Part shown: piece by piece, positions 1 to 64,000 of the stretch
Layout of the letters: each line of letters opens with the position of its first letter
Numbering within the stretch: the stretch's first letter is position 1
Source: an uncultured Candidatus Poseidoniales archaeon
GTDB lineage: Archaea > Thermoplasmatota > Poseidoniia > Poseidoniales > Thalassarchaeaceae
Assembly: GCA_963934165.1 (NCBI GenBank)
Contig: CAWVXH010000003.1
Span: 43,102-107,101 of the forward strand
Length of the DNA: 64,000 nucleotides
Direction: 5' to 3'
The notes under the pieces: model-generated
Told to the model about the DNA's origin: nothing
The model's input: only the letters and a program-made list of their open reading frames with translations
Databases searched by the model: none
Translations under genes and position numbers: made by a program

Positions 1-471
1 ATCCATGCATATGACCCATATTTACCTCCAGAAATAGCAAGCAACAACAACGTCACACTTCATAGTGATGTAAATGCTGTATTTTCTATGTGTACGCACA
101 TTTCTGTTCATTGTAACCATACAGGTGAAACACATCATTTAGTTAATGAAGATAGATTGAACTTGATGCCGCAAATAGGTGCGGATGGTACGCCGTGTGG
201 CAACCACATTGTGAATTGTGCCAGAGGAGGTATTGTTGACGAACACGCCACCCTATCAGCCCTAGAATCGGGTAAACTGACTTCAGCTGCATTAGATGTG
301 TTTGAGACTGAGCCAGCAATAGGAAACCAATTACTAAATCATCAAAATTTTCATGGGACCCCCCATATTGGAGCTGCTACTATGGAGGCCCAATCAAGAA
401 TTGGTCAAGAGATGGCTACTCAGTTGATTGACCATTTCAATGGCCAAAGGCCTCATTCCGCACTAAATTGA
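1..471 (+). CDS. D-isomer-specific 2-hydroxyacid dehydrogenase family (SerA/GyaR-like), C-terminal part; 5' end outside window
   Basis: Frame 1 is open from base 1. Motifs GGIVDE..L..AL..G, ALDVFETEP and HGTPHIGAAT are typical of the NAD-binding/catalytic domains of this family. Confidence 0.7.
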   Translation: MHAYDPYLPPEIASNNNVTLHSDVNAVFSMCTHISVHCNHTGETHHLVNEDRLNLMPQIGADGTPCGNHIVNCARGGIVDEHATLSALESGKLTSAALDVFETEPAIGNQLLNHQNFHGTPHIGAATMEAQSRIGQEMATQLIDHFNGQRPHSALN

Positions 472-510
472 TTTCATATCTTTCGTTTGTTAGCAGCATA
501 TTACCGAGTA

Positions 511-2979
511 TCATGAACTTAATTTATGCATATTTTTCAACTGGACACTAAAATCTTCTAATTCGACTGGGATTTTGATTCCTTGAATTTCTGAGTTGAG
601 CGATATCCCCCTTTCTTTTTTGGTTTTCCAAACTTTTGAATTGAAATTCATAATTGATTCAGTGGAGGATAATAATTTATCATCTATTTCGATAATTTTA
701 GGAAAACTGCAAGCGTCAACAGCGCTTTCTCCATAAAGAGTGGTAGATAGGTAATGAGTAAAGAATGGACAAATTGGGCTAAATGCTTGTAAATAATCTC
801 TCACAATACGATGAATTGTCCATGCGGCTTTAGTATCACCATCATACAATCTTGATTTGGCCATTTCTAACCAGTGACTGGGGAATACTCCTGTTCCGAA
901 ATTTTTCAGTCCTTGGGATGCGGAATAAATGTCTATATTTTCCCACGATTTCTCGGATTTTTGCATCATTTCACTAAATTCAGACAAAATCCATCTGTCC
1001 TCAATATCTAAATCATCAGGAATTTGATCTAAATCATCGGGAATAGAAAATTGGCTTGCAAATCTTACTACATTGAAAATCTTAGTCAAAACTCCAAAAT
1101 ACTTCGCCTCAATTTCTTCAGGATTGATTTGGAAATCATCACCTACTTGTGCTTCACAAGCCTTCCAAAGGCGGAAACATTCACTGCCAATCTTATTCGC
1201 ACGGAAATTTACTTGTTTCCCCTCTAGTCCTTTGATTTTCCAAGAACCAGTTCGTCCACCAGCCCCACATTCAAGAACCGAGTTAGCATCAATCCCATTT
1301 CCTAAAGATTTAGACATTTTTCTCCCCCATGGATCCATTCCTAAACCATCAATCCAAATATTCTCAAATCCGGGTTTATTTAACAATAGAGTACTTTTTA
1401 GTAGCGTGTAGTACAACCAAGTTCGTACGATTTCCTTCCCCTGGGGACGAATAGAGGTAGGGAAAGCTTTGTCAAACAAAGATGAATCTTGTAAATAACC
1501 AGAGACAAAAAGATTGGAATTCGATGAATCCATCCAAGTGTCGAATACTTTTTCTTCAGGAATTAAAGACCCTAGATCGTCAATCATTTCGGAATATGAG
1601 CCAATTTTTTCCCTAGTGACCCTATCCAAAACCTCTGATTCACCAGGGGGGTTTTCACGCCATGGTTGGACATAACTCCCAGATGGTGGCACGATAATCA
1701 TTTTCTCATCCTCTGAATACCAAATTGGTACTTCTGTATGGTACCATCGTCGGCGTGAAATCGGCCAATCAATAGATATTCCATCCATCCAATCATCTAA
1801 AAATTGTTGATTGCGAGGGGGGATAAAATTAATTTCTTTGATGTGATTTCTCATTCTATCGAGGGCATCAATTTGTTTAACATACCACTCTTTTAATAAA
1901 ATGATTTCAACTGGATTATTTCCTCTCTCACTCACAGGAATTTCTTGGTCATGATCTTTAATGGAAACTAACGACCCTCTTGATTCTAACAACAATATGG
2001 CTTCCTTGCGAGCATCGATAACTGACAGATTCTCCAGAGGACCTCCTATTTCAGTAATGTTTCCATCTAAATTAATTGCTACGAAAGGAGATATTCCTAA
2101 TTCTCTGAATATCGATACATCATTTTGGTCGCCGAATGAACAAACCATCAATACTCCAGAACCGAATTCCATTTTTACCGAAGGGTGTTGTTGAATTTCG
2201 ACAAAATCACTTCTTCCTTTAGTCGGAAGGGGTAATTCTAACTTCTTTCCAACTAAGTGTGTATACCTCTCGTCCTCTGGATGAACAACGACGACTCCGC
2301 AGGCACAAATGAGTTCTGGTCGAGTAGTGCTGATGACTAATTCTTCTCCATCTTCTGTAATCCATTTGACTTCGCACAATTTGGTTTTACGCGTAATTCT
2401 TTGAACTTCGGCATCGGCAATAGTAGTTTTTTCAATAGGATCATATATGTTAGGGCGATAATCTTCAATAATATCTCCTTGCTTGAATAATTGGACAAAA
2501 ATTGATTGTGAAGCCCCTCTAAATTCAGGTGAGTCAGTAAGATATTCTTTTTCAAAATCACATGAAAGCCCCACGCGGCAAGCGGTATCTCTCATCGCTT
2601 GAGTATATTCTTCGATTGTTTCTCTGCAAATTTCAATGAATTCCCCCCGCTCAAAAGTTCTCATTTTTTTACCAGTTTTCTTCTCAACAGTGAATTCAAT
2701 GTTAATTCCATTTCGATCGACTCCCCAAGGGAAGAATACCTCCTTCCCAAGTAATCTTTGACTTCTAGCAATAACGTCTATCATACTGTATTGAGCAACG
2801 GCTCCAATATGCCAAGTACCACTAGGGTATGGTGGAGGAGTATCAATGATGAAAAGTTCCTTTTCACTCTCAGGATTGAATGAATACCGTGTGGAATAAT
2901 TTTCCCCATAATGTTCCTCTTGAATCCTTTTTTCAAGATCTATAGACCATCTCTTATCACTGATTATGGGTGTACTCAT
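511..2979 (-). CDS. valS: Valyl-tRNA synthetase (class I)
   Basis: PPPYPSGTWHIG (HIGH-type), TTRPELICACGVVVVHPEDERY and KMSKS motifs; length about 820 aa. ATG at 2979 is preferred over the GTG at 2988. Confidence 0.85.
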   Translation of the reverse strand: MSTPIISDKRWSIDLEKRIQEEHYGENYSTRYSFNPESEKELFIIDTPPPYPSGTWHIGAVAQYSMIDVIARSQRLLGKEVFFPWGVDRNGINIEFTVEKKTGKKMRTFERGEFIEICRETIEEYTQAMRDTACRVGLSCDFEKEYLTDSPEFRGASQSIFVQLFKQGDIIEDYRPNIYDPIEKTTIADAEVQRITRKTKLCEVKWITEDGEELVISTTRPELICACGVVVVHPEDERYTHLVGKKLELPLPTKGRSDFVEIQQHPSVKMEFGSGVLMVCSFGDQNDVSIFRELGISPFVAINLDGNITEIGGPLENLSVIDARKEAILLLESRGSLVSIKDHDQEIPVSERGNNPVEIILLKEWYVKQIDALDRMRNHIKEINFIPPRNQQFLDDWMDGISIDWPISRRRWYHTEVPIWYSEDEKMIIVPPSGSYVQPWRENPPGESEVLDRVTREKIGSYSEMIDDLGSLIPEEKVFDTWMDSSNSNLFVSGYLQDSSLFDKAFPTSIRPQGKEIVRTWLYYTLLKSTLLLNKPGFENIWIDGLGMDPWGRKMSKSLGNGIDANSVLECGAGGRTGSWKIKGLEGKQVNFRANKIGSECFRLWKACEAQVGDDFQINPEEIEAKYFGVLTKIFNVVRFASQFSIPDDLDQIPDDLDIEDRWILSEFSEMMQKSEKSWENIDIYSASQGLKNFGTGVFPSHWLEMAKSRLYDGDTKAAWTIHRIVRDYLQAFSPICPFFTHYLSTTLYGESAVDACSFPKIIEIDDKLLSSTESIMNFNSKVWKTKKERGISLNSEIQGIKIPVELEDFSVQLKNMHKLSS

Positions 2980-3067
2980 ATCCAACACTCCGTGTTTTCA
3001 ATTTGAGTCTGCGGGCGTTATCTTCTTGACTATTCCCGCAAAGAGAATTGCAATAATATTCTCCCAC

Positions 3068-6052
3068 ATGAGAACAAATAATTGCGAGGGGTTGAAGTTC
3101 CTCCTTTCACCAGATGGAGTTGGTGGTATCGTGAGCCAACGTGACAATGAAGAAGATTCTTTGAACACTTCGCGATTTACACATGCTAAAAGCAAAATCA
3201 CTTCCAAATATTCTGAATCAATAAAATCAATTGATAATCTGAATCAGGATGCTATTGCAAGTTCCATCAAAAGAGCACCCAATGCTGTAAAAAGAGCACT
3301 AAAAAGTATGTCTGGTACAGATATTTTAACCAAAGTGCCTGTCATTACAGTTATTTTATCATTGTTAGTAACTGGGTTTTTTACAATGCATTCTGGAATT
3401 AATGATTGTAGGGATGGATATGAATATGATTGGTGTTATGAAGAATCCTCAATGAATGTAAACGGTGACCTTGCAGTTTACCTTCCTGATGGCTCTAAGG
3501 TGAAGGAATTAATCGAAGTTGTTGAAAACGATTGGACGACTAATGTGATGGTCATTTATGTTGAATCGGAAGATTATAACGTCACTACTGTCCGAATCCT
3601 AGACCAAATTGATGCAATTGAGAATAAGTTAAATCCCGCAAGAAATGACGCTGGGGCAGAAGATGATATCATCTATGTTCTTTCGATATCAACGGTAATT
3701 AAAGAAGTAAATTCAAGTGCTGTTAGAGTTACAAAAGCATTTTTTTCTGGATTAGCTGAAGCATCAGGCAATGAAGAATTGTCAGATCAAATGAATGAAA
3801 CAATAGATGAACAACAAGATTTTTTAGGGAATTATGCAATTCCAGATGAACAAGAAAGAATTGATCAAATTCTAGGCGAAATGCCCAAAAACGCCCTTAA
3901 TAAATTAGTTCGAGACGTTGGAAGAGAAGAAGCAGATCAAGCTTTTTATTGGAATAGAGCTGTGATAATTTTAGGAATTGCAAGCAATGAAAATATTAGT
4001 GTCTCTGAACTTATTGAAGAAACTCAGAAAGAAATTAACTTATTAGGGGTGGAAAATAACTGGGATGAATTAAATCTAACAATGACTCTAACTGGCCCAG
4101 TGCCAATTACTAATGCAGTCACAGAAGAATCATTCAAATTATTTTGGTCCGTTTTTCCTATAGGTGTATTTTTTGTAGCTTGTGGTTTGTTTATTTTCCA
4201 TTGCGACTTGTTACAAACTGGGCGTATTAGATGGGTCCAAGGTGTGAAAGTATTGATAATTGCAGGTCTGCCCACCCTGTGTTCAGTTTTCGTAACGATG
4301 GGGATTATTGGTTTTACGAATTATGAGGTCACAATGACGGTGATTTTAGTTGGCCCGATTGTCCTGGCATTAGGAGTGTCATATGGATTACATATCACAA
4401 ATAGATATGCAGAATCTAAAGGAACACCTCAAGAAAAAATGGCTGAAGCATTAAACTCTACTGGAAAAGCAGTTTTCTTATCAGCTGTTACCACTATTAT
4501 TGGATTTATTTCTTTGACATTTACCCCTATGAAACCAATTCAAACAGTGGGTTGGGGACTTGCAGGCGGGATTGTGGTTGTATACATCATGACAATGGTG
4601 ATGGTTCCAAATTTGACCATAATGTTAGATCTAAAAAAACCCTCCCACCCTCCACCTAAATTATTTACAAATGCGGTTGCAGTTCCAATCAAATGGACGC
4701 GCTTAACTCTATCAATATTCATTATAGCCTTGCTTATTTCATCTGGAATTTCAAGGCATAATGTTGAAGAAAATATCGATTTGTTAGACATGGCGCCTCA
4801 AACGAGGATGGATGGGACACCAGTACCAGCAGTGCAAAAGATGGGGCAATATAGTGACGAATTCGAAGCAGGACAACCAGGATTTTTGTTGATTCACGGT
4901 GACATTAGCGCATCACCAGAATTATCGGCAACTGGTAATGACCCATTTTCCAACTTAGAGGGTATTGAAAAATTGGAAGCGAATTGTAATTTAGTTTCGA
5001 ATACAACTGCAGTTTCGGTTGTGTTTCTCATGAAGGCGGTTGCTGTGAGTGTTAACTTATCTGGCACACCAATATCTGATATCATCGATAATACACCACT
5101 TCCAGAACCTATCAAAGACGTCGCAGCACTAATTTTTGATAGAGAGCAATCAGGAAACGCTTCTTTTTGGGCGGTTTTAGATACACTAAGCGTTCAAGAA
5201 ACTGGGGGCACACAGACTCAAAATTTTATGATTTATGTATTCTATAATAGTTTAACAAAAGAAATGAGGGAATTATTTGTTTCACCAGATTATCAGCGTA
5301 GTTTGATTTACATCGACATGCCCTTCATGGATGTTCAACGCACTCAACTCGCAGTAAAACAAGTTAATGATTTCGCGAGCCAAGATACTGGTGGAGCTAT
5401 TACTTCCACTGAATTAATCGGTGTTGCTTCCGTGACTATTGAAGTAAACAATCTCATTGTAGGTTCACAATGGAGTTCGTTAATCTTTGCATTATTATTT
5501 ACAGTTCTAACTTTAGGACTTGTATTCCGTGATATTAGATACGCATTATTAACTACCATTCCAGTAGGATTTACAGTAGGAATGCAATGGTTGGTGATGG
5601 ATTCAGGAGGTGTTGCTCTTAATCTCGTTACTGTTATGATTGGATCCATATTGGTTGGAGTAGGTGTAGATTTCTCTATTCATATCGCAAATAGAGTTAA
5701 GGAATTAGGCGGCTCTTTAGAGGCAATCAAAATTTCCTGTGCTAGTACTGGCATGAGCCTGTTCGAATCGACGACTGTAACTGCATTGGGTTTGATGAGT
5801 GCTAAATGGATTCCGATTCCAGCGGTTCAGCCATTTGTCGATGTTGTAATTATCTTACTAATTGTCGCTGCAATTTCTGCATTAATATTATTGCCAGCAA
5901 TTTATAGCCTCTTAGTTAAAGCAAATATAGGTTTGACTGGGGGTGTAACAACTATGGTCAAAAAAGCAGGGTTGCGCAGAGCTATCGCAAAAGATGAGGC
6001 AGATGTATTAGATGCATCATTGATATTCGGTTCTTCAGATGATGCTTGGTAG
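3068..6052 (+). CDS. RND-superfamily / MMPL-type exporter (COG1033-like), two 6-TM bundles with large extracytoplasmic loops
   Basis: Duplicated TM-bundle pattern (GPVPITNAV...LALGVSYGLHITNRY and ...VGVGVDFSIHIANR). ATG at 3068 avoids the overlap with valS; the start is uncertain. Confidence 0.7.
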   Translation: MRTNNCEGLKFLLSPDGVGGIVSQRDNEEDSLNTSRFTHAKSKITSKYSESIKSIDNLNQDAIASSIKRAPNAVKRALKSMSGTDILTKVPVITVILSLLVTGFFTMHSGINDCRDGYEYDWCYEESSMNVNGDLAVYLPDGSKVKELIEVVENDWTTNVMVIYVESEDYNVTTVRILDQIDAIENKLNPARNDAGAEDDIIYVLSISTVIKEVNSSAVRVTKAFFSGLAEASGNEELSDQMNETIDEQQDFLGNYAIPDEQERIDQILGEMPKNALNKLVRDVGREEADQAFYWNRAVIILGIASNENISVSELIEETQKEINLLGVENNWDELNLTMTLTGPVPITNAVTEESFKLFWSVFPIGVFFVACGLFIFHCDLLQTGRIRWVQGVKVLIIAGLPTLCSVFVTMGIIGFTNYEVTMTVILVGPIVLALGVSYGLHITNRYAESKGTPQEKMAEALNSTGKAVFLSAVTTIIGFISLTFTPMKPIQTVGWGLAGGIVVVYIMTMVMVPNLTIMLDLKKPSHPPPKLFTNAVAVPIKWTRLTLSIFIIALLISSGISRHNVEENIDLLDMAPQTRMDGTPVPAVQKMGQYSDEFEAGQPGFLLIHGDISASPELSATGNDPFSNLEGIEKLEANCNLVSNTTAVSVVFLMKAVAVSVNLSGTPISDIIDNTPLPEPIKDVAALIFDREQSGNASFWAVLDTLSVQETGGTQTQNFMIYVFYNSLTKEMRELFVSPDYQRSLIYIDMPFMDVQRTQLAVKQVNDFASQDTGGAITSTELIGVASVTIEVNNLIVGSQWSSLIFALLFTVLTLGLVFRDIRYALLTTIPVGFTVGMQWLVMDSGGVALNLVTVMIGSILVGVGVDFSIHIANRVKELGGSLEAIKISCASTGMSLFESTTVTALGLMSAKWIPIPAVQPFVDVVIILLIVAAISALILLPAIYSLLVKANIGLTGGVTTMVKKAGLRRAIAKDEADVLDASLIFGSSDDAW

Positions 6053-6060
6053 GGATAAAA

Positions 6061-6534
6061 ATGAGAAATTATTGGCTTATGAAAAGTGAACCGGATGTTT
6101 ACTCCTGGTCTATGTTAGTAAAAGATAAATCTACTCATTGGGATGGTGTTAGAAATTATCAAGCTAGGAATATAATGCGGGATTCAATGAAAATGGGAGA
6201 TTTAGTTTTTTTTTACCATTCGAATTGCAAACCGCCCCACATTGCTGGAATTGCAAGAATCTGCAAAGAATCTTATCCCGACTTTACTTCTTGGGATCCG
6301 AAATCAAAATATTATGATCCGAAATCTTCTGAAGAAAATCCAAGATGGTTTATGATTGATATCGAACCAATTTCAGAAATTAATACAATTAATTTACACG
6401 ATGCAAAGGAAAATGCAGATTTATTGGGATTGGCTTTAATTCGAAAAGGGCAACGACTTTCAGTACAACCTGTAAGTTCTGAGCATTTTGAAATTCTGTG
6501 TCAAATGGGTGGAATAAAAAGTATACCAGTTTAG
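6061..6534 (+). CDS. EVE (PUA-like, DUF55) domain protein
   Basis: YWLMKSEPDVYSW...HWDGVRNYQARNIMRD.MK.GDLVFFYHSN is the classic EVE-domain signature. Confidence 0.75.
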   Translation: MRNYWLMKSEPDVYSWSMLVKDKSTHWDGVRNYQARNIMRDSMKMGDLVFFYHSNCKPPHIAGIARICKESYPDFTSWDPKSKYYDPKSSEENPRWFMIDIEPISEINTINLHDAKENADLLGLALIRKGQRLSVQPVSSEHFEILCQMGGIKSIPV

Positions 6535-6535
6535 T

Positions 6536-6842
6536 GGGCACGTTCTCGGTGGACACTCGTCACAAACGATGAAAATTCACCAATTTCCTCCACTCCGCAT
6601 TCCCAAGGCATCCAGCATCCCCGGTCGGGTTGCTCGCTTCCGCGCCTGACCTGGTTCCCGGGCTTAAGACAGTCCGACATTCCCTTCGGAATGACATTGT
6701 GCCAACCTGCATCTCTTGGGGGCGAAGCATCGACGTCAATTGGTGGGTCACCATAAGCTCGTCTGAGCCGCCCTCGAACTTCGGGACACCTTTTTCAACG
6801 ATTTGTGTAAAATAGAGCACGTCAACACTCCCCCTAGCCCAA
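6536..6842 (-). ncRNA. Signal recognition particle RNA (archaeal 7S/SRP RNA); ends approximate (+/- 25 nt)
   Basis: GC-rich island in an AT-rich genome. The minus strand reads ACCAGGUCAGG-CGC-GGAAG-CGAGCAAC (plus 6645-6655 = cctgacctggt). This matches the universally conserved helix-8 motif (ACCAGGUCAGG..GGAA tetraloop..AGCA). The 5' UGGGC and 3' GCCCA can pair, the length is about 300 nt, and the ORFs here look spurious. Confidence 0.7.
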
Positions 6843-6899
6843 CACCCCTAGGGAAGTGTCCCCTATCAACGAATCCCTTTCGGAGAGATGTGATTTAGT

Positions 6900-7283
6900 C
6901 TATTGTTCGGCTTCATATTTTGATGGGCAACCAGTTTGAATTTCCTTGGCTTGGATGAACCAAATGCCATCATTAAACACTAATTTCCCTTTTACTGATA
7001 TTGTTAATCCATCAGAAAATCCATCAGGAAGGGAAATACTAGAGTGATCGATTAATATTTCTTCAACTTCACCAGACAGTAAAAATAAGTTGTTACCATC
7101 ATCAACAATACCAATTACAACTTCACCTCTTAAATGAACATCATCATTTTTAAAATCTTCAGGGGATTCCATTAACTCATCTACTGAATATTGGTAATCC
7201 TTGTCCACGTTAAGAAACATTAGAGAAGTAAAAAATAATAATATAACTCCAATTATTATCAATCTATTATTTCTTGTTAGCAA
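6900..7283 (-). CDS. ccmE: CcmE-like heme chaperone, CxxxY variant (membrane-anchored OB fold)
   Basis: Aligns by eye along the whole length with E. coli CcmE: N-terminal anchor RNNRLIIIGVILL; LPDGFSDGLTISVKGKL vs LPDLFREGQGVVVQGEL; AKEIQTGCPSKY vs AKEVLAKHDENY. Cys replaces the heme-binding His (motif at 6915-6929). Confidence 0.6.
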   Translation of the reverse strand: MLTRNNRLIIIGVILLFFTSLMFLNVDKDYQYSVDELMESPEDFKNDDVHLRGEVVIGIVDDGNNLFLLSGEVEEILIDHSSISLPDGFSDGLTISVKGKLVFNDGIWFIQAKEIQTGCPSKYEAEQ

Positions 7284-7316
7284 TTATTATACCTCCTTAA
7301 ATTCTTGATAATACAA

Positions 7317-8420
7317 TCAATGATGATTATATCCTACCGCCTCTTCAATATTCACAAAGCCTTCAGTTTTTACTTTCTTTTTGAGTCCTTTGACAATTTC
7401 AGAAACTACCGAGGGGCCTTTGAAAATTAATGCAGAATACAATTGTAATAACGAGGCCCCAGATTGAACCATTTCCCAAGCAACATCTGCAGAGTCAATT
7501 CCACCCACACCAACAATTGGAACTGATCCCCCCGTTGAATCATAGAGTAGATTAACAACTTCTAGAGCCCTTTTATTGATTGGTCGACCTGATAATCCAC
7601 CGGATTCAGCGAATGCGGACCTAGATCTAGAGTTATTTGGTACTGGGCGAGAAATTGTGGTATTAGTTGCTACGAACCCGCTAATTCCATTAGAAAGGGC
7701 AATCTCAGCTGATGAAATCAAATCATCATCCGATTCATCTGGTGAAAATTTCAATATAAGCGGTTTATTATCGCCCATTTTTTCTCTAACATTAGAACAT
7801 GAATTGATAACTTTAGCAAGACCATCCCCTCTTTGGAGATTGCGAAGACCAGGGGTATTTGGTGAAGAAACATTCAGAACAAACATATCAGCATAATCCC
7901 AAAGAAGTTCCAAAGAAGATGAAAAATCATCAGCTGCATCATCATTTGTAACTTTTTTTGACCGCCCTATATTAGCCACCACTGGCGTATTAGGCCATTT
8001 CCCTCGTGCCTTTCTTTGATTGAGAGAGTCCCTCATCGCTAATGCACCCGGATTGTTAAATCCCATACGATTAACTAAGGCTTGTTCTGAATCAGCTCTA
8101 AACATTCTAGGTTTAGGGTTTCCGTCTTGGGGATAGCGAGTAATTCCTCCATACTCCATCCAGGAAAATCCTAAAGCAGGCCAAGCAGTTAATGCCTGTG
8201 CTTTTTTATCAAACCCGGCGGCAAGACCTAAAGGGTGGTGGAATAATTTCCCGAATACATGAATTGGTAATTCTGGTGCATGGTATGCGCTACTAATTAC
8301 TTTCTGACCTGCTGGGTTTTGTCCGAATCGGGAAAGAAAATTTAGACTGAGCTGATGGGCCTTTTCGGAATCCATGTAACGGAACATAGGTCGGACGAAT
8401 GTCCTATATGCAAGCCCCAC
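7317..8420 (-). CDS. pyrD: Dihydroorotate dehydrogenase (quinone), class 2
   Basis: N-terminus parallels E. coli PyrD (AYRTFVRPMFRYMDSEKAHQL). GLAAGFDK, NRMGFNN, NVSSPNTPGLR and GGLSG motifs; GTG start. Confidence 0.9.
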   Translation of the reverse strand: MGLAYRTFVRPMFRYMDSEKAHQLSLNFLSRFGQNPAGQKVISSAYHAPELPIHVFGKLFHHPLGLAAGFDKKAQALTAWPALGFSWMEYGGITRYPQDGNPKPRMFRADSEQALVNRMGFNNPGALAMRDSLNQRKARGKWPNTPVVANIGRSKKVTNDDAADDFSSSLELLWDYADMFVLNVSSPNTPGLRNLQRGDGLAKVINSCSNVREKMGDNKPLILKFSPDESDDDLISSAEIALSNGISGFVATNTTISRPVPNNSRSRSAFAESGGLSGRPINKRALEVVNLLYDSTGGSVPIVGVGGIDSADVAWEMVQSGASLLQLYSALIFKGPSVVSEIVKGLKKKVKTEGFVNIEEAVGYNHH

Positions 8421-8472
8421 ATCTATCCGGCGGAAACGGTATCCTTCAAGAGTTCCGTCCCCACGGCTAAGT

Positions 8473-8883
8473 ATGAACCAATCTGCTAACTCTTTGGCTA
8501 TCTCAGAATTAGCAAGAAGGATTCTTCGTTCTACTGGTTGTATAATCAGCCACCCTAGTTACATAGTAGATGAAATGAAAACATTTCCTACCGAATTATC
8601 TGATTTGGCACCCACAATTATATTTGGAATACAGAATAATTTACACATCTCTGAATGTATAAAAATAACTTTCGATAAAACACCTAATGGTGGAATTATT
8701 TCAAAAGAATGTCCGGAAAACCTTGATGATGTTTGGATAAAAGGAGATTACAAATATTGGCCTCGATTAAAAAAAATAATTCTTGATTTAGCAGAAGCGG
8801 GTTACCCTGGTTGTATCGGATGTGCAGGTCCAGCGGCTGAATTGCCATGGGATGAAATATCTTCCAGAAGTAAAATTGCATGA
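8473..8883 (+). CDS. Hypothetical protein (136 aa)
   Basis: Only an ORF of reasonable length divergent from pyrD; no recognisable motif. Confidence 0.35.
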   Translation: MNQSANSLAISELARRILRSTGCIISHPSYIVDEMKTFPTELSDLAPTIIFGIQNNLHISECIKITFDKTPNGGIISKECPENLDDVWIKGDYKYWPRLKKIILDLAEAGYPGCIGCAGPAAELPWDEISSRSKIA

Positions 8884-8902
8884 CCGCCTCGCGCGCTCGC
8901 AT

Positions 8903-8916
8903 ACACGCGCGCGTGT
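8903..8916. repeat. 14-bp perfect GC-rich palindrome ACACGCGCGCGTGT within an 18-nt alternating purine/pyrimidine run, between the hypothetical gene and topA
   Basis: Read directly: gcatacacgcgcgcgtgt, preceded by ctcgcgcgctcgc (8888-8900). A TATA-like tttataca lies about 25 nt downstream. Confidence 0.6.
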
Positions 8917-9025
8917 TGGGTGAATTCTGTTTTGCTCAAGTTTATACACGTCGTATTGTGCGATGAGAAATTATGGTTCGGAATCTCCGAACTATTGTTT
9001 GCGAGAGTGAAGAAATTTGAAATTA

Positions 9026-11287
9026 ATGATTCTCGAGTCCGGTGCGAAAGCAAAAACTGTCAAGAAATATCTTGGAAAAGGTTGGTTGGTAGAAGCATGT
9101 AATGGTCATGTTCAAGATTTACCATCTAAGGGGAATAAAGATAGTTCAAAAGCGATGTGGGCATCTAAATCCGACCAACTTCCTGAACCACCATGGAGTT
9201 GGACATCAAGAGCAGAAAAGAAAATGTCATCGATTTTAAAGAAAGCAAGAACCTCGAATGTGGATGGAATCTATATTGCAACAGACCCAGACAGAGAAGG
9301 TGAATTTATTGCATGGCGATTGAGCATTATTTTTTCAGAATTTGAAAATCAAAGGCGCGTGACCTTCAACGAGATTACTAAAAAATCAATTTTTGAAGCG
9401 ATTGAAAAATCTGATGAGATTAATGAATCGTTAGTGGATGCTGCAAAAGTTCGACGATTTATGGATAGATTGGTTGGGTATAGGTGTTCAAAATTTGCGA
9501 GATCTTGGAAATTGGCATCAATGGGCAGAGTTCAAACACCTACATTAGGATTCATTGTCGAAAAAGAATTGGAACGAGAGGCTCATATCCCTATTAGCTA
9601 TCACAGCGTTACAGTAAATGTTGACAATGTAAAATTCAAGGCACGATTCCACGAAAAAAACGAACCAGAGTCTTGGGTTGATGGAAAAGGAAAACATCAC
9701 CCTGACCGAACTTTTGACTTAAACCTTGCAAATGATGCATTGGCCGCTCTCCAATCTAATGAAGAATTAATCATTTCTTCAATAAAAGAAGGGCAAACCC
9801 GTAGAAAACCAAAACCCCCATTCACCACAGACACACTATTACAATCTGCAAATTCATCTCTGGGATGGTCGGTTGCCAAAACAAGTCAACTCGCTGGAAA
9901 ATTGTATCAATCAGGGCATATCACTTACATCCGCACCGATTCTACAAGAACAAATTTAGATGCAAGAAACACTATTCGTACTTTCTTACTAAGTGAATAT
10001 GGAGAAAATCACCTAGGTGAAGGTGTAGTGGGGCCTGATGCAAAACAAAATACTACAAATGTTCAAGATGCTCACGAAGCGATTAGACCTACTCGGCCGG
10101 AAATAAAGGAAATTGAAGGGGTTGAAAAAGACGAGAATCGATTATATTCATTAATCTGGGCCAGATTCGCTGCTAGCCAAATGTCGGATTCGATAAGAGA
10201 AAGAAGGGATCTCGTTGCCACTTCTGAAGGATTTAAGAATTCATATTACGGCACTGCATCCTGGAGAATTCATCCGGGCTGGGAAGCTGTATTTTCCAAA
10301 TTTCAAGATAAAATAATTACTCAACCACCCAAATCCCCCTTGGCCGAAGGAGAAAAATGGGGAATTACATGCGATAAAGAAAATCCGATTTTAATCAGTG
10401 ATGAAACAAAACCACCTCGCAGATTTTCTGAAAGTTCAATTGTTCAAGAAATGAAAAAAGCAGGAATCGGACGACCATCAACTTATGTCACAACAATAAA
10501 TCGTCTAAATACCAGGAAATATGTGACTATTGAAAATGGCTCATTGACCCCTACCGAAAATGGCCGATTACTTTGGCTGGAAATAGTGCCGTTTTATAAT
10601 AATCAAAACGAGAAAAATGGTTTATTTAATTCTGATTTTACTGCAAAAATGGAATCAGATTTAGATGAAATTGAAAATCAATCTCAAACTGGACCTGACG
10701 TTTGGCATACCTTCGTAGAAGAATTTCGCGATATGCATAATGTAGCTCTTGAAGAAAAAAGAAAAAAACCAACCAAAAGACAATTGGAATATCTTGAAAA
10801 CCGTGTTAGAAACATGGATTCAGTTCAGATACATGAATTGTTGAATGGAATAAAAATTGATAAATTATCTGGCGAAGAGATGAGAGAAATTCTCGAGAAA
10901 TTAAATGAAGAAGCAGATAAGTGGGGTGAAATGCCTGCTAGTGAAAAACAGATGAATTTGATTTACAAACTTGCAGATCAATTATCTTTGAGCATATCAG
11001 AAATTTTAAAAATTGTTGAACAGGATGACGTAGAGAAATTAACCGGTGGAAAAAATGGGACGGCAAGCACAATAATTTCTGAATTAATTGAAAGGAGTAA
11101 ATTACTCCCGGCAACTGAACCTCAAGTGAAATTAGTAAAAAAAATAGCTGAACGATCAGAAACCCCATTAAGTGATTTATTAGCCATAGCAGATATTGTA
11201 GACCTCTCAGAAATGACAAAAAGTGACGCAAGTCTTATTATTAACAAAACTATGAAAAAGAGTAAAAAAAGAAAGTCTAAGAAATGA
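9026..11287 (+). CDS. topA: DNA topoisomerase I (type IA) with C-terminal triple helical repeat and Lys-rich tail
   Basis: Toprim (ILESGAKAK..., ATDPDREGE), active-site region GHITYIRTDS, RPSTY. ATG at 9026 (the ORF-track start at 9017 is TTG). Confidence 0.9.
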   Translation: MILESGAKAKTVKKYLGKGWLVEACNGHVQDLPSKGNKDSSKAMWASKSDQLPEPPWSWTSRAEKKMSSILKKARTSNVDGIYIATDPDREGEFIAWRLSIIFSEFENQRRVTFNEITKKSIFEAIEKSDEINESLVDAAKVRRFMDRLVGYRCSKFARSWKLASMGRVQTPTLGFIVEKELEREAHIPISYHSVTVNVDNVKFKARFHEKNEPESWVDGKGKHHPDRTFDLNLANDALAALQSNEELIISSIKEGQTRRKPKPPFTTDTLLQSANSSLGWSVAKTSQLAGKLYQSGHITYIRTDSTRTNLDARNTIRTFLLSEYGENHLGEGVVGPDAKQNTTNVQDAHEAIRPTRPEIKEIEGVEKDENRLYSLIWARFAASQMSDSIRERRDLVATSEGFKNSYYGTASWRIHPGWEAVFSKFQDKIITQPPKSPLAEGEKWGITCDKENPILISDETKPPRRFSESSIVQEMKKAGIGRPSTYVTTINRLNTRKYVTIENGSLTPTENGRLLWLEIVPFYNNQNEKNGLFNSDFTAKMESDLDEIENQSQTGPDVWHTFVEEFRDMHNVALEEKRKKPTKRQLEYLENRVRNMDSVQIHELLNGIKIDKLSGEEMREILEKLNEEADKWGEMPASEKQMNLIYKLADQLSLSISEILKIVEQDDVEKLTGGKNGTASTIISELIERSKLLPATEPQVKLVKKIAERSETPLSDLLAIADIVDLSEMTKSDASLIINKTMKKSKKRKSKK

Positions 11288-11344
11288 ATCTAAAACTTTT
11301 CGTAATTAGAAGAATCCAATAAGGAACGCCTTCTGAACTGTGAT

Positions 11345-12553
11345 GTGACGAACATTGACTATGATGTGATTATAGTTGGTGCTGGCCCTATTGGGGGATA
11401 TCTAGCTAGTAAATTAGCCGAGAGAGAAATTAGTGTATTAATGCTTGAAGAACATAGTCAAATTGGTAGACCATTTCAATGTGCAGGTTTAGTAAATCCC
11501 CAAGCAATGGAAGCTGTCAATTTGCATCACACAGTATTATCTTCAATCTGGGGTGCTCGATTATACAGTCCATCAGGTATATCAGTAGAAATTGGAAACC
11601 CTAACCAAGTTCGAACTTGGTCCGTTTGTAGAAAATTATTTGATGAAGCGATTGTGGAAAAAGCCCTAAACAGAGGTTGCCACATATTGCTTGAAAGTTC
11701 GCCAACAAATGCAATTAATAAAGGGGATTTTGTTGAGTTAGAGTATATGGTGAAAGGAAAATTAAAGACAGTAAATACCAAACTAATCTGTGGTGCAGAT
11801 GGGGCTCATTCGTGGGTTAGACGATTTTTTAAAATGGGAAGACCAAAGGAATTAATGGTCGGATTTCAAATTGAAGTTACGGGTTATAATGGTAAAGAAG
11901 GAGTTTTGGATATGTATACCGGATCTGAAATATCGCCTGGATTCTTTGCTTGGGCTATTCCAACCGGAGACACATCTCGAATAGGCATGTGGTCAAAAGG
12001 GGAAATGCTGAATGGTGAATCTTGTGAATATTACCTGAATTCACTGATGAAATCTGATAAGTGGTCTGAAAAATTTAAAAATTGCTCTGAAATTGGGAGA
12101 TTTGTAGGTCCAATACCGGCAGGTATGCTAAAAAATGTCACATCAGATAGAGTCGTTTTATTTGGTGATGCAGCGGGATTATGCAAACCAACAACAGGCG
12201 GCGGGATTGGGCAAGGTTTCAAACAAATAGAATTAATTATTGATCAATTAAGTGAATTAATACATAATAATGAAATTGATGCTAGAAATTTGAAATTGAT
12301 AAATGAAAAATTCGAACCACTCAGGAAGGATCAACGGCGAGCAAGGGCTTTGAGAGACGCCTTTCTGACTAATTCATCTGATGATGAATTAGATGAGATT
12401 TTTTCAATTTGGTCGAAACCAGAGGTTATTGATTTAATTAATGAAGTTGGAGATATTGAAAATCCAATAACACTTGGTTTGAAAATGGTTCGAGAAATTC
12501 CTGAATTTCGAAAAGTAGCTAGTAAAGCCATGAAAGCACTTTTTTGGGGGTAA
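11345..12553 (+). CDS. Geranylgeranyl reductase family FAD-dependent oxidoreductase (archaeal lipid/prenyl saturation)
   Basis: YDVIIVGAGPIGG dinucleotide fold, GADGAHSWVRR, LFGDAAGLCKPTTGGGI; GTG start. Confidence 0.8.
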   Translation: MTNIDYDVIIVGAGPIGGYLASKLAEREISVLMLEEHSQIGRPFQCAGLVNPQAMEAVNLHHTVLSSIWGARLYSPSGISVEIGNPNQVRTWSVCRKLFDEAIVEKALNRGCHILLESSPTNAINKGDFVELEYMVKGKLKTVNTKLICGADGAHSWVRRFFKMGRPKELMVGFQIEVTGYNGKEGVLDMYTGSEISPGFFAWAIPTGDTSRIGMWSKGEMLNGESCEYYLNSLMKSDKWSEKFKNCSEIGRFVGPIPAGMLKNVTSDRVVLFGDAAGLCKPTTGGGIGQGFKQIELIIDQLSELIHNNEIDARNLKLINEKFEPLRKDQRRARALRDAFLTNSSDDELDEIFSIWSKPEVIDLINEVGDIENPITLGLKMVREIPEFRKVASKAMKALFWG

Positions 12554-12557
12554 ATAA

Positions 12558-13643
12558 ATGCATAAATCAATACAAAGAATCAGGTATCCTCCATTCGAAC
12601 ACAAACACATTAATCCCAATGAAATTAATTTGATTGAAATCATTCTTGAATCGGAAAACCCTCCGCCACCGCCATTCAAAATTGGCAATGATAATAATTG
12701 GATTGTGGAGTGGCGAAAAATCACTGAGGAGGACAGGCTTAATTCAATATTTTCAATTGTATCTTCCAAAACTCCTTCATTCCTTCTTCGTACTAGAAAC
12801 GGATGGTATATTGACCCTGACCCATTACATAAGCAAGCAAGAAAAATGATTACACCGGCAGTTCTCATCCTAATGATTTCATTCCTATTGAGGGCTTTAG
12901 CACCATCATTGGAGAAAATAAAATATCTAGATGGATTCGTAGAAATATTTTGGAGTTCATTCAAATTAGGGCCATTAAATTATCCTGCCTTTTTGCTAAT
13001 TGCATTTCCAATCTTTATTTCTCCGATATACCTTAGAATAATTGCAAACCTAAGAGATTTTTCTAGGCAAAAAAAATATTATTCTAACCCCCTTAAGCCC
13101 CCGGAATTTGACATACAAATTGATCAAAATATCGTGACTCTGAAGAATTTTAAAATAGAGGAGGGGGTAATAATTAATAGAGCTAAATTACAAGTTGGAA
13201 TACCAGTACCTGAACGTCGTAGCGTTCTGGAAGCCCTCAATAAAACTGAAAATGATCAAACCGCACCAGGGATGTCAACAAAATTACCTGCTAGGCGTAT
13301 TACGACCTCAGAGGAACATGGAACGGGGGTCGGTGAAACTACACCTATGATATTGTCCAATCGAAGAGTATTGATGTTAGAACCTATGAGAGTTATGGCA
13401 TCGGGGCAATGGGAAAATTATAATTCTAAAATAATTGAACTACCTAGTATCAAGGAAACTTGGCCAGGTTCGATATATTCGTCATTAATTGCAATTCATT
13501 GGGAAATTATTCTAGAATGTGTTAGGAATAATGGTGTAAAAATGAAATGGGTATCTCCAATAAAAATTGAACATACACATCATAAAATCCATATTGAAAA
13601 TCTTCCAGTCAGAAGTGGAAGAATTGAATTAGCAGATGATTAG
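12558..13643 (+). CDS. Hypothetical membrane protein (2-3 TM, beta-rich C-terminal domain)
   Basis: Long ORF starting 4 nt after the geranylgeranyl reductase stop. Hydrophobic segments ITPAVLILMISFLL and PAFLLIAFPIFISPIYL. Confidence 0.5.
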   Translation: MHKSIQRIRYPPFEHKHINPNEINLIEIILESENPPPPPFKIGNDNNWIVEWRKITEEDRLNSIFSIVSSKTPSFLLRTRNGWYIDPDPLHKQARKMITPAVLILMISFLLRALAPSLEKIKYLDGFVEIFWSSFKLGPLNYPAFLLIAFPIFISPIYLRIIANLRDFSRQKKYYSNPLKPPEFDIQIDQNIVTLKNFKIEEGVIINRAKLQVGIPVPERRSVLEALNKTENDQTAPGMSTKLPARRITTSEEHGTGVGETTPMILSNRRVLMLEPMRVMASGQWENYNSKIIELPSIKETWPGSIYSSLIAIHWEIILECVRNNGVKMKWVSPIKIEHTHHKIHIENLPVRSGRIELADD

Positions 13644-14806
13644 AATTGTTGTGGAATCGGTGAATAAGAATTCATAGTAGTCACAACAGTTGTTGACAAA
13701 AAATTGTAATCTGAATCTCTTTTCTGAGGTGTAAATCCCGCACGAATAATTGAATTTTGAATTTCACCTTCTAATGCTTCGGTTTTTTTGGTACCAGACG
13801 CCGACACAACGTTCTCTTCCATCATTGTAGACCCTGCATCATCAGCTCCTGCTAACATAGCTAACTGCGCCACACCCAAACCCATCGTTGGCCAAGATGC
13901 TTGGATATGATCAATATTATCAAAAAATAAACGAGAAACTGCAATATGGCGTAAATATTCCTGTGCAGTTGCACCCAATTCGATGCGATTTGCACCACGA
14001 TTTCTTCGTCCAAAACTATTATTTTCCAACTGGACGGGCCAAGCAATAAAAGATGTAAAACCACTCTTTTCATTTTGTATAGCTTTGTCCTGCAGCATTC
14101 GTATTTGCTCCATATGCATCACACGATCCAAATTAGTTTCTCCAAATCCAAAAACATTTGTTGCAGATGTAGTTAATCCGAGATTTTGGGCCTCCTCCAT
14201 CACTTTCAACCAATTGCTACCAGATCCTTTCTTTGGTGAAATATCATTTCGTATGGCATCAACTAAAATTTCAGCTCCACCCCCAGGTAAACCATGCATT
14301 CCTGCTTTAGCTAATTTCTTCAGAACATTCAATGTAGACAAATTACAAACTTCTGCAATTCCTTCAATTTCAATAGGAGAAAAACAATCTAAAGCAATAC
14401 TTGGATGATTCTCTCTTAAATATTTAATTAGGTCTAAATACCAATCTAATGAAAGTTCAGGATTCACTCCCCCTTGCATCAATATTCTTGTGCCACCAAT
14501 TTTTTCTAACTCAGAAATTCTAGTTGATATTTCTTCATATGATTGAGTGTAGGCGTCTTTGTGCCCCGGGGGCCTATAGAAAGAACAAAATTGGCAATTT
14601 ATTGTACAGGCATTAGTATAATTGATATTTCGATCCACCAAATAAGTAATTTTGTTATCTGGGTTGATTAATTTCCTAACCTCTAATGAGGTATACATTA
14701 AATCGTTTAAATCACATTTATCGTATAGCAATGTGGCCTCATCCACACTTAATCGATATCGAAAATTCAAAAGTTTTTTCTCTAAAATACTAGTTACATC
14801 AGACAA
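13640..14806 (-). CDS. Radical SAM enzyme of the MqnC/MqnE (futalosine menaquinone pathway) / CofH family
   Basis: NINYTNACTINCQFCSFYR (CxxxCxxC), GGTRILMQGG, GLPGGGAEIL, IQASW motifs. Confidence 0.75.
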   Translation of the reverse strand: MSDVTSILEKKLLNFRYRLSVDEATLLYDKCDLNDLMYTSLEVRKLINPDNKITYLVDRNINYTNACTINCQFCSFYRPPGHKDAYTQSYEEISTRISELEKIGGTRILMQGGVNPELSLDWYLDLIKYLRENHPSIALDCFSPIEIEGIAEVCNLSTLNVLKKLAKAGMHGLPGGGAEILVDAIRNDISPKKGSGSNWLKVMEEAQNLGLTTSATNVFGFGETNLDRVMHMEQIRMLQDKAIQNEKSGFTSFIAWPVQLENNSFGRRNRGANRIELGATAQEYLRHIAVSRLFFDNIDHIQASWPTMGLGVAQLAMLAGADDAGSTMMEENVVSASGTKKTEALEGEIQNSIIRAGFTPQKRDSDYNFLSTTVVTTMNSYSPIPQQF

Positions 14807-14817
14807 AAATATACCCC

Positions 14818-16113
14818 TTAATTACCAACAATGTTTTCAATTTCTTCGGGAGTTTTTGGGCAGTTTTTCGTTAATACAATAGGACCCGTTTTTGTAATCA
14901 ATATATCATCTTCTATTCGAACAGCAATTTTAGAATATTTTGGGGGGAAAGTAACATCACTTCGCCATGAGCCAAAGTATAATCCGGGTTCGACAGTTAG
15001 TACCATTCCAGCCTGTAATTCAGGCCCAGGGTCATTACCACGACCCCCGCCAACATCATGAACATCGAGGCCTAGAAAATGTCCCGTACCATGCATGAAG
15101 AATTTTCTGAATTCGCCATCACGTTTCTTTCCTATCGCTTCCTCGAATGAACAATCTAGAATTCCTAAATCTATCAGGCCTCGGGCTATCACATTTGATG
15201 CTGCCTCATGCATCGATTCCCACGGATTTCCTACTTGACAGGCAGCAATTGTCGCTTCTTGAGCACTGAGGACAAGATCATAAATTTCCTTCTGAGGTTC
15301 GGTGAATTTTCCATTAACAGGCCAAGTTCTAGTGATATCTGAGGCATAGCCCTCAATTTCACATCCAGCATCGACTAAAACCAAATCCCCATCTTCAATA
15401 AGACAATTATTTTGTGTATAATGCAGAATTGTTCCATTGTCACCACCACCAACAATCGAAGGGTAACTCCATTGACTACCTTTGGAAATAAAATACCCTT
15501 CAATTACTGCCTGTAATTCGAATTCATTTATGCCACTATATGATGCTTGCATTGCTAAAACATGAGCATTAGATGCCAATTCGGCTGATTTTTTCATCAT
15601 ATTTATTTCCAAATCAGATTTAAATACTCTCATTTCATTCAAAATTGAGGAGGGGTCAGTTAGGGAAGTTGTCAATGCTCGATTGATTAAATTATCAACT
15701 TCGCTAGATAAATTTTGGATTAAATGTACTTGCTCACAATCCTCGAGAAATCCTTCTAATTTTGGAATCAAATCGTTAAGAGAATAAGCTTCATCAATAG
15801 GCCATTCTGATACTGCTCTTTCAGTACCAATACGTCTACCCTCCCAAATCTCCTTCGTTACATCTTTCGGTTGAATAAAAAGAGATGTTATCCAATTCCC
15901 GTCAATATATTGAGCTGTTAATACGGCTCCCTCGGAATTCCATCCAGAAAGATACATTTGGTAAGAATTGGCTCTGTATGGATAATGTACATCATTAGAT
16001 CTAATCGCCGATGGATTTGCAGGAATTATTAATAATGTATCTTTTGGGAGTTTAGAGTAAAAATTTCTTTGTCTCTGAATATACTCCGAGATTGGAAATG
16101 CTAATTTCGCCAT
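14818..16113 (-). CDS. pepP: Xaa-Pro aminopeptidase (M24B)
   Basis: AMP_N-like N-terminus; DAGCE..YASDITRT, HGTGHFLGLDVHD, VLTVEPGLY and IRIEDD metal-ligand motifs. Confidence 0.85.
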   Translation of the reverse strand: MAKLAFPISEYIQRQRNFYSKLPKDTLLIIPANPSAIRSNDVHYPYRANSYQMYLSGWNSEGAVLTAQYIDGNWITSLFIQPKDVTKEIWEGRRIGTERAVSEWPIDEAYSLNDLIPKLEGFLEDCEQVHLIQNLSSEVDNLINRALTTSLTDPSSILNEMRVFKSDLEINMMKKSAELASNAHVLAMQASYSGINEFELQAVIEGYFISKGSQWSYPSIVGGGDNGTILHYTQNNCLIEDGDLVLVDAGCEIEGYASDITRTWPVNGKFTEPQKEIYDLVLSAQEATIAACQVGNPWESMHEAASNVIARGLIDLGILDCSFEEAIGKKRDGEFRKFFMHGTGHFLGLDVHDVGGGRGNDPGPELQAGMVLTVEPGLYFGSWRSDVTFPPKYSKIAVRIEDDILITKTGPIVLTKNCPKTPEEIENIVGN

Positions 16114-16175
16114 TAGGTCACCAATCTTCCGAAAATGATTGGACTTATATCACTGTGCATTAGAGAGATTGATAA

Positions 16176-17621
16176 TTATTTTTTAACATCCCATTTCGGA
16201 ATTGATTGGGTATTTTTATTCCTATAGAATATTGAGGAAATTAAAAAGCCAAATGCTAATATTAATACTACAATTTGATATGGGAATTGTTTAGTAGCAT
16301 TCGGATGAATTAATTTCACATTGATTGAATCAAACTCACCATTATCATCCATCACGTCTAATCTTAATATTAAATGGTCATTTGATGAATCCGGCCAAGT
16401 CAAAATACGTTCACAACCCTCATAGACAGGTATGTCATCGATAGACCAGCTACACCTTAATTTAGAAATGTCATTACTTGTATCATATTCATTGGCATCT
16501 AAGTACCATTTCTCAGAATCTGTTAACTTAATTTCCATACCATCAATAATTGGTTCAGAATCAATTGTTAGATTAGCAATTGGTGGTATGTTTTCGATTG
16601 AAAAAGTTTGTTGAACAGAAACCATTTGACCGCCGGCATCAATAACCAATAGATTCAATTGGTAAATTCCAGATTGAGATAAATCGATTGTTAGAGAATC
16701 AAATTTCAATCCTTCTGCCACCACGATATTACCATCTGAATCAGATAGAGACCAGATATAATAAAGATCGAAGTCACTCCAATAGGGTTCAACGAAATCT
16801 GATGTAATTAACCCAAAGCCATCGGATTCTATGATATTAGACATGGATATTATGGAGCCAATTGGCACCATATTATTCATTTTAACTGGGGTACATAATA
16901 ATATTTCTAACTCTTCACCTTCTTCATCGGAAATGAAAAATATTAGATCATGCCATCCTTCAAGATTGGTTGAAACATCAATGACATCTGAAAATTCACC
17001 ACTCGAATTATCAGGAAATATTACAAAATCTACTGTATCATCGAATTCTAAACAAGATTGCCCGATATTGTTTATTCGATTTATTTTTCCGTATAATTTT
17101 TCTTGATTTTGATAAAGATTACCAACCCAACCTTCAATGAGCATTTCGTTACTAATCCAATCTGAATCGGAGGGTGAATCGAGAGTTATGCCCATGTGTG
17201 GGTTTACTTCATTCGCAACAAAAAATACAATCGATGAAGATGTTTCGTAATTATTGTCATCCGAGACTGTAATCGAAAAATAACATGCGCAAGATGAATA
17301 ATGGGATGAATTTAATTGAACATCCCACAAATACGTACCTTGTGCCGAAATAACGCCTATATCAAAATTAATATCACCACCATCAACAACCAAACCATCC
17401 GACCGATAAATAGACCAAGATATTTGTAAATTCAACTCTGGAGAGAGGGGGGAAACGGTCCCGGAGAAAGCAAAATCACCATCGGCAACATATCCATTCT
17501 CAGCATCAATCCCAATCGAAAGCGTTTCAAAAGTAACTGAATCTTGTGCATGAGTAGTCGAAATACCGAACAATGATATCGAAAATAACAACACAGAAGC
17601 CATTATCACCTTGCTCTGCAT
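16176..17621 (-). CDS. Surface protein: signal peptide, PKD/Ig-like beta domains, C-terminal TM anchor
   Basis: N-terminal MASVLLFSISLFGISTTHA; PKD-like GIYQLNLLVIDAGGQ...NIPPIA; C-terminal IVVLILAFGFLISSIFY followed by basic residues. Confidence 0.6.
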   Translation of the reverse strand: MQSKVIMASVLLFSISLFGISTTHAQDSVTFETLSIGIDAENGYVADGDFAFSGTVSPLSPELNLQISWSIYRSDGLVVDGGDINFDIGVISAQGTYLWDVQLNSSHYSSCACYFSITVSDDNNYETSSSIVFFVANEVNPHMGITLDSPSDSDWISNEMLIEGWVGNLYQNQEKLYGKINRINNIGQSCLEFDDTVDFVIFPDNSSGEFSDVIDVSTNLEGWHDLIFFISDEEGEELEILLCTPVKMNNMVPIGSIISMSNIIESDGFGLITSDFVEPYWSDFDLYYIWSLSDSDGNIVVAEGLKFDSLTIDLSQSGIYQLNLLVIDAGGQMVSVQQTFSIENIPPIANLTIDSEPIIDGMEIKLTDSEKWYLDANEYDTSNDISKLRCSWSIDDIPVYEGCERILTWPDSSNDHLILRLDVMDDNGEFDSINVKLIHPNATKQFPYQIVVLILAFGFLISSIFYRNKNTQSIPKWDVKK

Positions 17622-17674
17622 ATAATTATCGAAAGACCTCGGATTATTGAACCCAATCGTTTCCTGATATTAAT

Positions 17675-18730
17675 TCAACGTTCAGAGATTTGTAATTGCC
17701 AAGATAAATCATCAAGCCAGAGGCTTAATTCATTCCTATCTACAAATTCATGGCTGGCTTCAGCGGATAAGACACAATCACACGCTGCAGAAACTAAAGC
17801 CACCGCATCAGTCATAGAATATTGATGTCCCAAAGCTGCTGCAAGCGCAGTTGCAGCAGCGTCGTGTAAACCGATTTGTTGAGTAGGAGTTTGAGCATTA
17901 CATTCGTGATGTTCTACATCCCCATTGGATTGGTATAATGTCACACCATTTACACCACCTAAAATCACCAAAGAATTCCACTCATATTCGTCGATTAAGT
18001 GCTTAGCAGTCAAGGAACTATCTTCAAGCATTAATCGTCGTCTCAGTAATTCAAGACCTCTAATTTCGAATAATACTACCGTTGCACCACGACTACGCTC
18101 AAGGCCAGTTAATTTCGGATCTACAATAGAAGGTATTTCATGTTCTTTAGCTGAATTAATCAAAATCTGAGCACCTTCATCAGACAAAACTCCCTTATCA
18201 TAATCAGAGATCACTAAGGCACAAGAATTTGGTATAGAAGTTAAGGCAGAATCAACTAATGAAGAGCTAATTGATTTATCTAAATCATCAAGAGGACCTC
18301 TATCCGCTTGTAATAATATCTGTTCTTGATCTAACAAACTTTGTCGACTACCATAAAATCTTATTTTCGTTAAAGTCTTTACTCCATGGATTGATTCAAT
18401 ACCTGAAATATCTATCCCATCCTCATTGAGTAGAGACTTTATTGTCTGACCTTCTGAGTCTCCACCAACGCATGAATAAAACGCAACAGATAAACCAAGT
18501 GAATGAAGTCCTCTAGCAATATGTGCTGCAGCTCCGGGTGATTCTTCTGAACTAGTAATTTTCAAAACAGGGACTGGGGCAGTAGAATTCAAATTATTCG
18601 CGTAACCATGGTGATATCGATCCAACATTACATCGCCGATTAAAGTCACTCTAGATGATTCCATAGAATCCAAAAGGGTTCTGAGGTTTTTTAATCGATT
18701 AACTCTTTCTTGACGCTCTTCGTCTATCAT
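17675..18730 (-). CDS. PfkB-family sugar kinase, RfaE/HldE domain-I-like
   Basis: VTLIGDVMLDRY..G......APVPVL......ESPGAAAHIARGL resembles the HldE kinase domain. The internal Met at 18730 is chosen to avoid overlap with endA. Confidence 0.65.
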   Translation of the reverse strand: MIDEERQERVNRLKNLRTLLDSMESSRVTLIGDVMLDRYHHGYANNLNSTAPVPVLKITSSEESPGAAAHIARGLHSLGLSVAFYSCVGGDSEGQTIKSLLNEDGIDISGIESIHGVKTLTKIRFYGSRQSLLDQEQILLQADRGPLDDLDKSISSSLVDSALTSIPNSCALVISDYDKGVLSDEGAQILINSAKEHEIPSIVDPKLTGLERSRGATVVLFEIRGLELLRRRLMLEDSSLTAKHLIDEYEWNSLVILGGVNGVTLYQSNGDVEHHECNAQTPTQQIGLHDAAATALAAALGHQYSMTDAVALVSAACDCVLSAEASHEFVDRNELSLWLDDLSWQLQISER

Positions 18731-18808
18731 ACAAAGACTGCGTGTAGCATCCCATGAATGATATTTTTGGAACCGACTAGATGAAAAAAGGAATGCTTTA
18801 GTGAGACT

Positions 18809-19816
18809 ATGGAATTCCGGGAGGGTTGTTGGAGTTATGACGGCCAAGCTGCAGATAGGCTTTGGAATAAATCAGCTTTAGGGAGGCCAAACCAAAATGG
18901 TATTCTGCATTTAACATCTTCAGAATTATTGTTTTGCCATAAATACCGACACATCGATTTACCATCTGCTAATTGGCTAATGGAGATGCTCTCTTTGGAA
19001 CCAAATTTAATTGACGAGTTTTCAATATTAGAAGCATTACGTATGCCAGGTAATCGTATTGTGTTACACAATCATCTACATCAAATGAATCATTCATTCG
19101 AAAAAAGCACTTGGGGATTAAGATGGGATTCAAATAGCCATCCAAGAAATAGTGATCCCGTTTCAGAAATACGTTGGTTTCGATCATCTGACCCATTCGA
19201 CCCTGTTGAATTAATAAAATGGAGCGAAGTAGTGGAAAAGAAGAACAGAATTGCTGAAATATTAATTGTTGATGAAGAACAAGCCGTTGTAACTTATAAT
19301 TTATCTAATAAATCACCCAATGGGCAGTTAATTCCGCCATCACAAGAGTTACTCCAAAAATTGAATGCAATAAATAGCATTGACATTGGTGAGGGAAAAC
19401 ATTTTTTCAATACTACCAAAATTTGGCCAGTGGAGCAATTAGGTATCCCAATGGACGAAGGTAGATTCTTAGATTCATATTCTGTAGAATTAATTCAAAA
19501 TCAAAATTCTCTTTCCTCGGGTGCAAGAATTCTATCTGATCTTTTATCTAGAGGATTACATCCAAGACCTGGATTCAAATACGGCACTCGATGGAGATGT
19601 TATGATCAATCAATAGGCCAAGATCACGCCCCTTGGTTGATATCGGACCCTGACGAAAGATCAATGGATTGGGGAGATGCATGTTTGACATCTAGGTTGT
19701 CGTCGGGTGTTAACAAAACATGGCTTTATCCAGTCGAAAAAAATGAGATTTGGGGATTTCTAGCAATTACTAGACCTCCTGCCAATGCAAGATGGAATAA
19801 TCCGATTAGAAAATAA
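18809..19816 (+). CDS. endA: tRNA-splicing endonuclease, two-repeat (alpha'2-type) architecture
   Basis: C-terminal catalytic repeat RPGFKYGTRWRCY....HAPWLI; N-terminal degenerate repeat; about 335 aa, like the homodimeric euryarchaeal enzymes. Confidence 0.7.
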   Translation: MEFREGCWSYDGQAADRLWNKSALGRPNQNGILHLTSSELLFCHKYRHIDLPSANWLMEMLSLEPNLIDEFSILEALRMPGNRIVLHNHLHQMNHSFEKSTWGLRWDSNSHPRNSDPVSEIRWFRSSDPFDPVELIKWSEVVEKKNRIAEILIVDEEQAVVTYNLSNKSPNGQLIPPSQELLQKLNAINSIDIGEGKHFFNTTKIWPVEQLGIPMDEGRFLDSYSVELIQNQNSLSSGARILSDLLSRGLHPRPGFKYGTRWRCYDQSIGQDHAPWLISDPDERSMDWGDACLTSRLSSGVNKTWLYPVEKNEIWGFLAITRPPANARWNNPIRK

Positions 19817-21817
19817 TTATTCTTCAGTTTCATCATTTGACGGAACTTTCCGATTCGTTTTTTCACTACCACTGATAATTGAAAGAGAGAGAAGAATTGT
19901 TATCATAAAAATTCCATTAGAAGGTTCTGAAAGCCATGAAAGCATTGGATTCGAATCAAAAGATGATTCGGCTTCTAAAACAATTTGTATTCGTTGTTCT
20001 ATTCCGAAATCGTCGACAAAAATTATTTCCCCTCTAGCCACCATACCTGGAACCAATAAACCATCAGGGTCAATTTCGATTGCTATTCCATCTCCAGAGG
20101 TTATTTTACCTTGAGAAAGAACAGTAGAAATTCTTGATGCTGCCCCATCTATCGTGATATCATAATTTCGAGAACCTGTTCCTGCATAATCAAGATTAAC
20201 AATAATTTGAGATTTATGTTTAGAATTAATTTTCAAATTAACCTCTTTCGTAATTATTCGGTTGCCAACTCTATACCAATCTAATTCAAAATTTGTTGAG
20301 TCTGAATTTGAACATCCAATCAATCCATTGATTTTTCCGGCTGAAGGAGAACTGCTATCGACTTGGATTATTTTGATTAAATTCAATCCTTCAGGGATAA
20401 TTATTGTATCAATAAAATTTTGCTCGGGAAAGGAGGAAATATTGTAATTTAGATTACAGGGAATGGGGGCGATGACGTCAACAAAAGCCGACTCACCATC
20501 CAATAATTCAATCGGTGAGCGTGGGGGTATCACTTTTACAGAATCAACAGATTGAGTTGGAGAGATTGTAATTACCGCACTATCAGCTGTTATTTGATAA
20601 ACTTCGGCAACCCAATTAACTAATCTACCCCGATGATCCCTGAGTGACATCCCATTTTCATAATTAATACCTCCAAATACATCTCCAGATTGAAATGGGT
20701 CCCCAGAACTACCACTATCTCGATTACGGATTAACGCATCATCACCATCTGCTTCGATAATAATTACCCAAGCATTTTTCGGATCGGTATTGGCTAAATT
20801 ATTTCTTTCATCACCATTATTTCTATTTTGATGCTCAACCAAAATTCCTGAGCCTGGTAAACTTGAATCGAAACCATGATTTGAACGATATGAAATATGG
20901 AAATATTCATTTTCTGAACTTTCAATTGTAAGATAATGCCCTCCATTAGATAACGGAGATAGTTCGAAGTCACCACCAATATATGGATCGATAATAATTG
21001 ATCTATTAGCACCTATAATATCCAAGGTCGAAGCAATTGGTAGTGCGGGAGAGTTTCCATTTCCATTCCAATTACCACTGGCCATCAATCCCCAATCACC
21101 CACACCATTCCAAGAACGAGTGGGCAATTCACTATGAACATCATAGAGATCTAATGCCCCCATCTGATGTATCATTTCATGAGCAATAGTCCCCATTCCC
21201 GACTCAGTGGAAGCAATTGTGTAATGGGGAACCGTCCACCCCCCAAGTTTGATCGGTTCATCTAATTCAGAAAAATGACTCCAAATTGAATCTGTATCTC
21301 CGCCTATTTCTTGTGGATTCGCTGAATGGAGAATTAATAATCTATCAATAATACCATCAGAATTTAAATCCCACTGGGAAAGATTTTTGCCAGTCAATCT
21401 AGATGTCACAACCTGTTTTACCAATTCACCGACTCCAGCACCATCAAGTCCGTAATCTCGTTCATCAGAACTATCTGCACCCCAAAATTTCAATGATTCG
21501 GTAGATTCCCAAGTTTCTCCAAATAATGTAGTTACAACGATTGAATTATTAGCAGAAACTTGAGAAATATAAGATTCTACAGAGCCAGAGCCAGATAATT
21601 GTGACTGGGCAGCATTTTTATCGAATTCATTAGATGGAAAAGATACTTGCAGAACTAGCCAATTTTCTCTAGGTTGAATACCTACTAAAAAATTATCTTC
21701 ATTTATCGGGTCCTCTGCATTTGACTCTAACCAATCATCGACCAATGCGGGATTTAAATTCACAAATAACCCGAATAACAATAATGTGGCAGCAGCAATG
21801 GCCCTCGCTGCATTCAT
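19817..21817 (-). CDS. Secreted, C-terminally anchored M6 (InhA-like) metalloprotease
   Basis: Signal peptide; GTIAHEMIHQMGALDLYD (HExxH followed by DLYD, as in the M6 domain); C-terminal TM IFMITILLSLSIISG. Confidence 0.7.
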   Translation of the reverse strand: MNAARAIAAATLLLFGLFVNLNPALVDDWLESNAEDPINEDNFLVGIQPRENWLVLQVSFPSNEFDKNAAQSQLSGSGSVESYISQVSANNSIVVTTLFGETWESTESLKFWGADSSDERDYGLDGAGVGELVKQVVTSRLTGKNLSQWDLNSDGIIDRLLILHSANPQEIGGDTDSIWSHFSELDEPIKLGGWTVPHYTIASTESGMGTIAHEMIHQMGALDLYDVHSELPTRSWNGVGDWGLMASGNWNGNGNSPALPIASTLDIIGANRSIIIDPYIGGDFELSPLSNGGHYLTIESSENEYFHISYRSNHGFDSSLPGSGILVEHQNRNNGDERNNLANTDPKNAWVIIIEADGDDALIRNRDSGSSGDPFQSGDVFGGINYENGMSLRDHRGRLVNWVAEVYQITADSAVITISPTQSVDSVKVIPPRSPIELLDGESAFVDVIAPIPCNLNYNISSFPEQNFIDTIIIPEGLNLIKIIQVDSSSPSAGKINGLIGCSNSDSTNFELDWYRVGNRIITKEVNLKINSKHKSQIIVNLDYAGTGSRNYDITIDGAASRISTVLSQGKITSGDGIAIEIDPDGLLVPGMVARGEIIFVDDFGIEQRIQIVLEAESSFDSNPMLSWLSEPSNGIFMITILLSLSIISGSEKTNRKVPSNDETEE

Positions 21818-21863
21818 ACTTCACGCTCATCGATACCTGCTTTCAATCCAATGCATCCATGAA

Positions 21864-22967
21864 CTACTCTTCTGAAGAAAACGGGAGTGATTTGAGCATT
21901 CCATCGTCGTTAATTGTCGGATTGTCAAGCCAACTCAATCCAGAAAACTCACATTGATTATTTTTGATTCTTTCTTGCATCCTAATTGGCAACGGTGAAG
22001 CATCACATCCGGTAATTACCAGTTGAGTTAACTTCTTTCCTATTATTAAATCTATAATTGCATTTTGTTCAAATGGATTTAAACAGATTGCATTACACTT
22101 TGGGTTAGCTATTCCTTCAAAATTCCATGATTCTGGGGTTTTGGGGGAAGAACCTTCACAAGAACAATCAACAACACCGACCCTCTCTATATTTCCATTG
22201 AAAGAGACATTAGATACCTCAAATATTCTTGTACCAAGTAATGGGTTGGGCAATGTTGCTGAAATACGATCTGCGATAAGAATGGTGAGGATAGAAATAA
22301 AAACTCTCAAACCATCATAAACCAATGGAAGAGATATAATTAAAATTGAGCTAGATATTAGTAATATTCGAATTCTGAATTTAGCATGGCCATTTTCAAC
22401 CAAACCAATTAACCTAGCGAATCCCAACGTTATTATCACTATGGTGCCAATCAAAATTACCCAAGAAATACCTATACCAATACCTAATATTGATGCTGCA
22501 TCATATCTTTTCCCAACGGATTCAACAAATGATGAAATTTCAAATAATTCGATCCATGATGGAATTATGTAAATCCAGACTAAAATGAAAATCAAAGGAG
22601 TGAAAAGTGTGCAGAAGAAAAGTGTTAGAGTAAACCATAAGTTTTCTTTAGTTGTCATTCCGATAACTGTAAATTTACGTAGCATTATTGAAAAAAATGG
22701 CATCGCAACTAAACATGCTATTATTAAGACGAGAGAGAATCTAATACTTAGCCAATCTGAAGGCGAATAATTTGTTAAATTCAATGAGTTATGCCCGATA
22801 TTGATCGATTCAAACCATAATGAAATTATATCATTGATAAAAAATGAGAGAATCACCGAAGAAATAATTACCAGAATCGCTGATTTTTGAAAGATGCTTC
22901 TTAATTGAATGAGGTGGTTGGAAAAATCGAAGCTAAATTCGTTTTTAACAAGTGATGACATATTCAA
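21864..22967 (-). CDS. TatC-like polytopic membrane protein fused to a C-terminal Cys-rich soluble domain
   Basis: HLIQLRSIF start, six hydrophobic segments and loop features parallel TatC (LTNYSPSDWL..., IGMTTKEN, LIGLVENGHAKFRIR). An extra ~120 aa carries 7 Cys. Divergent, no search done. Confidence 0.4.
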   Translation of the reverse strand: MNMSSLVKNEFSFDFSNHLIQLRSIFQKSAILVIISSVILSFFINDIISLWFESINIGHNSLNLTNYSPSDWLSIRFSLVLIIACLVAMPFFSIMLRKFTVIGMTTKENLWFTLTLFFCTLFTPLIFILVWIYIIPSWIELFEISSFVESVGKRYDAASILGIGIGISWVILIGTIVIITLGFARLIGLVENGHAKFRIRILLISSSILIISLPLVYDGLRVFISILTILIADRISATLPNPLLGTRIFEVSNVSFNGNIERVGVVDCSCEGSSPKTPESWNFEGIANPKCNAICLNPFEQNAIIDLIIGKKLTQLVITGCDASPLPIRMQERIKNNQCEFSGLSWLDNPTINDDGMLKSLPFSSEE

Positions 22968-23962
22968 AGTATATCCTTGATTTCTGGATTAACAGAGGAT
23001 GATAAAATGGTTCGGTAAATTCCGTAAAAAGCCCATCCACTGACGAAAAATGCCACTCCAATGAAGAAATCAGAAACATTTCCTTCTGATAACCACTTTA
23101 CTCCAAAATAGAATGCTAATATGGCAACTACTCCTCTCCGAAATCCTTGTGGATACGCTAATTCTAAAGCGAGATGTTCTGGTTTTTCACCATACTTTCT
23201 ATCAAATATTTCTCTCTGAATAACAGATCCGATAATTAAAAATGTTAAGCTGAACCAATAGAATAAATTCCCTTGAGAAAACACTCTTTCGGATATCGCC
23301 TTCTGGTGCGCAGCTTCTATTTCAGATGCTGATTCTTCGATGACAAACAATGAATCATAATCACCTACTGATATAGTTCGTGTAGAAAGCACAGCACCAC
23401 TTTCATCTTCAGAAATTGTACCTGGTGCAGTAATTGAAAAACTTAACAGATTCCAATAATCTCCTGCATCAGCACCACCACTACCATCAACTGAATTTCC
23501 GGCGAGATAAAAGTGAATTGAACCCACATCAGCCGTTGGGGCACTCCAAGTTACAACCCAAATTCCATCCGTATCCACATCTGAGTGAGAAATATCGTCA
23601 GGGTTACTGTCCGCATTTCGAATGTCTTCATCATCAGACCAAGAAAATTGGCCAAGAGAATTCGAAGATAATAGGAACCCCGCTTGTGTATTTCCATCGC
23701 CACCAGAAAGTGTTAACGAATCTGCAACGGTTATTGTAAAGTTGTAAGAGGAACCGACTTCATACATTACTGGGACACCAGTAATCATTACTACTGCTTG
23801 ATTTGAGGGGGATCCGGAATTATGGCAAGTACATCCATATTCAACGGTAGAATTTCCTTGATCATTTGTTCCAGGAGGCCCATTACTGCTGGCTAATGAT
23901 GAAAAAGAAAGCATTCCCACAATGAGTAATACGATTAGTGCTTGCATTACTCGGGACCGCAT
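22964..23962 (-). CDS. Secreted beta-rich (reeler/DOMON-like?) domain protein with a GCTCH motif and a 3-TM C-terminal anchor
   Basis: Signal peptide MRSRVMQALIVLLIVGMLSFSSLASS; YGCTCHN; WVVTWSAPTADVGSIHFYLAGNSVDGSGG; three C-terminal TM helices. 4-nt overlap with the downstream TatC-like gene. Confidence 0.5.
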   Translation of the reverse strand: MRSRVMQALIVLLIVGMLSFSSLASSNGPPGTNDQGNSTVEYGCTCHNSGSPSNQAVVMITGVPVMYEVGSSYNFTITVADSLTLSGGDGNTQAGFLLSSNSLGQFSWSDDEDIRNADSNPDDISHSDVDTDGIWVVTWSAPTADVGSIHFYLAGNSVDGSGGADAGDYWNLLSFSITAPGTISEDESGAVLSTRTISVGDYDSLFVIEESASEIEAAHQKAISERVFSQGNLFYWFSLTFLIIGSVIQREIFDRKYGEKPEHLALELAYPQGFRRGVVAILAFYFGVKWLSEGNVSDFFIGVAFFVSGWAFYGIYRTILSSSVNPEIKDIL

Positions 23963-24038
23963 CCTAACACCTTCAAAACTTTGGAGAATCATTCATCTCA
24001 TAACCATTACTCGGAACCTTTGATTTAAAGTATCAAAC

Positions 24039-25520
24039 TCAAAACTCCTTAATGGCTGAATTTAGTTCGTTCATCATCTTTTTACCATCGCCGAAGAGCA
24101 TCATAGTTTTGTCTTCAAAAAAGAGGTCATTATCAACGCCAGCATAACCAACATTGAGACTACGCTTGATGACAACGACAACACGAGCCTTGTCGGCATC
24201 AATAATTGGCATTCCACCAAGTGGGCCCTCTCCTGAACGAGCAACGGGATTGACAGTATCGTTAGCGCCGATCACTAGTGCAACATCACATTCAGGCATC
24301 TCTAAATTGATATCGTCCATTTCAATCAACTGTTCGTATGGTACATTAGCCTCAGCAAGTAACACATTCATATGCCCTGGCATTCGACCTGCGACTGGAT
24401 GAATTCCATACTTTATCTCAACTCCTTGAGACTCTAGTAGATCAGCGAATTCTTTGACTGCGTGTTGTGCTTGGCTAACAGCCATCCCATATCCTGGGAT
24501 AATAACACAATTACTGATTCCATCACAAACCATAGCCACCTCTTCAGGGTCACTACCAACTTTTGTTCGTGTAACGGTTTCACGACCGCTGCCACCAAAT
24601 GATTTGAAGAGAACAGCAATCAACGTACGATTCATTGCTTTACACATAATGAATGTCAAAATTAACCCTGCAGCACCGACCATTGAACCTGCAATAATCA
24701 ATACATTATTGCCAATTACGAATCCTGTGAATGCAGCTGCTATTCCAGACATTGAATTCAACAAACTAACAACAACCGGCATATCTGCGCCACCAATTGG
24801 CAGCACGAACAAGATTCCGAGCAAACAAGATGATGCGACTAGACCGTAGATATAATCGGTATTTGTCGGCTCTTGAATTGTTAAAACCACTAGAGCAAGA
24901 GAAACAAATAACATTGCAACCTTGACGAGATTCAACCATGGAGGACCCCATGTAGGGAAATTTACCCACTTGCGGCGTCCACGTGAATCCTTCTTTGTGA
25001 AAGGAATGTAAAATCCACCCATCAACTTGCCCATTGCCATCAGACTACCCGTGAGAGTTAGCCAACCAACAAGACCCGAAAGACCAATTGCAACCCAGAT
25101 TGCATACAATTCGACACCAGGTTCGGGAACATTGCCACTTTGCAGACGGGACAAAACTTCAGAAAGCCCAACAAGCGCTGAAGCAGCACCACCAAATCCG
25201 TTGAAAAGAGCGACTAGTTCGGGCATACCAGTCATTTCAACGCGGACAGCCATCCACCAACCGATGAGTGAGCCAAGTGCCAAACCACCAACAATTAGTT
25301 CGTAACCAATGATGCCATCAGTATACATTTTCCCGAGTGTAACAAGAACCGCTAGGAGCATTCCTTGAGCACCCATTTTGTTACCATCAGGAGCAGTTCT
25401 TGGACTAGATAATTTCTTGATCCCCATGATGAAAAGTGCAGCAGAGACTAGATAGCCAATATCCCAAACAACTGCGTCAACCATTCTATTCACCACCTTT
25501 CTTTCTGTGCTTGCCAGCAA
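24039..25520 (-). CDS. pntB: NAD(P) transhydrogenase subunit beta
   Basis: Multi-TM N-terminus plus dIII domain GYGMAVSQAQH...HPVAGRMPGHMNVLLAEA. Confidence 0.9.
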   Translation of the reverse strand: MLASTERKVVNRMVDAVVWDIGYLVSAALFIMGIKKLSSPRTAPDGNKMGAQGMLLAVLVTLGKMYTDGIIGYELIVGGLALGSLIGWWMAVRVEMTGMPELVALFNGFGGAASALVGLSEVLSRLQSGNVPEPGVELYAIWVAIGLSGLVGWLTLTGSLMAMGKLMGGFYIPFTKKDSRGRRKWVNFPTWGPPWLNLVKVAMLFVSLALVVLTIQEPTNTDYIYGLVASSCLLGILFVLPIGGADMPVVVSLLNSMSGIAAAFTGFVIGNNVLIIAGSMVGAAGLILTFIMCKAMNRTLIAVLFKSFGGSGRETVTRTKVGSDPEEVAMVCDGISNCVIIPGYGMAVSQAQHAVKEFADLLESQGVEIKYGIHPVAGRMPGHMNVLLAEANVPYEQLIEMDDINLEMPECDVALVIGANDTVNPVARSGEGPLGGMPIIDADKARVVVVIKRSLNVGYAGVDNDLFFEDKTMMLFGDGKKMMNELNSAIKEF

Positions 25521-25809
25521 TCATTTTCAACATCTTGTTGGTAACCATGAATCCTCCAACAACATTGATTGATGCCATTACTAATGCAGCAAATGCAAGC
25601 CAAGCAGCTGTACCTGGATTTCCATTATTGAAAGCTGCGTTAGATAAGAAAAGTGCACCTACAATTGTAATTCCTGAAATTGCATTGGCGCCAGACATCA
25701 ATGGAGTATGCAACGTTGGAGGAACCTTGCTAATCAACTCAAAACCAAGGAAGATTGCTAAAACAAAAACGGTGATGCTGCCGATTAATGCGGCTAGTGT
25801 GAGGCTCAT
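25486..25809 (-). CDS. pntAB: NAD(P) transhydrogenase subunit alpha, membrane part 2
   Basis: About 100-aa 3-TM protein with TPLMSGANAISGI. Overlaps its neighbours as in split pnt operons. Confidence 0.85.
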   Translation of the reverse strand: MSLTLAALIGSITVFVLAIFLGFELISKVPPTLHTPLMSGANAISGITIVGALFLSNAAFNNGNPGTAAWLAFAALVMASINVVGGFMVTNKMLKMIAGKHRKKGGE

Positions 25810-26969
25810 TCAACCACCCCAGCAAGACGCGATTGCTTCTCATGTATTGCCCCGTCTGTGCAAATCAAGACCCCACCCATTCCTGGGATGTGGAAGTCAC
25901 TACCTTCTGGAGCACCAACAAGAATATCGTCTTCTAAATCCAAAGATAATTCTCCATCTTTAACAAGTGAGGTGACAAATGTAGTGAGGTTGTTTGAGTA
26001 AAGCATACTAGCTGAAGATGGTAATTGGCCAGGTAAATTTGGCGAACCAACTATTGTTACCCCGTTATCTGTGACTATAATTTTTCCAACTTCTGTAAGT
26101 TCACAGTTTCCACCAACATCAGCATTCATGTCGACTACGACAGAACCGACCTTGAAATTCTCAATAGCACTCGCTGGAATGGTAATTGGGGCAGGACGAC
26201 CAAAGATTCTAGCAGTTGTAACAATGACATCTGCATCTGAAGCCACTTCACAAACTGTGTCATTGACCTTCTGAATAAATTCAGGAGTCAATGGCTTTGC
26301 ATATCCGGATTCATCTTCAAAATCATCCATTCCATCAACTTCAATGAATCGGCCCCCAACCGATTCTATTTGTTCGGCAGCGGATTTCCTAACATCTGAG
26401 GCAAATACAATAGCGCCAAGTCGCTTTGCAGTAGCAATCGCTTGCAAACCTGCAACGCCTGAACCCATGATGACAAATTTAGCCGGCCGTATAGTACCAG
26501 CACTAGTAGTCATCATTGGAATCCCTTTAGGCACTTGAGCAGCCCCGGTTAGTACCGCTTTGTAGCCAGCAAGATTGTCTTGACTACTGTTAACGTCCAT
26601 CGCTTGTGCACGAGAAAGTCTCCGGGGAATCATATCCATACTGAAGAGTGTAATCTTCGCAGCCATTGCTGCCTTGACCTTTTCGGGACATCTGAATGGA
26701 TCAGAAACACATGCTACCATTTTTCCCTCTTTCATGCCATCTAATTCAGGCATATCGATGGAAATTACAATATCTGCGGACAAAGCTGTTGTTCGGTCAC
26801 AGATAGTAGCACCTGCGTTAGAATATTGCAAATCTGAATGGTAAGCATTTACACCAGCCCCTGATTCAACAAGAACATCAAATCCTAACTTCTTTAATTT
26901 CTTTATCGAATTTGGAACAATAGCAACTCTATTTTCACCATCTGGTTCTGTAATAACTCCAAGCAGCAT
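25806..26969 (-). CDS. pntAA: NAD(P) transhydrogenase subunit alpha, part 1 (AlaDH/PNT domain)
   Basis: VPKE-like N-terminus; SRAQAMDVNSSQDNLAGYKAV; VIMGSGVAGLQAIATAKRLGA Rossmann motif. Confidence 0.9.
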   Translation of the reverse strand: MLLGVITEPDGENRVAIVPNSIKKLKKLGFDVLVESGAGVNAYHSDLQYSNAGATICDRTTALSADIVISIDMPELDGMKEGKMVACVSDPFRCPEKVKAAMAAKITLFSMDMIPRRLSRAQAMDVNSSQDNLAGYKAVLTGAAQVPKGIPMMTTSAGTIRPAKFVIMGSGVAGLQAIATAKRLGAIVFASDVRKSAAEQIESVGGRFIEVDGMDDFEDESGYAKPLTPEFIQKVNDTVCEVASDADVIVTTARIFGRPAPITIPASAIENFKVGSVVVDMNADVGGNCELTEVGKIIVTDNGVTIVGSPNLPGQLPSSASMLYSNNLTTFVTSLVKDGELSLDLEDDILVGAPEGSDFHIPGMGGVLICTDGAIHEKQSRLAGVVE

Positions 26970-27093
26970 ATTTTCTCACCCCTCATAATCAGCCTAGGCT
27001 CATCATAGGTAGACTTCCGAAACGAAGTCGATTATTGAATCAAACGGATGACACAGTTCAGGTATGGTATTGAATGAGCTATTAAATTATAAT

Positions 27094-27774
27094 TTAGAAC
27101 AGTAAAACATACCCTATTCCAAAGATTACAATATCACATATTGCATGCGATATCCAACAGACAAATATAGAATTAAACCGGAGATAGAGCCAGGACCAAA
27201 TAAGTCCTGCGCCTAATATGCCAATTGTCGATAACAATACTTGCCAAGGTTCAAAATAATACGCCAGGGCTAGTGTGTGATGGACAGTAAAAAATATTGC
27301 AGAACCCACTATTGCTAATGGTTGATTATCGGTTATTTGAAATAATTTTGTGGTGACAAATTTTCGGAAAACGAATTCTTCGGCTAGCGAATTCACAAAT
27401 ATCCAATACACTACACCTAAAACAAATATTTTTGGCGTCAATAAACCAGTTTCTCCAATCTCAAATTTCATCAGATCAAGATTAATTGTATTATAAAACA
27501 AGAAGTAAACCATTAAAATAATTGAGGCCATTACCATTCCTGAAAAAAATCCATATTTGAGCCCTAATGATTTGGGAATTGATAAATCAATTTTTTCCCT
27601 ATCTACACATAGAGTCCAATAGATTGGCACCCCTATGAGAAGAATCTTTAATGAAATAAATGCAAATTGGGAAAATAACACCGTATATTCTAAACTATAA
27701 TTAATGTAAATTGACAAAGATGGAAAAATTCCAATTAGTAATAATGGTAAGTAAGAGTTTTGAGAATCTTTCAT
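27094..27774 (-). CDS. CPBP-family intramembrane metalloprotease (CAAX protease/Abi)
   Basis: SLAEEFVFRKF (EExxxR), FFTVHHT and ISHAICD motifs in a multi-TM protein; internal Met start chosen. Confidence 0.7.
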   Translation of the reverse strand: MKDSQNSYLPLLLIGIFPSLSIYINYSLEYTVLFSQFAFISLKILLIGVPIYWTLCVDREKIDLSIPKSLGLKYGFFSGMVMASIILMVYFLFYNTINLDLMKFEIGETGLLTPKIFVLGVVYWIFVNSLAEEFVFRKFVTTKLFQITDNQPLAIVGSAIFFTVHHTLALAYYFEPWQVLLSTIGILGAGLIWSWLYLRFNSIFVCWISHAICDIVIFGIGYVLLF

Positions 27775-27887
27775 AATTCCCCCTAAATGACACCCCCGAA
27801 TCAATCTTGCCCCTGTACATGTTGAGAATGACTCGTTCACTAAAGGCTAAGGACATAGGGCGGGCGCATTCAAAACGAAGTGAGTTA

Positions 27888-28826
27888 ATGACACGCGAAG
27901 CGAGAAAAATTACAGTTATTGGAGCCGGGAATGTGGGGGCATCTTGTGCATTCGTTTTAGCTCAAAGAAAATTGGGTGAAATTGTCCTATTGGATATTTA
28001 TGAAGGGTTCGCTAAAGGTAAAGCTCTAGATATGAGTCAAGGTGGACAGGTTTTGAATTACGATGGAATTGTCACTGGAACTTCGAGTTACAAAGACATT
28101 ACTGATTCGGACGTAATTGTCGTCACCTCTGGCTTCCCAAGACAACCAGGGATGACAAGAGAAGATTTAATCGGTAAAAATGCAGAAATTATCACTCAAG
28201 TTGGAACCGGAATTAAAGAGCACGCTCCGAATGCTATCATAATCATGGTGACCAACCCACTAGATTTAATGACATTTCATATGCAAAAAGTCACGGGATT
28301 CCCTTCAAATCGAGTAATTGGTCAAGCAGGAATTCTAGACTCTGCAAGGATGACGCATTTCGTTTCGGATGCAATCGGGTGTTCGAATGAAGATGTTCAA
28401 GCAATGGTATTGGGAGGACATGGAGATACCATGGTTCCACTACCAAGATATACAACAGCGGGTGGAATTCCAATTACACAACTTCTAGATGAAGAAACAA
28501 TTGATGCGATTTCGAAAAGAACCGCGAATGGAGGGGGAGAGATTGTCAAATTACTGGAACGTGGAAGTGCATTCTATGCACCCGGAAGTGCAGCAGCGAT
28601 TATGGCAGAAGCCGTGTTAAATGATAGGCGAAGACTATTGCCTTGTAGTGCTCTCCTAAACGGAGAATATGGGTTGAATGATGTATACATCGGAGTGCCA
28701 ATAATTCTAGGTAAAAATGGAGTTGAAGAAATAATTGAATTAGATTTAGAAGAACATGAACTTATTAGTTTACAAGAATCTGCAAATTTCTATAAGACTC
28801 AATTAAGCGAGATTTTAGGATACTGA
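27888..28826 (+). CDS. mdh: Malate dehydrogenase (LDH-like)
   Basis: KITVIGAGNVGAS, GFPRQPGMTREDL, GGHGDTMVP. ATG at 27888 gives the canonical N-terminus. Confidence 0.9.
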   Translation: MTREARKITVIGAGNVGASCAFVLAQRKLGEIVLLDIYEGFAKGKALDMSQGGQVLNYDGIVTGTSSYKDITDSDVIVVTSGFPRQPGMTREDLIGKNAEIITQVGTGIKEHAPNAIIIMVTNPLDLMTFHMQKVTGFPSNRVIGQAGILDSARMTHFVSDAIGCSNEDVQAMVLGGHGDTMVPLPRYTTAGGIPITQLLDEETIDAISKRTANGGGEIVKLLERGSAFYAPGSAAAIMAEAVLNDRRRLLPCSALLNGEYGLNDVYIGVPIILGKNGVEEIIELDLEEHELISLQESANFYKTQLSEILGY

Positions 28827-28866
28827 ACATCCGTTGGGTTCTTTGCTGAACCTTTCTAACATCAGT

Positions 28867-29643
28867 ATGGAGATTACGTTGCGACGACACATCCATCTTG
28901 AACATGATGGAAAATTACTACTCCTAAATATTGATGGAACTGGACCAGCGATACCTAGGGCGGGAAGAACTACTTGGGATGGTGGTGAATTTCTAATTCG
29001 TTTACCGTCGCCGACAGAAGCAGAAGATCTAGGATTAACTTGGACAGAAAAGCGCCGTAATAATTTCCAATTAGGAAATGATGAACACGAAATTATCATT
29101 GCATCACCAAATATTCAATGGCCTGAAAATTGGGCATGGAAGGATGCTGTGATCAGTGATAGTGCAGTTGATCCTGTTGCTCGAGAATCTGTTTACCGGA
29201 CTTTACATCGAGTTGTTTCGAAAGTTATTATTCAAAATTCGAAAAGTGAAATTCTACTTGCTAAAGTTAGAAGAGGGTTTTTCACAGGTTGCTGGACACT
29301 TCCAGGTGGATTTGTTGATTATTCAGAGCACCCACGAACAGGTGCAGTTAGAGAAGTAAAAGAAGAATTGGGACTTAATATTACCATTGCGGATCCAAAA
29401 TCAGAATGTGGTGAAGAAATTCCAGGAATTGATGGAGCACTCATTCAACAGGCAATATTTGGCGAAAATGGATTGAGTTGGCTTTCTTTTTCATACCACA
29501 CTGTGATGGACATTCAAGCCGACCAAATAATTCCGAAGGATGATGAAATTGAAAAGGCAGAATGGTTTTCTCCTGAGGCAGCTCTAGAAGTTGCAGTCAG
29601 CGCCTTCGATATCGAAGCGATAAGGAGAATTTTGGAGAAATAA
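28867..29643 (+). CDS. NUDIX hydrolase with unknown ~130-aa N-terminal domain
   Basis: Nudix box GCWTLPGGFVDYSEHPRTGAVREVKEELGL. Confidence 0.7.
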   Translation: MEITLRRHIHLEHDGKLLLLNIDGTGPAIPRAGRTTWDGGEFLIRLPSPTEAEDLGLTWTEKRRNNFQLGNDEHEIIIASPNIQWPENWAWKDAVISDSAVDPVARESVYRTLHRVVSKVIIQNSKSEILLAKVRRGFFTGCWTLPGGFVDYSEHPRTGAVREVKEELGLNITIADPKSECGEEIPGIDGALIQQAIFGENGLSWLSFSYHTVMDIQADQIIPKDDEIEKAEWFSPEAALEVAVSAFDIEAIRRILEK

Positions 29644-29697
29644 TAGTTTAAATTATGAATTTATTATTTATTAAAAGATGATTTTTACATCAAATAA

Positions 29698-29775
29698 TGG
29701 TGGGCCTGCCTGGATTTGAACCAGAGTCTGTTCGTCCCAAACGAACAAGCATAGACCAGACTAACCCACAGGCCC
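29698..29775 (-). tRNA. tRNA-Pro (anticodon UGG), CCA encoded
   Basis: Minus strand GGGCCUG..GUUCG-UUUGGGA-CGAAC..UCUGG-UUCAAAU-CCAGG-CAGGCCC-A-CCA. Acceptor, anticodon and T arms fold cleanly; the D stem is weak. Confidence 0.9.
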
Positions 29776-29812
29776 TGTGAGTAAACCGCCCACCAACGAT
29801 TGGGTCATGAAC

Positions 29813-30262
29813 TTAACCCAACCAATTCCATGTATCAGAGTCCACCCTAATCAATAGTCCCTGCATTTCTGCTTGACCAATTATTTGTTCGGCCGTTGTA
29901 TTATCAAATCCCTCTATCATCATTGTATTTATGACCGACTCCAAACTTAGATCGCCATTATCTCCTAAAGAATTTTTTATTATTCTAAGCATCATTTCCC
30001 CTCCACCATCACTATTCGATTGGGATTTGATATTTTTCTGCCGTTCAATCTCCATCTTTTTAGAAAATTCTTTATGGAGTCCTTTTGGTAAATTCATTGC
30101 AGATACTGCCAAGGCTAAATCAGAATTTGTCTCAAATTTAGCAATAATGGATAGTTTTTGATTTGAATGGCAATGATAGCAATTAGCATAATGCAAATTC
30201 TGGCTTCCAAAAGAATGACCACATTTACAGCGAATCAATAACCATTCGCCGCCCATAACCAA
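29813..30262 (-). CDS. Hypothetical zinc-ribbon protein with helical C-terminal domain
   Basis: CKCGH-x14-CYHCH four-Cys ribbon near the N-terminus; no signal peptide. Confidence 0.5.
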   Translation of the reverse strand: MVMGGEWLLIRCKCGHSFGSQNLHYANCYHCHSNQKLSIIAKFETNSDLALAVSAMNLPKGLHKEFSKKMEIERQKNIKSQSNSDGGGEMMLRIIKNSLGDNGDLSLESVINTMMIEGFDNTTAEQIIGQAEMQGLLIRVDSDTWNWLG

Positions 30263-30335
30263 TAGTCGGAACTAATAGTCGATAAATTGTTGCTATCGGC
30301 GATAGTAATTTCAAACAAAGCCATGACGGAGCATC

Positions 30336-30614
30336 GTGTTCGGAACGATCAAATCATACATCATTTGGTTTTTCACTGGAATCTTACTTGCTCTTTCTAT
30401 TAATTCATTCACAACAGATGGCCCTTCAGTTGAAGCTTGGGCGTATCTAATGTTGACTCCTTTTCCATTATTCTTTATTTCAAAAAGTTTGGAAAAAAAT
30501 AATATTAATAGCGACCTTGAAGAGGTTTTTCGAGGTGATGAAGGAGATGAGAATATCGAATCACCTCACGCCTGTGACCCTATTAATGAGGGGTTTGATA
30601 CCCCACTTTTGTGA
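30336..30614 (+). CDS. Small hypothetical membrane protein (2 TM, acidic tail)
   Basis: ORF with GTG start and two hydrophobic segments; no homology recognised. Confidence 0.35.
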   Translation: MFGTIKSYIIWFFTGILLALSINSFTTDGPSVEAWAYLMLTPFPLFFISKSLEKNNINSDLEEVFRGDEGDENIESPHACDPINEGFDTPLL

Positions 30615-32531
30615 TCAAAGCAATCTCAGAGTCTCTAAGTTCGCTGGTGCATAAGTTTGAACACGAAATTTCTCTCTCAAGCCCTGCCTAAATGCATTAC
30701 ATGTATGCGCATCACCATGATGACAAATTATCTTTCTCGGCGTCGGATTTAGCGCGCCAACATAATCCATCAATTGTTTTCGGTCGGAATGTCCGCTAAA
30801 TCCGTCGATTTTTCGAAGTGAACAATTCACTTGGATCATCAATGTTTGACCCTTATCTACGAGGGGGACGGTAGAATGTCCATCACGAAGGCGACTTCCT
30901 AGAGTACCTGAGGCCTGGTAACCAACAAAACAGAGGGTATTCGAAGGTTCAGGTGCCCAGTATTTGAAATATTCAACGATTGGCCCTCCAGTCATCATTC
31001 CACTAGTAGCCAAAACAATACAAGGGCTAGGATCTAAAAGAATTGACTCTCGTTGATCTCTCGACTCGACCTGCTTAAACCACTTCGAATGGAAGGGATT
31101 ATCATTACCTCCCTTCAACATTTTTTTCCTTAAATCTCGATTTAAGAATTTCGGATGGCTAGAATGAATCGCTGTAGCTTCAGAAATCATTCCATCTAAC
31201 CAAACAGTGCATGGGGATACTTTACCTGATTTGAACAATTCATCTATGGCAATCATCACTTCTTGAGAACGTCCAACTGCGAAAACAGGACAGAAAATTT
31301 TTCCACCTCGTCCAATTACATCCATGATTAATTCTTGTAATTCATGAGAAGCGGCTTCCCGAGTTGGTTGAAGATCTTGGGGGCCGCCATAAGTAGATTC
31401 AATAATCAAGGTGTCAACCTTTGGATATCTTACTGTTGCCGCATCGAATAACCAAGATTTTTCATATTTAATATCTCCAGAGAATAATATTCGATGCTCA
31501 TTTTTACCTTCTCCAACACTCATATAAACACTCGAAGAACCTAAAATATGCCCCGCATTTTCCATCGTCATTTTGATATCTGGTGCGATATCTGTTTTTT
31601 CTCCCCAATTGACATCGACTACATGTTTGATACATTCTTGAATATCAGCCTTCGAATAGGGAGGTTCATTTCCTTCCGCAGCACTGACTTTGATGTAATC
31701 AATTTGTAATAATGTCATCAAATCACGTGTTGGTGGAGTACAATATACAGGGCCACGATAACCATAACGGAATAGAACTGGTAACATTCCGATATGGTCT
31801 ACATGTGCATGGGTAATCACAATCGCATCCAAATTGTCCAATGGCATCAATTCAGGAGCGGTGAAAAATGGCTGGATCTCATTTTTATTCGTAGTTGGTT
31901 TTGCTCCAACATCGACTAAAATCTTTGATTCGTTGGTGGTAATAAGATGCATTGCTCTACCTACTTCACGATACGAACCTAGGGCAGTTATCCTAACCCA
32001 TGGTTCTCCTGGTCGTTGAGGACGATATATTCGAGTACCGAATTTCCTCATCAAGGCCTTACGTTCATCCCCCATCTCTTTTCTATATCTGCGAATATCA
32101 TGTTGGGTACGACTCTCAATTGAAGGAGCACGTACTACGTTAACCAGCCAACCAATATTATCCCTTAATTCCAAAATATGAGCCCCCTTTGGCCCTACTG
32201 CAGCAGTTGGATTATCACACTCTAAAATGACCTCACTTAGAGCGGGGTCAAGCCAAATTTTCCTTACTTCCGCTTCTGGAGGAATTATTTGTGAAACTTT
32301 GTCATGTACCTGTTTTTCATCGACTAAAATACTTGGATGAGGTCTGACTACTATTTTTCTTTTCACTAATTTAGCAATTTTTACAGTTAAATTTTCAGCA
32401 CCATCGACAAATGACTTTGGAGTCTTCGTAATAATCGAAATAGAGCCAGCTTCAAGATCGACCTCATAGTCGATATTCTTGGGAACGACCGTTGCAATTT
32501 TTTTCTTTAGTTCAGTTAATGTTAATCGCAT
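30615..32531 (-). CDS. fttA: aCPSF1 / FttA: KH-domain beta-CASP metallo-beta-lactamase ribonuclease (archaeal transcription termination factor)
   Basis: Two N-terminal KH-like domains; HAHVDHIG; beta-CASP motifs; about 638 aa, the canonical aCPSF1 length. Confidence 0.9.
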   Translation of the reverse strand: MRLTLTELKKKIATVVPKNIDYEVDLEAGSISIITKTPKSFVDGAENLTVKIAKLVKRKIVVRPHPSILVDEKQVHDKVSQIIPPEAEVRKIWLDPALSEVILECDNPTAAVGPKGAHILELRDNIGWLVNVVRAPSIESRTQHDIRRYRKEMGDERKALMRKFGTRIYRPQRPGEPWVRITALGSYREVGRAMHLITTNESKILVDVGAKPTTNKNEIQPFFTAPELMPLDNLDAIVITHAHVDHIGMLPVLFRYGYRGPVYCTPPTRDLMTLLQIDYIKVSAAEGNEPPYSKADIQECIKHVVDVNWGEKTDIAPDIKMTMENAGHILGSSSVYMSVGEGKNEHRILFSGDIKYEKSWLFDAATVRYPKVDTLIIESTYGGPQDLQPTREAASHELQELIMDVIGRGGKIFCPVFAVGRSQEVMIAIDELFKSGKVSPCTVWLDGMISEATAIHSSHPKFLNRDLRKKMLKGGNDNPFHSKWFKQVESRDQRESILLDPSPCIVLATSGMMTGGPIVEYFKYWAPEPSNTLCFVGYQASGTLGSRLRDGHSTVPLVDKGQTLMIQVNCSLRKIDGFSGHSDRKQLMDYVGALNPTPRKIICHHGDAHTCNAFRQGLREKFRVQTYAPANLETLRLL

Positions 32532-32607
32532 GATAATACCTCTCTGCGAGCCTCACGACTATTGTGAAATCTCCACTGAATGGAGTCGCTCAAAAGCGTC
32601 GTGAATT

Positions 32608-33234
32608 TTAAAATGAAGAAAGCAAATCCGAGATTTGCTCGGGTGAAAGTAGCTGGAATCCATTATCTGCTGTGATGACTGCTAGATCCATACCATTTCC
32701 ACTAGCAGCATCTCTTTGAGCAGATGCTAGTAATGACTTAGCAGCAACTTGTAAAGCAGATTTTTCAGTCATCCCGTCTCTATATTGGTCTTCTAGAACA
32801 CCGTACATATACGGCGAACCTGATCCCGTTGCACAGTATACATCAGGAATTGAACCACCTGCTGAATCAATGCTGTAAACGCTAGGACCTGAATCATCAA
32901 CGCCTACAATAAGAAGTTGGACGTAGTGGGGACGTCCGACCAAAATATTAGCAGTCAAAGTCGCTGCTCCTTTCACAGTCATTAAGTTCCCCTGTTTTAG
33001 TTCGTACAAACGTAATTCTGCAGCAAGAGTTCTAGCAAGAGATTGTGCGTGTCCAACTAAGCCAGCGGTTGTCAATGCCATATTATCTGCAATTCGAAAT
33101 AATTTCTGAACACTTTTATTCGCAATAAAATGACCCATAGTTGCTCGGTGATCGGCGCCAACGACGACACCACCATCAAAGGTTATTCCAATTGTGCTGG
33201 TTCCAGTCTTTACCGCTTCAGAAGTTGTGTGCAT
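32608..33234 (-). CDS. psmB: Proteasome subunit beta (with propeptide)
   Basis: G/TSTIGITFDGGVVVGADHRAT. ATG at 33234 is preceded by an aggtga RBS-like motif. Confidence 0.9.
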   Translation of the reverse strand: MHTTSEAVKTGTSTIGITFDGGVVVGADHRATMGHFIANKSVQKLFRIADNMALTTAGLVGHAQSLARTLAAELRLYELKQGNLMTVKGAATLTANILVGRPHYVQLLIVGVDDSGPSVYSIDSAGGSIPDVYCATGSGSPYMYGVLEDQYRDGMTEKSALQVAAKSLLASAQRDAASGNGMDLAVITADNGFQLLSPEQISDLLSSF

Positions 33235-33399
33235 GAAATTCACCTCGCCTAGGGGAGGTCCCCGACGAATCAAACTCGAATCCGCTCCCTTATGAATGCG
33301 TTGGGAAACGATTCGTCGAAACTTCAGATAGTGAATAAATGAGAATTGATCAACCTTGTTCACCGCAGATGTGAAAGGATAGAACTTTTACCATAACAT

Positions 33400-33795
33400 A
33401 TGGTGAAGGGTATTGATGCTGAACCTCGTTGGATAAACATGCCTAGCATCCCAAATGAAACAAATACTAATTTAAGTCCTGAACAAGAATATCACGACTT
33501 AGCAGACAAATATCCACAAGCACCTGTGCCACGAGTTGGTGGAGACATCATAATTCACAGGGCGGTACTCGATGATATTACCGGCACATCTGAATTGATG
33601 AATTGGGTCTCGGACGGAGATGTTGTGATTGTAGAAATGAGTGGGTTGGTGAATCGTGAAGTCGAATTACATGCTGCAGTGAAAAAATTACAACAATTCA
33701 TTGAAGGTGACCTTTCAGGCACCGTATTCGGCATAGGTCGAGAAAGATTACTGCTCTTACCTCCAACTTTTGGTACCAAAAAAGGAAAGGAATGA
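33400..33795 (+). CDS. sepF: SepF-like cell-division protein (DUF552)
   Basis: The C-terminal 80 aa follows the SepF core pattern (IIIHRAVLDD....L..GDVVIVEMSGL....ELHAAV..L......L.GTVFGIGRERLLLLP). Confidence 0.55.
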   Translation: MVKGIDAEPRWINMPSIPNETNTNLSPEQEYHDLADKYPQAPVPRVGGDIIIHRAVLDDITGTSELMNWVSDGDVVIVEMSGLVNREVELHAAVKKLQQFIEGDLSGTVFGIGRERLLLLPPTFGTKKGKE

Positions 33796-33807
33796 TCGGG
33801 CTGTGAT

Positions 33808-34410
33808 TTGTTGGAAAGCATAATTGAACAACCTTGTCCGATTTGTTCATCCAATTCAGGAATAACGATGATCGTCCATAATTCAGAAATACCTTATTTT
33901 GGAGAACACACTCAAATGACAATGTTGTGCGATATTTGTGGATGGCGGCATACTGATTTCATTCCAGCAGAAGGAAAAAAACCAGGGGCCTGGGAAATCA
34001 ATGTAGATAGTATTGAAAAATTAAATGTGCGAATTGTTCGTTCATCATCTTGTACAGTAATTATTGATGAATTAGGTCTAGAGGTTGAACCAGGGGGTTC
34101 GTCAACTGGATATATATCAAATATCGAAGGTGTGTTAAATAGATTTAAAGATGCTGTAAGTCTCATTTACCGACAATCATTAACCGATTCTTCCGAAAGA
34201 GAAAATCAAGAAAAATGCAGTCAACTTTTATCTGAAATAACCCTAGTAAAAAATGGCAAAAAAACTGTTAAACTACAATTATTGGATCCAATGGGACATA
34301 GTCAAATTCTAGATGTATCAGCAAAACCTAGAGAATTATCAACTAATGAATTGGAAACTCTTCAAGTTGGCCCTACTATACCCGTTTTCGACGCAGATGA
34401 TCTAATTTAA
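33808..34410 (+). CDS. ZPR1-type zinc-finger protein (COG1779)
   Basis: CPICSS...IPYFGE...CDICGWR followed by the ZPR1 beta-domain pattern; TTG start. Confidence 0.7.
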   Translation: MLESIIEQPCPICSSNSGITMIVHNSEIPYFGEHTQMTMLCDICGWRHTDFIPAEGKKPGAWEINVDSIEKLNVRIVRSSSCTVIIDELGLEVEPGGSSTGYISNIEGVLNRFKDAVSLIYRQSLTDSSERENQEKCSQLLSEITLVKNGKKTVKLQLLDPMGHSQILDVSAKPRELSTNELETLQVGPTIPVFDADDLI

Positions 34411-35789
34411 AGTGCATCTTCCGCTAAAAACTCGTCAAGTCTATCTTCCCAAGTTGCTCTCTTTTCGGCTAAATCTTCTAGCCAAACCGTAGCACTGTCA
34501 ATGCACAATTGCTTGATTTCTCCAGCTAACATTCTTCCAGATTGATACTCACGGCCAATTGAAGCTAATTCATCATCATCAGATTCAAAGAAGTATTGTA
34601 AGTATTGAAATGCAACATCCTTTGTTAGATCTCCACCTAGTCTACGGTGTTCTTCTATTGTAGCTTGGCCACCAGAAAATGCACGCTTGACTTTTTTAGA
34701 CATTACATCAATCGAATCATCAAGGAAAATTGTCGTTTCTGGTTTAGAAGAGGACATTTTGTCCCCCGTCATCCCTACAACAAAACGATGGTAGGTAGAG
34801 GATGGAGGCATCAATCCAATCCCCCCCATTTTTCGTTCTAAAGATAGAAGAGTAAAACGAATTCTGAAACGGTCAGTTAAGGTAGCACCGGGTAAATCCA
34901 AAGTCCCATGTTTAGGATTTGCTAAAATATCGGCAAATCCTAATTTTACTAAAGACGCTTGAATTTTATCGAACATTCCAGCACGGGCTTTTCGATCCAC
35001 TCTACCATTGGAATCGATGCCAAATGCTTGAGAATTTTCATCTTGAACAGATAAGGCAACTGTCAAACCACCGTTTTTTCTAACATTCACATTGAACCAA
35101 TTCGATTTGCTAGCTAATCCTCTTGTTAACCTTAAATGAGGATCTTGATCAATGCCTACTGGGACAACGATTGGCCTTAACCCACCATATTCATCCAACA
35201 TTGGATGAAGAATATCTCCAGCTTGAATTAGAGGGGCTTGGACGTGTGCCAAATTCGTTTCTCCTCTAAATCCATATATCGACTCGAACTCAGATAAGTT
35301 AGTTTTTTTACCTAAGGTAAATGCTAATCGTTGCACTACAGACCGTGTACTTTGGAAATACACATTTGTATTATCTGGGTCAAGTCCCATCGCAGCATAG
35401 TTGATTATGTACTCATTTAATGCATTTTTTCGACCCTCTTCAAGTGAGATTCCTCTTGTCGCTAGAGATTCCAAATCGGCAACAGTGACAGTGACGTCGC
35501 CGCCCTGTTCTTGGAACCATTTAACTTGCTCAATTACCATACTGTGACCGAGATGCATTTTCCCACTCGGCATTAATCCAGTCAACACACCGAAGGGATT
35601 AGCTCTCTCAATCGAATTGAGAATATTACCAAAATCACGATGAGCGAAAACAATTCCTCTTCGATGAAGTTGATTAGGATTAGGAATTTTTGATAAATCA
35701 ATTGGTTCTAATCCAAATTGATCAATCAATTTTTTGTAGTCTGTTGACTGTTCTGACGACCAAGGGTCAATACGAGAGTCTGTTGCCAC
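34407..35789 (-). CDS. trpS: Tryptophanyl-tRNA synthetase (archaeal/eukaryotic type)
   Basis: DPWSS....DYKKLIDQFG, GLMPSGKMHLGH (HIGH), KMSSSKPE (KMSKS variant); GTG start. Confidence 0.8.
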   Translation of the reverse strand: MATDSRIDPWSSEQSTDYKKLIDQFGLEPIDLSKIPNPNQLHRRGIVFAHRDFGNILNSIERANPFGVLTGLMPSGKMHLGHSMVIEQVKWFQEQGGDVTVTVADLESLATRGISLEEGRKNALNEYIINYAAMGLDPDNTNVYFQSTRSVVQRLAFTLGKKTNLSEFESIYGFRGETNLAHVQAPLIQAGDILHPMLDEYGGLRPIVVPVGIDQDPHLRLTRGLASKSNWFNVNVRKNGGLTVALSVQDENSQAFGIDSNGRVDRKARAGMFDKIQASLVKLGFADILANPKHGTLDLPGATLTDRFRIRFTLLSLERKMGGIGLMPPSSTYHRFVVGMTGDKMSSSKPETTIFLDDSIDVMSKKVKRAFSGGQATIEEHRRLGGDLTKDVAFQYLQYFFESDDDELASIGREYQSGRMLAGEIKQLCIDSATVWLEDLAEKRATWEDRLDEFLAEDAL

Positions 35790-35888
35790 GGCGTTTCGTC
35801 TGCATTATCCTCAATGAAGGCTGTGGATAAAAAGTATGGGAAAAGCCCGAACCGTTACTGACAATACCTTAACCGATAACCGAAGGGT

Positions 35889-36950
35889 ATGGCTAACGTA
35901 CATTGTCTCGGGTGTGGATTGGTCGGTACATTCGTAGTAAACAGATTAGCCAACCTTGGACATGTCATTCATGTCCACGAAATTACCGAGCCAACGAGGC
36001 TTGACAGTTGTGATTCAATTCATGTACATCTAGGAGATGCGATAGAACATTCTAAACATTTGAAAGAATTTGGCGATGTTGATTTTGTAGTGAATATGTT
36101 GCCAGGAGATTTAGGACATCAAGCAACAATAAATTTAGTTGATGGAGGTTATCGAATCATCGACTTAAGTTTTAGCGAAATCACACCAGATAAACTTCAT
36201 GAAACAGCAAAAGAAACAGGTGCGCGACTCCTATGGGATGTTGGAATAGCTCCGGGACTTTCAAACATGTTAATTGCATATGCTGCAAGAAAAGGCAAAG
36301 GAATCGTCAGTGCAGAGGTGAGGGTCGGAGGTAATCCTAGCGAACCTGATTCGGAATGGAGTTACATGGCGCCATTTTCACCAAGTGATGTGATTGCTGA
36401 ATATACTCGCCCTGCCAGAATAATTCGCGACCGTATGGAAAGTATACTTCCCGCTTTGAGTGAACGGCATCGAATCAATGTGGAAGGAAAAGGAGAGATG
36501 GAAGCCTTTCTGACCGATGGGTTGCGCAGCCTTCTCGATACAATACCTGCACAAGACATGGCTGAATATACCGTTAGATGGCCAGGTCATATTCAGAGAT
36601 ACATCGATGAAAAGAAAAGTGGGAGATTGGATTCCCAATCACTTATCCAAGACTGGAAATTTGATCAAAATCGTCCAGAATTCACTTGGATGGAAGTCAA
36701 AGTCGATTGTGAAAATGGAGAGTATTTTCATTGGATAATCGAAGATCATGGTGGATCTGATGGGTCATCAATGGCTAGAACCACAGGCTTAGTAACCTCC
36801 TCTTGTGTTACTGAGTGGGCAAAAAGTGAAAATATCATTGAAGAAGGATCATATCCACCTGAAATTCTAAGTGATACTGTAATTTATTCAATCATCCAAA
36901 CAATGAAAGATTCAGGAGTTGAAATAAGGGGACCAGATATTCAACTCTGA
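35889..36950 (+). CDS. Saccharopine dehydrogenase-family NAD(P)-binding protein (COG1748-like)
   Basis: N-terminal GCGLVG Rossmann motif; DVGIAPGLSNML; TVRWPGH. Confidence 0.6.
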   Translation: MANVHCLGCGLVGTFVVNRLANLGHVIHVHEITEPTRLDSCDSIHVHLGDAIEHSKHLKEFGDVDFVVNMLPGDLGHQATINLVDGGYRIIDLSFSEITPDKLHETAKETGARLLWDVGIAPGLSNMLIAYAARKGKGIVSAEVRVGGNPSEPDSEWSYMAPFSPSDVIAEYTRPARIIRDRMESILPALSERHRINVEGKGEMEAFLTDGLRSLLDTIPAQDMAEYTVRWPGHIQRYIDEKKSGRLDSQSLIQDWKFDQNRPEFTWMEVKVDCENGEYFHWIIEDHGGSDGSSMARTTGLVTSSCVTEWAKSENIIEEGSYPPEILSDTVIYSIIQTMKDSGVEIRGPDIQL

Positions 36951-38071
36951 TTAATATTCTGAGAATCTTGGTCGCGTTGAACCAATTTTTTGATAATTAC
37001 AGGAGTTGCAATCAGAACACTTACTGCGATAATTGGTAGAATCCAATTCATTTTTATCGCAGCCGGCCTTTCTATTAACCATGTAAAACGAAGTTGGGAA
37101 TCGTAAAAATTTGAACTCCATTTGTGTAAATCTGTAACGTGATGGCCGACGATTGTTACTGAGTGATGTAGGCCGTTAAATGTCAATTGTGGAGTGATTA
37201 ATAATTGAGGTGCTGGATCTATGAATTCCAAAATGATTTCTTGACCTGGACTAAGAGTTAGGTAAGCCCCACCATCAGCATATCTGTAACCATTTCTCAA
37301 AATTTTATCATCGGCTTCAAGATTGCCCAAATCGAGCCAAGAGGTAGGATTAGCTCCATTCCACTCAATAAATACAGTACCAGGAACTTGCCAACCATTT
37401 GCATTTGAATAGTTATTTATGATGTGAATTCTAGAATACCCGTCAGTGGCATTATCATCTGCCAATTCTTCAATATAAGAATATATATTTTCACCCGAAT
37501 ATTTGTGATTATACCATTCCCCCCACGTAGTATACCAGACATCTTGAGAAACCAATAGTGTAATTGCGTCTTTGTCTTCACGGATTTTAACATCATGCCA
37601 TTTTGCTATCCAATAAATACTCAATAATTCATCTTTGGCAACATTGGTCAGAAATTCCATTTCAACTTGATTTTTCTCCAAAGTTGTCGTACGCGAAAAC
37701 ACATGGAGATCATTTCTTTCAAGTTCGGAGGAATCTCCAATGATTGAAAAATTATTTTCTATTAATGTGGAAAAGACCACTTCATTTTCGGTCCCATATG
37801 GTAAACCAAAGGAAATCGGGTTAGAACCCCATCGTGAAGCATTCGTGAAACCCATCAAATAATCTCTACATGCTTCGATAATCCATTGTTCTACGTTGAT
37901 ATCTACCCCCTCGTATCCATGACAACCAAATTCATCACCTAGCGCTAAACGTTCCGGACCAATAATATTCCAGAGCCAATTATCTTCATCCCATTCTGCA
38001 GTAGTAATAGGTGCAAGAGTAGGAATTAAAAATAACACTAGAAGGATTACCCCCACTCTCCTCTCGGCCAC
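36941..38071 (-). CDS. Hypothetical extracytoplasmic protein with N-terminal signal/anchor and C-terminal TM
   Basis: Long ORF, Trp/Tyr-rich extracellular-looking domain, C-terminal ILPIIAVSVLIATPVII. Start ambiguous: GTG at 38071, or ATG at 38140 which would overlap plsC. Confidence 0.5.
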   Translation of the reverse strand: MAERRVGVILLVLFLIPTLAPITTAEWDEDNWLWNIIGPERLALGDEFGCHGYEGVDINVEQWIIEACRDYLMGFTNASRWGSNPISFGLPYGTENEVVFSTLIENNFSIIGDSSELERNDLHVFSRTTTLEKNQVEMEFLTNVAKDELLSIYWIAKWHDVKIREDKDAITLLVSQDVWYTTWGEWYNHKYSGENIYSYIEELADDNATDGYSRIHIINNYSNANGWQVPGTVFIEWNGANPTSWLDLGNLEADDKILRNGYRYADGGAYLTLSPGQEIILEFIDPAPQLLITPQLTFNGLHHSVTIVGHHVTDLHKWSSNFYDSQLRFTWLIERPAAIKMNWILPIIAVSVLIATPVIIKKLVQRDQDSQNINQS

Positions 38072-38095
38072 ATACAATGGTTGGATGATGAATTG

Positions 38096-38929
38096 ATGAA
38101 CCCTCCCTATAGTCGGGAAACTATCAAGTCTAAAACTCATCTGGATAGACTCGTGAATGGCTTATCTGAGGCGAGTCTGAATTCAATTTCATCAAGAGTT
38201 CAATTACACGGTACGGGTGATAATTTCCGGACACCGTTCATGTATCGTATTCTTCTTTTTATTCTACCGCCAATTTTCCGATCATTTACGAATATCAGAT
38301 TTGTTGGTTTGGAAAATATCCCAACGGATGGTGCAGCAATATTTATTGGAAATCACACATCACACATCGACCCGTTTGTCAAAATTATGGCAGGTATGAG
38401 ACCTATGCATTTTTTGGCCAAAGAAGAACACTTTGAGAAACAGAATACAAGAATATTGATGGAAAGTACTGGACAAATTGAAACATTAAGAAAACAAGGT
38501 GGGACTGAAGCGCTATCAAGGGCTGTTGATGTATTATCCGCAGATATTCCAATGGCAATTTTCCCTGAAGGCACACGCTCGCGACGAAAACAGGCACCGT
38601 TTCTTGCTAGAGGCAAAACCGGTGCAGCACGGTTAGCTGCGAAATTTCCAAACATACCTGTTACCCCCATGGCGATTATCGGGGCAAGAAATTTTATGTC
38701 ACCAGGAGATAAAATATTCAATCCTTTGAAGAAGGTAACAGTTAATGTCGGTCGACCAATTTCTTTTGGTGATTGGATCAGTCACTCAGAAGGTGGTTCT
38801 CTTGATGATGAAGATATACGGAACATATCGGAATTAGATGACCATGGCCAACGATCGATTATGAAGAGTTTATACCGAGAGTTTACAGATCAAATCATAG
38901 AGAGTTTGAGAAGATTAGGTGCACCTTGA
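38096..38929 (+). CDS. plsC: 1-acyl-sn-glycerol-3-phosphate acyltransferase family (PlsC-like)
   Basis: Acyltransferase blocks NHTSHIDP (HxxxxD) and FPEGTRS; ATG at 38096. Confidence 0.75.
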   Translation: MNPPYSRETIKSKTHLDRLVNGLSEASLNSISSRVQLHGTGDNFRTPFMYRILLFILPPIFRSFTNIRFVGLENIPTDGAAIFIGNHTSHIDPFVKIMAGMRPMHFLAKEEHFEKQNTRILMESTGQIETLRKQGGTEALSRAVDVLSADIPMAIFPEGTRSRRKQAPFLARGKTGAARLAAKFPNIPVTPMAIIGARNFMSPGDKIFNPLKKVTVNVGRPISFGDWISHSEGGSLDDEDIRNISELDDHGQRSIMKSLYREFTDQIIESLRRLGAP

Positions 38930-38985
38930 GTGATTTCTCGAGAGCATTGTTGAAAGACTCCCGCTGATGAGCGATTGTAGATAAC

Positions 38986-39780
38986 ATGGAAGAGTACCTC
39001 AATTTCTTACGCCACATTCTTGAAAATGGTGAAGATAAAGGTGACCGGACCGGAACCGGAACGACCTCTTTATTTGGTTATCAAATGCGTTTTAATTTCG
39101 AGGAAGGGTTTCCTGCAATAACAACGAAAAAAATACATTGGCCTAGTGTTATCCATGAATTATTATGGTTTATCTCCGGTGAAACAAATGTTGAATACCT
39201 GCAACAAAATAAAATCAGAATATGGAATGAATGGGCTGATGAAAATGGAGATTTAGGGCCAGTATATGGCAAACAATGGAGGAAATGGGAGGGAGAAGAT
39301 GGGAAAATAATCGATCAGCTTGAAAATGCCATTGAATTAATCAAAACAAATCCAAATTCAAGGAGAATTATCATTTCAGCATGGAATGTTGGAGAATTAG
39401 ATAAAATGGCATTGATGCCTTGCCATGCTTTTTTCCAATTCTATGTAAATAATGGAAAATTATCATGTCAATTATACCAAAGAAGCGCAGATGCTTTTCT
39501 CGGTGTACCATTCAATATCTCGTCATACAGTTTGTTATTGCTGATGATTGCTCAATTATGTGATTTAGAACCGGGTGAATTTATCTGGACTGGAGGGGAT
39601 TGCCATCTATACAGCAACCACCTCGAACAAACTAGGCTTCAAATTGAGCGAATACCACTAAAACTACCAATTGTCAAATTGAATTCAGGAATTAAATCAA
39701 TTGATGATTTTACAGTAGAAGATATTGAAATTATTGATTATGAACATCACCCACACATCAAAGCACCAATTTCCATATGA
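38986..39780 (+). CDS. thyA: Thymidylate synthase (ThyA)
   Basis: [32 protein letters not shown] (catalytic Cys), [13 protein letters not shown]. Confidence 0.95.
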
Positions 39781-39789
39781 GGAATCAAA

Positions 39790-40299
39790 ATGAAAATTTC
39801 CATGATAGTTGCGATGGATGAACAAGGATATATTGGTCGCGGAAATGATCTACCATGGAAAATATCTTCAGACATGGCTCGATTCAAACAATTAACCGAA
39901 GGTGATGGTTCGAATGCGGTCATTATGGGGAGAAGAACTTGGGAATCATTACCAAAGTCCTTCCGGCCACTTCCCGATAGAACTAACATCGTAATGTCGA
40001 GATCTACAAATTGGTCAGATGATGGAACCGAAAATGCGCTATACCCAGGGCGGGCAATCGAAATTGCATACGCCCAAGGCTGTGATGAATGCTGGGTTAT
40101 CGGTGGAGCACAAATCTATGCAATGTTTCTTGAATTAATTAATGAAATTCATGTTACAACCGTACACACATCAGACAGTGGCGATGTACTATTCCCTGAT
40201 TGGGATCGTTCTAATTGGTATGAAGAAATTATCGAGAAAGTCGATTCAGACGAACGAAATGAGTTTGAAACTACTTATTCGTTATGGAAAAAAAAGTAA
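39790..40299 (+). CDS. folA: Dihydrofolate reductase
   Basis: ISMIVAMDEQGYIGRGNDLPW, VIMGRRTWESLP, WVIGGAQIY. Confidence 0.9.
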   Translation: MKISMIVAMDEQGYIGRGNDLPWKISSDMARFKQLTEGDGSNAVIMGRRTWESLPKSFRPLPDRTNIVMSRSTNWSDDGTENALYPGRAIEIAYAQGCDECWVIGGAQIYAMFLELINEIHVTTVHTSDSGDVLFPDWDRSNWYEEIIEKVDSDERNEFETTYSLWKKK

Positions 40300-40301
40300 T
40301 T

Positions 40302-40691
40302 TTATTCTCCGGAATATTCTGTAACACGAATGCCCAAGTTCCCTCTACGGGATTTACGTTGCATTATTATAGCCATTTTCTTGTGAAATTCAGATTCAAG
40401 GTCAATTTTCATTGCAAGAGAATGGCCGAGAATCAATATTAGTAAATCAGCGAGTTCCTCTGCTGCTTCTTCATCAGGTTTGCCTTTGGTTATTGCAGCA
40501 GCAAATTCTCCTAATTCCTCGACAGTCAAGGCGATTCGATATCCCATATCGTGACCGTTGTTTTCACTATTTTCAAAATCATGCTTGTCATGAAATTCAG
40601 CTACCTTTCTCATCATCGAATTCCATGACCCTTTTCTGTAATCATTTCCTTCAAGATTCATCCATTCATCTACACTCAATGGTTGTGCCAT
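40302..40691 (-). CDS. MazG-like nucleotide pyrophosphohydrolase
   Basis: EELGEFAAAI....EEAAEELADLLI (EExxE...ExxD helices). Confidence 0.7.
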   Translation of the reverse strand: MAQPLSVDEWMNLEGNDYRKGSWNSMMRKVAEFHDKHDFENSENNGHDMGYRIALTVEELGEFAAAITKGKPDEEAAEELADLLILILGHSLAMKIDLESEFHKKMAIIMQRKSRRGNLGIRVTEYSGE

Positions 40692-40716
40692 AAATGACCG
40701 GAGTATTACTTACGCT

Positions 40717-41040
40717 TCAACGTAAGCGCCGATATGAGTTGGAATCTAAATCACTGCTCGGCAATATCAGAATTAATCCAGCGAGACTAGAAATCATGAA
40801 TCCGGATAAAGTGATGAGGAAAATTAGTAGATTGAACTCTTTCGCTGAAAGTAATTCTTCACATAATTCTGGATCAATTGAACCTATCGTTTGTATCATC
40901 ATTCTAGTTTCAACATCACAGTTTTGTTTATACTCAACTTCAGATTTATCCCATTTATCAAGAACAGACATAGTCGTAGGTAATAGAATCAATGCTAAGA
41001 TTACTAAAACAAAACCGCTTTTATAATTCATAGAAAACAC
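40717..41040 (-). CDS. Small hypothetical membrane protein (N- and C-terminal TM)
   Basis: Preferred over the overlapping + ORF 40694..41026 because of clean TM segments and co-orientation with neighbours. Confidence 0.4.
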   Translation of the reverse strand: MFSMNYKSGFVLVILALILLPTTMSVLDKWDKSEVEYKQNCDVETRMMIQTIGSIDPELCEELLSAKEFNLLIFLITLSGFMISSLAGLILILPSSDLDSNSYRRLR

Positions 41041-41802
41041 TCAAAATAATTGAATTAGAGAATCTAAACATTTTAAGATTTGTGACCTCAATGTGCCTGC
41101 CATGGAGTCTACGGAATGATGATCAATTGGAGCTATCGGGTCACCCGGTTCTCTTCCAGCAGCCCAATTAGATGAGCAACAAAGAGCTAAGTGGGGAATA
41201 CCAGTTTCACAAACAAGCCTTTGTTCTGGGCCTAAAGTCATACCGACCACATCGGCCCCAAGCTTTTCTAGAGCATCAATCTCGACAGCAGTTTCAAATT
41301 GAGGTCCAACACACTGTGCGACTATCAAATTCTTGATAACGACACCGTCTTGTGTTGAAAGAGCCTTAGTTGCTATTGAAATCGCATTTTCATCAAAGGG
41401 GGATGTTCTGTCAAAATGTGTATCATCGTCATGAAATGACCATGGACGTATTGAAAGATCGAGAACATCTCCTGCGATTCCAATATTTCCTGGAGGTAAT
41501 TCATCATTCATTGAACCAACCGAATTGATTGAAATTATCAATTTAGGATTGGTACTCGCGGCAGCATGAACATTAGCTCGGTGTTCAATTTCGTGAGGAG
41601 CGATTCTTGAGCCATCGGGTGAGTGATGGCGATCTATAATCACTATTTCACCATGATTAGTTTTGACAAGGTTAAGTGGAACATCGCCCCATTCAGATGA
41701 TGCCCTGATAGAAGTTACTGTGTTTTTTCTAGATAATATGAAGTCATCCGTAAGTGAACTCATCCCAGTTCCGCATAATATCGCGATGCGCGTCATAACC
41801 AA
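41041..41802 (-). CDS. Purine nucleoside / 5'-methylthioadenosine phosphorylase family protein
   Basis: IAILCGTG, DRHH...P.EI.HRANV, GPQFETAVE, GADVVGMTLGPE. Confidence 0.7.
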   Translation of the reverse strand: MVMTRIAILCGTGMSSLTDDFILSRKNTVTSIRASSEWGDVPLNLVKTNHGEIVIIDRHHSPDGSRIAPHEIEHRANVHAAASTNPKLIISINSVGSMNDELPPGNIGIAGDVLDLSIRPWSFHDDDTHFDRTSPFDENAISIATKALSTQDGVVIKNLIVAQCVGPQFETAVEIDALEKLGADVVGMTLGPEQRLVCETGIPHLALCCSSNWAAGREPGDPIAPIDHHSVDSMAGTLRSQILKCLDSLIQLF

Positions 41803-41844
41803 CCCTCGATGATTTCATTCAAAGGGCTTGTCGCCACAGAGAGA

Positions 41845-42750
41845 TTATTCATTGAGTCTATCGATGAGGACTGATTTCTTTCCAGAAACCGCTTTTCCTT
41901 GGGATTTAAGTAATTCTTTGAGTTCAGTAACCTTCATCGAGGAATAGTCGATTGATTCATCTTCAAGTTCTTCTTCTAGTTCTGATTCTACGGAATCTTC
42001 AACGATTGCATCACTAACGTCATCGGCATCTTCGTCCGCTTCATCTACATTTTCTTCAGTGTCCGAAACATCTCTAATCTTAGCCTCTTCTGCATCTGCA
42101 GATTCTTGAGCATGAATTTCATCCAGTGTTGGTCCATCCTCGACAAGAACGCCTGATTGGAGAAGTTGGGTCCTACGAATAATAACTGTACGGACAGGTT
42201 GAATTTTAGATACTGATTCTTTAATTGTATTTTCAATAGAGCCATCTAACACTGCTTTTTGCAGTGCTAGCCAGGTCATTGAAGCACCAGTAGTTAAAAT
42301 TGCATCTCTTGCTATTGTCCTCATCTCTTGCTTCTGGCTTGATTTAACACGACCCCTTGTGATGATTAGAGGCTTGAATCGAACATAATATCCATCTTCA
42401 GTAACAACATCTACTGTATCATCGATTTTCCCACGATCTCGACGAACTTGTCGGCGAATCTGATCCTTCAAATGCTCATGACCAACAAATTCAGTTAATG
42501 CATCACCAGATACGACGTCGATAACTCGAAACTGAATTTTTACATGCATCTTAGAAAAGTCGCCGTCTAGTTCATTTTGCATAATTTCATAACTACGGCC
42601 AATCAAAAATTCGTTATCCTCAGCGAGTGTTTCGCCAATAACTCTGAACGACCACGGATTACGAGGCGCTCTAATAGTGAACCAGCGTTTTGCCTTCCAC
42701 TTATCTTTCTGTTTACGTGCCGCTGCTCTTGCTGATGCTCCTTTTGCCAT
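41845..42750 (-). CDS. rps3ae: 30S ribosomal protein S3Ae with ~100-aa C-terminal extension (acidic linker + SAP/HeH-like motif)
   Basis: MAKG..ARAAARKQKDKWKAKRWFTIRAP...GR core. The tail ends MKVTELKELLKSQGKAVSGKKSVLIDRLNE. Confidence 0.9.
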   Translation of the reverse strand: MAKGASARAAARKQKDKWKAKRWFTIRAPRNPWSFRVIGETLAEDNEFLIGRSYEIMQNELDGDFSKMHVKIQFRVIDVVSGDALTEFVGHEHLKDQIRRQVRRDRGKIDDTVDVVTEDGYYVRFKPLIITRGRVKSSQKQEMRTIARDAILTTGASMTWLALQKAVLDGSIENTIKESVSKIQPVRTVIIRRTQLLQSGVLVEDGPTLDEIHAQESADAEEAKIRDVSDTEENVDEADEDADDVSDAIVEDSVESELEEELEDESIDYSSMKVTELKELLKSQGKAVSGKKSVLIDRLNE

Positions 42751-42895
42751 TTTCAACGACTCCGTATATTTCGGGGGCTACCCCGTATGCGAGCCGAGCG
42801 AACTACATTCAGTATATGAACGAGACGATGAAAATGAGGATGAAAATTCCCTCGACAGCGGCGCATTCAAGGGCAGGGTGTGTTCGCGTTTAACT

Positions 42896-43333
42896 ATGAG
42901 TTTGCATAACGCTTCTTGGAGAGTCAATGCAAGCGCCATAGATGATTTAGAATTATTAGAAACAACCATTGTCTGGTTAGCTGGAAACAATTCTAAATTT
43001 ACCCTCAAAAAGGACAAATCTTGGCATGGTTCCCCTCATCACACACTCGTTGCAACAGTAGATAAGCGTCGGCCATCGATAGAATCATTGGCGAGACTTG
43101 GTAACAATACCTTGCAAGAAATCCTTGAGGGAGATATTTCTCAAAGAATTGATGAAGAAAAAATACTCCATATTCGATTGCGACTTGATAGGCTAGTAAA
43201 TTCGGAAGCTGTTCTTGTTGAAAACAAATTCAAAGGTGCCTCTGTAAAAGGTAAATTCAAAATTGAATCATACCCGGGTGACAATCCAGAAATAATAGTT
43301 ACTGAATTAATCAATAAAATTGTTAATTCGTAA
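42896..43333 (+). CDS. Hypothetical protein, possibly DUF54/COG1325-type RNA-binding protein
   Basis: Pattern ...IDDLELLE..I.WL.....; ILHIRLRLDRL loosely resembles the family's RxDKQ region. The upstream ORF part overlaps rps3ae, so Met 42896 is used. Confidence 0.35.
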   Translation: MSLHNASWRVNASAIDDLELLETTIVWLAGNNSKFTLKKDKSWHGSPHHTLVATVDKRRPSIESLARLGNNTLQEILEGDISQRIDEEKILHIRLRLDRLVNSEAVLVENKFKGASVKGKFKIESYPGDNPEIIVTELINKIVNS

Positions 43334-43399
43334 TTATTCGGAAATAGTAGAAAGCAAGATTTGATACGTAGTTGGCAGAACCATAGGATGAGGATTAAG

Positions 43400-43678
43400 A
43401 TGACCCACGTAGTTACCGATGCATGTGTGAATCATAAGTACCAAGATTGTGTTGCAGTTTGCCCTGTTGAAGCATTTAAAGAAGCCGAGAATTATCTCGT
43501 TATCGATCCAGATGAATGTATTGATTGTGCTGCTTGTATACCTGAGTGTCCAGTAGGGGCGATTTATGCAGATACAGACTTACCTGATGATCAGGAATCT
43601 TGGCTTGATAGAAATGAAAATGAGGCAATCGATCTTCCTATTGCTGAAGGTGACTCTCCGGTCTTAGCAGATTTGTGA
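43400..43678 (+). CDS. fdxA: 7Fe-type ([3Fe-4S][4Fe-4S]) ferredoxin, FdxA-like
   Basis: Collinear with Azotobacter FdI ([20 protein letters not shown]....[23 protein letters not shown]). Exactly the seven ligand Cys are retained. Confidence 0.85.
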
Positions 43679-43745
43679 GTATTCGTTGCACCTAAAGAAT
43701 TCGCTGAACATAGGTTATTGAACTATTGAAAGTGCGGTATGCACG

Positions 43746-44738
43746 ATGGCAAATCCACTCGACTTCCAACAAATGAGACACGGTACCGCTTTGCTTAAGC
43801 AAGGATTTGCAAAAATGCAAGAAGGAGGTGTCATCATGGACGTCGTAAACCCTGAAGAAGCGCATATCGCGGAAGATGCGGGTGCAGTTTCAGTAATGGC
43901 ATTGGAACGCGTGCCTGCTGATATTCGAGCAGATGGTGGGGTCGCGCGAATGAGCCATCCTGATATGATTAGAGAAATTATCGAAACCACGAGCATTCCA
44001 GTCATGGCCAAGGCACGGATTGGTCATTCAGATGAAGCAAAAGTATTGGAAGCCCTAGGAGTCGACATGGTCGATGAATCAGAAGTATTGACTCCTGCAG
44101 ATCCTTTCTATCATATTCCAAAAAATGACTTTTCTATTCCATTCGTCTGTGGCTGTACAAATTTAGGAGAAGCAATTAGAAGAGTTGCTGAAGGAGCTGC
44201 TATGATCCGAACAAAAGGAGAAGCAGGTACCGGAAATGTAGTCAGTGCAATTCAGCATGCAAGAGTAGTTGCTGAAGAAATTAATCTAGCACAAACAACT
44301 GATGCAGCGGGAAGGGAAAAAATGATCAATCAAATAATGAAAGGTTTCTCCCAAAGATTAGAAGCAGCTTCAGAATTCGGTTTTACTGTGAAAAATACTC
44401 CTTTTGGTTCAATGGATGATTTGCGAAATGAAGCCTCATTAATTCTTGAAGAAGTAGCATCGATTGGAAGGTTACCGGTCGTTACATTCTCGGCAGGAGG
44501 AATAGCCACTCCATCTGATGCTGCACTATTAATGAATCAAGGAATGGATGGCATATTTGTAGGATCTGGCATTTTTAAATCATCTAATCCAGTAGTAACT
44601 GCGGAAGCAATAGTATTGGCAACTCATCATTACGAAGATGCGACTGTTGTAGCCGAAGCTTCGGCAATGATGGGTGATGCTATGCCTGGTTTAGAAATTG
44701 AAAGCTTAGATGTTCGTTTAGAAGAACGTGGATGGTAA
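43746..44738 (+). CDS. pdxS: Pyridoxal 5'-phosphate synthase subunit PdxS (archaeal form with insertion)
   Basis: [55 protein letters not shown]-terminus. Confidence 0.95.
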
Positions 44739-44740
44739 GA

Positions 44741-45787
44741 CTATTTTTTCCCTCGAGCGGTGCCAAATTTCCTTCCACTTTTTTTATTGATACCAGCATC
44801 TTTTGATTCGGTTAATTGTTCATCTGATTCCCTTATTCCACCAATAATCAATGAACCGCTATTCAATAATTGTTCAGTAAGAGAATCGGCCATGCCCTCA
44901 TCTTGATCAGGAGTCCTCAATGCATCTTTAACAGATAGATTATGATCCCGGATAACTCTTTCACGCTCCTCATTCGCCGCTTTAATCTCATCTCGAATTT
45001 CATTACATTGGTCAATTATTTCTTTCATGTTTCCATGGACTTCGTTGGCAGCTTCCCGAGAAGTGATATAGGCTGCATGTAAGCGATCGCCCTCTGCTCT
45101 CAAAAAATCCCTCTCTTGTAAAATTGGCTTAACATCTTCCCAAATTTCATCTGCTTGCTTGTGGCAATCAATCATAGCCTGATGCTCTAAATCTGCCTCC
45201 GACTTCAAAATAAGTATGGAACCATCCATGTCATTGAGGTCAATTTTGATGATTTCAAATTCAGCCACCGCTGGTAATAATTCATTTCTTCGAGAAATCA
45301 AAGATTTCAGTTTTTTTAACAATTTATTTTCTGACTCTAGAGTTAATCGACCATCGGTCATTATAGTATTTTCAATACGATCGATTTCGCTAACAGTTTC
45401 AGTCAATTGAAGTACGATGGATTTAGAATTATTTTCATCAGAACGACGACCTTTCTTTTGGTTGATTAATTCTCGAATCTGGTTTTGGATCTCGTCTCTC
45501 TTTGCTTTGTGAACTTTCGCTTGGTCTCTAATGGATTTTTGCTCATCTAACTGAGCCTTAATTGATTCACGCAATTCTTTTCCTTGTTCTTGAATTGCAT
45601 TCCGAGAATCTGCAGCTCGTCGAGCGTCTTCATTGTGACCATTACGCTGATCACGCATTCGGCGTATGCGTGTTTCCATAGCATGTAGACGGGTTCTCAA
45701 ATCGTCATCGGGCTTCTCAGCATCTTCTGGCACAACTCGCCGAGAAGGGAACCCTTCTTCAATGAAACTACTTGAATCAGAGCCCAA
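44741..45787 (-). CDS. COG1340-like archaeal coiled-coil protein, paralog A (basic C-terminal tail)
   Basis: Heptad-rich sequence. Motifs IENTIMTDGRLTLESENKLLKKLKSL and SEADLEH are shared with paralogs B-D. TTG start overlaps the upstream gene by 11 nt. Confidence 0.6.
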   Translation of the reverse strand: MGSDSSSFIEEGFPSRRVVPEDAEKPDDDLRTRLHAMETRIRRMRDQRNGHNEDARRAADSRNAIQEQGKELRESIKAQLDEQKSIRDQAKVHKAKRDEIQNQIRELINQKKGRRSDENNSKSIVLQLTETVSEIDRIENTIMTDGRLTLESENKLLKKLKSLISRRNELLPAVAEFEIIKIDLNDMDGSILILKSEADLEHQAMIDCHKQADEIWEDVKPILQERDFLRAEGDRLHAAYITSREAANEVHGNMKEIIDQCNEIRDEIKAANEERERVIRDHNLSVKDALRTPDQDEGMADSLTEQLLNSGSLIIGGIRESDEQLTESKDAGINKKSGRKFGTARGKK

Positions 45788-47345
45788 TTAATGAAGTGAA
45801 AAATGGTAATATAGGTGAAATAACAACAATGGCTGCACCTGCTAAAAATAAGCCACCAACTGTCAATCTTAGCCTAGTAAACATGTCGGGACGATTTTGA
45901 ACTGTTAATACACGTCCAGAGATTAAATTCCCATAAATGTCTTCGAGACGTACGGAAACTGTCGCCTCTCCTGTGTGGGCTGGCAAAAGACTCTGCCAAA
46001 TGATATCTGTGGATTTTAGCGCATCTGGTAGTTGTTGAATGATCGAAAGGTTGCTTTTTCCGATTTTTGAAGGTTCGTAAGGATCAATCCGAAGGTTGTA
46101 AACACATTCATTAGGACGGAAATCTGGAGTCTGAACTCGTAGAATTAAATCGACAGAAGAGTCTCCTTGATTTAGAATGAAAGCGAACAAATTTGCTCGG
46201 CCAACAACTAAATTTTCCATGTCAACATCAAACCAAATATTTCTCGAATGCCCCTTTTCTAAATGCATTCTCATTCGGTCATGCAATCTAAAAAAAGGCG
46301 CACAACGGTTTCTAGCACGTATCAATAATCTATCCCACGTCTCTTCACCTAATTCTGGGTGATTGAATAATTCATCAATAATTTGAATCGGCATCAATAA
46401 TTCCAATGAACTCCTGAATTCATTTTCGTTCATCAATCCAGCTCTACGAATATGCAATAAATGTAACAAACCTTCTTGTAAATTTGTCATATTTCTACCG
46501 TCATCAATATTTTTCTGAACAAGCCTGAGATAATCAGAAATTTTCACTGCAAGGAGTGGATCCACATGCGCTTTAATTACATCACTAAATGGCCGACGTA
46601 AAAGAGCAGGATGAACTGGAGGGGAGAATGCATCGAGCATTCCCCAAGGTTCTGATGCGTTGAATCGGGAGCGATTAGACACCATATGAACACCATGACC
46701 CGACAACAACGCCCCTGTTGAAAGTGCCAAGAGAACAGGTGTCCCCCTGGTAAAATCAGAAAATTGTAAACTGAGCAGTAGGAATATCCCAGACAAAAAC
46801 ATCAGAAGAGTTGTAGCTCCGACTTGGCGAATTGATCCTTCAATAGTTTCTTTCATCTCTGCATATCCATGAGCACTTTTGAAAGTAAATCCAGATGTAG
46901 TCAATCGCTCTGATTGAAGATAAAATATTTTTCTTGTTAGAATTAATAGTCTAAATAATACGATTAATAATCCAATATCTGCAACCAAAATAAAAAGAGC
47001 TAAAATGTAAAATCCACGATTTACATTAACCTCTCCAATCAAAGGTTGGGCATTTTCAACCCACCAATTTGGTGCTGAATTAGTGAATGATTGCGCAAGC
47101 CCAAATAATAATATCACCAGCATTGGCAAAACGGAAACAAATCTTGTCCCTCGGCTAATAAAGAGTCGATCAATACGAACTAAAATTGACTCATATGATT
47201 GATATTTAGTTATCATGTCAGATTTGTTTGGGTGTCTATGAATTGGATTATCTCTATTCACGGTAGAATCTAAAACTGGTGCCGAAGGAAGGGGGGTTTC
47301 TTTTGAGTTATTATTTTCGTTCAAAATGTCATTGAATTCGTTCAT
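45777..47345 (-). CDS. Hypothetical polytopic membrane protein (4 N-terminal TM, ~300-aa soluble domain, C-terminal TM)
   Basis: ATG preceded by gaggtga RBS; hydrophobic segments read from the translation; no family recognised. Confidence 0.6.
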   Translation of the reverse strand: MNEFNDILNENNNSKETPLPSAPVLDSTVNRDNPIHRHPNKSDMITKYQSYESILVRIDRLFISRGTRFVSVLPMLVILLFGLAQSFTNSAPNWWVENAQPLIGEVNVNRGFYILALFILVADIGLLIVLFRLLILTRKIFYLQSERLTTSGFTFKSAHGYAEMKETIEGSIRQVGATTLLMFLSGIFLLLSLQFSDFTRGTPVLLALSTGALLSGHGVHMVSNRSRFNASEPWGMLDAFSPPVHPALLRRPFSDVIKAHVDPLLAVKISDYLRLVQKNIDDGRNMTNLQEGLLHLLHIRRAGLMNENEFRSSLELLMPIQIIDELFNHPELGEETWDRLLIRARNRCAPFFRLHDRMRMHLEKGHSRNIWFDVDMENLVVGRANLFAFILNQGDSSVDLILRVQTPDFRPNECVYNLRIDPYEPSKIGKSNLSIIQQLPDALKSTDIIWQSLLPAHTGEATVSVRLEDIYGNLISGRVLTVQNRPDMFTRLRLTVGGLFLAGAAIVVISPILPFFTSLIGL

Positions 47346-47354
47346 TATTTCACC

Positions 47355-48002
47355 TCAAATTGTTCGAGCAAGGATACGGAAACCTATTTTCTCTGAGAAT
47401 TGGAGGGTTTTTTCTCCAATAAAATATTCATTATTTGAATTAATTATTTTTTGACCTATTTCTATACCTAAATCATTAATGGTTCGATTTTCAACACCAC
47501 CAAGCAAAATTACCTCAATTATCGCAGGAGTATCAGGCGGTAATGTTTGGATGGGAAGAAGCATACCGCTATCCACCAGTATGGGTTGTCGATTGATTAA
47601 AGGAATTTTTTTACCGTCTAAACGAAGTTCGGGAAAGCCCAACAATTCTTCTAATCGTGATTCCAATTCATCATTTACTACGTGTTCCATCCTACAGGAC
47701 ATTTCGTCAATGTCTCCTTGAAAACCAATAATATCCCGCAATAATATTTGTAGAAGAGATTCTCGACGTTTGATTTTTGCGGCATGATGGAATCCTTCAG
47801 AAGTTAACCTCGAACCACGGTATGGGATGTGCGTGACAAATCCCCTCCGGGCAAGACGTTGTATCATTTCAGTTGTCGACGCAGGGCTGACGTTCATCAT
47901 CTCCGCTAATTGAGTAGTCTTGACTATTTCATCAGGTTGTTCGAAGTGTGCTTCAAAAATCCGTTTGAGATACATCTCTTCGTATTCACTTAATTCACTC
48001 AT
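47355..48002 (-). CDS. DtxR/MntR-family metal-dependent transcriptional regulator with FeoA/SH3-like C-terminal domain
   Basis: EMYLKRIF....V.TTQLAEMMNVSPASTTEMIQRLARRG.V, and CRMEH matching the DtxR C102/E105/H106 ancillary-site positions. ATG at 48002 with ggtga RBS. Confidence 0.8.
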   Translation of the reverse strand: MSELSEYEEMYLKRIFEAHFEQPDEIVKTTQLAEMMNVSPASTTEMIQRLARRGFVTHIPYRGSRLTSEGFHHAAKIKRRESLLQILLRDIIGFQGDIDEMSCRMEHVVNDELESRLEELLGFPELRLDGKKIPLINRQPILVDSGMLLPIQTLPPDTPAIIEVILLGGVENRTINDLGIEIGQKIINSNNEYFIGEKTLQFSEKIGFRILARTI

Positions 48003-48007
48003 CCAAA

Positions 48008-49882
48008 TCACCCAATCTCTGAAATAAATTCTGAACGGCAGGCAGGACATCTAGATCTAATCGGGCGCTTAGCAATTGGAACACGTAAAACTTGGTCACA
48101 TGTTGGACAAGAAAGGATATCATCCATTGATTTAGAAGTGAGTTTCTGTTCTGGTTCAAAATTATCCGATAATTGATTCTCTAAGTTTACTGAATCATTC
48201 AAAACCTTCGTTTGGAAATTATTTACGGAAAATTGTTGAGTACACGCTGGACATTTCACATCACCTTCATGAGTTGATGGAATGTTCAACCTCTGATCAC
48301 AACCAGGGCATTGAATTTCTTTTTTAGATTCAGTTTGGTTTCGTCTTGAAATTCTAGTTTCCGATAAGCGTTTTGATTTGGCATCAGTTGTAGAAGGGGT
48401 TCGTTGAGAAAACGCTCGATAAACAACAGCACTTGCCATTACCAGAGATAACCCCGATAATGATCCATAAACAGCAGCAGCCATATTGAATGGTAGAACT
48501 ATACCTGTATCGACTTTTTCTTCAGCGATAATAGATATTTGCTCCGAAGTTACTAAACCTCCCATCAGCCAAATAATTTCTATATCGACGGTTTGAGAAT
48601 AGCTCCACGAAGGAATTAGCAGTGAACTAGAAAATGACCCACCGGGTCCAACCGGAGAAACATTTTGTTCAGCGAGGATTAAGTTATCTGCGACATTTAC
48701 TATTCGAATAATTCCAATTTGTGAAGATTCTGAGCCAGAATTATTTAACCAATAATTAATTGAAATAGGTTCTGATAATTTGGCTTGTGATGGAATAATT
48801 TCTCCGATTTCAACGGTTGTTAATATAGCAGGGGGCTGTAATTCAAGAATTAAAATTGCATCGCCATCAGATGCAAACCATCCATTTGCCGAACCAATTA
48901 TCTGTAACCGGTCCCCACCAGGGTGACCTAGAATTACTGAAATCACCCTTATTCCAGGAGACATTTCAAGGTTTAATGATTGGATTTCAGTGTATTCATT
49001 ATTGTTTTTTAATTGAATTGAAACATCGATCTCTCTCTCTTTTCCATCACTCATCAACAACTCAAAATTAATAATCAATCCATCATCATTAGTCCAATCC
49101 ATGTCCACTAATTGGATAGAAATTTGTTGTGCTTCTAAAATCACTAGATCCATGGTTCCATTCAAGTTGACTGAAACTCCACCTGTTGGTGAAATTATTC
49201 TCCAATCTATAGACTGTGGTCCATCTTGTCCAATCAAAAATGTAGTAATCACCTCTCTGCTTGAACCTGGGAAAATATATACCGAATCACCAATTGAGAT
49301 AATACTTCCATCCGGTTTGTAAAGACCCAATTCAACTTCACCACCATATTCACCATTATTATGAACAAGAATAGATGCAACTAACTCATCTCCGACATGT
49401 GCGGGTTGACCGATGATTGCAACATCAGGAGTTCCTGCTGCAGTGAAATTGATGGGGTTGGGGCCAATTCTCAACTCAAGTATTTCAAACACTTCTGAAT
49501 TAATAAGTTCAAGTTTACACAAGAGGTTTCCTTCGTACACCGGTCCAAATTGAATCTCGATTATAGAATAATCATCTTCATTCAATATTCCACTATTACC
49601 ACCATACCATTGGCCATTAAATCCAAAACTGAATTGCCAAGAATCATTCCCAACTGAAATCTGAGAAAGTTCGATACTCAATCGGACAATATCACCAGAA
49701 GAAATTGTAGCGTTTTCATTCTCTAACCCAGTTGAACCGTCTACAATCCTTACATCCCAAAGAGATGATTCTTCTATAGAATAATTACCGACCTCTGCAT
49801 GGGTCTCACTAACAAAAATTAATATTATCAACAATACTATTGATGAACGAGAGATAGAAGTCAAACTCTCACCGATACTCAT
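48008..49882 (-). CDS. Type-I membrane protein: signal peptide, CARDB-like beta-sandwich repeats, TM, cytoplasmic tail with two MJ0042-type zinc ribbons
   Basis: Signal LLIILIFVSETHA; VASILVHNNGEYGGEVELGLY (CARDB-like); TM AAAVYGSLSGLSLVMASAVVY; CPGCDQRLNIP...CPACTQQF and CPTCDQVLRVP...CPACRSEF. Confidence 0.6.
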   Translation of the reverse strand: MSIGESLTSISRSSIVLLIILIFVSETHAEVGNYSIEESSLWDVRIVDGSTGLENENATISSGDIVRLSIELSQISVGNDSWQFSFGFNGQWYGGNSGILNEDDYSIIEIQFGPVYEGNLLCKLELINSEVFEILELRIGPNPINFTAAGTPDVAIIGQPAHVGDELVASILVHNNGEYGGEVELGLYKPDGSIISIGDSVYIFPGSSREVITTFLIGQDGPQSIDWRIISPTGGVSVNLNGTMDLVILEAQQISIQLVDMDWTNDDGLIINFELLMSDGKEREIDVSIQLKNNNEYTEIQSLNLEMSPGIRVISVILGHPGGDRLQIIGSANGWFASDGDAILILELQPPAILTTVEIGEIIPSQAKLSEPISINYWLNNSGSESSQIGIIRIVNVADNLILAEQNVSPVGPGGSFSSSLLIPSWSYSQTVDIEIIWLMGGLVTSEQISIIAEEKVDTGIVLPFNMAAAVYGSLSGLSLVMASAVVYRAFSQRTPSTTDAKSKRLSETRISRRNQTESKKEIQCPGCDQRLNIPSTHEGDVKCPACTQQFSVNNFQTKVLNDSVNLENQLSDNFEPEQKLTSKSMDDILSCPTCDQVLRVPIAKRPIRSRCPACRSEFISEIG

Positions 49883-49930
49883 CAATACTCGTCGAATCAA
49901 TTGTCCGTATCAATGAAACCCATGTTCTAA

Positions 49931-49943
49931 GTCACATAGTGAC
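49931..49943. promoter_or_regulatory. Perfect inverted repeat GTCAC-ATA-GTGAC abutting a TATA-like ctttatg box about 27 nt upstream of the (leaderless?) ATG at 49977; candidate operator
   Basis: Read directly in the 94-bp divergent intergenic region. The operator function is inferred only from the nearby DtxR-family gene. Confidence 0.3.
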
Positions 49944-49976
49944 CTTTATGCACACCATCCAAGTGCCCCGAATCCA

Positions 49977-50858
49977 ATGGATACCGATGCACTGCTGTCT
50001 GTCGCACCCACAGATATGGCGAAAGCCTTACTTGCCCGTCGGCAGATGTTGAAAGAACAATTACCGACAGTAATTCGAACACTAGAAGCAGAGGAACAAT
50101 CGTTGGCTCCAAAGGTCGATCGAGTAGTGAATTCACACCGTGTATCGAATACTAAAGTAAGTGAATTAAAATCAATTAGGAATGAGTCTCAAATCAAGGC
50201 TGGAAAGTCCCTTAAACAAGTAAAACACTCACATGAAAAATTGCTTTCATCAGGTGGAATGATAAATTTAGATCCTACGTGGGTTAAGGAAAAATTACTT
50301 GAAGAACTTGAAGAAATAGAAGAAAAAATCCAAACATCTGCACTTGACCACAAAGCTGAGAAAAAACTCATCGACCGCAGAAAAAAATTGGTTGAAAAGA
50401 ATGAAAATTGGTTAAAAGAACGCAGAGATTCGAACCCTGAGATGGCAATATACATCGAAGAAAGGAAAAAAATGAGTGAATATTACCGGGAAGCAGACAA
50501 AACTCACCAGAACATGTTAGCCATGGTAAAAAAGGCTCAACCGCTTCATAAAAAACAGTTATTATTGAAAAATGAACTGATTGAGATACGCAGGCAACTC
50601 GACCGGGCAAAGGAATTGATGGCTCAATCTGAACGTACTATTTCATACTGGGAAAGAAGATTGAATGATGGATTTGGCGAGTTAGATACAGGTTTCTCTG
50701 ATTTATTAATTGCACAACAAAAGGTAGCCTCTGGTGGAAATTCTAGTTTCGCCAGAAAAAAACAGAATAATAACAAGAAACCCCCCGGAAAAAGCAACTC
50801 CACGAAAAAATCTCCTAAAAAGATTGAAGATAGTTCAAATGGAGGTGAAGAAGAGTGA
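49977..50858 (+). CDS. COG1340-like coiled-coil protein, paralog B (Lys-rich tail)
   Basis: LLEELEEIEEKIQTSALDHKAEKKLIDRRKKL and YREADKTHQ motifs; tail KKQNNNKKPPGKSNSTKKSPKK. Confidence 0.6.
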   Translation: MDTDALLSVAPTDMAKALLARRQMLKEQLPTVIRTLEAEEQSLAPKVDRVVNSHRVSNTKVSELKSIRNESQIKAGKSLKQVKHSHEKLLSSGGMINLDPTWVKEKLLEELEEIEEKIQTSALDHKAEKKLIDRRKKLVEKNENWLKERRDSNPEMAIYIEERKKMSEYYREADKTHQNMLAMVKKAQPLHKKQLLLKNELIEIRRQLDRAKELMAQSERTISYWERRLNDGFGELDTGFSDLLIAQQKVASGGNSSFARKKQNNNKKPPGKSNSTKKSPKKIEDSSNGGEEE

Positions 50859-51817
50859 GTAGCGAAGCAAAAGAGGGGATGTTTTCGGACCTTGAAGAAT
50901 TATCACATACTGAAGTGAAACAGCTGGCCAAGGATGCAGATATTCAAGTTAGATCCCTTGAACAAGAGCATCAAGATATTCGAGATGAACGGAAAAACCA
51001 AATTACTCTTGTAAAATCAATGCGCCTAGCAGTTGGAGATATGGAAGAGGGAAATCTGGAGCGGAAGAACTTGCTTCAACGATTTCATTCTGTAAGGAAA
51101 TCTTCAGAAATCGCGCGAAATCAAAGAGATGCTGTAAATAGAGCAATTCCCCCTCCAGTTAATATTCTAGAAGAATGGTTGGGGGAAACTCATCAAAGGT
51201 TAGTTACGATTAACAATGATTTGACAACAGTTCCAACCTTAAATAGGGAAATTGAGATGTTCAAACGGTTCTTCGAAATACAGGCATCAGTTGTAAGAAA
51301 ATATGATTCAGAAAAATATCATTCCCAATATGTGAAACATATTGAATCGATAAGGGAAATAACTTCAGAATTGGATAAAACTAGAAAACCTAAACCTTCA
51401 AAATCAGAGCAAACAGATGTGGAAGAGGAAAACAATATATCTCATTCAGAACTCAGAAAAATAAGTAAACGAATTTCTAATATTGATAAAAAATTAGATT
51501 CACTATACTCAGAGGTAAAAGAACAAAAGAAGGAACTTAAACGGCTGCGGTCGTATGTAAATATTACAAGAGGAAGAGGGAAACCGATTAAAATCGCAGA
51601 AGTAAAAAGTCGTGCGCAGCGTGGTGGCTCACTAAATACTGCTGAACTTGGAGCCCTCCTCAATTCAGGAGGATTAACTGAATTAACAAGCGGGGATACT
51701 TCAAAGACATTAAAATCTAAACTAACTAAATCCAATTCAAAACAACCAAGAAAAAAAATTGGAGTCGCCCGCCGAGGAGCTAGGAAAGGAACTCTAGCTA
51801 CACGCAGAGATGAGTAA
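50855..51817 (+). CDS. COG1340-like coiled-coil protein, paralog C (Arg/Lys-rich tail)
   Basis: GTG start in a GTGA overlap with paralog B, preceded by ggaggtga. Coiled-coil sequence; GGSLNTAELGALLNSG C-terminal motif. Confidence 0.6.
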   Translation: MSSEAKEGMFSDLEELSHTEVKQLAKDADIQVRSLEQEHQDIRDERKNQITLVKSMRLAVGDMEEGNLERKNLLQRFHSVRKSSEIARNQRDAVNRAIPPPVNILEEWLGETHQRLVTINNDLTTVPTLNREIEMFKRFFEIQASVVRKYDSEKYHSQYVKHIESIREITSELDKTRKPKPSKSEQTDVEEENNISHSELRKISKRISNIDKKLDSLYSEVKEQKKELKRLRSYVNITRGRGKPIKIAEVKSRAQRGGSLNTAELGALLNSGGLTELTSGDTSKTLKSKLTKSNSKQPRKKIGVARRGARKGTLATRRDE

Positions 51818-51899
51818 ACGCTAGGACGAAAACGCCGCACTGCTACTATGGTATTATATGCAACATGAATGCGCCGAGAAGACAGGAGAGGAGTGTTTG

Positions 51900-52769
51900 A
51901 TGGATTACGCAGAAGTTCGAAGCACCCTTATTCCGAAGAATAAATCATTAGATGAAAAATTAAATTTATTCAGAAGCGATAGAGACGAATGGAATTCCAG
52001 AGTGAAGAAATATTTGACTGAAAGAAACGAAATCAATCGCCAAGTAAAGGAATTAATTTCAGAAGTTCAAAAGCAGAAACTGGTTAGAGACGAAGCAAAT
52101 TCTAGCGTTAAAGAATTAAAAATCATAAGGGCAGAACATTCAGATAAACTTAAAGCGTTACGTGTAGAATTAAAAGAGAAAAAACCTGATGAAAAAGAAA
52201 AGTTCGAATCTAAGAAGGAACGAAAAAGATCTGAAAGACAGATTAGTAATGACATTGAGAGCTTAGATAACAAATATCAAAGAGGGGCTTTTCAGGATAA
52301 CGAAAAGAAATTCGAACGTAGTATGAAAAAATTATATCAAGAATTAAAAGATGTCAAAGCTAGTAAAATGTTGAACAAATTCGCGGGATTAGAAGCAGAC
52401 ATTCGTGCTGCCTCTTCATTACAAGAAAATTCCCATAAGACCGTCGAAAGGGCTGTCGGTACGGCTCAAGAAGCCCATGATCTAATGATCGAGTTATCCG
52501 AAGAGGTAGATCGTTTGAGAGAAATAGCAAATTCTGCTCAGGAAGGAGTAATTCGCTCAAAAAGAGAGGCAGATGCATTGCATAGGAAATATATTGTATC
52601 ACTTCGAAGTATTCATTCAATTCAAGATTTGTTAAAGGCTATGAACAAGCATGAACGTGAGAGCGAAGAAGATGGGAACGAAAAGTTAGAGATCAATGAT
52701 TTGATGACTAGATTGATGGCCGGTGACACACTTTCCACCGAAGAATTGATGGCTTTACAACGAAATTAA
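51900..52769 (+). CDS. COG1340-like coiled-coil protein, paralog D
   Basis: RSDRDEWNSRVKKYLTERNEINRQVKELISE, KREADALHRKY, C-terminal LMAGDTLSTEELMALQ. ATG at 51900 preceded by ggagaggag. Confidence 0.65.
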   Translation: MDYAEVRSTLIPKNKSLDEKLNLFRSDRDEWNSRVKKYLTERNEINRQVKELISEVQKQKLVRDEANSSVKELKIIRAEHSDKLKALRVELKEKKPDEKEKFESKKERKRSERQISNDIESLDNKYQRGAFQDNEKKFERSMKKLYQELKDVKASKMLNKFAGLEADIRAASSLQENSHKTVERAVGTAQEAHDLMIELSEEVDRLREIANSAQEGVIRSKREADALHRKYIVSLRSIHSIQDLLKAMNKHERESEEDGNEKLEINDLMTRLMAGDTLSTEELMALQRN

Positions 52770-53708
52770 TCACTTTTTGTCGTATAATTTTCCATTCCGA
52801 CCATGTAGGATTTGTTCGTCTCCTCCTTCAAATTGTAAATTCCAGCCAGGAATTAGTAAGATAGAGCTAGACATTGAAATTGTATCTAGATTAGCTCTCC
52901 ACCATTCGAGTAACATACTTTTTACTTTGGATGATGATTCAGAACCTTTCTGAATCATTCTTGTGTCTAGTAAAGGTTTGATGTTTTTTAATAATTTTTC
53001 ATTAGATAACCAAGGATTACTAGGTTTTATTTTCCTTAAATTAATATCTGATTCTAGAACCTCGTCATTAGAAAACTCACCGGTTGATTCAGACCAAGGG
53101 TCTTCGATTATTTGCCAATTCTTGGATTTTATTTCCCCACTAGGGCTAACTAAACTTCCAGAGATGCTCCATAATTTACATTCTAAAACAATTGGGATGG
53201 TATTCACGGTTGCCCAACCCCTGTTATCAAGCCAAGACTCTAAATCTACAATTGGACGCAGAAAAATAGTCTCAACGTCTTGATTATAGATTGATTTTGG
53301 ATAATTCTGAGTAGTTAGATCATCTGTTTTTGAATTAAGAATTGACTCTAAATCACCATTCAATACCGCTTTACCAATCCACGAAGAAAACAGAGGAGAA
53401 TCCCAAAATTGAATGTTATCTAATTTGGACAAAAGCAGTTCCGATTGAGATGTCAAATTACGTTCACTAAGGAACCAATGATTTCCTTGGGGAGCATCCA
53501 CTAACCATCTCTCGATTTCATTTACATCAATGGGTAAAATTCCCTTTGGGATATACCAAACAAATATTTTATAATTTCCAGAGAAATGAACTTCGGGTAA
53601 TGCAAAGATTGAGCCAATGCACTTAAAATCAAAAGGAGCAAAATTCATTTTCTCCGAATTAAGGATGTCACCCCGTGAAGCGAACAGTGCTCGCACAGTC
53701 TCTTCCAT
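52770..53708 (-). CDS. Hypothetical protein (312 aa) occupying the position downstream of rpl30e
   Basis: Long ORF, Trp-rich, no KH or GxxG motifs, so it is not NusA. The N-terminal FDF...PEVH...YKIFVWYIPKG is vaguely nuclease-fold-like, but this is unsupported. Confidence 0.5.
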   Translation of the reverse strand: MEETVRALFASRGDILNSEKMNFAPFDFKCIGSIFALPEVHFSGNYKIFVWYIPKGILPIDVNEIERWLVDAPQGNHWFLSERNLTSQSELLLSKLDNIQFWDSPLFSSWIGKAVLNGDLESILNSKTDDLTTQNYPKSIYNQDVETIFLRPIVDLESWLDNRGWATVNTIPIVLECKLWSISGSLVSPSGEIKSKNWQIIEDPWSESTGEFSNDEVLESDINLRKIKPSNPWLSNEKLLKNIKPLLDTRMIQKGSESSSKVKSMLLEWWRANLDTISMSSSILLIPGWNLQFEGGDEQILHGRNGKLYDKK

Positions 53709-53794
53709 AGTATGGCATCGCTACCATTGCTATCAAACAAGCGTTGAAATCAATAAAGAATAGTATCATTCAAGATAGAATAAGCAATTCCAAT

Positions 53795-54091
53795 TCAAAC
53801 ATTCGTTGACAAATCAAGTAATTCACTCTGTCCAGGATCGATAACACAAATTGTACTCACAGGGAACGGTTTCGCACAGGCAGCACCTAGTTGTCGATTA
53901 ACCATCGTGACCTGATGAATTATTACATCAGGATGATTGGTTCGCAAATCACTAATGTAATTTATTGGACAGTTTGCTGCGACTAAGATTAGTCTTGCAT
54001 CACCATTTGAACATGCACCCTTTGCTTGGCGTTGACCAAAAAGAAGATTTCCAGTATTAATTCCTTGTTTTAATTGACGTGATATATCCAT
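53795..54091 (-). CDS. rpl30e: 50S ribosomal protein L30e
   Basis: About 98 aa; L..GINTG.LLFG.RQ..K......ARLILVA.NCP pattern; conserved position after rpoA''. Confidence 0.85.
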   Translation of the reverse strand: MDISRQLKQGINTGNLLFGQRQAKGACSNGDARLILVAANCPINYISDLRTNHPDVIIHQVTMVNRQLGAACAKPFPVSTICVIDPGQSELLDLSTNV

Positions 54092-54103
54092 TCAAAATCC
54101 CCC

Positions 54104-55684
54104 TCAAGCATCCTCTGGGATGTAATAAAGATCAACACTGCCAGTGCCGAGAGCGACTGGTTGACCAACGATGATGTTTTCAGTCACACCACGGAGCTTA
54201 TCTCTCTCACCGATAATACCTGCTCTAAGCAAGTGTGTGACTGTTACTTCGAAAGCCGAACGAGCTAGAATACTGTGTTTAGTACCACTAACTCCATGAC
54301 GTCCAATCGCTCGTACTTCTCCTTCGCTGGTCATAACATCAGAGACCATCAATAAGTGACGAATATCTACATCTAGGCCTGCGCCTTGTAAAGTATCTAA
54401 CATTTCATTGATGATCGCTTGTCGAGCGGCTTCAATTCCCAAGTAGGCATAAATCTCAGTTACGTTATTTGTATAAGTTCGTGCTCGATCAACTCCAGCA
54501 AAAATACTCACCTTAGCAAGATTAGAACCGATTGTAGAGATGTAATAGTCTCCAGTTTCCTTGCTAGGTCCCTGCACATTAGCTCTAATGACGTCCGGTA
54601 AACCTTTTAATCGGAGTTTTTTGATTTTCTCCTCGAGTTGAAGTAACGCGGTGTAAGTAGGTGGATCATTAGCTAAATCAGCTAGGTCATCTTCTTTGAT
54701 AACACCTGGAATAATCTTCAAATTCTTAGGTTTGTCTTCATTATCTGCTTGAATATATAATCGGAGAGCGCGAGATAATTTATCTCGAACTTCTGCTCCA
54801 TTCATCTTTTTCAAACGAAGGTTTCGAGCATTCAATGACAAGCTAATATATCGTTGAGTGATATCTACGTCAATAGAAGCGATGTCTACGGTCGTGGTTG
54901 TTTCGAGACCAGCAGCAATCTCTTGGACGAGTTTTTCATTCGTTCTCAATGGTTTACCCTTAGCATTAAATTCTTCTAAATAAATTCTCATTGTAGGAGT
55001 CTTAGGAACCTTTCTTGCATCTACAATTTCAATAATTCTTGGTAAACCTTGTGTGACGTTGACAGTTGCAACACCAGCATAGTGGAATGTTCTCATCGTC
55101 ATTTGAGTTCCCGGCTCACCAATAGATTGGGCAGTTGTAATACCAACTGCTTCGTGTGGATCTACTCTCGCCTTAGAAAGGTAATACGAAGCTGATTTAA
55201 TGACCTTTTTTGCTTTTGCTGGAGTCAATTTCTTAACATCTCTGGAGATTAATCCATTAACAAGATCGTTTACAATTCTAGGGGACATAGATACATTCAT
55301 CTTTGCAGCTAATTTTGATAGCACTTGATACATTTCTGATTCGACGTCTACATCCCTTAGGATTTGGACCATCTTTGAACCGCTATCATAGTCTTGAATC
55401 GGCAAAGATTTCTTAGCGCGAGTTCTAGAACGAGCACTTGGTTTTCTACGTACTAATGTCTTGTCAATTCTAGCAGCAGCGCGTTGGGCTGCCTTGGATG
55501 AGCCTGCCATTACTTCGAAGATTTTTGACGCTGTTCCTGAATCGGTTCCACATATCTGAGCAATTTGAGCAGAGGTTAATACTTTCACATCATCCCATTT
55601 CTTATCATCAGCAAGTTTGTGAGCGTATTCTTCCTCAATTCCGAGATCCATCAACTTCTTCTTTGTTGCACTCTTTACTACCAT
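54104..55684 (-). CDS. rpoA2: DNA-directed RNA polymerase subunit A'' with ~100-aa N-terminal extension
   Basis: [27 protein letters not shown] and downstream Rpb1 C-terminal-half blocks. ATG overlaps the rpoA' stop (TGATG). Confidence 0.95.
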
Positions 55685-58600
55685 CAGTTTCCACCCCCAA
55701 TAGCATCATCTAGGACTTGATTAATGTCGAATGGTTCACCTTTGCGGCTTCGAGCAGGATCGATACTATCTTCTCCATACTCGAATTGAATGATGCGATC
55801 AGCAGTATTTCTGACAGATCTCATGTCATCATTTGAAACCTTCAAATCATCCATCGCGTTAATCAACCGGCGTTGCATATATCCAGATTTAGAAGTACGA
55901 ACTGCAGTATCGACCAAAGATTCCCGACCAGATACTGACAACATGAAAAACTCGGTTGGTTCAAGCCCACGCTTGAAAGAAGAAGATACGAAACCTTTCT
56001 CTTTAGCACCTTTAACTCCACGTTGGAAGTGAGTTAGGACACGCCCATGATAGCCGCGTTCCAATCTCTTACCACGAACTTTTGGTTGCCCGATTGAACC
56101 TGCCATCATAGCCAAGTTATCCATCGAACCACGTGCACCGGATGTTGCCATCAGAACTGCAGAGTTATCATCTCCAAGGAATGTCTTTGCAACATTACCT
56201 GATTCACCTTTACCTGAATCGAGAATTGTCAAAATATTCTCTTCAAGAGTCTCCATAGGTGTTCGGCCAGGACGAGCTTCGTAGCGGCGACCATCTTTTC
56301 CGAATTTTAATAATTCTTCATCGACAGCATCGCTAGCGCGCTTGTTAATTGCATCAATTTCTGCTTTTGCTTCCGGAGGCAAATCTTCGTCATCAATTCC
56401 GGTTGTGAATCCCATCGAAGTACAAATTGCAATCGTCATCCGTGTCATACGATTGATGAATTCAGCACCAACATCTGAGCCATGAGTTTGAACCACTGCA
56501 TCGAGTAATCGACCGTCTTCGGCACCAATCCCTCGTTTATCGATAGTTCCCGTAACTTTTCCATCTTTGACAATAACGTTATCACCAGATCGGCTCGTAT
56601 AATCTAGATTAAATCCAGTAGGTACAATCAGACTGAGAATATCAGTACCAAGATAACCAGTGACACCATCTCTTTCAATAGATTCTGGTAATTCACCATC
56701 CCATCCAACCGTTCCTAATACTTCCATCACTAATTTTTTCGGGAGGAATCTGTCACCATGTGTCAAAAGATATGCACCAGAAATGTGATCGTGTATTCCA
56801 CCGATAACAGATCCACCATAACGAGGTGTGATGATGTGTTCTTGGACTCTCATTAATATCTTAGCTTCTGCACGTGCTTCTTCAGATTGAATTACGTGAA
56901 GATTCATTTCATCTCCATCAAAATCCGCATTGTATGGAGTACAATCTGCGAGGTTGAATCTGAATGTCTTACCAGCCATCACTCTGATTTCATGAACCAT
57001 CATCGACATTCGATGAAGAGATGGTTGCCGATTGAATATCGTCACATCACCATCAATGAGATGGCGCTCAACTACAACACCAGGTCGTGGATTTCCGTCA
57101 CGGTCGAAAGTGCTTAGTCGATCTTCAACTTCAGTATGGTGGGACTCTCCGAAATCATTCTCAATAGAAGGGCTTCCACAGTGAGGGCAATTAATTTCAA
57201 GATGGGCAGGGAAGAATTCATCTGGATTTGAGTGTTCCCACTTCCAACGATAGTAAATTAGAGCACGTTCATCATCTTCTGCCAGGGGCTGACCGCGTTC
57301 ATCTTCACCTCTGAGGTTAGCAAGAGTTTTTTCGAGATCAACACCCCACTCTTCCTCTAATTCACCAAATGAATTTCTTCTCATTTGGCGCTTTAGCTCA
57401 ATACCGGGGAGGAAATTAGGAGCATGTAATACTTGGTCAAGATCTGCACGATATCCGTTGTATGGTACGTCCTCACTATCCGTAAGACAATCCGGGTTGA
57501 GACATCGGAAACCGGCCCAGATATATTTTGTTCGATCTGTGATTCGAACACGTAATCTATCTCCACGAATAATATAATTGACTCCTGGATGTACATCGGG
57601 ACCTCGTAGAATCATCTGCCGTAATTGTTCTCTATTTCGACTTGTAATTCGAATAGGGACGGTTAATTCTTTTGCAGTCTGAACTGGAATTCCAACTTCA
57701 TTGATACCAAGGTTTGGATCTGGAGAAATAACAGTACGCGCACAGAAATTAACACGCTTTCCTGAAAGGTTACTTCGGAATCTTCCTTCTTTACCCTTCA
57801 ACCGTTGAGTCAAAGTCTTCAATGGACGACCAGATCGGTGTCGAGCAGGAGGGATTCCTGCGGTTTGGTTATCGAAATAGGTAGTACAGTGGTACTGAAG
57901 TAATTCCCAAAGATCCTCTACAATCAATTGTGGGGCTCCAGCGTCACGATTTTCTCGTAGTCTCTGATTTATTCTTAGCACATCAACCAACTTGTGAGTT
58001 AAATCATCCTCTGATCTATCTCCACTATCCAGCGTAATTGATGGCCTGACCGTAATTGGAGGTACTGGTAAAACCTTCATAATTGTCCATTCAGGGCGGC
58101 TAGAGTGGTAATCCATACCAATAAAAATCAAATGTTGATCAGGTATTCTTTCTAACCATTCTCTAATATCACGAGCATTGAGTTTATGCTCACCCTTATT
58201 TTCTCTCTTTTCTTTGTAAGTTGAAGGTTTGTCTAGAATGATTTTACCTTGTTCTGAACCACAATGCATGCAAATAGTTCTCTTTTTGCTTGAACATTCT
58301 TTCTCAATATCCTTAATGATTTTTTTGAATTCACGTGATCCGACCCCATGTTTAATCATTACATCCTTCACACGATCACGATAGTAATCTTGCTCAGATT
58401 TCTCTGGGTCTAATGGGTGAGAGTTTATTTGGCTATGCAGAAGTATTTGACTACATGAATTACATGTAGATTTCAATGACATTTTAATTAAATCAGTGAA
58501 ACCAATGTGCATTACGGGAAGTTCAAGAGCAATGTGACCAAAGTGGCTTGGGCACTCTTCGTGCTTATTCCCACAAGTTTCACAACGCACTCCCGGATCT

Positions 58601-58776
58601 ATTACACCCATTTTTGGATCCATCAATCCCTGCTTGAATGCGTGACCATCGTCACGATAAGTATCTGCAGTCTTGACCTCGACAGAGGACATCTTTCGAA
58701 TCTCATTTGGATCCATTAGACTGAATTTAATTGAGTCAATCCTCTTAGGAATTTTTGCAACATCTTTAGTACTCAT
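55684..58776 (-). CDS. rpoA1: DNA-directed RNA polymerase subunit A' with ~145-aa lineage-specific insertion
   Basis: Zn motifs CETCG..CPSHFGH; [12 protein letters not shown]; [10 protein letters not shown] catalytic loop. Confidence 0.95.
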
Positions 58777-61700
58777 TTTCGGTCCTCCAGCTCAAGTCTC
58801 ATAGCGACCCCTAAACTCTTCATCTCGTCTAGAAGTAGCTTGAATGCATATGAAGTTTGGACAGTGTGAACATCAGCACGATCACCACAATAAGGACAAA
58901 CACTAGTTCGGCGTTTCCAATCATAGTAAGCGATATGCCCACAACCACTAGTGTTACAGACCATTAAGTTCCATCCATCAGACTCATCGAGTAATCTATC
59001 TTTGATAACCATCGATGCACCGTGTGAAATCAAACAATCACGCTCCATTTCACCAAATCTTAGTCCACCCTGTCGTGCACGTCCTTCGGTTGGTTGACGG
59101 GTAAGAATTTGCACGCGTCCGCGACTTCTTGCGTGGATTTTACTACTTACTAAGTGGTGCAGTCTTTGGTAGTAAATTACACCGACAAAGATATCTGCAG
59201 GATATTCTTCACCTGTTTCACCATTAATCATTATTTCACGACCGGTATGGTTGAAGCCATTACGTAAGAGACCGGCTCTAACAGATTCTTCCTTTTCACC
59301 AGTGAATGCTGTTCCATCGACCTTTCGACCTTCCATGGAACCGACCTTTCCACCAATCATTTCGAGAACGTGAGCGACTGTCATTCGCGAAGGAATAGCG
59401 TGTGGATTGATAAGAACATCAGGTACGACACCGTCAACAGTGAAAGGAAGATTTTCTGAATCTACCAATCTACCAATGACACCTTTCTGGCCGTGGCGCG
59501 AAGCAAATTTATCTCCCAACTCAGGGATTTTATTAGTACGTAAAGTGATTCTAACCAATCTTGTAGAATCAAGTGATTCAGTAACGAAGACATTGTCCAC
59601 CCAACCGTATTCACCGTGACGAACCATCATCGAAGATTCACGACGTTCTTGTGCTTGTAGGAAAGCTCCTGCCGCTTCCTCAAGGAAACGTGGAGGACTA
59701 GTCTTCCCAACTAATACCTTAGAATCCACCTTACCACTTGTTAGGAATTCTTCAGGAGTAGGTAAACCATCTCTTTCAAGATGCGAATAATTATCCCATG
59801 ATTTTAATCCTTTAATTTCATCGAGCCCAGTGCCTGGAATTTCGATTCTCTCTTCTTGACCACCAGGGAATCTTTTATTCTCAGCGGTATAAGTTCGAAT
59901 GAAAGAGGAGCGGCCTAATGATCTTTCGACAGATGCACGATTCATGATGATTGCATCCTGCATGTTATATCCATGATGACTCATGATTGCGACCACGTAA
60001 TTTTGCCCTCCAGGACGACGCAGGAAACCAGTTGACTGCATTGCTCGTGTACCAACTATCGATCGTTGAGGGTAGTGCAGAATATGCGCTCTTGTATCAG
60101 GACGCAATCTGTAATTAGCACTTGGTAGTCCAAGGCTCTGTTTGACCATCGCCGTTCCACCCGTAACTCTTGGTGTTGAGTTGTGCTCTGGATATGGTAC
60201 TAGAGATGCACAAACACCTAAAATTAGTTGAGGATCTACTTCTACATGAGTATAAACTAGGATTGTGTGATTCTTTTGTTGTTTCTTAGCTAGAATGTCA
60301 ATATCAGTCTGATAATAGCTAAGTGGAACACTGAAATTTTCAATTTTCTTTTCACCGTTTGAGAGTTGAACTTCAACACGGAGTTTCGCCTTAGAAATTT
60401 CTGGTTCACCCAAGTTCATCCATTCAACCTTTGCAGGGTTAATTGGTCGGCCAAATTTTGGTGATGCTTGAGGAATATCGAAAGGACGTGGAGCGACCAA
60501 TAAATCCTCTTCTTCTTCAGCATCTACCCATTCTACAACTCCTGAAGACACCAAATCATTGAAGATGATTTCACCAGTTCTTAGACCTTCTAAATGTTGT
60601 TTTGATAATTTTAAACTTCCATGCTCGAGAACTAGAAGTGGACGAAGAATTCGTCCACGATCGGTATTTATGAATACATCTTTGTTTTCAGTATCATGAC
60701 GAATACTAACCTCATGTCGAATACGACCAGCTCGTCGGCGGGCCTTGAATTGAGCGACCAGTTTCTTTGGACGCTTGTGTAGACCGAAAATGTCCCCATT
60801 GACGTGAATTCTGGAACCATCTGCCCAACCGGCGGGTGAATCATCAACACCTGCTTCCTTTAGTAGTTCTTTGACATCATCTGATGGCACGTCTTCAGAA
60901 ACGTCAATCATCTGAGCTGCGTTCTTTACAAGACCGCAATTTTGACCTTCGGGAGTCTCATTTGGACACAACCTCCCCCAATGTGTTGGATGAAGGTCTC
61001 GTGCTTCGAAATGAGGTTGACTTCGAACTAATGGACTGGTAACTCGTCGCATATGTGACAGAGCGGACAAATAGGTTGTTCTATCTAGTAATTGGCTAAC
61101 ACCTGAACGACCGCCGACCCAATTACCTGTAGCGAGTGCATGCATGATTTTTGAGGTCAAGACATCAGGCCTTAGACAAGCATTAATTTTGAGATCTCGC
61201 TTACGGTTGTGGTGTCTTTCTAGTTGATATTTTAGATCTCTAGCTAATTGTTGCAAACTAACTCGGAAGAGATCTTCAATTAAATCTCCAGCCAAGCGAA
61301 CACGCTTATTTGCGTAGTGATCCTTATCGTTTGGATCTCGATTTGTAATTGCCATCTCGAGGACTTGACGGACAATACGTCCAAGAAAAATTGCTTTTTT
61401 CTCACGTACATCAGGACCATCACCTAGATGAGGGAGAAGTTCTTTGTCCAACATATTCTGAATTCTAGATTCACGATACTCCTTCTGTTGCCCTGCTGCG
61501 AATTTCTTCTCGAGCCACGCAACTGCTTCGTCTTGAGTTTCCACACCATATTCTTCATTGTCTTTGACGTCGTTAAGGTTTGCAACGGTATATTTCATTG
61601 CTGCGACTGGCCCTGCGATTGCTGCAAAAATCTCTCGGTCATTTTCCATACCTAGTGCTCGCATAAGAAGAACGACTGGAATTGCAGCGGTTCCGGCACT

Positions 61701-62480
61701 TGGAATTTTTACCATAAGCATGCCATCACGACGCTTTTCCACGTTCAGAGGTTTTCGAACACCGTCTTTTTGAGAGAAAATCTTAGCAACTTCAGTTTCA
61801 TGGGCATATTTTTTATTCTTTTCTACCGTAACTCGATTGGGTGCCAAATCTTCCATTGAAATTAGAACTCTCTCAGTTCCATTAATGATAAAATAACCGC
61901 CCGTATCCATTGGATCCTCTCCAGCTTTTTGCCTCAGAGAAACAAGATATTCAGCATCTTCTTCAGATGTATGAGGTGAAAGTTTCCGATTCTCGTCGAT
62001 GTGATCGGAATGTACATTACATCGAGCGGATTTCACCATTATAGGTAAATTTCCAATGTGAACACTAGGTTCATCGACAACTCCGTGAGTATCTCCTGCC
62101 TCGGGAGGGATATCATCACGATAAATTTTGAAATCCATGTAAATAGGTGAAAAATAGGTGAGCTTTCTGACACGGCATTCCATTGGAGTAGCAGGGTGTT
62201 CAGCACCATTTGCTTCCCGTATAGTAGGCTTGCCTAATCTAAGACCCTTCAATCGAACAAAAATTTCTTTGTCTAAAACGTCGAGTTTGATTGCGCCCCC
62301 GCCAGTTTCCCCGCCAGGAATCATATCTAGGGGTTCATCAGTTCCAATTCGGATATTTCTAACGATTTTTTCCATACGGCTTGCACGTGCTTCACCGCCT
62401 AGAATACAATCGTTATATGATGCAAGTTGGTGGTTTACCATGCTTCGTCTTTGAAAATAACTCTCTACAATTTCCTTCAT
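58773..62480 (-). CDS. rpoB: DNA-directed RNA polymerase subunit B (unsplit)
   Basis: Single 1235-aa ORF with GRHGQKG-type (ASRHGQKGV), GEMERDCLISHGA and the C-terminal Zn ribbon CNTSGC...CPYCG. Confidence 0.95.
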   Translation of the reverse strand: MKEIVESYFQRRSMVNHQLASYNDCILGGEARASRMEKIVRNIRIGTDEPLDMIPGGETGGGAIKLDVLDKEIFVRLKGLRLGKPTIREANGAEHPATPMECRVRKLTYFSPIYMDFKIYRDDIPPEAGDTHGVVDEPSVHIGNLPIMVKSARCNVHSDHIDENRKLSPHTSEEDAEYLVSLRQKAGEDPMDTGGYFIINGTERVLISMEDLAPNRVTVEKNKKYAHETEVAKIFSQKDGVRKPLNVEKRRDGMLMVKIPSAGTAAIPVVLLMRALGMENDREIFAAIAGPVAAMKYTVANLNDVKDNEEYGVETQDEAVAWLEKKFAAGQQKEYRESRIQNMLDKELLPHLGDGPDVREKKAIFLGRIVRQVLEMAITNRDPNDKDHYANKRVRLAGDLIEDLFRVSLQQLARDLKYQLERHHNRKRDLKINACLRPDVLTSKIMHALATGNWVGGRSGVSQLLDRTTYLSALSHMRRVTSPLVRSQPHFEARDLHPTHWGRLCPNETPEGQNCGLVKNAAQMIDVSEDVPSDDVKELLKEAGVDDSPAGWADGSRIHVNGDIFGLHKRPKKLVAQFKARRRAGRIRHEVSIRHDTENKDVFINTDRGRILRPLLVLEHGSLKLSKQHLEGLRTGEIIFNDLVSSGVVEWVDAEEEEDLLVAPRPFDIPQASPKFGRPINPAKVEWMNLGEPEISKAKLRVEVQLSNGEKKIENFSVPLSYYQTDIDILAKKQQKNHTILVYTHVEVDPQLILGVCASLVPYPEHNSTPRVTGGTAMVKQSLGLPSANYRLRPDTRAHILHYPQRSIVGTRAMQSTGFLRRPGGQNYVVAIMSHHGYNMQDAIIMNRASVERSLGRSSFIRTYTAENKRFPGGQEERIEIPGTGLDEIKGLKSWDNYSHLERDGLPTPEEFLTSGKVDSKVLVGKTSPPRFLEEAAGAFLQAQERRESSMMVRHGEYGWVDNVFVTESLDSTRLVRITLRTNKIPELGDKFASRHGQKGVIGRLVDSENLPFTVDGVVPDVLINPHAIPSRMTVAHVLEMIGGKVGSMEGRKVDGTAFTGEKEESVRAGLLRNGFNHTGREIMINGETGEEYPADIFVGVIYYQRLHHLVSSKIHARSRGRVQILTRQPTEGRARQGGLRFGEMERDCLISHGASMVIKDRLLDESDGWNLMVCNTSGCGHIAYYDWKRRTSVCPYCGDRADVHTVQTSYAFKLLLDEMKSLGVAMRLELEDRK

Positions 62481-62492
62481 TTAATCAACCCC

Positions 62493-63080
62493 TCACGTAT
62501 TCTCCACAATTAGTCGGAAAGCAGTACTTGAACCTGCAGATCTGCTATACCTGTCGACCCGCACAACCCTGTTAGTTAACCATCCAGCAGGTAATTCATG
62601 GTTATCAATTTCTTCTGTTTCCTTTATTGATTGAATTGCTGGATCTGTAATCAAAATTTTAGGAAGTAATTCTTTGGCCAATCTGCTGGTCCCATCAACA
62701 TCTGGTTGAATCAGATTCCAAGGAGCTAATACTGATGCTTCCTCTTCGACAGGAACTAATTCGTGATGAGGAACCAAGAAGTGATTTAAGACATTAAAAC
62801 GGTCAATGCCTTGAGGGATATCTTCATCGAGAATAGCCTTTCTAGATATTGTAATTCTACTACTACGACTTCGCTTACGGGATGCCATTTGTTCACGGAT
62901 AATTCCCATGATGTTTTCCAAATCAGAATCGCCAGATTTGAGATCAACCTTCTTTGCAACCTGTTCAACGGTCATACGCTTAATTGCGTCCATGTTTGCG
63001 TCGTCGGCAAGTTTGTGCGCGTGCTCCTCAGAGACACCCAATTCCATTAGTCGCTTTTTTGTTGAACTCTTAACTGCCAA
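62493..63080 (-). CDS. rpoH: DNA-directed RNA polymerase subunit H with ~90-aa N-terminal extension
   Basis: Core HFLVPHHELV...LPKILITDPA...RVDRYSRSAGSSTAFRLIV. The TTG at 63080 gives an N-terminus (M)AVKSSTKKR, parallel to the RpoA'' [10 protein letters not shown]. Confidence 0.85.
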   Translation of the reverse strand: MAVKSSTKKRLMELGVSEEHAHKLADDANMDAIKRMTVEQVAKKVDLKSGDSDLENIMGIIREQMASRKRSRSSRITISRKAILDEDIPQGIDRFNVLNHFLVPHHELVPVEEEASVLAPWNLIQPDVDGTSRLAKELLPKILITDPAIQSIKETEEIDNHELPAGWLTNRVVRVDRYSRSAGSSTAFRLIVENT

Positions 63081-63128
63081 ATCATCGCCCCGGGCCAGCA
63101 AAAACCGTGAGCCTGCGGCTTAGTCAGG

Positions 63129-63202
63129 CGGGCCCGAGGGGATTCGAACCCCTGGCCACCGGGTTAAAAGCCCGGCGCTCTACCTGACTAAGCTACAGGC
63201 CC
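63129..63202 (-). tRNA. tRNA-Lys (anticodon UUU), CCA not encoded
   Basis: Minus strand GGGCCUG-UA-GCUU-AGUCAGGUA-GAGC-G-CCGGG-CUUUUAA-CCCGG-UGGCC-AGGGG-UUCGAAU-CCCCU-CGGGCCC-G. All four arms pair. Confidence 0.9.
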
Positions 63203-63365
63203 ATAGCTGATGCTGGGCTATCGGCGGACTGAAGGGGCCTTTATGAAACTGATGGTAGAGGCATGGCTAACACTGAGGGAGGGGGGGCTCCCCCGGAAGC
63301 CGGAGGGACGACCATAATTGAGGCACTGCTGACATAAAGGTTTGTGAAAAATAGGGGGATTTGAT

Positions 63366-64000
63366 ATGAAAAATAGGGATTTACCAGAGATATCATTCCC
63401 CAAAGCAGATGTGGAATCAAAAATTATAAATTTCAAAATTTCTGAAAGTATTTCTTACGATTTGGTGATACCAAAATCTGTTTACCCACCAAGGGAAGAT
63501 ACGCGACTCTTGTCCAATACTTTGAACATGTTAGATGGCAAGGTTGGAAATGCAATTGAAATCGGATCTGGATCAGGGATATTATCAATTCAATTAGCAA
63601 ATTTAGGCTGGAAAGTAAAAGCATATGATGTAAATCCACTAGCCTCAACAGCAACCAAGCACAACGTTGCAATAGCCGGCCTGAGCAAACAAGTAGATGT
63701 TGAAGAAGGGGGATTAGGAGATTTTGAATTCAACCTCAATAATACTGATTTATTAATTTGGAATTTACCTTATCTGACTCCGCCATCCTCTGATGAACAA
63801 CACCTTGAGTGGATAGAAGAAGCCTCGATGTCAGACTTACCCGGTAGCGGTTGGTCAGGAGAATTGATAAATTACTTGGATAAACATAGAACTAATATTA
63901 ATCCCAATTTGCTAATACTTTTATTATTTCGGACCGAACCTCAGAGTCCGAGTCTACCAGCGGATTGGGCAAATTCAGGCTGGTCGATAAGACAAGTAAA
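63366..64000 (+). CDS. Class I SAM-dependent methyltransferase, HemK/Mtq2-like (3' end outside window)
   Basis: My own translation of the open frame from ATG 63366: VYPPREDTRLL, IEIGSGSGILS (motif I), WNLPYL (NPPY-like). Absent from the ORF track because there is no stop in the window. Confidence 0.65.
   Translation, partial: MKNRDLPEISFPKADVESKIINFKISESISYDLVIPKSVYPPREDTRLLSNTLNMLDGKVGNAIEIGSGSGILSIQLANLGWKVKAYDVNPLASTATKHNVAIAGLSKQVDVEEGGLGDFEFNLNNTDLLIWNLPYLTPPSSDEQHLEWIEEASMSDLPGSGWSGELINYLDKHRTNINPNLLILLLFRTEPQSPSLPADWANSGWSIRQV

Follow-up and report, generated by a model that had tools for sequence, protein, structure and literature searches.

Do seven closely packed genes in a 64-kb stretch of DNA from a Marine Group IIb (MGIIb; Thalassarchaeaceae) archaeon form a single system, and what might such a system do? 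Marine Group II archaea are abundant in the ocean, and the cluster in this stretch (hereafter the window, meaning all 64 kb) comprises genes for one DtxR-family regulator, two membrane proteins and four long coiled-coil proteins. All seven ORFs lie at the positions and on the strands given in a preliminary description of the locus. The minus-strand operon opens with surf (48008-49882), which encodes a type-I membrane protein, and continues with a DtxR/IdeR-family metalloregulator (47355-48002), the 522-aa polytopic membrane protein mem522 (45777-47345), and the coiled-coil gene ccA (44741-45787). The plus-strand operon carries ccB (49977-50858), ccC (50855-51817) and ccD (51858-52769), and a 94-bp divergent control region (49883-49976) separates the start codons of surf and ccB. 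We propose, tentatively but as the most likely of the readings considered here, that the cluster encodes a coiled-coil assembly anchored to the membrane and controlled locally in response to metal. The two integral membrane proteins, surf and mem522, would form a platform on which the four soluble coiled-coil proteins, made alongside, would dock at the cytoplasmic face of the membrane; we infer both this physical association and the scaffold role.

Reading the DNA at each junction bears out the gaps, overlap, ribosome-binding sites and spacer length claimed earlier, with the exception of the start of ccA. The TGA stop of surf is followed by 5 nt (TTTGG) and the regulator's ATG at 48002; the regulator's TGA is followed by 9 nt, GGTGAAATA, and the ATG of mem522. 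These 9 nt lie inside TTTGAGGTGAAATAATG, which contains GAGGTGA and thus a Shine-Dalgarno-like motif before mem522. ccB and ccC overlap by GTGA, with GGAGGTGA just before; GAGGTGA and GGAGGTGA precede internal genes, while the first genes of the operons instead have TATA-like boxes at a distance of about 30 nt. At ccA, most orthologs show a gap in place of the first 18 residues and the TTG start at 45787 is poorly supported, which makes the reported 11-nt overlap with mem522 doubtful. The true start is probably a GTG at codon 19 (45733), 54 nt downstream, which would leave a gap of 34-45 nt, as in related loci. The tight coupling of the operons extends to related loci: the 4-nt ccB/ccC overlap is present in 69 of 72, suggesting that these genes are probably a translationally coupled pair, and median gaps across surf-dtxR-mem are -4 to +3 nt.

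Gene order is kept in all 80 of 80 MGIIb species, and the core order, with ccB divergent from surf-(DtxR)-mem-ccA and ccC and ccD nearby, is found in MGIIb, in four MGIIa-type loci and in a deeper lineage. The MGIIa-type loci have a DUF7121 gene divergent from CARDB/Zn-ribbon-DtxR-mem-DUF7121 despite a mem identity of 26-30%, and the deeper L092/L089 lineage has ccD...ccC-ccB divergent from surf-mem-ccA; flanking and inserted genes differ among the MGIIb, MGIIa-type and L092 loci. The earlier proposal of one system is favored by genes that stay together from MGIIb to the deeper lineage while their flanks differ, by the conserved operon-type coupling, by a palindrome in the shared promoter region (described below), and by searches that assigned no component to a characterized pathway. 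It could be argued that there is no single system here, and that unrelated genes are kept together by the conservative gene order of the Poseidoniales, with DtxR a global regulator that resides among them. In 80 of 80 MGIIb species all genes from ferredoxin to rpoA'', housekeeping genes included, are collinear, and in the MGIIa-type loci L085 and L086 pdxS and the ferredoxin gene have also stayed close to the cluster; since order in the Poseidoniales is generally conservative and these neighbors stay too, the conservation may in part be passive. In addition, mem522 homologs are solitary in other phyla, and in MGIIa-type loci three to four unrelated genes part ccD from ccB and ccC. We nevertheless consider this explanation unlikely, as the core adjacency and divergent arrangement are retained even where protein identity is only 26-30% and while flanks and inserts vary, overlapping or near-abutting frames are conserved, and three to four members of DUF7121, a rare family, lie within 8 kb with no further copy elsewhere in the 64-kb window. 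The cluster is real, undescribed and Poseidoniales-wide.

The preliminary description treated the four coiled-coil proteins as paralogs; profile comparisons place ccA, ccB and ccD in one family, DUF7121/COG1340, but ccC is not demonstrably a member. Pairwise BLASTP among the four yields no significant match (best, ccA-ccD, E=0.12). Ortholog profiles link ccA to ccD (hhalign 97%, 234 columns) and, more weakly, ccB to both (77-81%), bearing in mind that common periodicity inflates coiled-coil profile matches. ccD exceeds the Pfam cut-off for DUF7121 (PF23435; 44.9 bits vs 29), ccA matches it weakly (17.7 bits) and ccB itself has no Pfam match, but MGIIa orthologs of all three carry precomputed PF23435 matches, and the MGIIa orthologs of ccB are recovered with HMM E-values of 1e-43 to 1e-53. 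The coiled-coil proteins consist to 53-62% of E, K, R, Q, L, A and D, have long segments free of Pro and Gly and a strong 3.5-residue periodicity, give weak SMC-arm-type matches, and contain no TM segments in any of the four; ccA, ccB and ccC end in Lys/Arg-rich basic tails, that of ccB being rich in Lys, which would suit acidic lipids or nucleic acid. In the literature, DUF7121/COG1340 proteins are noted as archaeal, highly conserved and without an assigned function, and accounts go no further (PMC1322226). ccA, ccB and ccD resemble this family in length (about 300 aa) and coiled-coil character, but differ in that three copies are grouped here with two membrane proteins and the divergent ccC.

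The orthologs of ccC in MGIIa-type loci are about 710 aa long and begin with a Cid1/TUTase-like nucleotidyltransferase with intact GS...DxD motifs and a PAP_assoc domain (in the L084 protein, PF22600 at 104.9 bits and PF03828 at 43.7 bits), and the ccC HMM matches residues ~380-730 of the L084-L087 proteins (E 1e-35 to 1e-42). On this evidence ccC is the coiled-coil C-terminal half, or remnant, of a nucleotidyltransferase-coiled-coil fusion. No more than a C-terminal motif of 30 residues (93%) links it to ccD, and it cannot be shown to be a paralog of the DUF7121 proteins. The orthologs carry both domains and the catalytic motifs of Cid1-family poly(A)/poly(U) polymerases (TUTases), whereas ccC in the window lacks the whole enzyme half. 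To our knowledge, a nucleotidyltransferase fused to a coiled coil of about 350 aa with a DUF7121-like C-terminal motif matches no described architecture.

These fusions raise the possibility of a membrane-tethered RNA- or nucleotide-modifying complex, in which the coiled coils would position a Cid1/TUTase-type nucleotidyltransferase and a GNAT acetyltransferase at the membrane, the basic tails of ccA, ccB and ccC would bind RNA, and MGIIb would have retained the non-catalytic framework alone. In MGIIa-type clusters the fusion gene is translationally coupled to ccB through a 4-nt overlap, and is followed by genes for a GNAT, a KaiC-like ATPase and a Roadblock/LC7 protein, which together with the nucleotidyltransferase suggest some activity, enzymatic or regulatory, beyond a pure scaffold. 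However, the window has neither the nucleotidyltransferase domain nor any of the GNAT, KaiC-like and Roadblock genes, L092 lacks both the nucleotidyltransferase domain and GNAT, and Pfam searches detected no RNA-binding domain. The rest of the MGIIb cluster is under purifying selection without the enzyme, so that its core function in MGIIb cannot be catalysis, and we regard such a complex as very unlikely.

In the assembly that we favor, the coiled-coil proteins would instead dock on surf and mem522, and the topologies of these two proteins are compatible with such a platform. surf comprises a signal peptide, an acidic ectodomain of CARDB/DUF11-type Ig-like repeats with N-glycosylation sequons, a TM helix (residues 469-487) and a 136-aa tail with two conserved CPxC...CPxC zinc ribbons, which match Pfam zinc-ribbon models and, as described earlier, are cytoplasmic by topology analysis. 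For its designation as CARDB-like, the window protein itself gives no significant Pfam match, but support comes from orthologs, which pass the cut-offs for CARDB (37.4 bits; cut-off 22.7) or DUF11 (27.2 bits; cut-off 24.6). The ortholog ectodomains thus resemble archaeal and bacterial CARDB/DUF11 surface proteins, acidic and with sequons, but surf differs in its type-I anchor, beyond which it carries two conserved zinc ribbons in the cytoplasm, suggesting transmembrane coupling rather than mere surface display.

Pfam and NCBIfam searches with mem522 gave no match, while a profile search recovered a family of 183 clusters at 50% identity with homologs in Asgard archaea and MGIIa. By these sequence comparisons, mem522 founds an undescribed family that lacks a Pfam model and extends to Asgard archaea; homologs stand without any cluster partner in Asgard archaea and three other lineages, indicating that the family is not cluster-specific. 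From an N-terminus on the inside, the protein has four TM helices, a helical domain (residues ~225-365), an Ig-like beta-sandwich (~365-485) and a C-terminal TM helix, with both soluble domains facing the cytoplasm by the positive-inside rule, on the same side as the zinc-ribbon tail of surf. Its confident AlphaFold model (pLDDT 87.8, pTM 0.82) matched solved structures in a Foldseek search through the Ig-like sandwich only.

Haloarchaeal CdpA (HVO_0739) is a 4-TM ring anchor and CdpC (HVO_0399) a zinc-finger anchor of FtsZ1 that requires two zinc fingers to function (doi 10.64898/2026.07.16.738847), and 'CdpA-like' proteins of varied length are widespread in archaea (PMC12126565). By analogy with these proteins, mem522 and the zinc-ribbon tail might tether cytoskeletal filaments as a cell-division or cell-shape anchor, with DUF7121 proteins forming or bridging the filaments. 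The four N-terminal TM helices and cytoplasmic region of mem522 parallel the layout of CdpA (PMC12126565), zinc-finger modules tether cytoplasmic polymers to the membrane in the haloarchaeal case, and the cluster is universal in the order in a housekeeping-like manner. The published description of CdpA, however, has no counterpart to the large folded cytoplasmic domain and fifth, C-terminal TM helix of mem522, and the zinc ribbons of the cluster form the tail of a protein exposed at the surface and lack a Pfam match to DUF7093 (CdpC). With no ftsZ, sepF or cdpB in the window or in MGIIa-type neighborhoods, we give this analogy little credence.

Local metal-dependent control, the second element of our favored model, rests on the regulator and the region between the operons. 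The 215-aa regulator matches both family domains above Pfam cut-offs (PF01325, 60.5 bits; PF02742, 56.7 bits), has a C-terminal extension of about 78 aa, and finds its best PDB relatives in DtxR, IdeR and MntR, in agreement with its earlier assignment. Its primary metal ligands M10, C103, E106 and H107, of the Met10/Cys102/Glu105/His106 type found in DtxR/IdeR/MntR/TroR repressors, are kept in at least 80% of 78 orthologs, but ancillary-site residues H79, E83 and H98 of the family are E, Q and D in the MGIIb regulator. The gene also differs from family precedent in its place inside a structural operon and in its absence from L092/L089, which retains the rest of the cluster; regulation is thus not integral to the cluster, and DtxR is dispensable for it.

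The divergent spacer spans 85-96 bp and contains conserved blocks in 73 MGIIb loci. This shared promoter region holds a conserved palindrome suitably placed for the co-encoded regulator: AGTCAC-ATA-GTGACC in the window (49930-49944), with a family consensus of GGTCAC-N3-GTGACC that several species extend to an 8-3-8 form, AAGGTCAC-TAT-GTGACCTT. With at most one mismatch and at a fixed position 31-34 nt from the ccB start, it is present in 50 of the 73 MGIIb spacers; a perfect 6-3-6 palindrome arises in 2% of shuffled spacers, and the element is unique in the window, with two other approximate matches in ~1.4 Mb of locus sequence. The DtxR-less L092 spacer lacks it, and DtxR is present without a clear palindrome in 23 of 73 MGIIb and three of four MGIIa-type loci. 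The palindrome fits a candidate DtxR operator: it has a half-site-N3-half-site form, and its 6-3-6 core is comparable in layout to the ChIP-defined 7-3-7 motif of Haloferax TroR, TTTAGGC-NNN-CCTAAA (doi 10.1101/2023.08.16.553580).

A TATA-like TTTAT (49945-49949, plus strand) within a conserved ATAAAG/TTAAAG block beside the palindrome precedes the ATG of ccB by about 30 nt, suggesting a leaderless or near-leaderless ccB mRNA. On the minus strand, the box GGGTTTCATTSATACGG (49905-49921), conserved in the 73-region alignment and located some 29 nt before the ATG of surf, is the probable BRE/TATA region of that operon. The palindrome thus sits between two probable leaderless promoters. We infer that the metal-loaded regulator would bind this 15-19 bp palindrome, flanked by both divergent MGIIb promoters. 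The palindrome directly adjoins the TATA box of ccB, and the bound regulator would therefore repress ccB-ccC. It would also modulate surf-dtxR-mem-ccA, the operon that contains its own gene.

DtxR-family genes usually lie beside their metal-transport targets, and iron limitation is important in the surface ocean. The cluster could accordingly be read as serving iron or manganese acquisition or homeostasis, with surf and mem522 capturing or transporting metal, DtxR repressing when metal is replete, and the coiled-coil proteins as accessories. The conserved Fe-type ligands, the candidate operator in the common promoter region and the invariance of mem522 H245, D262 and E291 across MGII and Asgard sequences all suit this idea. 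Against it, the genes beside the regulator are neither transporter nor siderophore genes, and no component resembles a known transporter, siderophore or metal-binding family. The invariant residues of mem522 lie in its cytoplasmic domain, and with 4+1 TM helices and few conserved residues within the membrane it is a poor transporter candidate. L092 retains the structural genes without DtxR, and mem522 homologs elsewhere show no consistent linkage to metal genes; a role in metal handling thus strikes us as improbable.

Within the plus-strand operon, ccD is preceded by a 40-nt spacer containing TATTATAT and possibly has its own promoter; orthologs show a gap over its first 12 residues, and its true start is probably Met15 (51900), 42 nt downstream.

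The seven open reading frames of the locus lie in two divergent operons and were all recovered with the strands and ends assigned to them in the preliminary description. The minus-strand operon encodes a surface protein, surf (48008-49882), a DtxR-family regulator (47355-48002), a membrane protein, mem522 (45777-47345), and the coiled-coil protein ccA (44741-45787), and the plus-strand operon encodes three further coiled-coil proteins, ccB (49977-50858), ccC (50855-51817) and ccD (51858-52769). The tight junctions described earlier can be read directly in the DNA: surf ends in ...GGG TGA, followed by 5 bases and the regulator's ATG at 48002; between the regulator's TGA and the mem522 ATG lies GGTGAAATA, in a junction (TTTGAGGTGAAATAATG) that contains a GAGGTGA Shine-Dalgarno-like site; ccB and ccC share a GTGA overlap with GGAGGTGA ahead of it; and the divergent spacer (49883-49976) is 94 bp long, as reported. 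Both borders of the cluster are convergent, with pdxS running against the ccA stop and an unrelated 312-aa ORF against the ccD stop; the cluster is flanked by pdxS and a ferredoxin gene past ccA and by the L30e-rpoA''-rpoA' genes past ccD. The 312-aa ORF (52770-53708, minus strand) is found only in MGIIb (32-40% identity) and has no match in Pfam or NCBIfam, and its stop abuts or overlaps that of ccD in 68 loci (gap of -23 to +3 nt). We rejected it as an eighth cluster member, since its orientation is convergent, MGIIa-type loci and the deeper DtxR-less locus L092 lack a counterpart, and no profile link was found.

Ortholog alignments favor the proposed regulator start at 48002 (215 aa) over a longer ORF, 47355-48050 on the minus strand, whose ATG at 48050 lies inside surf. 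The annotated start of ccA is doubtful; residues 1-18 are gapped in most orthologs, and a GTG at codon 19 (45733) is an alternative that would give a spacing of 34-45 nt, as in other species. Because the first 12-14 residues of ccD are gapped in its orthologs, this protein probably starts at Met15 (51900).

The entire stretch from the ferredoxin gene to rpoA'' is collinear in 80 MGIIb species genomes, a degree of conservation that alone cannot separate function from inertia and that would fit passive synteny of unrelated genes. The preliminary description had named neighborhood conservation as a check on its proposal, and this conservation extends to four MGIIa-type loci, one from a named Poseidoniales genome, in which the mem522 homolog (mem) is only 26-30% identical to mem522. 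These loci keep the order DUF7121(ccB) <> CARDB/Zn-ribbon surf - DtxR - mem - DUF7121(ccA), where <> marks a divergent pair, and ccB overlaps a nucleotidyltransferase-ccC gene by 4 nt. Their flanks differ from those in MGIIb, with a sugar-nucleotidyltransferase beyond ccA and PurP beyond ccD, and between ccC and ccD they carry a GNAT acetyltransferase (four of four), a Roadblock/LC7-like protein and, in two of the four (L085 and L087), a KaiC-like ATPase. Two loci of a deeper lineage, L092 and L089, have the order PurP - ccD - KaiC-like - Roadblock - ccC - ccB <> surf - mem - ccA and no DtxR; GNAT is not found in L092. Such genes between the ccC and ccD equivalents lie at L092:3093-4081, L085:1258-2231, L087:1135-2201 and L084:1781-2645. 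The KaiC-like ATPase of L085, L087 and L092 scores 98 bits, and the Roadblock/LC7-like protein (~100-130 aa) scores 21.7-22.9 bits, slightly below the cut-off of 23. A search of the window for the nucleotidyltransferase domain, GNAT, KaiC-like, Roadblock and NTP-transferase proteins found none. In L092, ccB (L092:5085-5507) is a 140-aa protein that aligns to the ccB profile over 59 residues at its N-terminus and 77 at its C-terminus, with the central coiled coil deleted. The mem homologs of three Asgard genomes and of three further lineages have none of the cluster genes beside them. Because distant loci keep the core of the cluster while these lone mem homologs lack it, the association is specific to Poseidoniales and near relatives, with a core of surf-mem-ccA, a divergent ccB-ccC and a nearby ccD, to which DtxR and the enzyme domain are variable additions. 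Passive synteny agrees poorly with a core that persists while its flanks change and with conserved frame overlaps, and we regard it as unlikely.

The coiled-coil proteins are 53-62% E/K/R/Q/L/A/D, with strong 3.5-residue periodicity, segments of up to 83 residues that lack Pro and Gly, and no TM segments. Pairwise BLASTP among the four gave nothing significant (best pair E=0.12) and profiles were therefore needed; we compared ortholog alignments of 69-77 species each by hhalign. The ccA and ccD profiles match at 97% over 234 columns, ccA and ccB at 81% over 123 columns, ccB and ccD at 77% over 137 columns, and ccA and ccC at 71% over 132 columns; ccC and ccD match at 43% over the last 30 columns only, and ccB and ccC gave no match. 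Against the Pfam family DUF7121 (PF23435), ccD scores 44.9 bits (cut-off 29; model positions 44-303 of 307), ccA scores 17.7 bits, under the cut-off, and ccB has no match, while the MGIIa orthologs of all three, assigned by HMM, carry precomputed PF23435 matches (E <= 1e-5). Thus, of the four paralogs originally proposed, ccA, ccB and ccD are linked through orthologs and profiles, and Pfam searches of ccC and its orthologs in L084 and L092 gave no DUF7121 match. Since ccC and ccD have in common a C-terminal motif of ~30 residues (...sG.sLst.El.aL, 93%), ccC may be a very divergent DUF7121 derivative; a single C-terminal motif in all four proteins was ruled out, as it is confined to these two. 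The 64-kb window holds no extra copies of the coiled-coil families, and a PDB sequence search with ccD returned no relatives. The coiled-coil family DUF7121/COG1340 is conserved in archaea and has no known role: our literature search found no paper that names DUF7121 or PF23435, and COG1340 appears only as 'unknown function'.

The ccC HMM matches residues ~380-730 of an MGIIa-type protein of ~710 aa (E 1e-35 to 1e-42), the N-terminal half of which is a Cid1/TUTase-like nucleotidyltransferase (PF22600, 104.9 bits; PF03828, 43.7 bits) with intact GS...DLD motifs. This nucleotidyltransferase-ccC fusion, of ~670-730 aa across loci, is encoded at L084:2650-4842, L085:2748-4895, L086:2830-4962 and L087:2742-4757. 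It joins a eukaryote-type Cid1/TUTase to a basic-tailed coiled coil of ~350 aa, and translational coupling links the fusion gene to a gene of the DUF7121 family. Whereas the MGIIa-type orthologs possess both a Pol-beta-type palm (GS, DxD) and PAP_assoc, ccC in the window has neither; tblastn found no trace of the enzyme half elsewhere in the 64 kb, and the ccC of L092 and L089 is a 319-aa protein without the enzyme domain. As judged from these comparisons, MGIIb has lost the enzyme half, keeping the coiled-coil half as ccC. A membrane-tethered nucleotidyl-transfer complex is suggested by the MGIIa fusion, yet it cannot be the MGIIb function, and we give this reading very little weight.

Two proteins of the cluster are predicted to be membrane-anchored. 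The first, surf, has a signal-like hydrophobic segment at its N-terminus, a very acidic 434-aa ectodomain (60 Asp+Glu vs 15 Lys+Arg) with seven N-x-S/T sequons, one TM helix at 469-487, and a basic 136-aa tail; ortholog alignment reveals two conserved CPxC...CPxC zinc ribbons in the tail and a conserved motif, H.GD...ASILV.N.G. The label CARDB-like given to surf earlier is supported through its orthologs (37.4 bits, cut-off 22.7), the window protein itself having no match to CARDB or DUF11 at E <= 0.1. The orthologs also score 27.2 bits against DUF11 (cut-off 24.6), and a PDB sequence search with surf found no relatives.

The second, mem522, has no match in Pfam, NCBIfam or PDB sequences. A protein from a 'Candidatus Poseidoniales archaeon' contig is 98% identical to it, the nearest relatives with names belong to Thalassarchaeaceae/Marine Group II, and a profile search of 1.84 billion representatives places it in a family of 183 clusters, whose named members come from Poseidoniaceae and many Asgard archaea (Loki-/Promethearchaeota, Thor-, Hod-, Hel-, Heimdall-, Hermod- and Wukongarchaeota). 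A first AlphaFold run with 14 close sequences was unusable (pLDDT 56.7); a 92-sequence alignment across MGIIb, MGIIa and Asgard gave a model with pLDDT 87.8 and pTM 0.82. This model predicts an amphipathic helix (39-64), four TM helices (about 69-86, 108-135, 165-194 and 202-222), a helical domain that extends to about 365, a sandwich of seven strands (370-484) and a last TM helix (488-509); full-length family members likewise have four N-terminal TM helices and usually one C-terminal too. By its Lys/Arg distribution the protein has its N-terminus in the cytoplasm, with loop 2 and the large soluble domain on the same side. Foldseek against the PDB matched the sandwich only, to macroglobulin, transglutaminase-C and Ig-like domains (query TM-score ~0.17), with no solved analogue for the rest of the protein. 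The four N-terminal TM helices could suggest a CdpA/CdpC-like division anchor, an architectural analogy to which we assign only a slight chance.

In Asgard archaea the mem522 family comprises at least 120 proteins (E < 1e-131 to an Asgard-weighted profile). The homologs at L081:8001-9482, L082:8001-9476 and L083:8001-9479 are stand-alone genes, divergent from an ABC-2 exporter pair in two of the three loci, with a pyridine-nucleotide-disulfide oxidoreductase and a PAS histidine kinase downstream. In a 5362-aa metagenomic protein, P0142, 31 separate stretches match profile positions 449-479, the final third of the mem522 beta-sandwich, and the Ig-like module therefore also occurs elsewhere in a long array of tandem copies.

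The regulator is an ordinary DtxR-family member, with an N-terminal winged-helix DNA-binding domain (PF01325, 60.5 bits, cut-off 26) and a metal-binding and dimerization domain (PF02742, 56.7 bits, cut-off 27). Its PDB relatives are 8pvt, 5zr4, 7b24 and DtxR (E 1e-17 to 1e-12), and it can be aligned to DtxR, IdeR and MntR structures. In an alignment with the IdeR-type chain 7b24, residues M10, C103, E106 and H107 match the primary metal site of DtxR/IdeR (Met10, Cys102, Glu105, His106), and they are kept in at least 80% of 78 orthologs. In contrast, the ancillary site of DtxR/IdeR/MntR (His79, Glu83, His98) is not matched in the window regulator, which has Glu, Gln and Asp at these positions; MGIIa-type orthologs show the reverse pattern, with Glu at position 10 and a canonical ancillary His/Glu/His. 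A role of the cluster in metal uptake or homeostasis would suit the regulator but no structural protein, and we consider it improbable.

An alignment of 73 MGIIb divergent spacers (85-96 bp) reveals three conserved blocks: a TATA-like ATAAAG/TTAAAG ~30 nt from the ccB ATG; directly beside it an inverted repeat, GGTCAC-N3-GTGACC, extended to 8-3-8 in several species; and a box, GGGTTTCATTSATACGG, ~29 nt from the surf ATG. In the window the repeat, a candidate operator, reads AGTCAC-ATA-GTGACC (49930-49944). The palindrome is present with at most one mismatch in 50 of the 73 spacers, each time 31-34 nt from the ccB start, and has 2 further matches in ~1.4 Mb of loci; it occurs once only in the window, where no second operator copy was found with 3 mismatches permitted. 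Of shuffled spacers, 2% contain a perfect 6-3-6 palindrome. In its layout, two half-sites around N3 with a 6-3-6 core, the repeat is comparable to TTTAGGC-NNN-CCTAAA, the 7-3-7 motif that ChIP defined for TroR, a DtxR-family regulator of Haloferax (doi 10.1101/2023.08.16.553580). The spacer of the DtxR-less locus L092 keeps the TATA-like block and has no palindrome. DtxR is present without a clear palindrome in 23 MGIIb loci of one divergent sub-clade and in three of the four MGIIa-type loci, the exception being L085 with TAAATAC-ATC-GTATTTA. Shine-Dalgarno motifs precede the internal genes mem and ccC, and TATA-like boxes lie ~30 nt from the surf and ccB start codons. In archaea, first genes are usually leaderless and internal genes Shine-Dalgarno-led, a pattern that surf and ccB, as putative leaderless first genes, would fit.

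We tentatively propose that the cluster encodes a membrane platform that recruits coiled-coil proteins under DtxR-type control, a reading that is plausible though far from assured. The two membrane proteins would form the platform, and their cytoplasmic parts, in surf the double zinc ribbon and in mem522 the helical and Ig-like domains, would recruit the coiled-coil proteins to the inner face of the membrane. Translational coupling would supply ccB and ccC, which probably form a pair, in fixed proportion. Further contacts, with lipid or nucleic acid, could come from the basic tails of ccA, ccB and ccC, and the extracellular Ig-like stack of surf would link the assembly to the cell surface. In MGIIb, a metal-loaded DtxR-type dimer would bind the palindrome and block TBP/TFB at the adjoining ccB promoter; the bound regulator would also influence the surf promoter 10-20 bp away, and thus regulate its own synthesis. 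What the analysis shows is the gene order and its coupling, the protein families, the topology, the fold and the motif; the pairing of regulator and operator, the identity of the metal, and the assembly and its role are what we infer here. A broader reading, speculative and with a low chance of being right, is an envelope-spanning machine of Marine Group II, in which surf would act as a receptor coupled through its zinc-ribbon tail and mem522, with its novel predicted fold and Asgard homologs, to a DUF7121 coiled-coil lattice, whose ancestral form would have included a Cid1-type nucleotidyltransferase, a Roadblock/LC7 protein and a KaiC-like ATPase. The machine would then be a new kind of archaeal membrane-cytoskeleton or signaling apparatus, switched by metal. 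If true, the pan-archaeal DUF7121/COG1340 family would gain its first link to a function.

The cluster matches no known system, defense systems included. Its components gave chance-level matches only to PADLOC defense-system models (E >= 0.001), and an anti-phage role was rejected on this negative result and on the fixed chromosomal position of the cluster in every species. The recently described haloarchaeal division and positioning systems Dip/Arco and CdpC were set aside as unrelated in composition. The searchable literature holds no description of the whole cluster, which we rate as new as a gene system, using 'system' in a purely comparative-genomic sense. Marine Group II archaea are uncultured and among the most abundant planktonic archaea, and an order-wide, tight cluster made almost entirely of uncharacterized families is a target for learning how they build or regulate their envelope. 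It offers testable handles in a candidate regulator-operator pair, in a confident predicted model of an Asgard-shared membrane family that lacks a Pfam model and a solved-fold match, and in a genomic context for DUF7121/COG1340 that includes fusion to a eukaryote-type terminal nucleotidyltransferase in MGIIa.

Rfam and tRNA scans found no RNA genes within the locus. Elsewhere in the window, and unrelated to the locus, are an archaeal SRP RNA (6532-6844, 117.8 bits), tRNA-Pro(TGG) (29698-29775) and tRNA-Lys(TTT) (63127-63202), all on the minus strand. The ribosomal protein S3Ae (eS1) gene, also on the minus strand (41845-42756), encodes a protein with an acidic linker and a SAP-like motif (...MKVTELKELLKSQGKAVSGKKSVLIDRLNE) at its C-terminus, and the ortholog in the MGIIa-type locus L086 is flagged as PF01015 and PF02037 (SAP).

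What the first reader, a model, noticed from the sequence alone, without database searches (positions are those of the whole stretch)
62805..63080. RpoH carries an N-terminal HhH-like module homologous to the one on RpoA''
Canonical archaeal RpoH starts near ...FNVLNHFLVPHH. Here about 90 extra residues precede it: (M)AVKSSTKKRLMELGVSEEHAHKLADDANMDAIKRMTVEQVAKKV, then a basic linker SRKRSRSSRITISRK. The first ~45 aa align almost residue for residue with the N-terminus of RpoA'' ([44 protein letters not shown]), which is also followed by a basic linker. The L..LG(I/V)...A.KLA pattern looks like a helix-hairpin-helix, non-specific DNA-binding motif. The same accessory module on two different RNAP subunits in one operon is unusual. 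It might tether DNA at the downstream or jaw side of the enzyme.
Basis: seen in the sequence. Interest (0 to 1): 0.6.

Follow-up and report, generated by a model that had tools for sequence, protein, structure and literature searches.

The report
Twin tethered HhH domains on polymerase
In Marine Group II ocean archaea, RNA polymerase subunit H begins with an extra small helix-hairpin-helix-type domain on a flexible, positively charged tether; it is a copy of the one on neighbouring subunit A'', and probably gives the enzyme two extra arms for holding DNA or docking partners.

Summary
rpoH (62493-63080, minus strand) encodes 195 aa, not the usual ~80.
- Residues 1-67 fold as a five-helix (HhH)2/SAM-like domain.
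- Residues 68-93 are a disordered Arg/Lys-rich tether.
- Residues 94-195 are the Rpb5-C core.

Domain plus tether is paralogous to the N-terminus of RpoA'' (41% identity over 83 aa; profile-profile E 1e-24). The TTG start is backed by 31 relatives, an SD-like G-run and dN/dS of 0.25.

Both copies occur in essentially every Poseidoniales genome searched. RpoH is canonical in all other Thermoplasmatota sampled, including MGIII.

New here: the RpoA'' extension is older. Methanomassiliicoccales RpoA'' starts with a Pfam-detectable HhH domain plus basic tether. One family carries textbook HHH_5 repeats (106 bits) and another only a polybasic tail. So the module probably moved from A'' to H once, in the MGII ancestor.

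Most likely function (inferred): two tethered, weak dsDNA-binding arms at the downstream-DNA side, analogous to the Rpb5 jaw, Rpo13 and bacterial alpha-CTD.

Rival: a protein-docking handle. About 40 unrelated protein clusters from unbinned metagenomic DNA start with the same head.

This scan has already reported the feature on at least six other MGII genomes. I found no paper describing it.

The parts
62493..63080 (-). rpoH (Rpo5) CDS, 195 aa, TTG start at 63080, stop at 62493-62495
62880..63080 (-). RpoH residues 1-67: five-helix (HhH)2/SAM-like module (helices 6-13, 18-25, 30-34, 38-45, 52-67)
   Evidence: AF2 pLDDT 85.6 for the module alone and ~82 in the full-length model; fold matches
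62802..62879 (-). RpoH residues 68-93: disordered Arg/Lys-rich tether with a conserved R-I-T-I-S-R-K-like segment followed by an acidic D-x-D-I-P stretch
   Evidence: No secondary structure over residues 68-104, lowest pLDDT there (10-residue block means 45-51 for 71-100); linker composition across 21 orthologues; alignment A3
62496..62801 (-). RpoH residues 94-195: Rpb5-C/RpoH core. It is diverged and carries a ~24-aa insertion relative to the Pfam model
63088..63091 (-). GGGG, an SD-like run 8-11 nt upstream of the TTG start
   Evidence: Read; conserved G-run in relatives
63127..63202 (-). tRNA-Lys(UUU), 46 nt upstream of rpoH. The same arrangement is seen in the 20 cross-family relatives examined
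54104..55684 (-). rpoA'' (Rpo1C) CDS, 526 aa. The TIGR02389 core starts at residue 134
55505..55684 (-). RpoA'' residues 1-60: sister copy of the module, with the better-preserved second hairpin (C-G-x-D-S...A..I)
55385..55504 (-). RpoA'' residues 61-100: basic tether, net charge +4 to +10 across orthologues

Best explanation
Shown:
- rpoH of this Marine Group II (Thalassarchaeaceae-type) archaeon encodes one 195-aa protein. It consists of an N-terminal five-helix (HhH)2/SAM-like domain, a ~26-35-residue disordered polybasic tether, and the canonical RpoH core.
- Domain plus tether is a paralogue of the N-terminus of RpoA'' in the same operon.

Probable:
- The RpoA'' copy descends from an (HhH)2-plus-basic-tether extension of RpoA'' that is common in Thermoplasmatota.
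- A copy was transferred to RpoH once, before the MGIIa/MGIIb split.

Inferred mechanism:
- Rpo5's N-terminus lies where the eukaryotic Rpb5 jaw domain and the crenarchaeal Rpo13 contact downstream DNA. The A'' N-terminus belongs to the same shelf/cleft region.
- So the enzyme carries two flexibly tethered arms. They bind duplex DNA weakly and without sequence preference, through the hairpins, the conserved N-terminal Lys cluster and the Arg/Lys tether.
- The arms would guide or hold downstream or flanking DNA.
- As with bacterial alpha-CTD, the same arms may also be contact points for other proteins.
For: Architecture and start codon.

Fold:
- AF2 of the module gives pLDDT 85.6.
- VIA matches at Z 6.2-7.4 over 63-66 of 68 residues include FANCM, XPF, NusA AR, DisA and Topo V (HhH)2 domains.
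- Foldseek's top rows include FANCM-FAAP24, the RAD51 N-domain, UvrC and RadA.
- The full-length model has two domains joined by an unstructured stretch with pLDDT block means of 45-51, and pTM 0.46.

Descent:
- Methanomassiliicoccales RpoA'' N-termini (alignment A2) match Pfam HHH_2 in 21/24 members (best 1.4e-6) and HHH_5 in 10/24. They also match Topo V HhH repeats in the PDB at 5e-16.
- A1 against A2 by hhalign gives E 3.3e-4 over 55 collinear columns.
- One Thermoplasmatota family has RpoA'' with canonical HHH_5, 106 bits.
- Others have purely polybasic N-terminal tails on RpoA'' or RpoH. This points to selection for DNA-contacting elements at these termini.

Distribution:
- All 74 Poseidoniales genomes sampled match the profile, 72 of them at two places (one has a single match; one has three because RpoA'' sits on two contigs). 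No strong match in 226 other genomes of the phylum.
- RpoH open frames are 76-181 aa outside MGII and 201-252 aa inside.
- MGIII RpoH is 81 aa.
- Tree: the A''-type clade has 100/97 support and contains both MGII families.

Position on the enzyme: PMC3479171 places the Rpb5 N-domain 'guard rail' and Rpo13 next to the Rpo5 N-terminus on downstream DNA. It predicts that other archaea have analogous elements there.
Against:
- The MGII module has lost the canonical G-h-G hairpins and is net neutral to slightly acidic (charge -3 to +4). It scores as well against protein-binding SAM domains (Z 7-8) as against HhH domains.
- No Pfam HhH model detects it.
- Many surface residues are conserved across both paralogues (the K-S-x-T-K-K and A-H-x-L-A-D-D segments), more than non-specific DNA contact needs.
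- The same head on ~40 unrelated non-polymerase protein clusters fits a specific docking partner better than generic DNA affinity.
- The link to the Methanomassiliicoccales module rests on a modest P value (2e-4 to 4e-3).
- The proximity of the A'' N-terminus to Rpo5 and DNA comes from my general knowledge of Pol II and archaeal RNAP structures. It was not computed.
Confidence: 0.5

Rival explanations
1. The module is mainly a protein-protein docking handle (SAM-like). Either the H-type and A''-type copies pair with each other, as the paralogous (HhH)2 pairs XPF-ERCC1 and FANCM-FAAP24 do, or both bind one common partner. Proteins of mobile elements that carry the same head would use it to reach, or compete at, that site on the transcription machine.
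For: - The best fold matches are SAM domains (Z 7.5-8.1) and heterodimerising (HhH)2 domains such as FANCM-FAAP24 and XPF.
- Surface-exposed charged residues are strongly conserved in both paralogues.
- 49 of the top 150 cluster representatives are at least 150 aa and lack both polymerase cores. A handful of these look like RpoA'' N-terminal fragments; the rest are unrelated proteins that start with the same head.
- Heads of both the H type and the A'' type were captured independently several times (tree).
- None of these proteins lies in the 74 MGII genomes searched with the profile.
- The one genomic context recovered is a run of genes with no Pfam hit and only marginal PHROG hits.
Against: - No partner has been identified and no complex could be modelled here.
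- No module was found in IMG/VR or in GenBank phage records with these queries, so a viral origin of the accessory proteins is unproven.
- The ancestry from canonical DNA-binding HhH repeats and the polybasic tethers argue for nucleic-acid contact.
- A generic DNA-binding head could also be captured repeatedly.
Confidence: 0.3
2. The module is a structural filler. It folds back onto the polymerase, for example into the void between Rpo5 and the clamp head that Rpo13 fills in Sulfolobus. There it would stabilise assembly of a polymerase whose RpoH core and A' subunit are unusually diverged, and it would have no role in binding DNA or partners.
For: - The MGII RpoH core is highly diverged (PF01191 E 1e-5 to 1e-15, against 1e-23 to 1e-35 in most of the rest of the phylum) and carries insertions.
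- PMC3479171 describes a conserved void next to Rpo5.
Against: - The 26-35-residue disordered polybasic tether and the low pTM (0.46) argue for a mobile arm rather than a packed element.
- This does not explain the same head on unrelated proteins.
Confidence: 0.12
3. The extension is an annotation artefact: translation of rpoH starts downstream of the module, or the module is a separate small gene.
For: - The start codon is TTG, and a second in-frame TTG lies 7 codons upstream.
- Some public gene calls differ in length.
Against: - The frame is continuous in every genome examined.
- The start position is conserved: ATG in 18 of 20 cross-family relatives.
- The residues are under purifying selection, with invariant residues from position 5 on, and an SD-like run lies upstream.
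- No stop or start separates module and core.
Confidence: 0.02

Closest known systems
Eukaryotic Rpb5 N-terminal 'jaw' domain (Pfam RNA_pol_Rpb5_N)
   Same: It is an extra domain fused to the N-terminus of the Rpb5-C/RpoH core. That is the position from which it can line the downstream DNA path as a 'guard rail' (PMC3479171).
   Different: There is no sequence match. The MGII module is a 65-aa all-helical domain on a long disordered basic tether, not a rigid ~140-aa domain. It is an independent acquisition confined to one archaeal order.
Rpo13 of Sulfolobales/Desulfurococcales RNA polymerase
   Same: It is a small helical element with a lysine-rich tail sitting beside Rpo5. It binds dsDNA weakly (Kd ~2 uM) at the downstream end of the cleft. 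PMC3479171 predicted analogous elements in other archaea.
   Different: Rpo13 is a separate subunit with a helix-turn-helix topology. Here the element is covalently fused, is (HhH)2/SAM-like, and is present twice, on RpoH and on RpoA''.
Bacterial RNA polymerase alpha C-terminal domain (alpha-CTD, Pfam RNA_pol_A_CTD)
   Same: There are two copies per enzyme of a small HhH-containing, SAM-like-fold domain on flexible tethers. That domain binds DNA and also serves as a docking site for regulators. The canonical HhH extension of RpoA'' in a related family even scores above the alpha-CTD Pfam threshold (26.1 against 23.8 bits).
   Different: The subunits differ (H and A'', not the alpha homologues D/L). 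The domains are N-terminal, not C-terminal. The MGII module itself gives no alpha-CTD match. Any similarity of function is an analogy.
(HhH)2 domains: Topoisomerase V repeats, RadA/Rad51 N-domain, XPF/ERCC1 and FANCM/FAAP24 C-terminal domains, NusA AR1/AR2, DisA
   Same: They share the five-helix topology: two helix-hairpin-helix motifs joined by a connector helix. Fold matches reach Z 6-7.4 over nearly the full module. The sister lineage's RpoA'' module matches these families by sequence.
   Different: The MGII module has degenerate hairpins (L-G-[IV]-x-E; the second one is lost in RpoH). It is not detected by HHH_2, HHH_5 or HHH models.

Membership tests
RpoH / Rpo5 (Pfam RNA_pol_Rpb5_C; NCBIfam NF007129) | Rpb5-C core domain detected above the family threshold | tested here: met
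   PF01191 scores 44.2 bits against a cut-off of 23.5, over residues 95-191. NF007129 scores 47.4 bits, below its equivalog cut-off of 83, which reflects the diverged core.
RpoH / Rpo5 (Pfam RNA_pol_Rpb5_C; NCBIfam NF007129) | First gene of the rpoH-rpoB-rpoA'-rpoA'' operon | tested here: met
   The minus-strand ORF order is rpoH 62493-63080, rpoB 58773-62480, rpoA' 55684-58776, rpoA'' 54104-55684.
(HhH)2 domain (Pfam HHH_5 / HHH_2) | Sequence match to an HhH profile above threshold | tested here: not met
   Only 3 of 42 modules match HHH_5, with best E 0.032. PF14520 searched over the own genome at E<=10 does not hit either module.
(HhH)2 domain (Pfam HHH_5 / HHH_2) | Five-helix fold: two helix-hairpin-helix motifs plus a connector helix | tested here: met
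   The AF2 model has helices 6-14, 18-25, 30-34, 38-44 and 52-66. (HhH)2 chains align at Z 6.2-7.4 with rmsd 2.5-3.3 over 63-66 residues. SAM domains score equally well, so the fold class is shared, not discriminated.
(HhH)2 domain (Pfam HHH_5 / HHH_2) | Homology to sequences that are themselves recognisable HhH domains | tested here: inconclusive
   hhalign against the Methanomassiliicoccales RpoA'' module (HHH_2 in 21/24 members) gives E 3.3e-4 and probability 38%. Same position and same architecture support homology, but the score alone is modest.
(HhH)2 domain (Pfam HHH_5 / HHH_2) | Non-sequence-specific dsDNA binding through hairpin backbone amides | not testable with these tools
   This needs EMSA, NMR or a structure.
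SAM (sterile alpha motif) domain | Five-helix SAM fold used for protein-protein or RNA contacts | tested here: inconclusive
   The top VIA rows are SAM domains at Z 7.5-8.1. These are within 1 Z unit of the HhH rows and below the level the tool calls decisive for helical folds. No SAM Pfam family is among the recurrent hits for A1.
Eukaryotic Rpb5 N-terminal domain (Pfam RNA_pol_Rpb5_N) | Sequence similarity to the Rpb5 jaw domain | tested here: not met
   There is no such hit at E<=1 for full-length RpoH or for the 90-aa extension.
Bacterial alpha-CTD (Pfam RNA_pol_A_CTD) | Sequence match to PF03118 | tested here: not met
   PF03118 is not among the 25 most recurrent families listed for the 42 modules at E<=10. 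It is matched only by the canonical HhH extension of RpoA'' in another family.
Rpo13 | Separate small HTH subunit bound between Rpo5 and the clamp head | tested here: not met
   The element here is fused to RpoH and RpoA'' and has a different topology. Whether it occupies the Rpo13 site is not testable here.

The most novel reading that the evidence does not exclude
The module is a specific docking tag. The H-type and A''-type heads on the polymerase form or bind a defined site. Dozens of proteins encoded on unbinned mobile or virus-like DNA of Marine Group II plankton have copied the heads from the host's own polymerase genes, so as to plug themselves into the host transcription machine. That would be molecular mimicry of polymerase subunit domains by mobile elements in one of the ocean's most abundant archaeal groups.
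Probability: 0.2. Interest if true: 0.8.

Novelty: new variant of a known kind. Interest (0 to 1): 0.55.

Why it matters
Textbook accounts, and PMC3479171 explicitly, hold that archaeal Rpo5 lacks any N-terminal domain. On that view the space beside it on the downstream DNA channel is filled by the Rpb5 jaw only in eukaryotes and by Rpo13 only in some Crenarchaeota.

Poseidoniales are among the most abundant archaea in the surface ocean. They show a third, independent solution: a DNA-binding-type domain fused to Rpo5 itself, duplicated from A''.

The phylum-wide series gives a natural experiment in how multisubunit polymerases acquire accessory DNA-contact or regulator-contact arms. The series runs from no extension, through a polybasic tail, one HhH domain and HhH repeats, to HhH on two subunits.

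If the accessory 'head' proteins do dock on the polymerase, this would open a way to study virus-host or mobile element-host conflict in an uncultured lineage.

Tried and rejected
- Pfam, NCBIfam and PDB sequence searches with the MGII module or its profile gave only noise: ADH_Fe_C, Sigma70_r4_2 and a designed repeat protein. I do not read the weak sigma-70 region 4 hits (8/42, best E 0.0035) as an HTH assignment, because the fold model and the ancestry point to HhH.
- Foldseek against the PDB gave no match at E<=0.001. Only the VIA-align Z-scores were usable, and they do not separate SAM from (HhH)2.
- The single metagenome scan recovered one such context (L090) and 29 ordinary rpoH operons.
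- Two IMG/VR scans and one GenBank-phage tblastn found no module-bearing viral record. I therefore do not call the accessory proteins viral.
- Literature searches found nothing on this feature. The 2026 review PMC13257274 treats Rpo6 and Rpo8, not Rpo5 extensions.
- The two apparently long RpoH frames outside MGII (family f20, 160-181 aa) turned out to be short basic tails, not domains.
- A complex model of RpoH with RpoA'' could not be made, because the structure tool takes single natural chains only.

Full report
**What is there**

The minus strand carries rpoH (62493-63080), rpoB (58773-62480), rpoA' (55684-58776) and rpoA'' (54104-55684). tRNA-Lys(UUU) lies 46 nt upstream of rpoH.

In RpoH, the Pfam Rpb5-C model matches residues 95-191 and the NCBIfam RpoH model matches residues 94-193. 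About 93 residues precede the canonical protein.

BLASTP aligns RpoH 1-81 with RpoA'' 1-81: 34/83 identical, E 2e-14. The whole 1.47-Mb assembly contains the module at these two places only. The similarity runs through the basic linker, which in both proteins contains a short alternating hydrophobic/basic segment.

**Is it translated from the proposed TTG?**

I extracted rpoH and rpoA'' from 20 relatives spanning three families of the order.
- At the aligned first codon, 18 have ATG, one TTG and one GTG.
- Upstream in frame one reads through the tRNA gene.
- All 11 same-genus relatives have TTG at the same position. The in-frame residues just upstream differ freely between them.
- A G-rich SD-like run sits 6-12 nt upstream everywhere.
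- The Met at codon 12 is not conserved.
- Residues 5, 7 and 8 are invariant over all 42 modules.
- dN/dS is 0.25 for the RpoH module, 0.13 for the RpoA'' module and 0.20 for the RpoH core.
- Most public gene calls are 195 aa.

The reading 'separate gene or downstream start' is effectively excluded.

**Fold**

AF2 on the 42-sequence module alignment gives pLDDT 85.6 and five helices: 6-14, 18-25, 30-34, 38-44 and 52-66.

Foldseek finds nothing significant. Its top rows are FANCM-FAAP24, the RAD51 N-domain, NusA, UvrC, RadA and SAM domains.

VIA-align against 48,161 chains gives:
- SAM domains at Z 7.5-8.1;
- (HhH)2 domains at Z 6.2-7.4, covering 63-66 of 68 residues: FANCM, XPF, NusA AR, DisA, Topo V.

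These belong to one fold class and the scores do not separate them.

Full-length RpoH models as two domains joined by an unstructured stretch (residues 68-104, pLDDT block means 45-51), with pTM 0.46. This is a tethered arm. The tether carries net charge 0 to +7 in RpoH and +4 to +10 in RpoA''. The folded module is about neutral.

**Distribution**

A single-sequence search finds two copies in nearly all genomes of the order, and none in the other families of the class.

The 42-sequence profile gives the following:
- all 74 Poseidoniales genomes sampled match, 72 of them at two places;
- only four weak hits (E 0.002-0.008) appear in 226 other Thermoplasmatota genomes.

PF01191 over 111 genomes gives RpoH open frames of 76-151 aa outside MGII. 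Two frames of 160-181 aa in one family are only basic tails. Inside MGII the frames are 201-252 aa. MGIII RpoH is a plain 81-aa protein.

Source names and earlier notes identify the lineage as Marine Group II, with Candidatus Thalassarchaeum among the named hits.

RpoA'' of other Thermoplasmatota also begins with extra sequence.

- *Methanomassiliicoccales.* Names come. All 40 genomes of one family, plus several other families, start with a ~60-aa module followed by a Ser/Lys/Arg-rich tether.
  - The module's alignment (A2) matches Pfam HHH_2 in 21/24 members (best 1.4e-6) and HHH_5 in 10/24.
  - It also matches Topo V (HhH)2 repeats (5e-16), DisA, Hef and LigA in the PDB.
- *Other families*.
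  - One has canonical HHH_5 repeats on the RpoA'' N-terminus (106 bits; also above the alpha-CTD threshold).
  - One has a purely Lys-rich ~125-aa tail.
  - One has no extension.
  - MGIII and one further family have 350-aa extensions that begin with an HhH-like head.
- *Link to the MGII module.* hhalign between the MGII modules and A2 gives E 3.3e-4 over 55 collinear columns: 2.4e-4 for the H type alone and 4e-3 for the A'' type alone. H type against A'' type gives 1e-24.
- *Tree.* MGII modules form one clade against the Methanomassiliicoccales modules (100/100). The A''-type modules of both MGII families form one clade (100/97).

The simplest history has three steps:
1. an ancestral RpoA'' HhH extension;
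2. strong divergence on the MGII stem;
3. one duplication onto RpoH before the MGIIa/b split.

The link in step 2 is probable, not proven.

**The same head on other proteins**

The profile search of 1.84 billion cluster representatives finds only 207 proteins at E<=0.001. Of the top 150:
- 18 contain a polymerase core;
- 83 are short fragments;
- 49 are at least 150 aa without either core. A handful of these look like RpoA'' N-terminal fragments. The rest are unrelated proteins that begin at Met1 with the head, mostly of the A'' type.

Examples recur in independent data sets. They include an AAA_15/AAA_21 ATPase and Cys-rich proteins. In the tree they attach to H-type MGIIb, H-type MGIIa or A''-type modules, so there were several independent captures.

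None lies in the 74 MGII genomes searched with the profile. The one context recovered (L090) is a run of nine genes with no Pfam hit and only marginal PHROG hits. No copy was found in IMG/VR or GenBank phage records. Their replicon type is therefore unknown.

**Mechanism**

*Shown:* the architecture, the paralogy, the conservation and the flexible tether.

*Inferred:* PMC3479171 shows three things.
- Archaeal Rpo5 lacks that domain.
- Rpo13, a small helical protein with a Lys-rich tail and weak dsDNA affinity, fills that place in Sulfolobus.

The authors speculated that other archaea have analogous elements. An N-terminal HhH-type domain with a polybasic tether on Rpo5 fits that prediction.

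Three observations make DNA contact the most economical reading (about 0.5):
- the second copy on A'', which by my knowledge of Pol II architecture lies in the same shelf/cleft region;
- the canonical DNA-binding HhH repeats on A'' in relatives;
- the purely polybasic tails in still other relatives.

Three observations keep a docking-handle model alive (about 0.3):
- the degenerate hairpins;
- the conserved charged surface;
- the many accessory head proteins.

The two models are not exclusive, as bacterial alpha-CTD shows.

**Comparison and novelty**

The feature works like the Rpb5 jaw, Rpo13 or alpha-CTD, but is a member of none of them by sequence. It is an (HhH)2-class fold that fails the Pfam HhH sequence tests. 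I found no paper describing it.

The scan itself has reported it before on at least six other MGII genomes, with similar conclusions. It is a recurrent, consistent finding, not a new one for this project.

Noticed in passing
window 63081-63126 (minus strand), between tRNA-Lys and rpoH: Only 46 nt separate tRNA-Lys(UUU) from the rpoH start. They hold a small hairpin (GCCTG...CAGGC) followed by a T5 run, then the SD-like G-run. A hairpin plus T-run is kept even in same-genus relatives where the tRNA is not immediately upstream. I see no room for a separate TATA promoter, so co-transcription with the tRNA or regulated read-through is possible.
   Followed up: partly
window 62496-62801 (RpoH core): The MGII RpoH core is unusually diverged: PF01191 E 1e-5 to 1e-15, against 1e-23 to 1e-35 in most of the rest of the phylum. 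It carries a ~24-aa insertion. MGIIa has two further insertions, giving 215-216 aa in total.
   Followed up: partly
own genome contig C23:441-1535 (locus L087): This is a third HhH-headed protein (364 aa). Its N-terminal module resembles the Methanomassiliicoccales RpoA'' head (35% identity) with a weak HHH_5 hit. A basic linker, coiled coil, CxxC...CxxC ribbon and an unknown C-terminal domain follow. Homologues of 362-413 aa occur in both MGII families.
   Followed up: partly
loci L046 (MGIII), L045, L203: RpoA'' of MGIII and of another Thermoplasmatota family is 735-860 aa. A ~350-aa N-terminal extension starts with an HhH-like head and contains a shared unknown domain (W-S/T-x-P-x-G ... F-x-Y-P/L motif region) with no Pfam match.
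   Followed up: partly
loci L202 and L201: One Thermoplasmatota family has RpoA'' with two or three textbook GIG-type HHH_5 domains at its N-terminus (106 bits). Another has only a ~125-aa Lys-rich low-complexity N-terminal tail.
   Followed up: yes
proteins P0171, P0194, P0197, P0200, P0204, P0212-P0218 and others; locus L090:9001-10239: About 40 clusters of unrelated proteins from metagenomes start (rarely end) with the polymerase-type head. P0204 is an AAA_15/AAA_21 ATPase. A member of the P0197 cluster comes from a TARA 0.1-0.22 um size fraction. In L090 the neighbours have no known families.
   Followed up: partly
protein P0199 (2474 aa): A giant repeat protein matches an 18-residue stretch of the module profile (positions 22-39) 18 times. 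It carries Cna_B-type domains. This is probably a chance motif resemblance.
   Followed up: no
loci L088, L089 (family f20): RpoH in another Thermoplasmatota family has a 25-60-aa Lys/Arg/Pro-rich N-terminal tail without a folded domain. This is an independent case of positive charge added at the Rpo5 N-terminus.
   Followed up: partly
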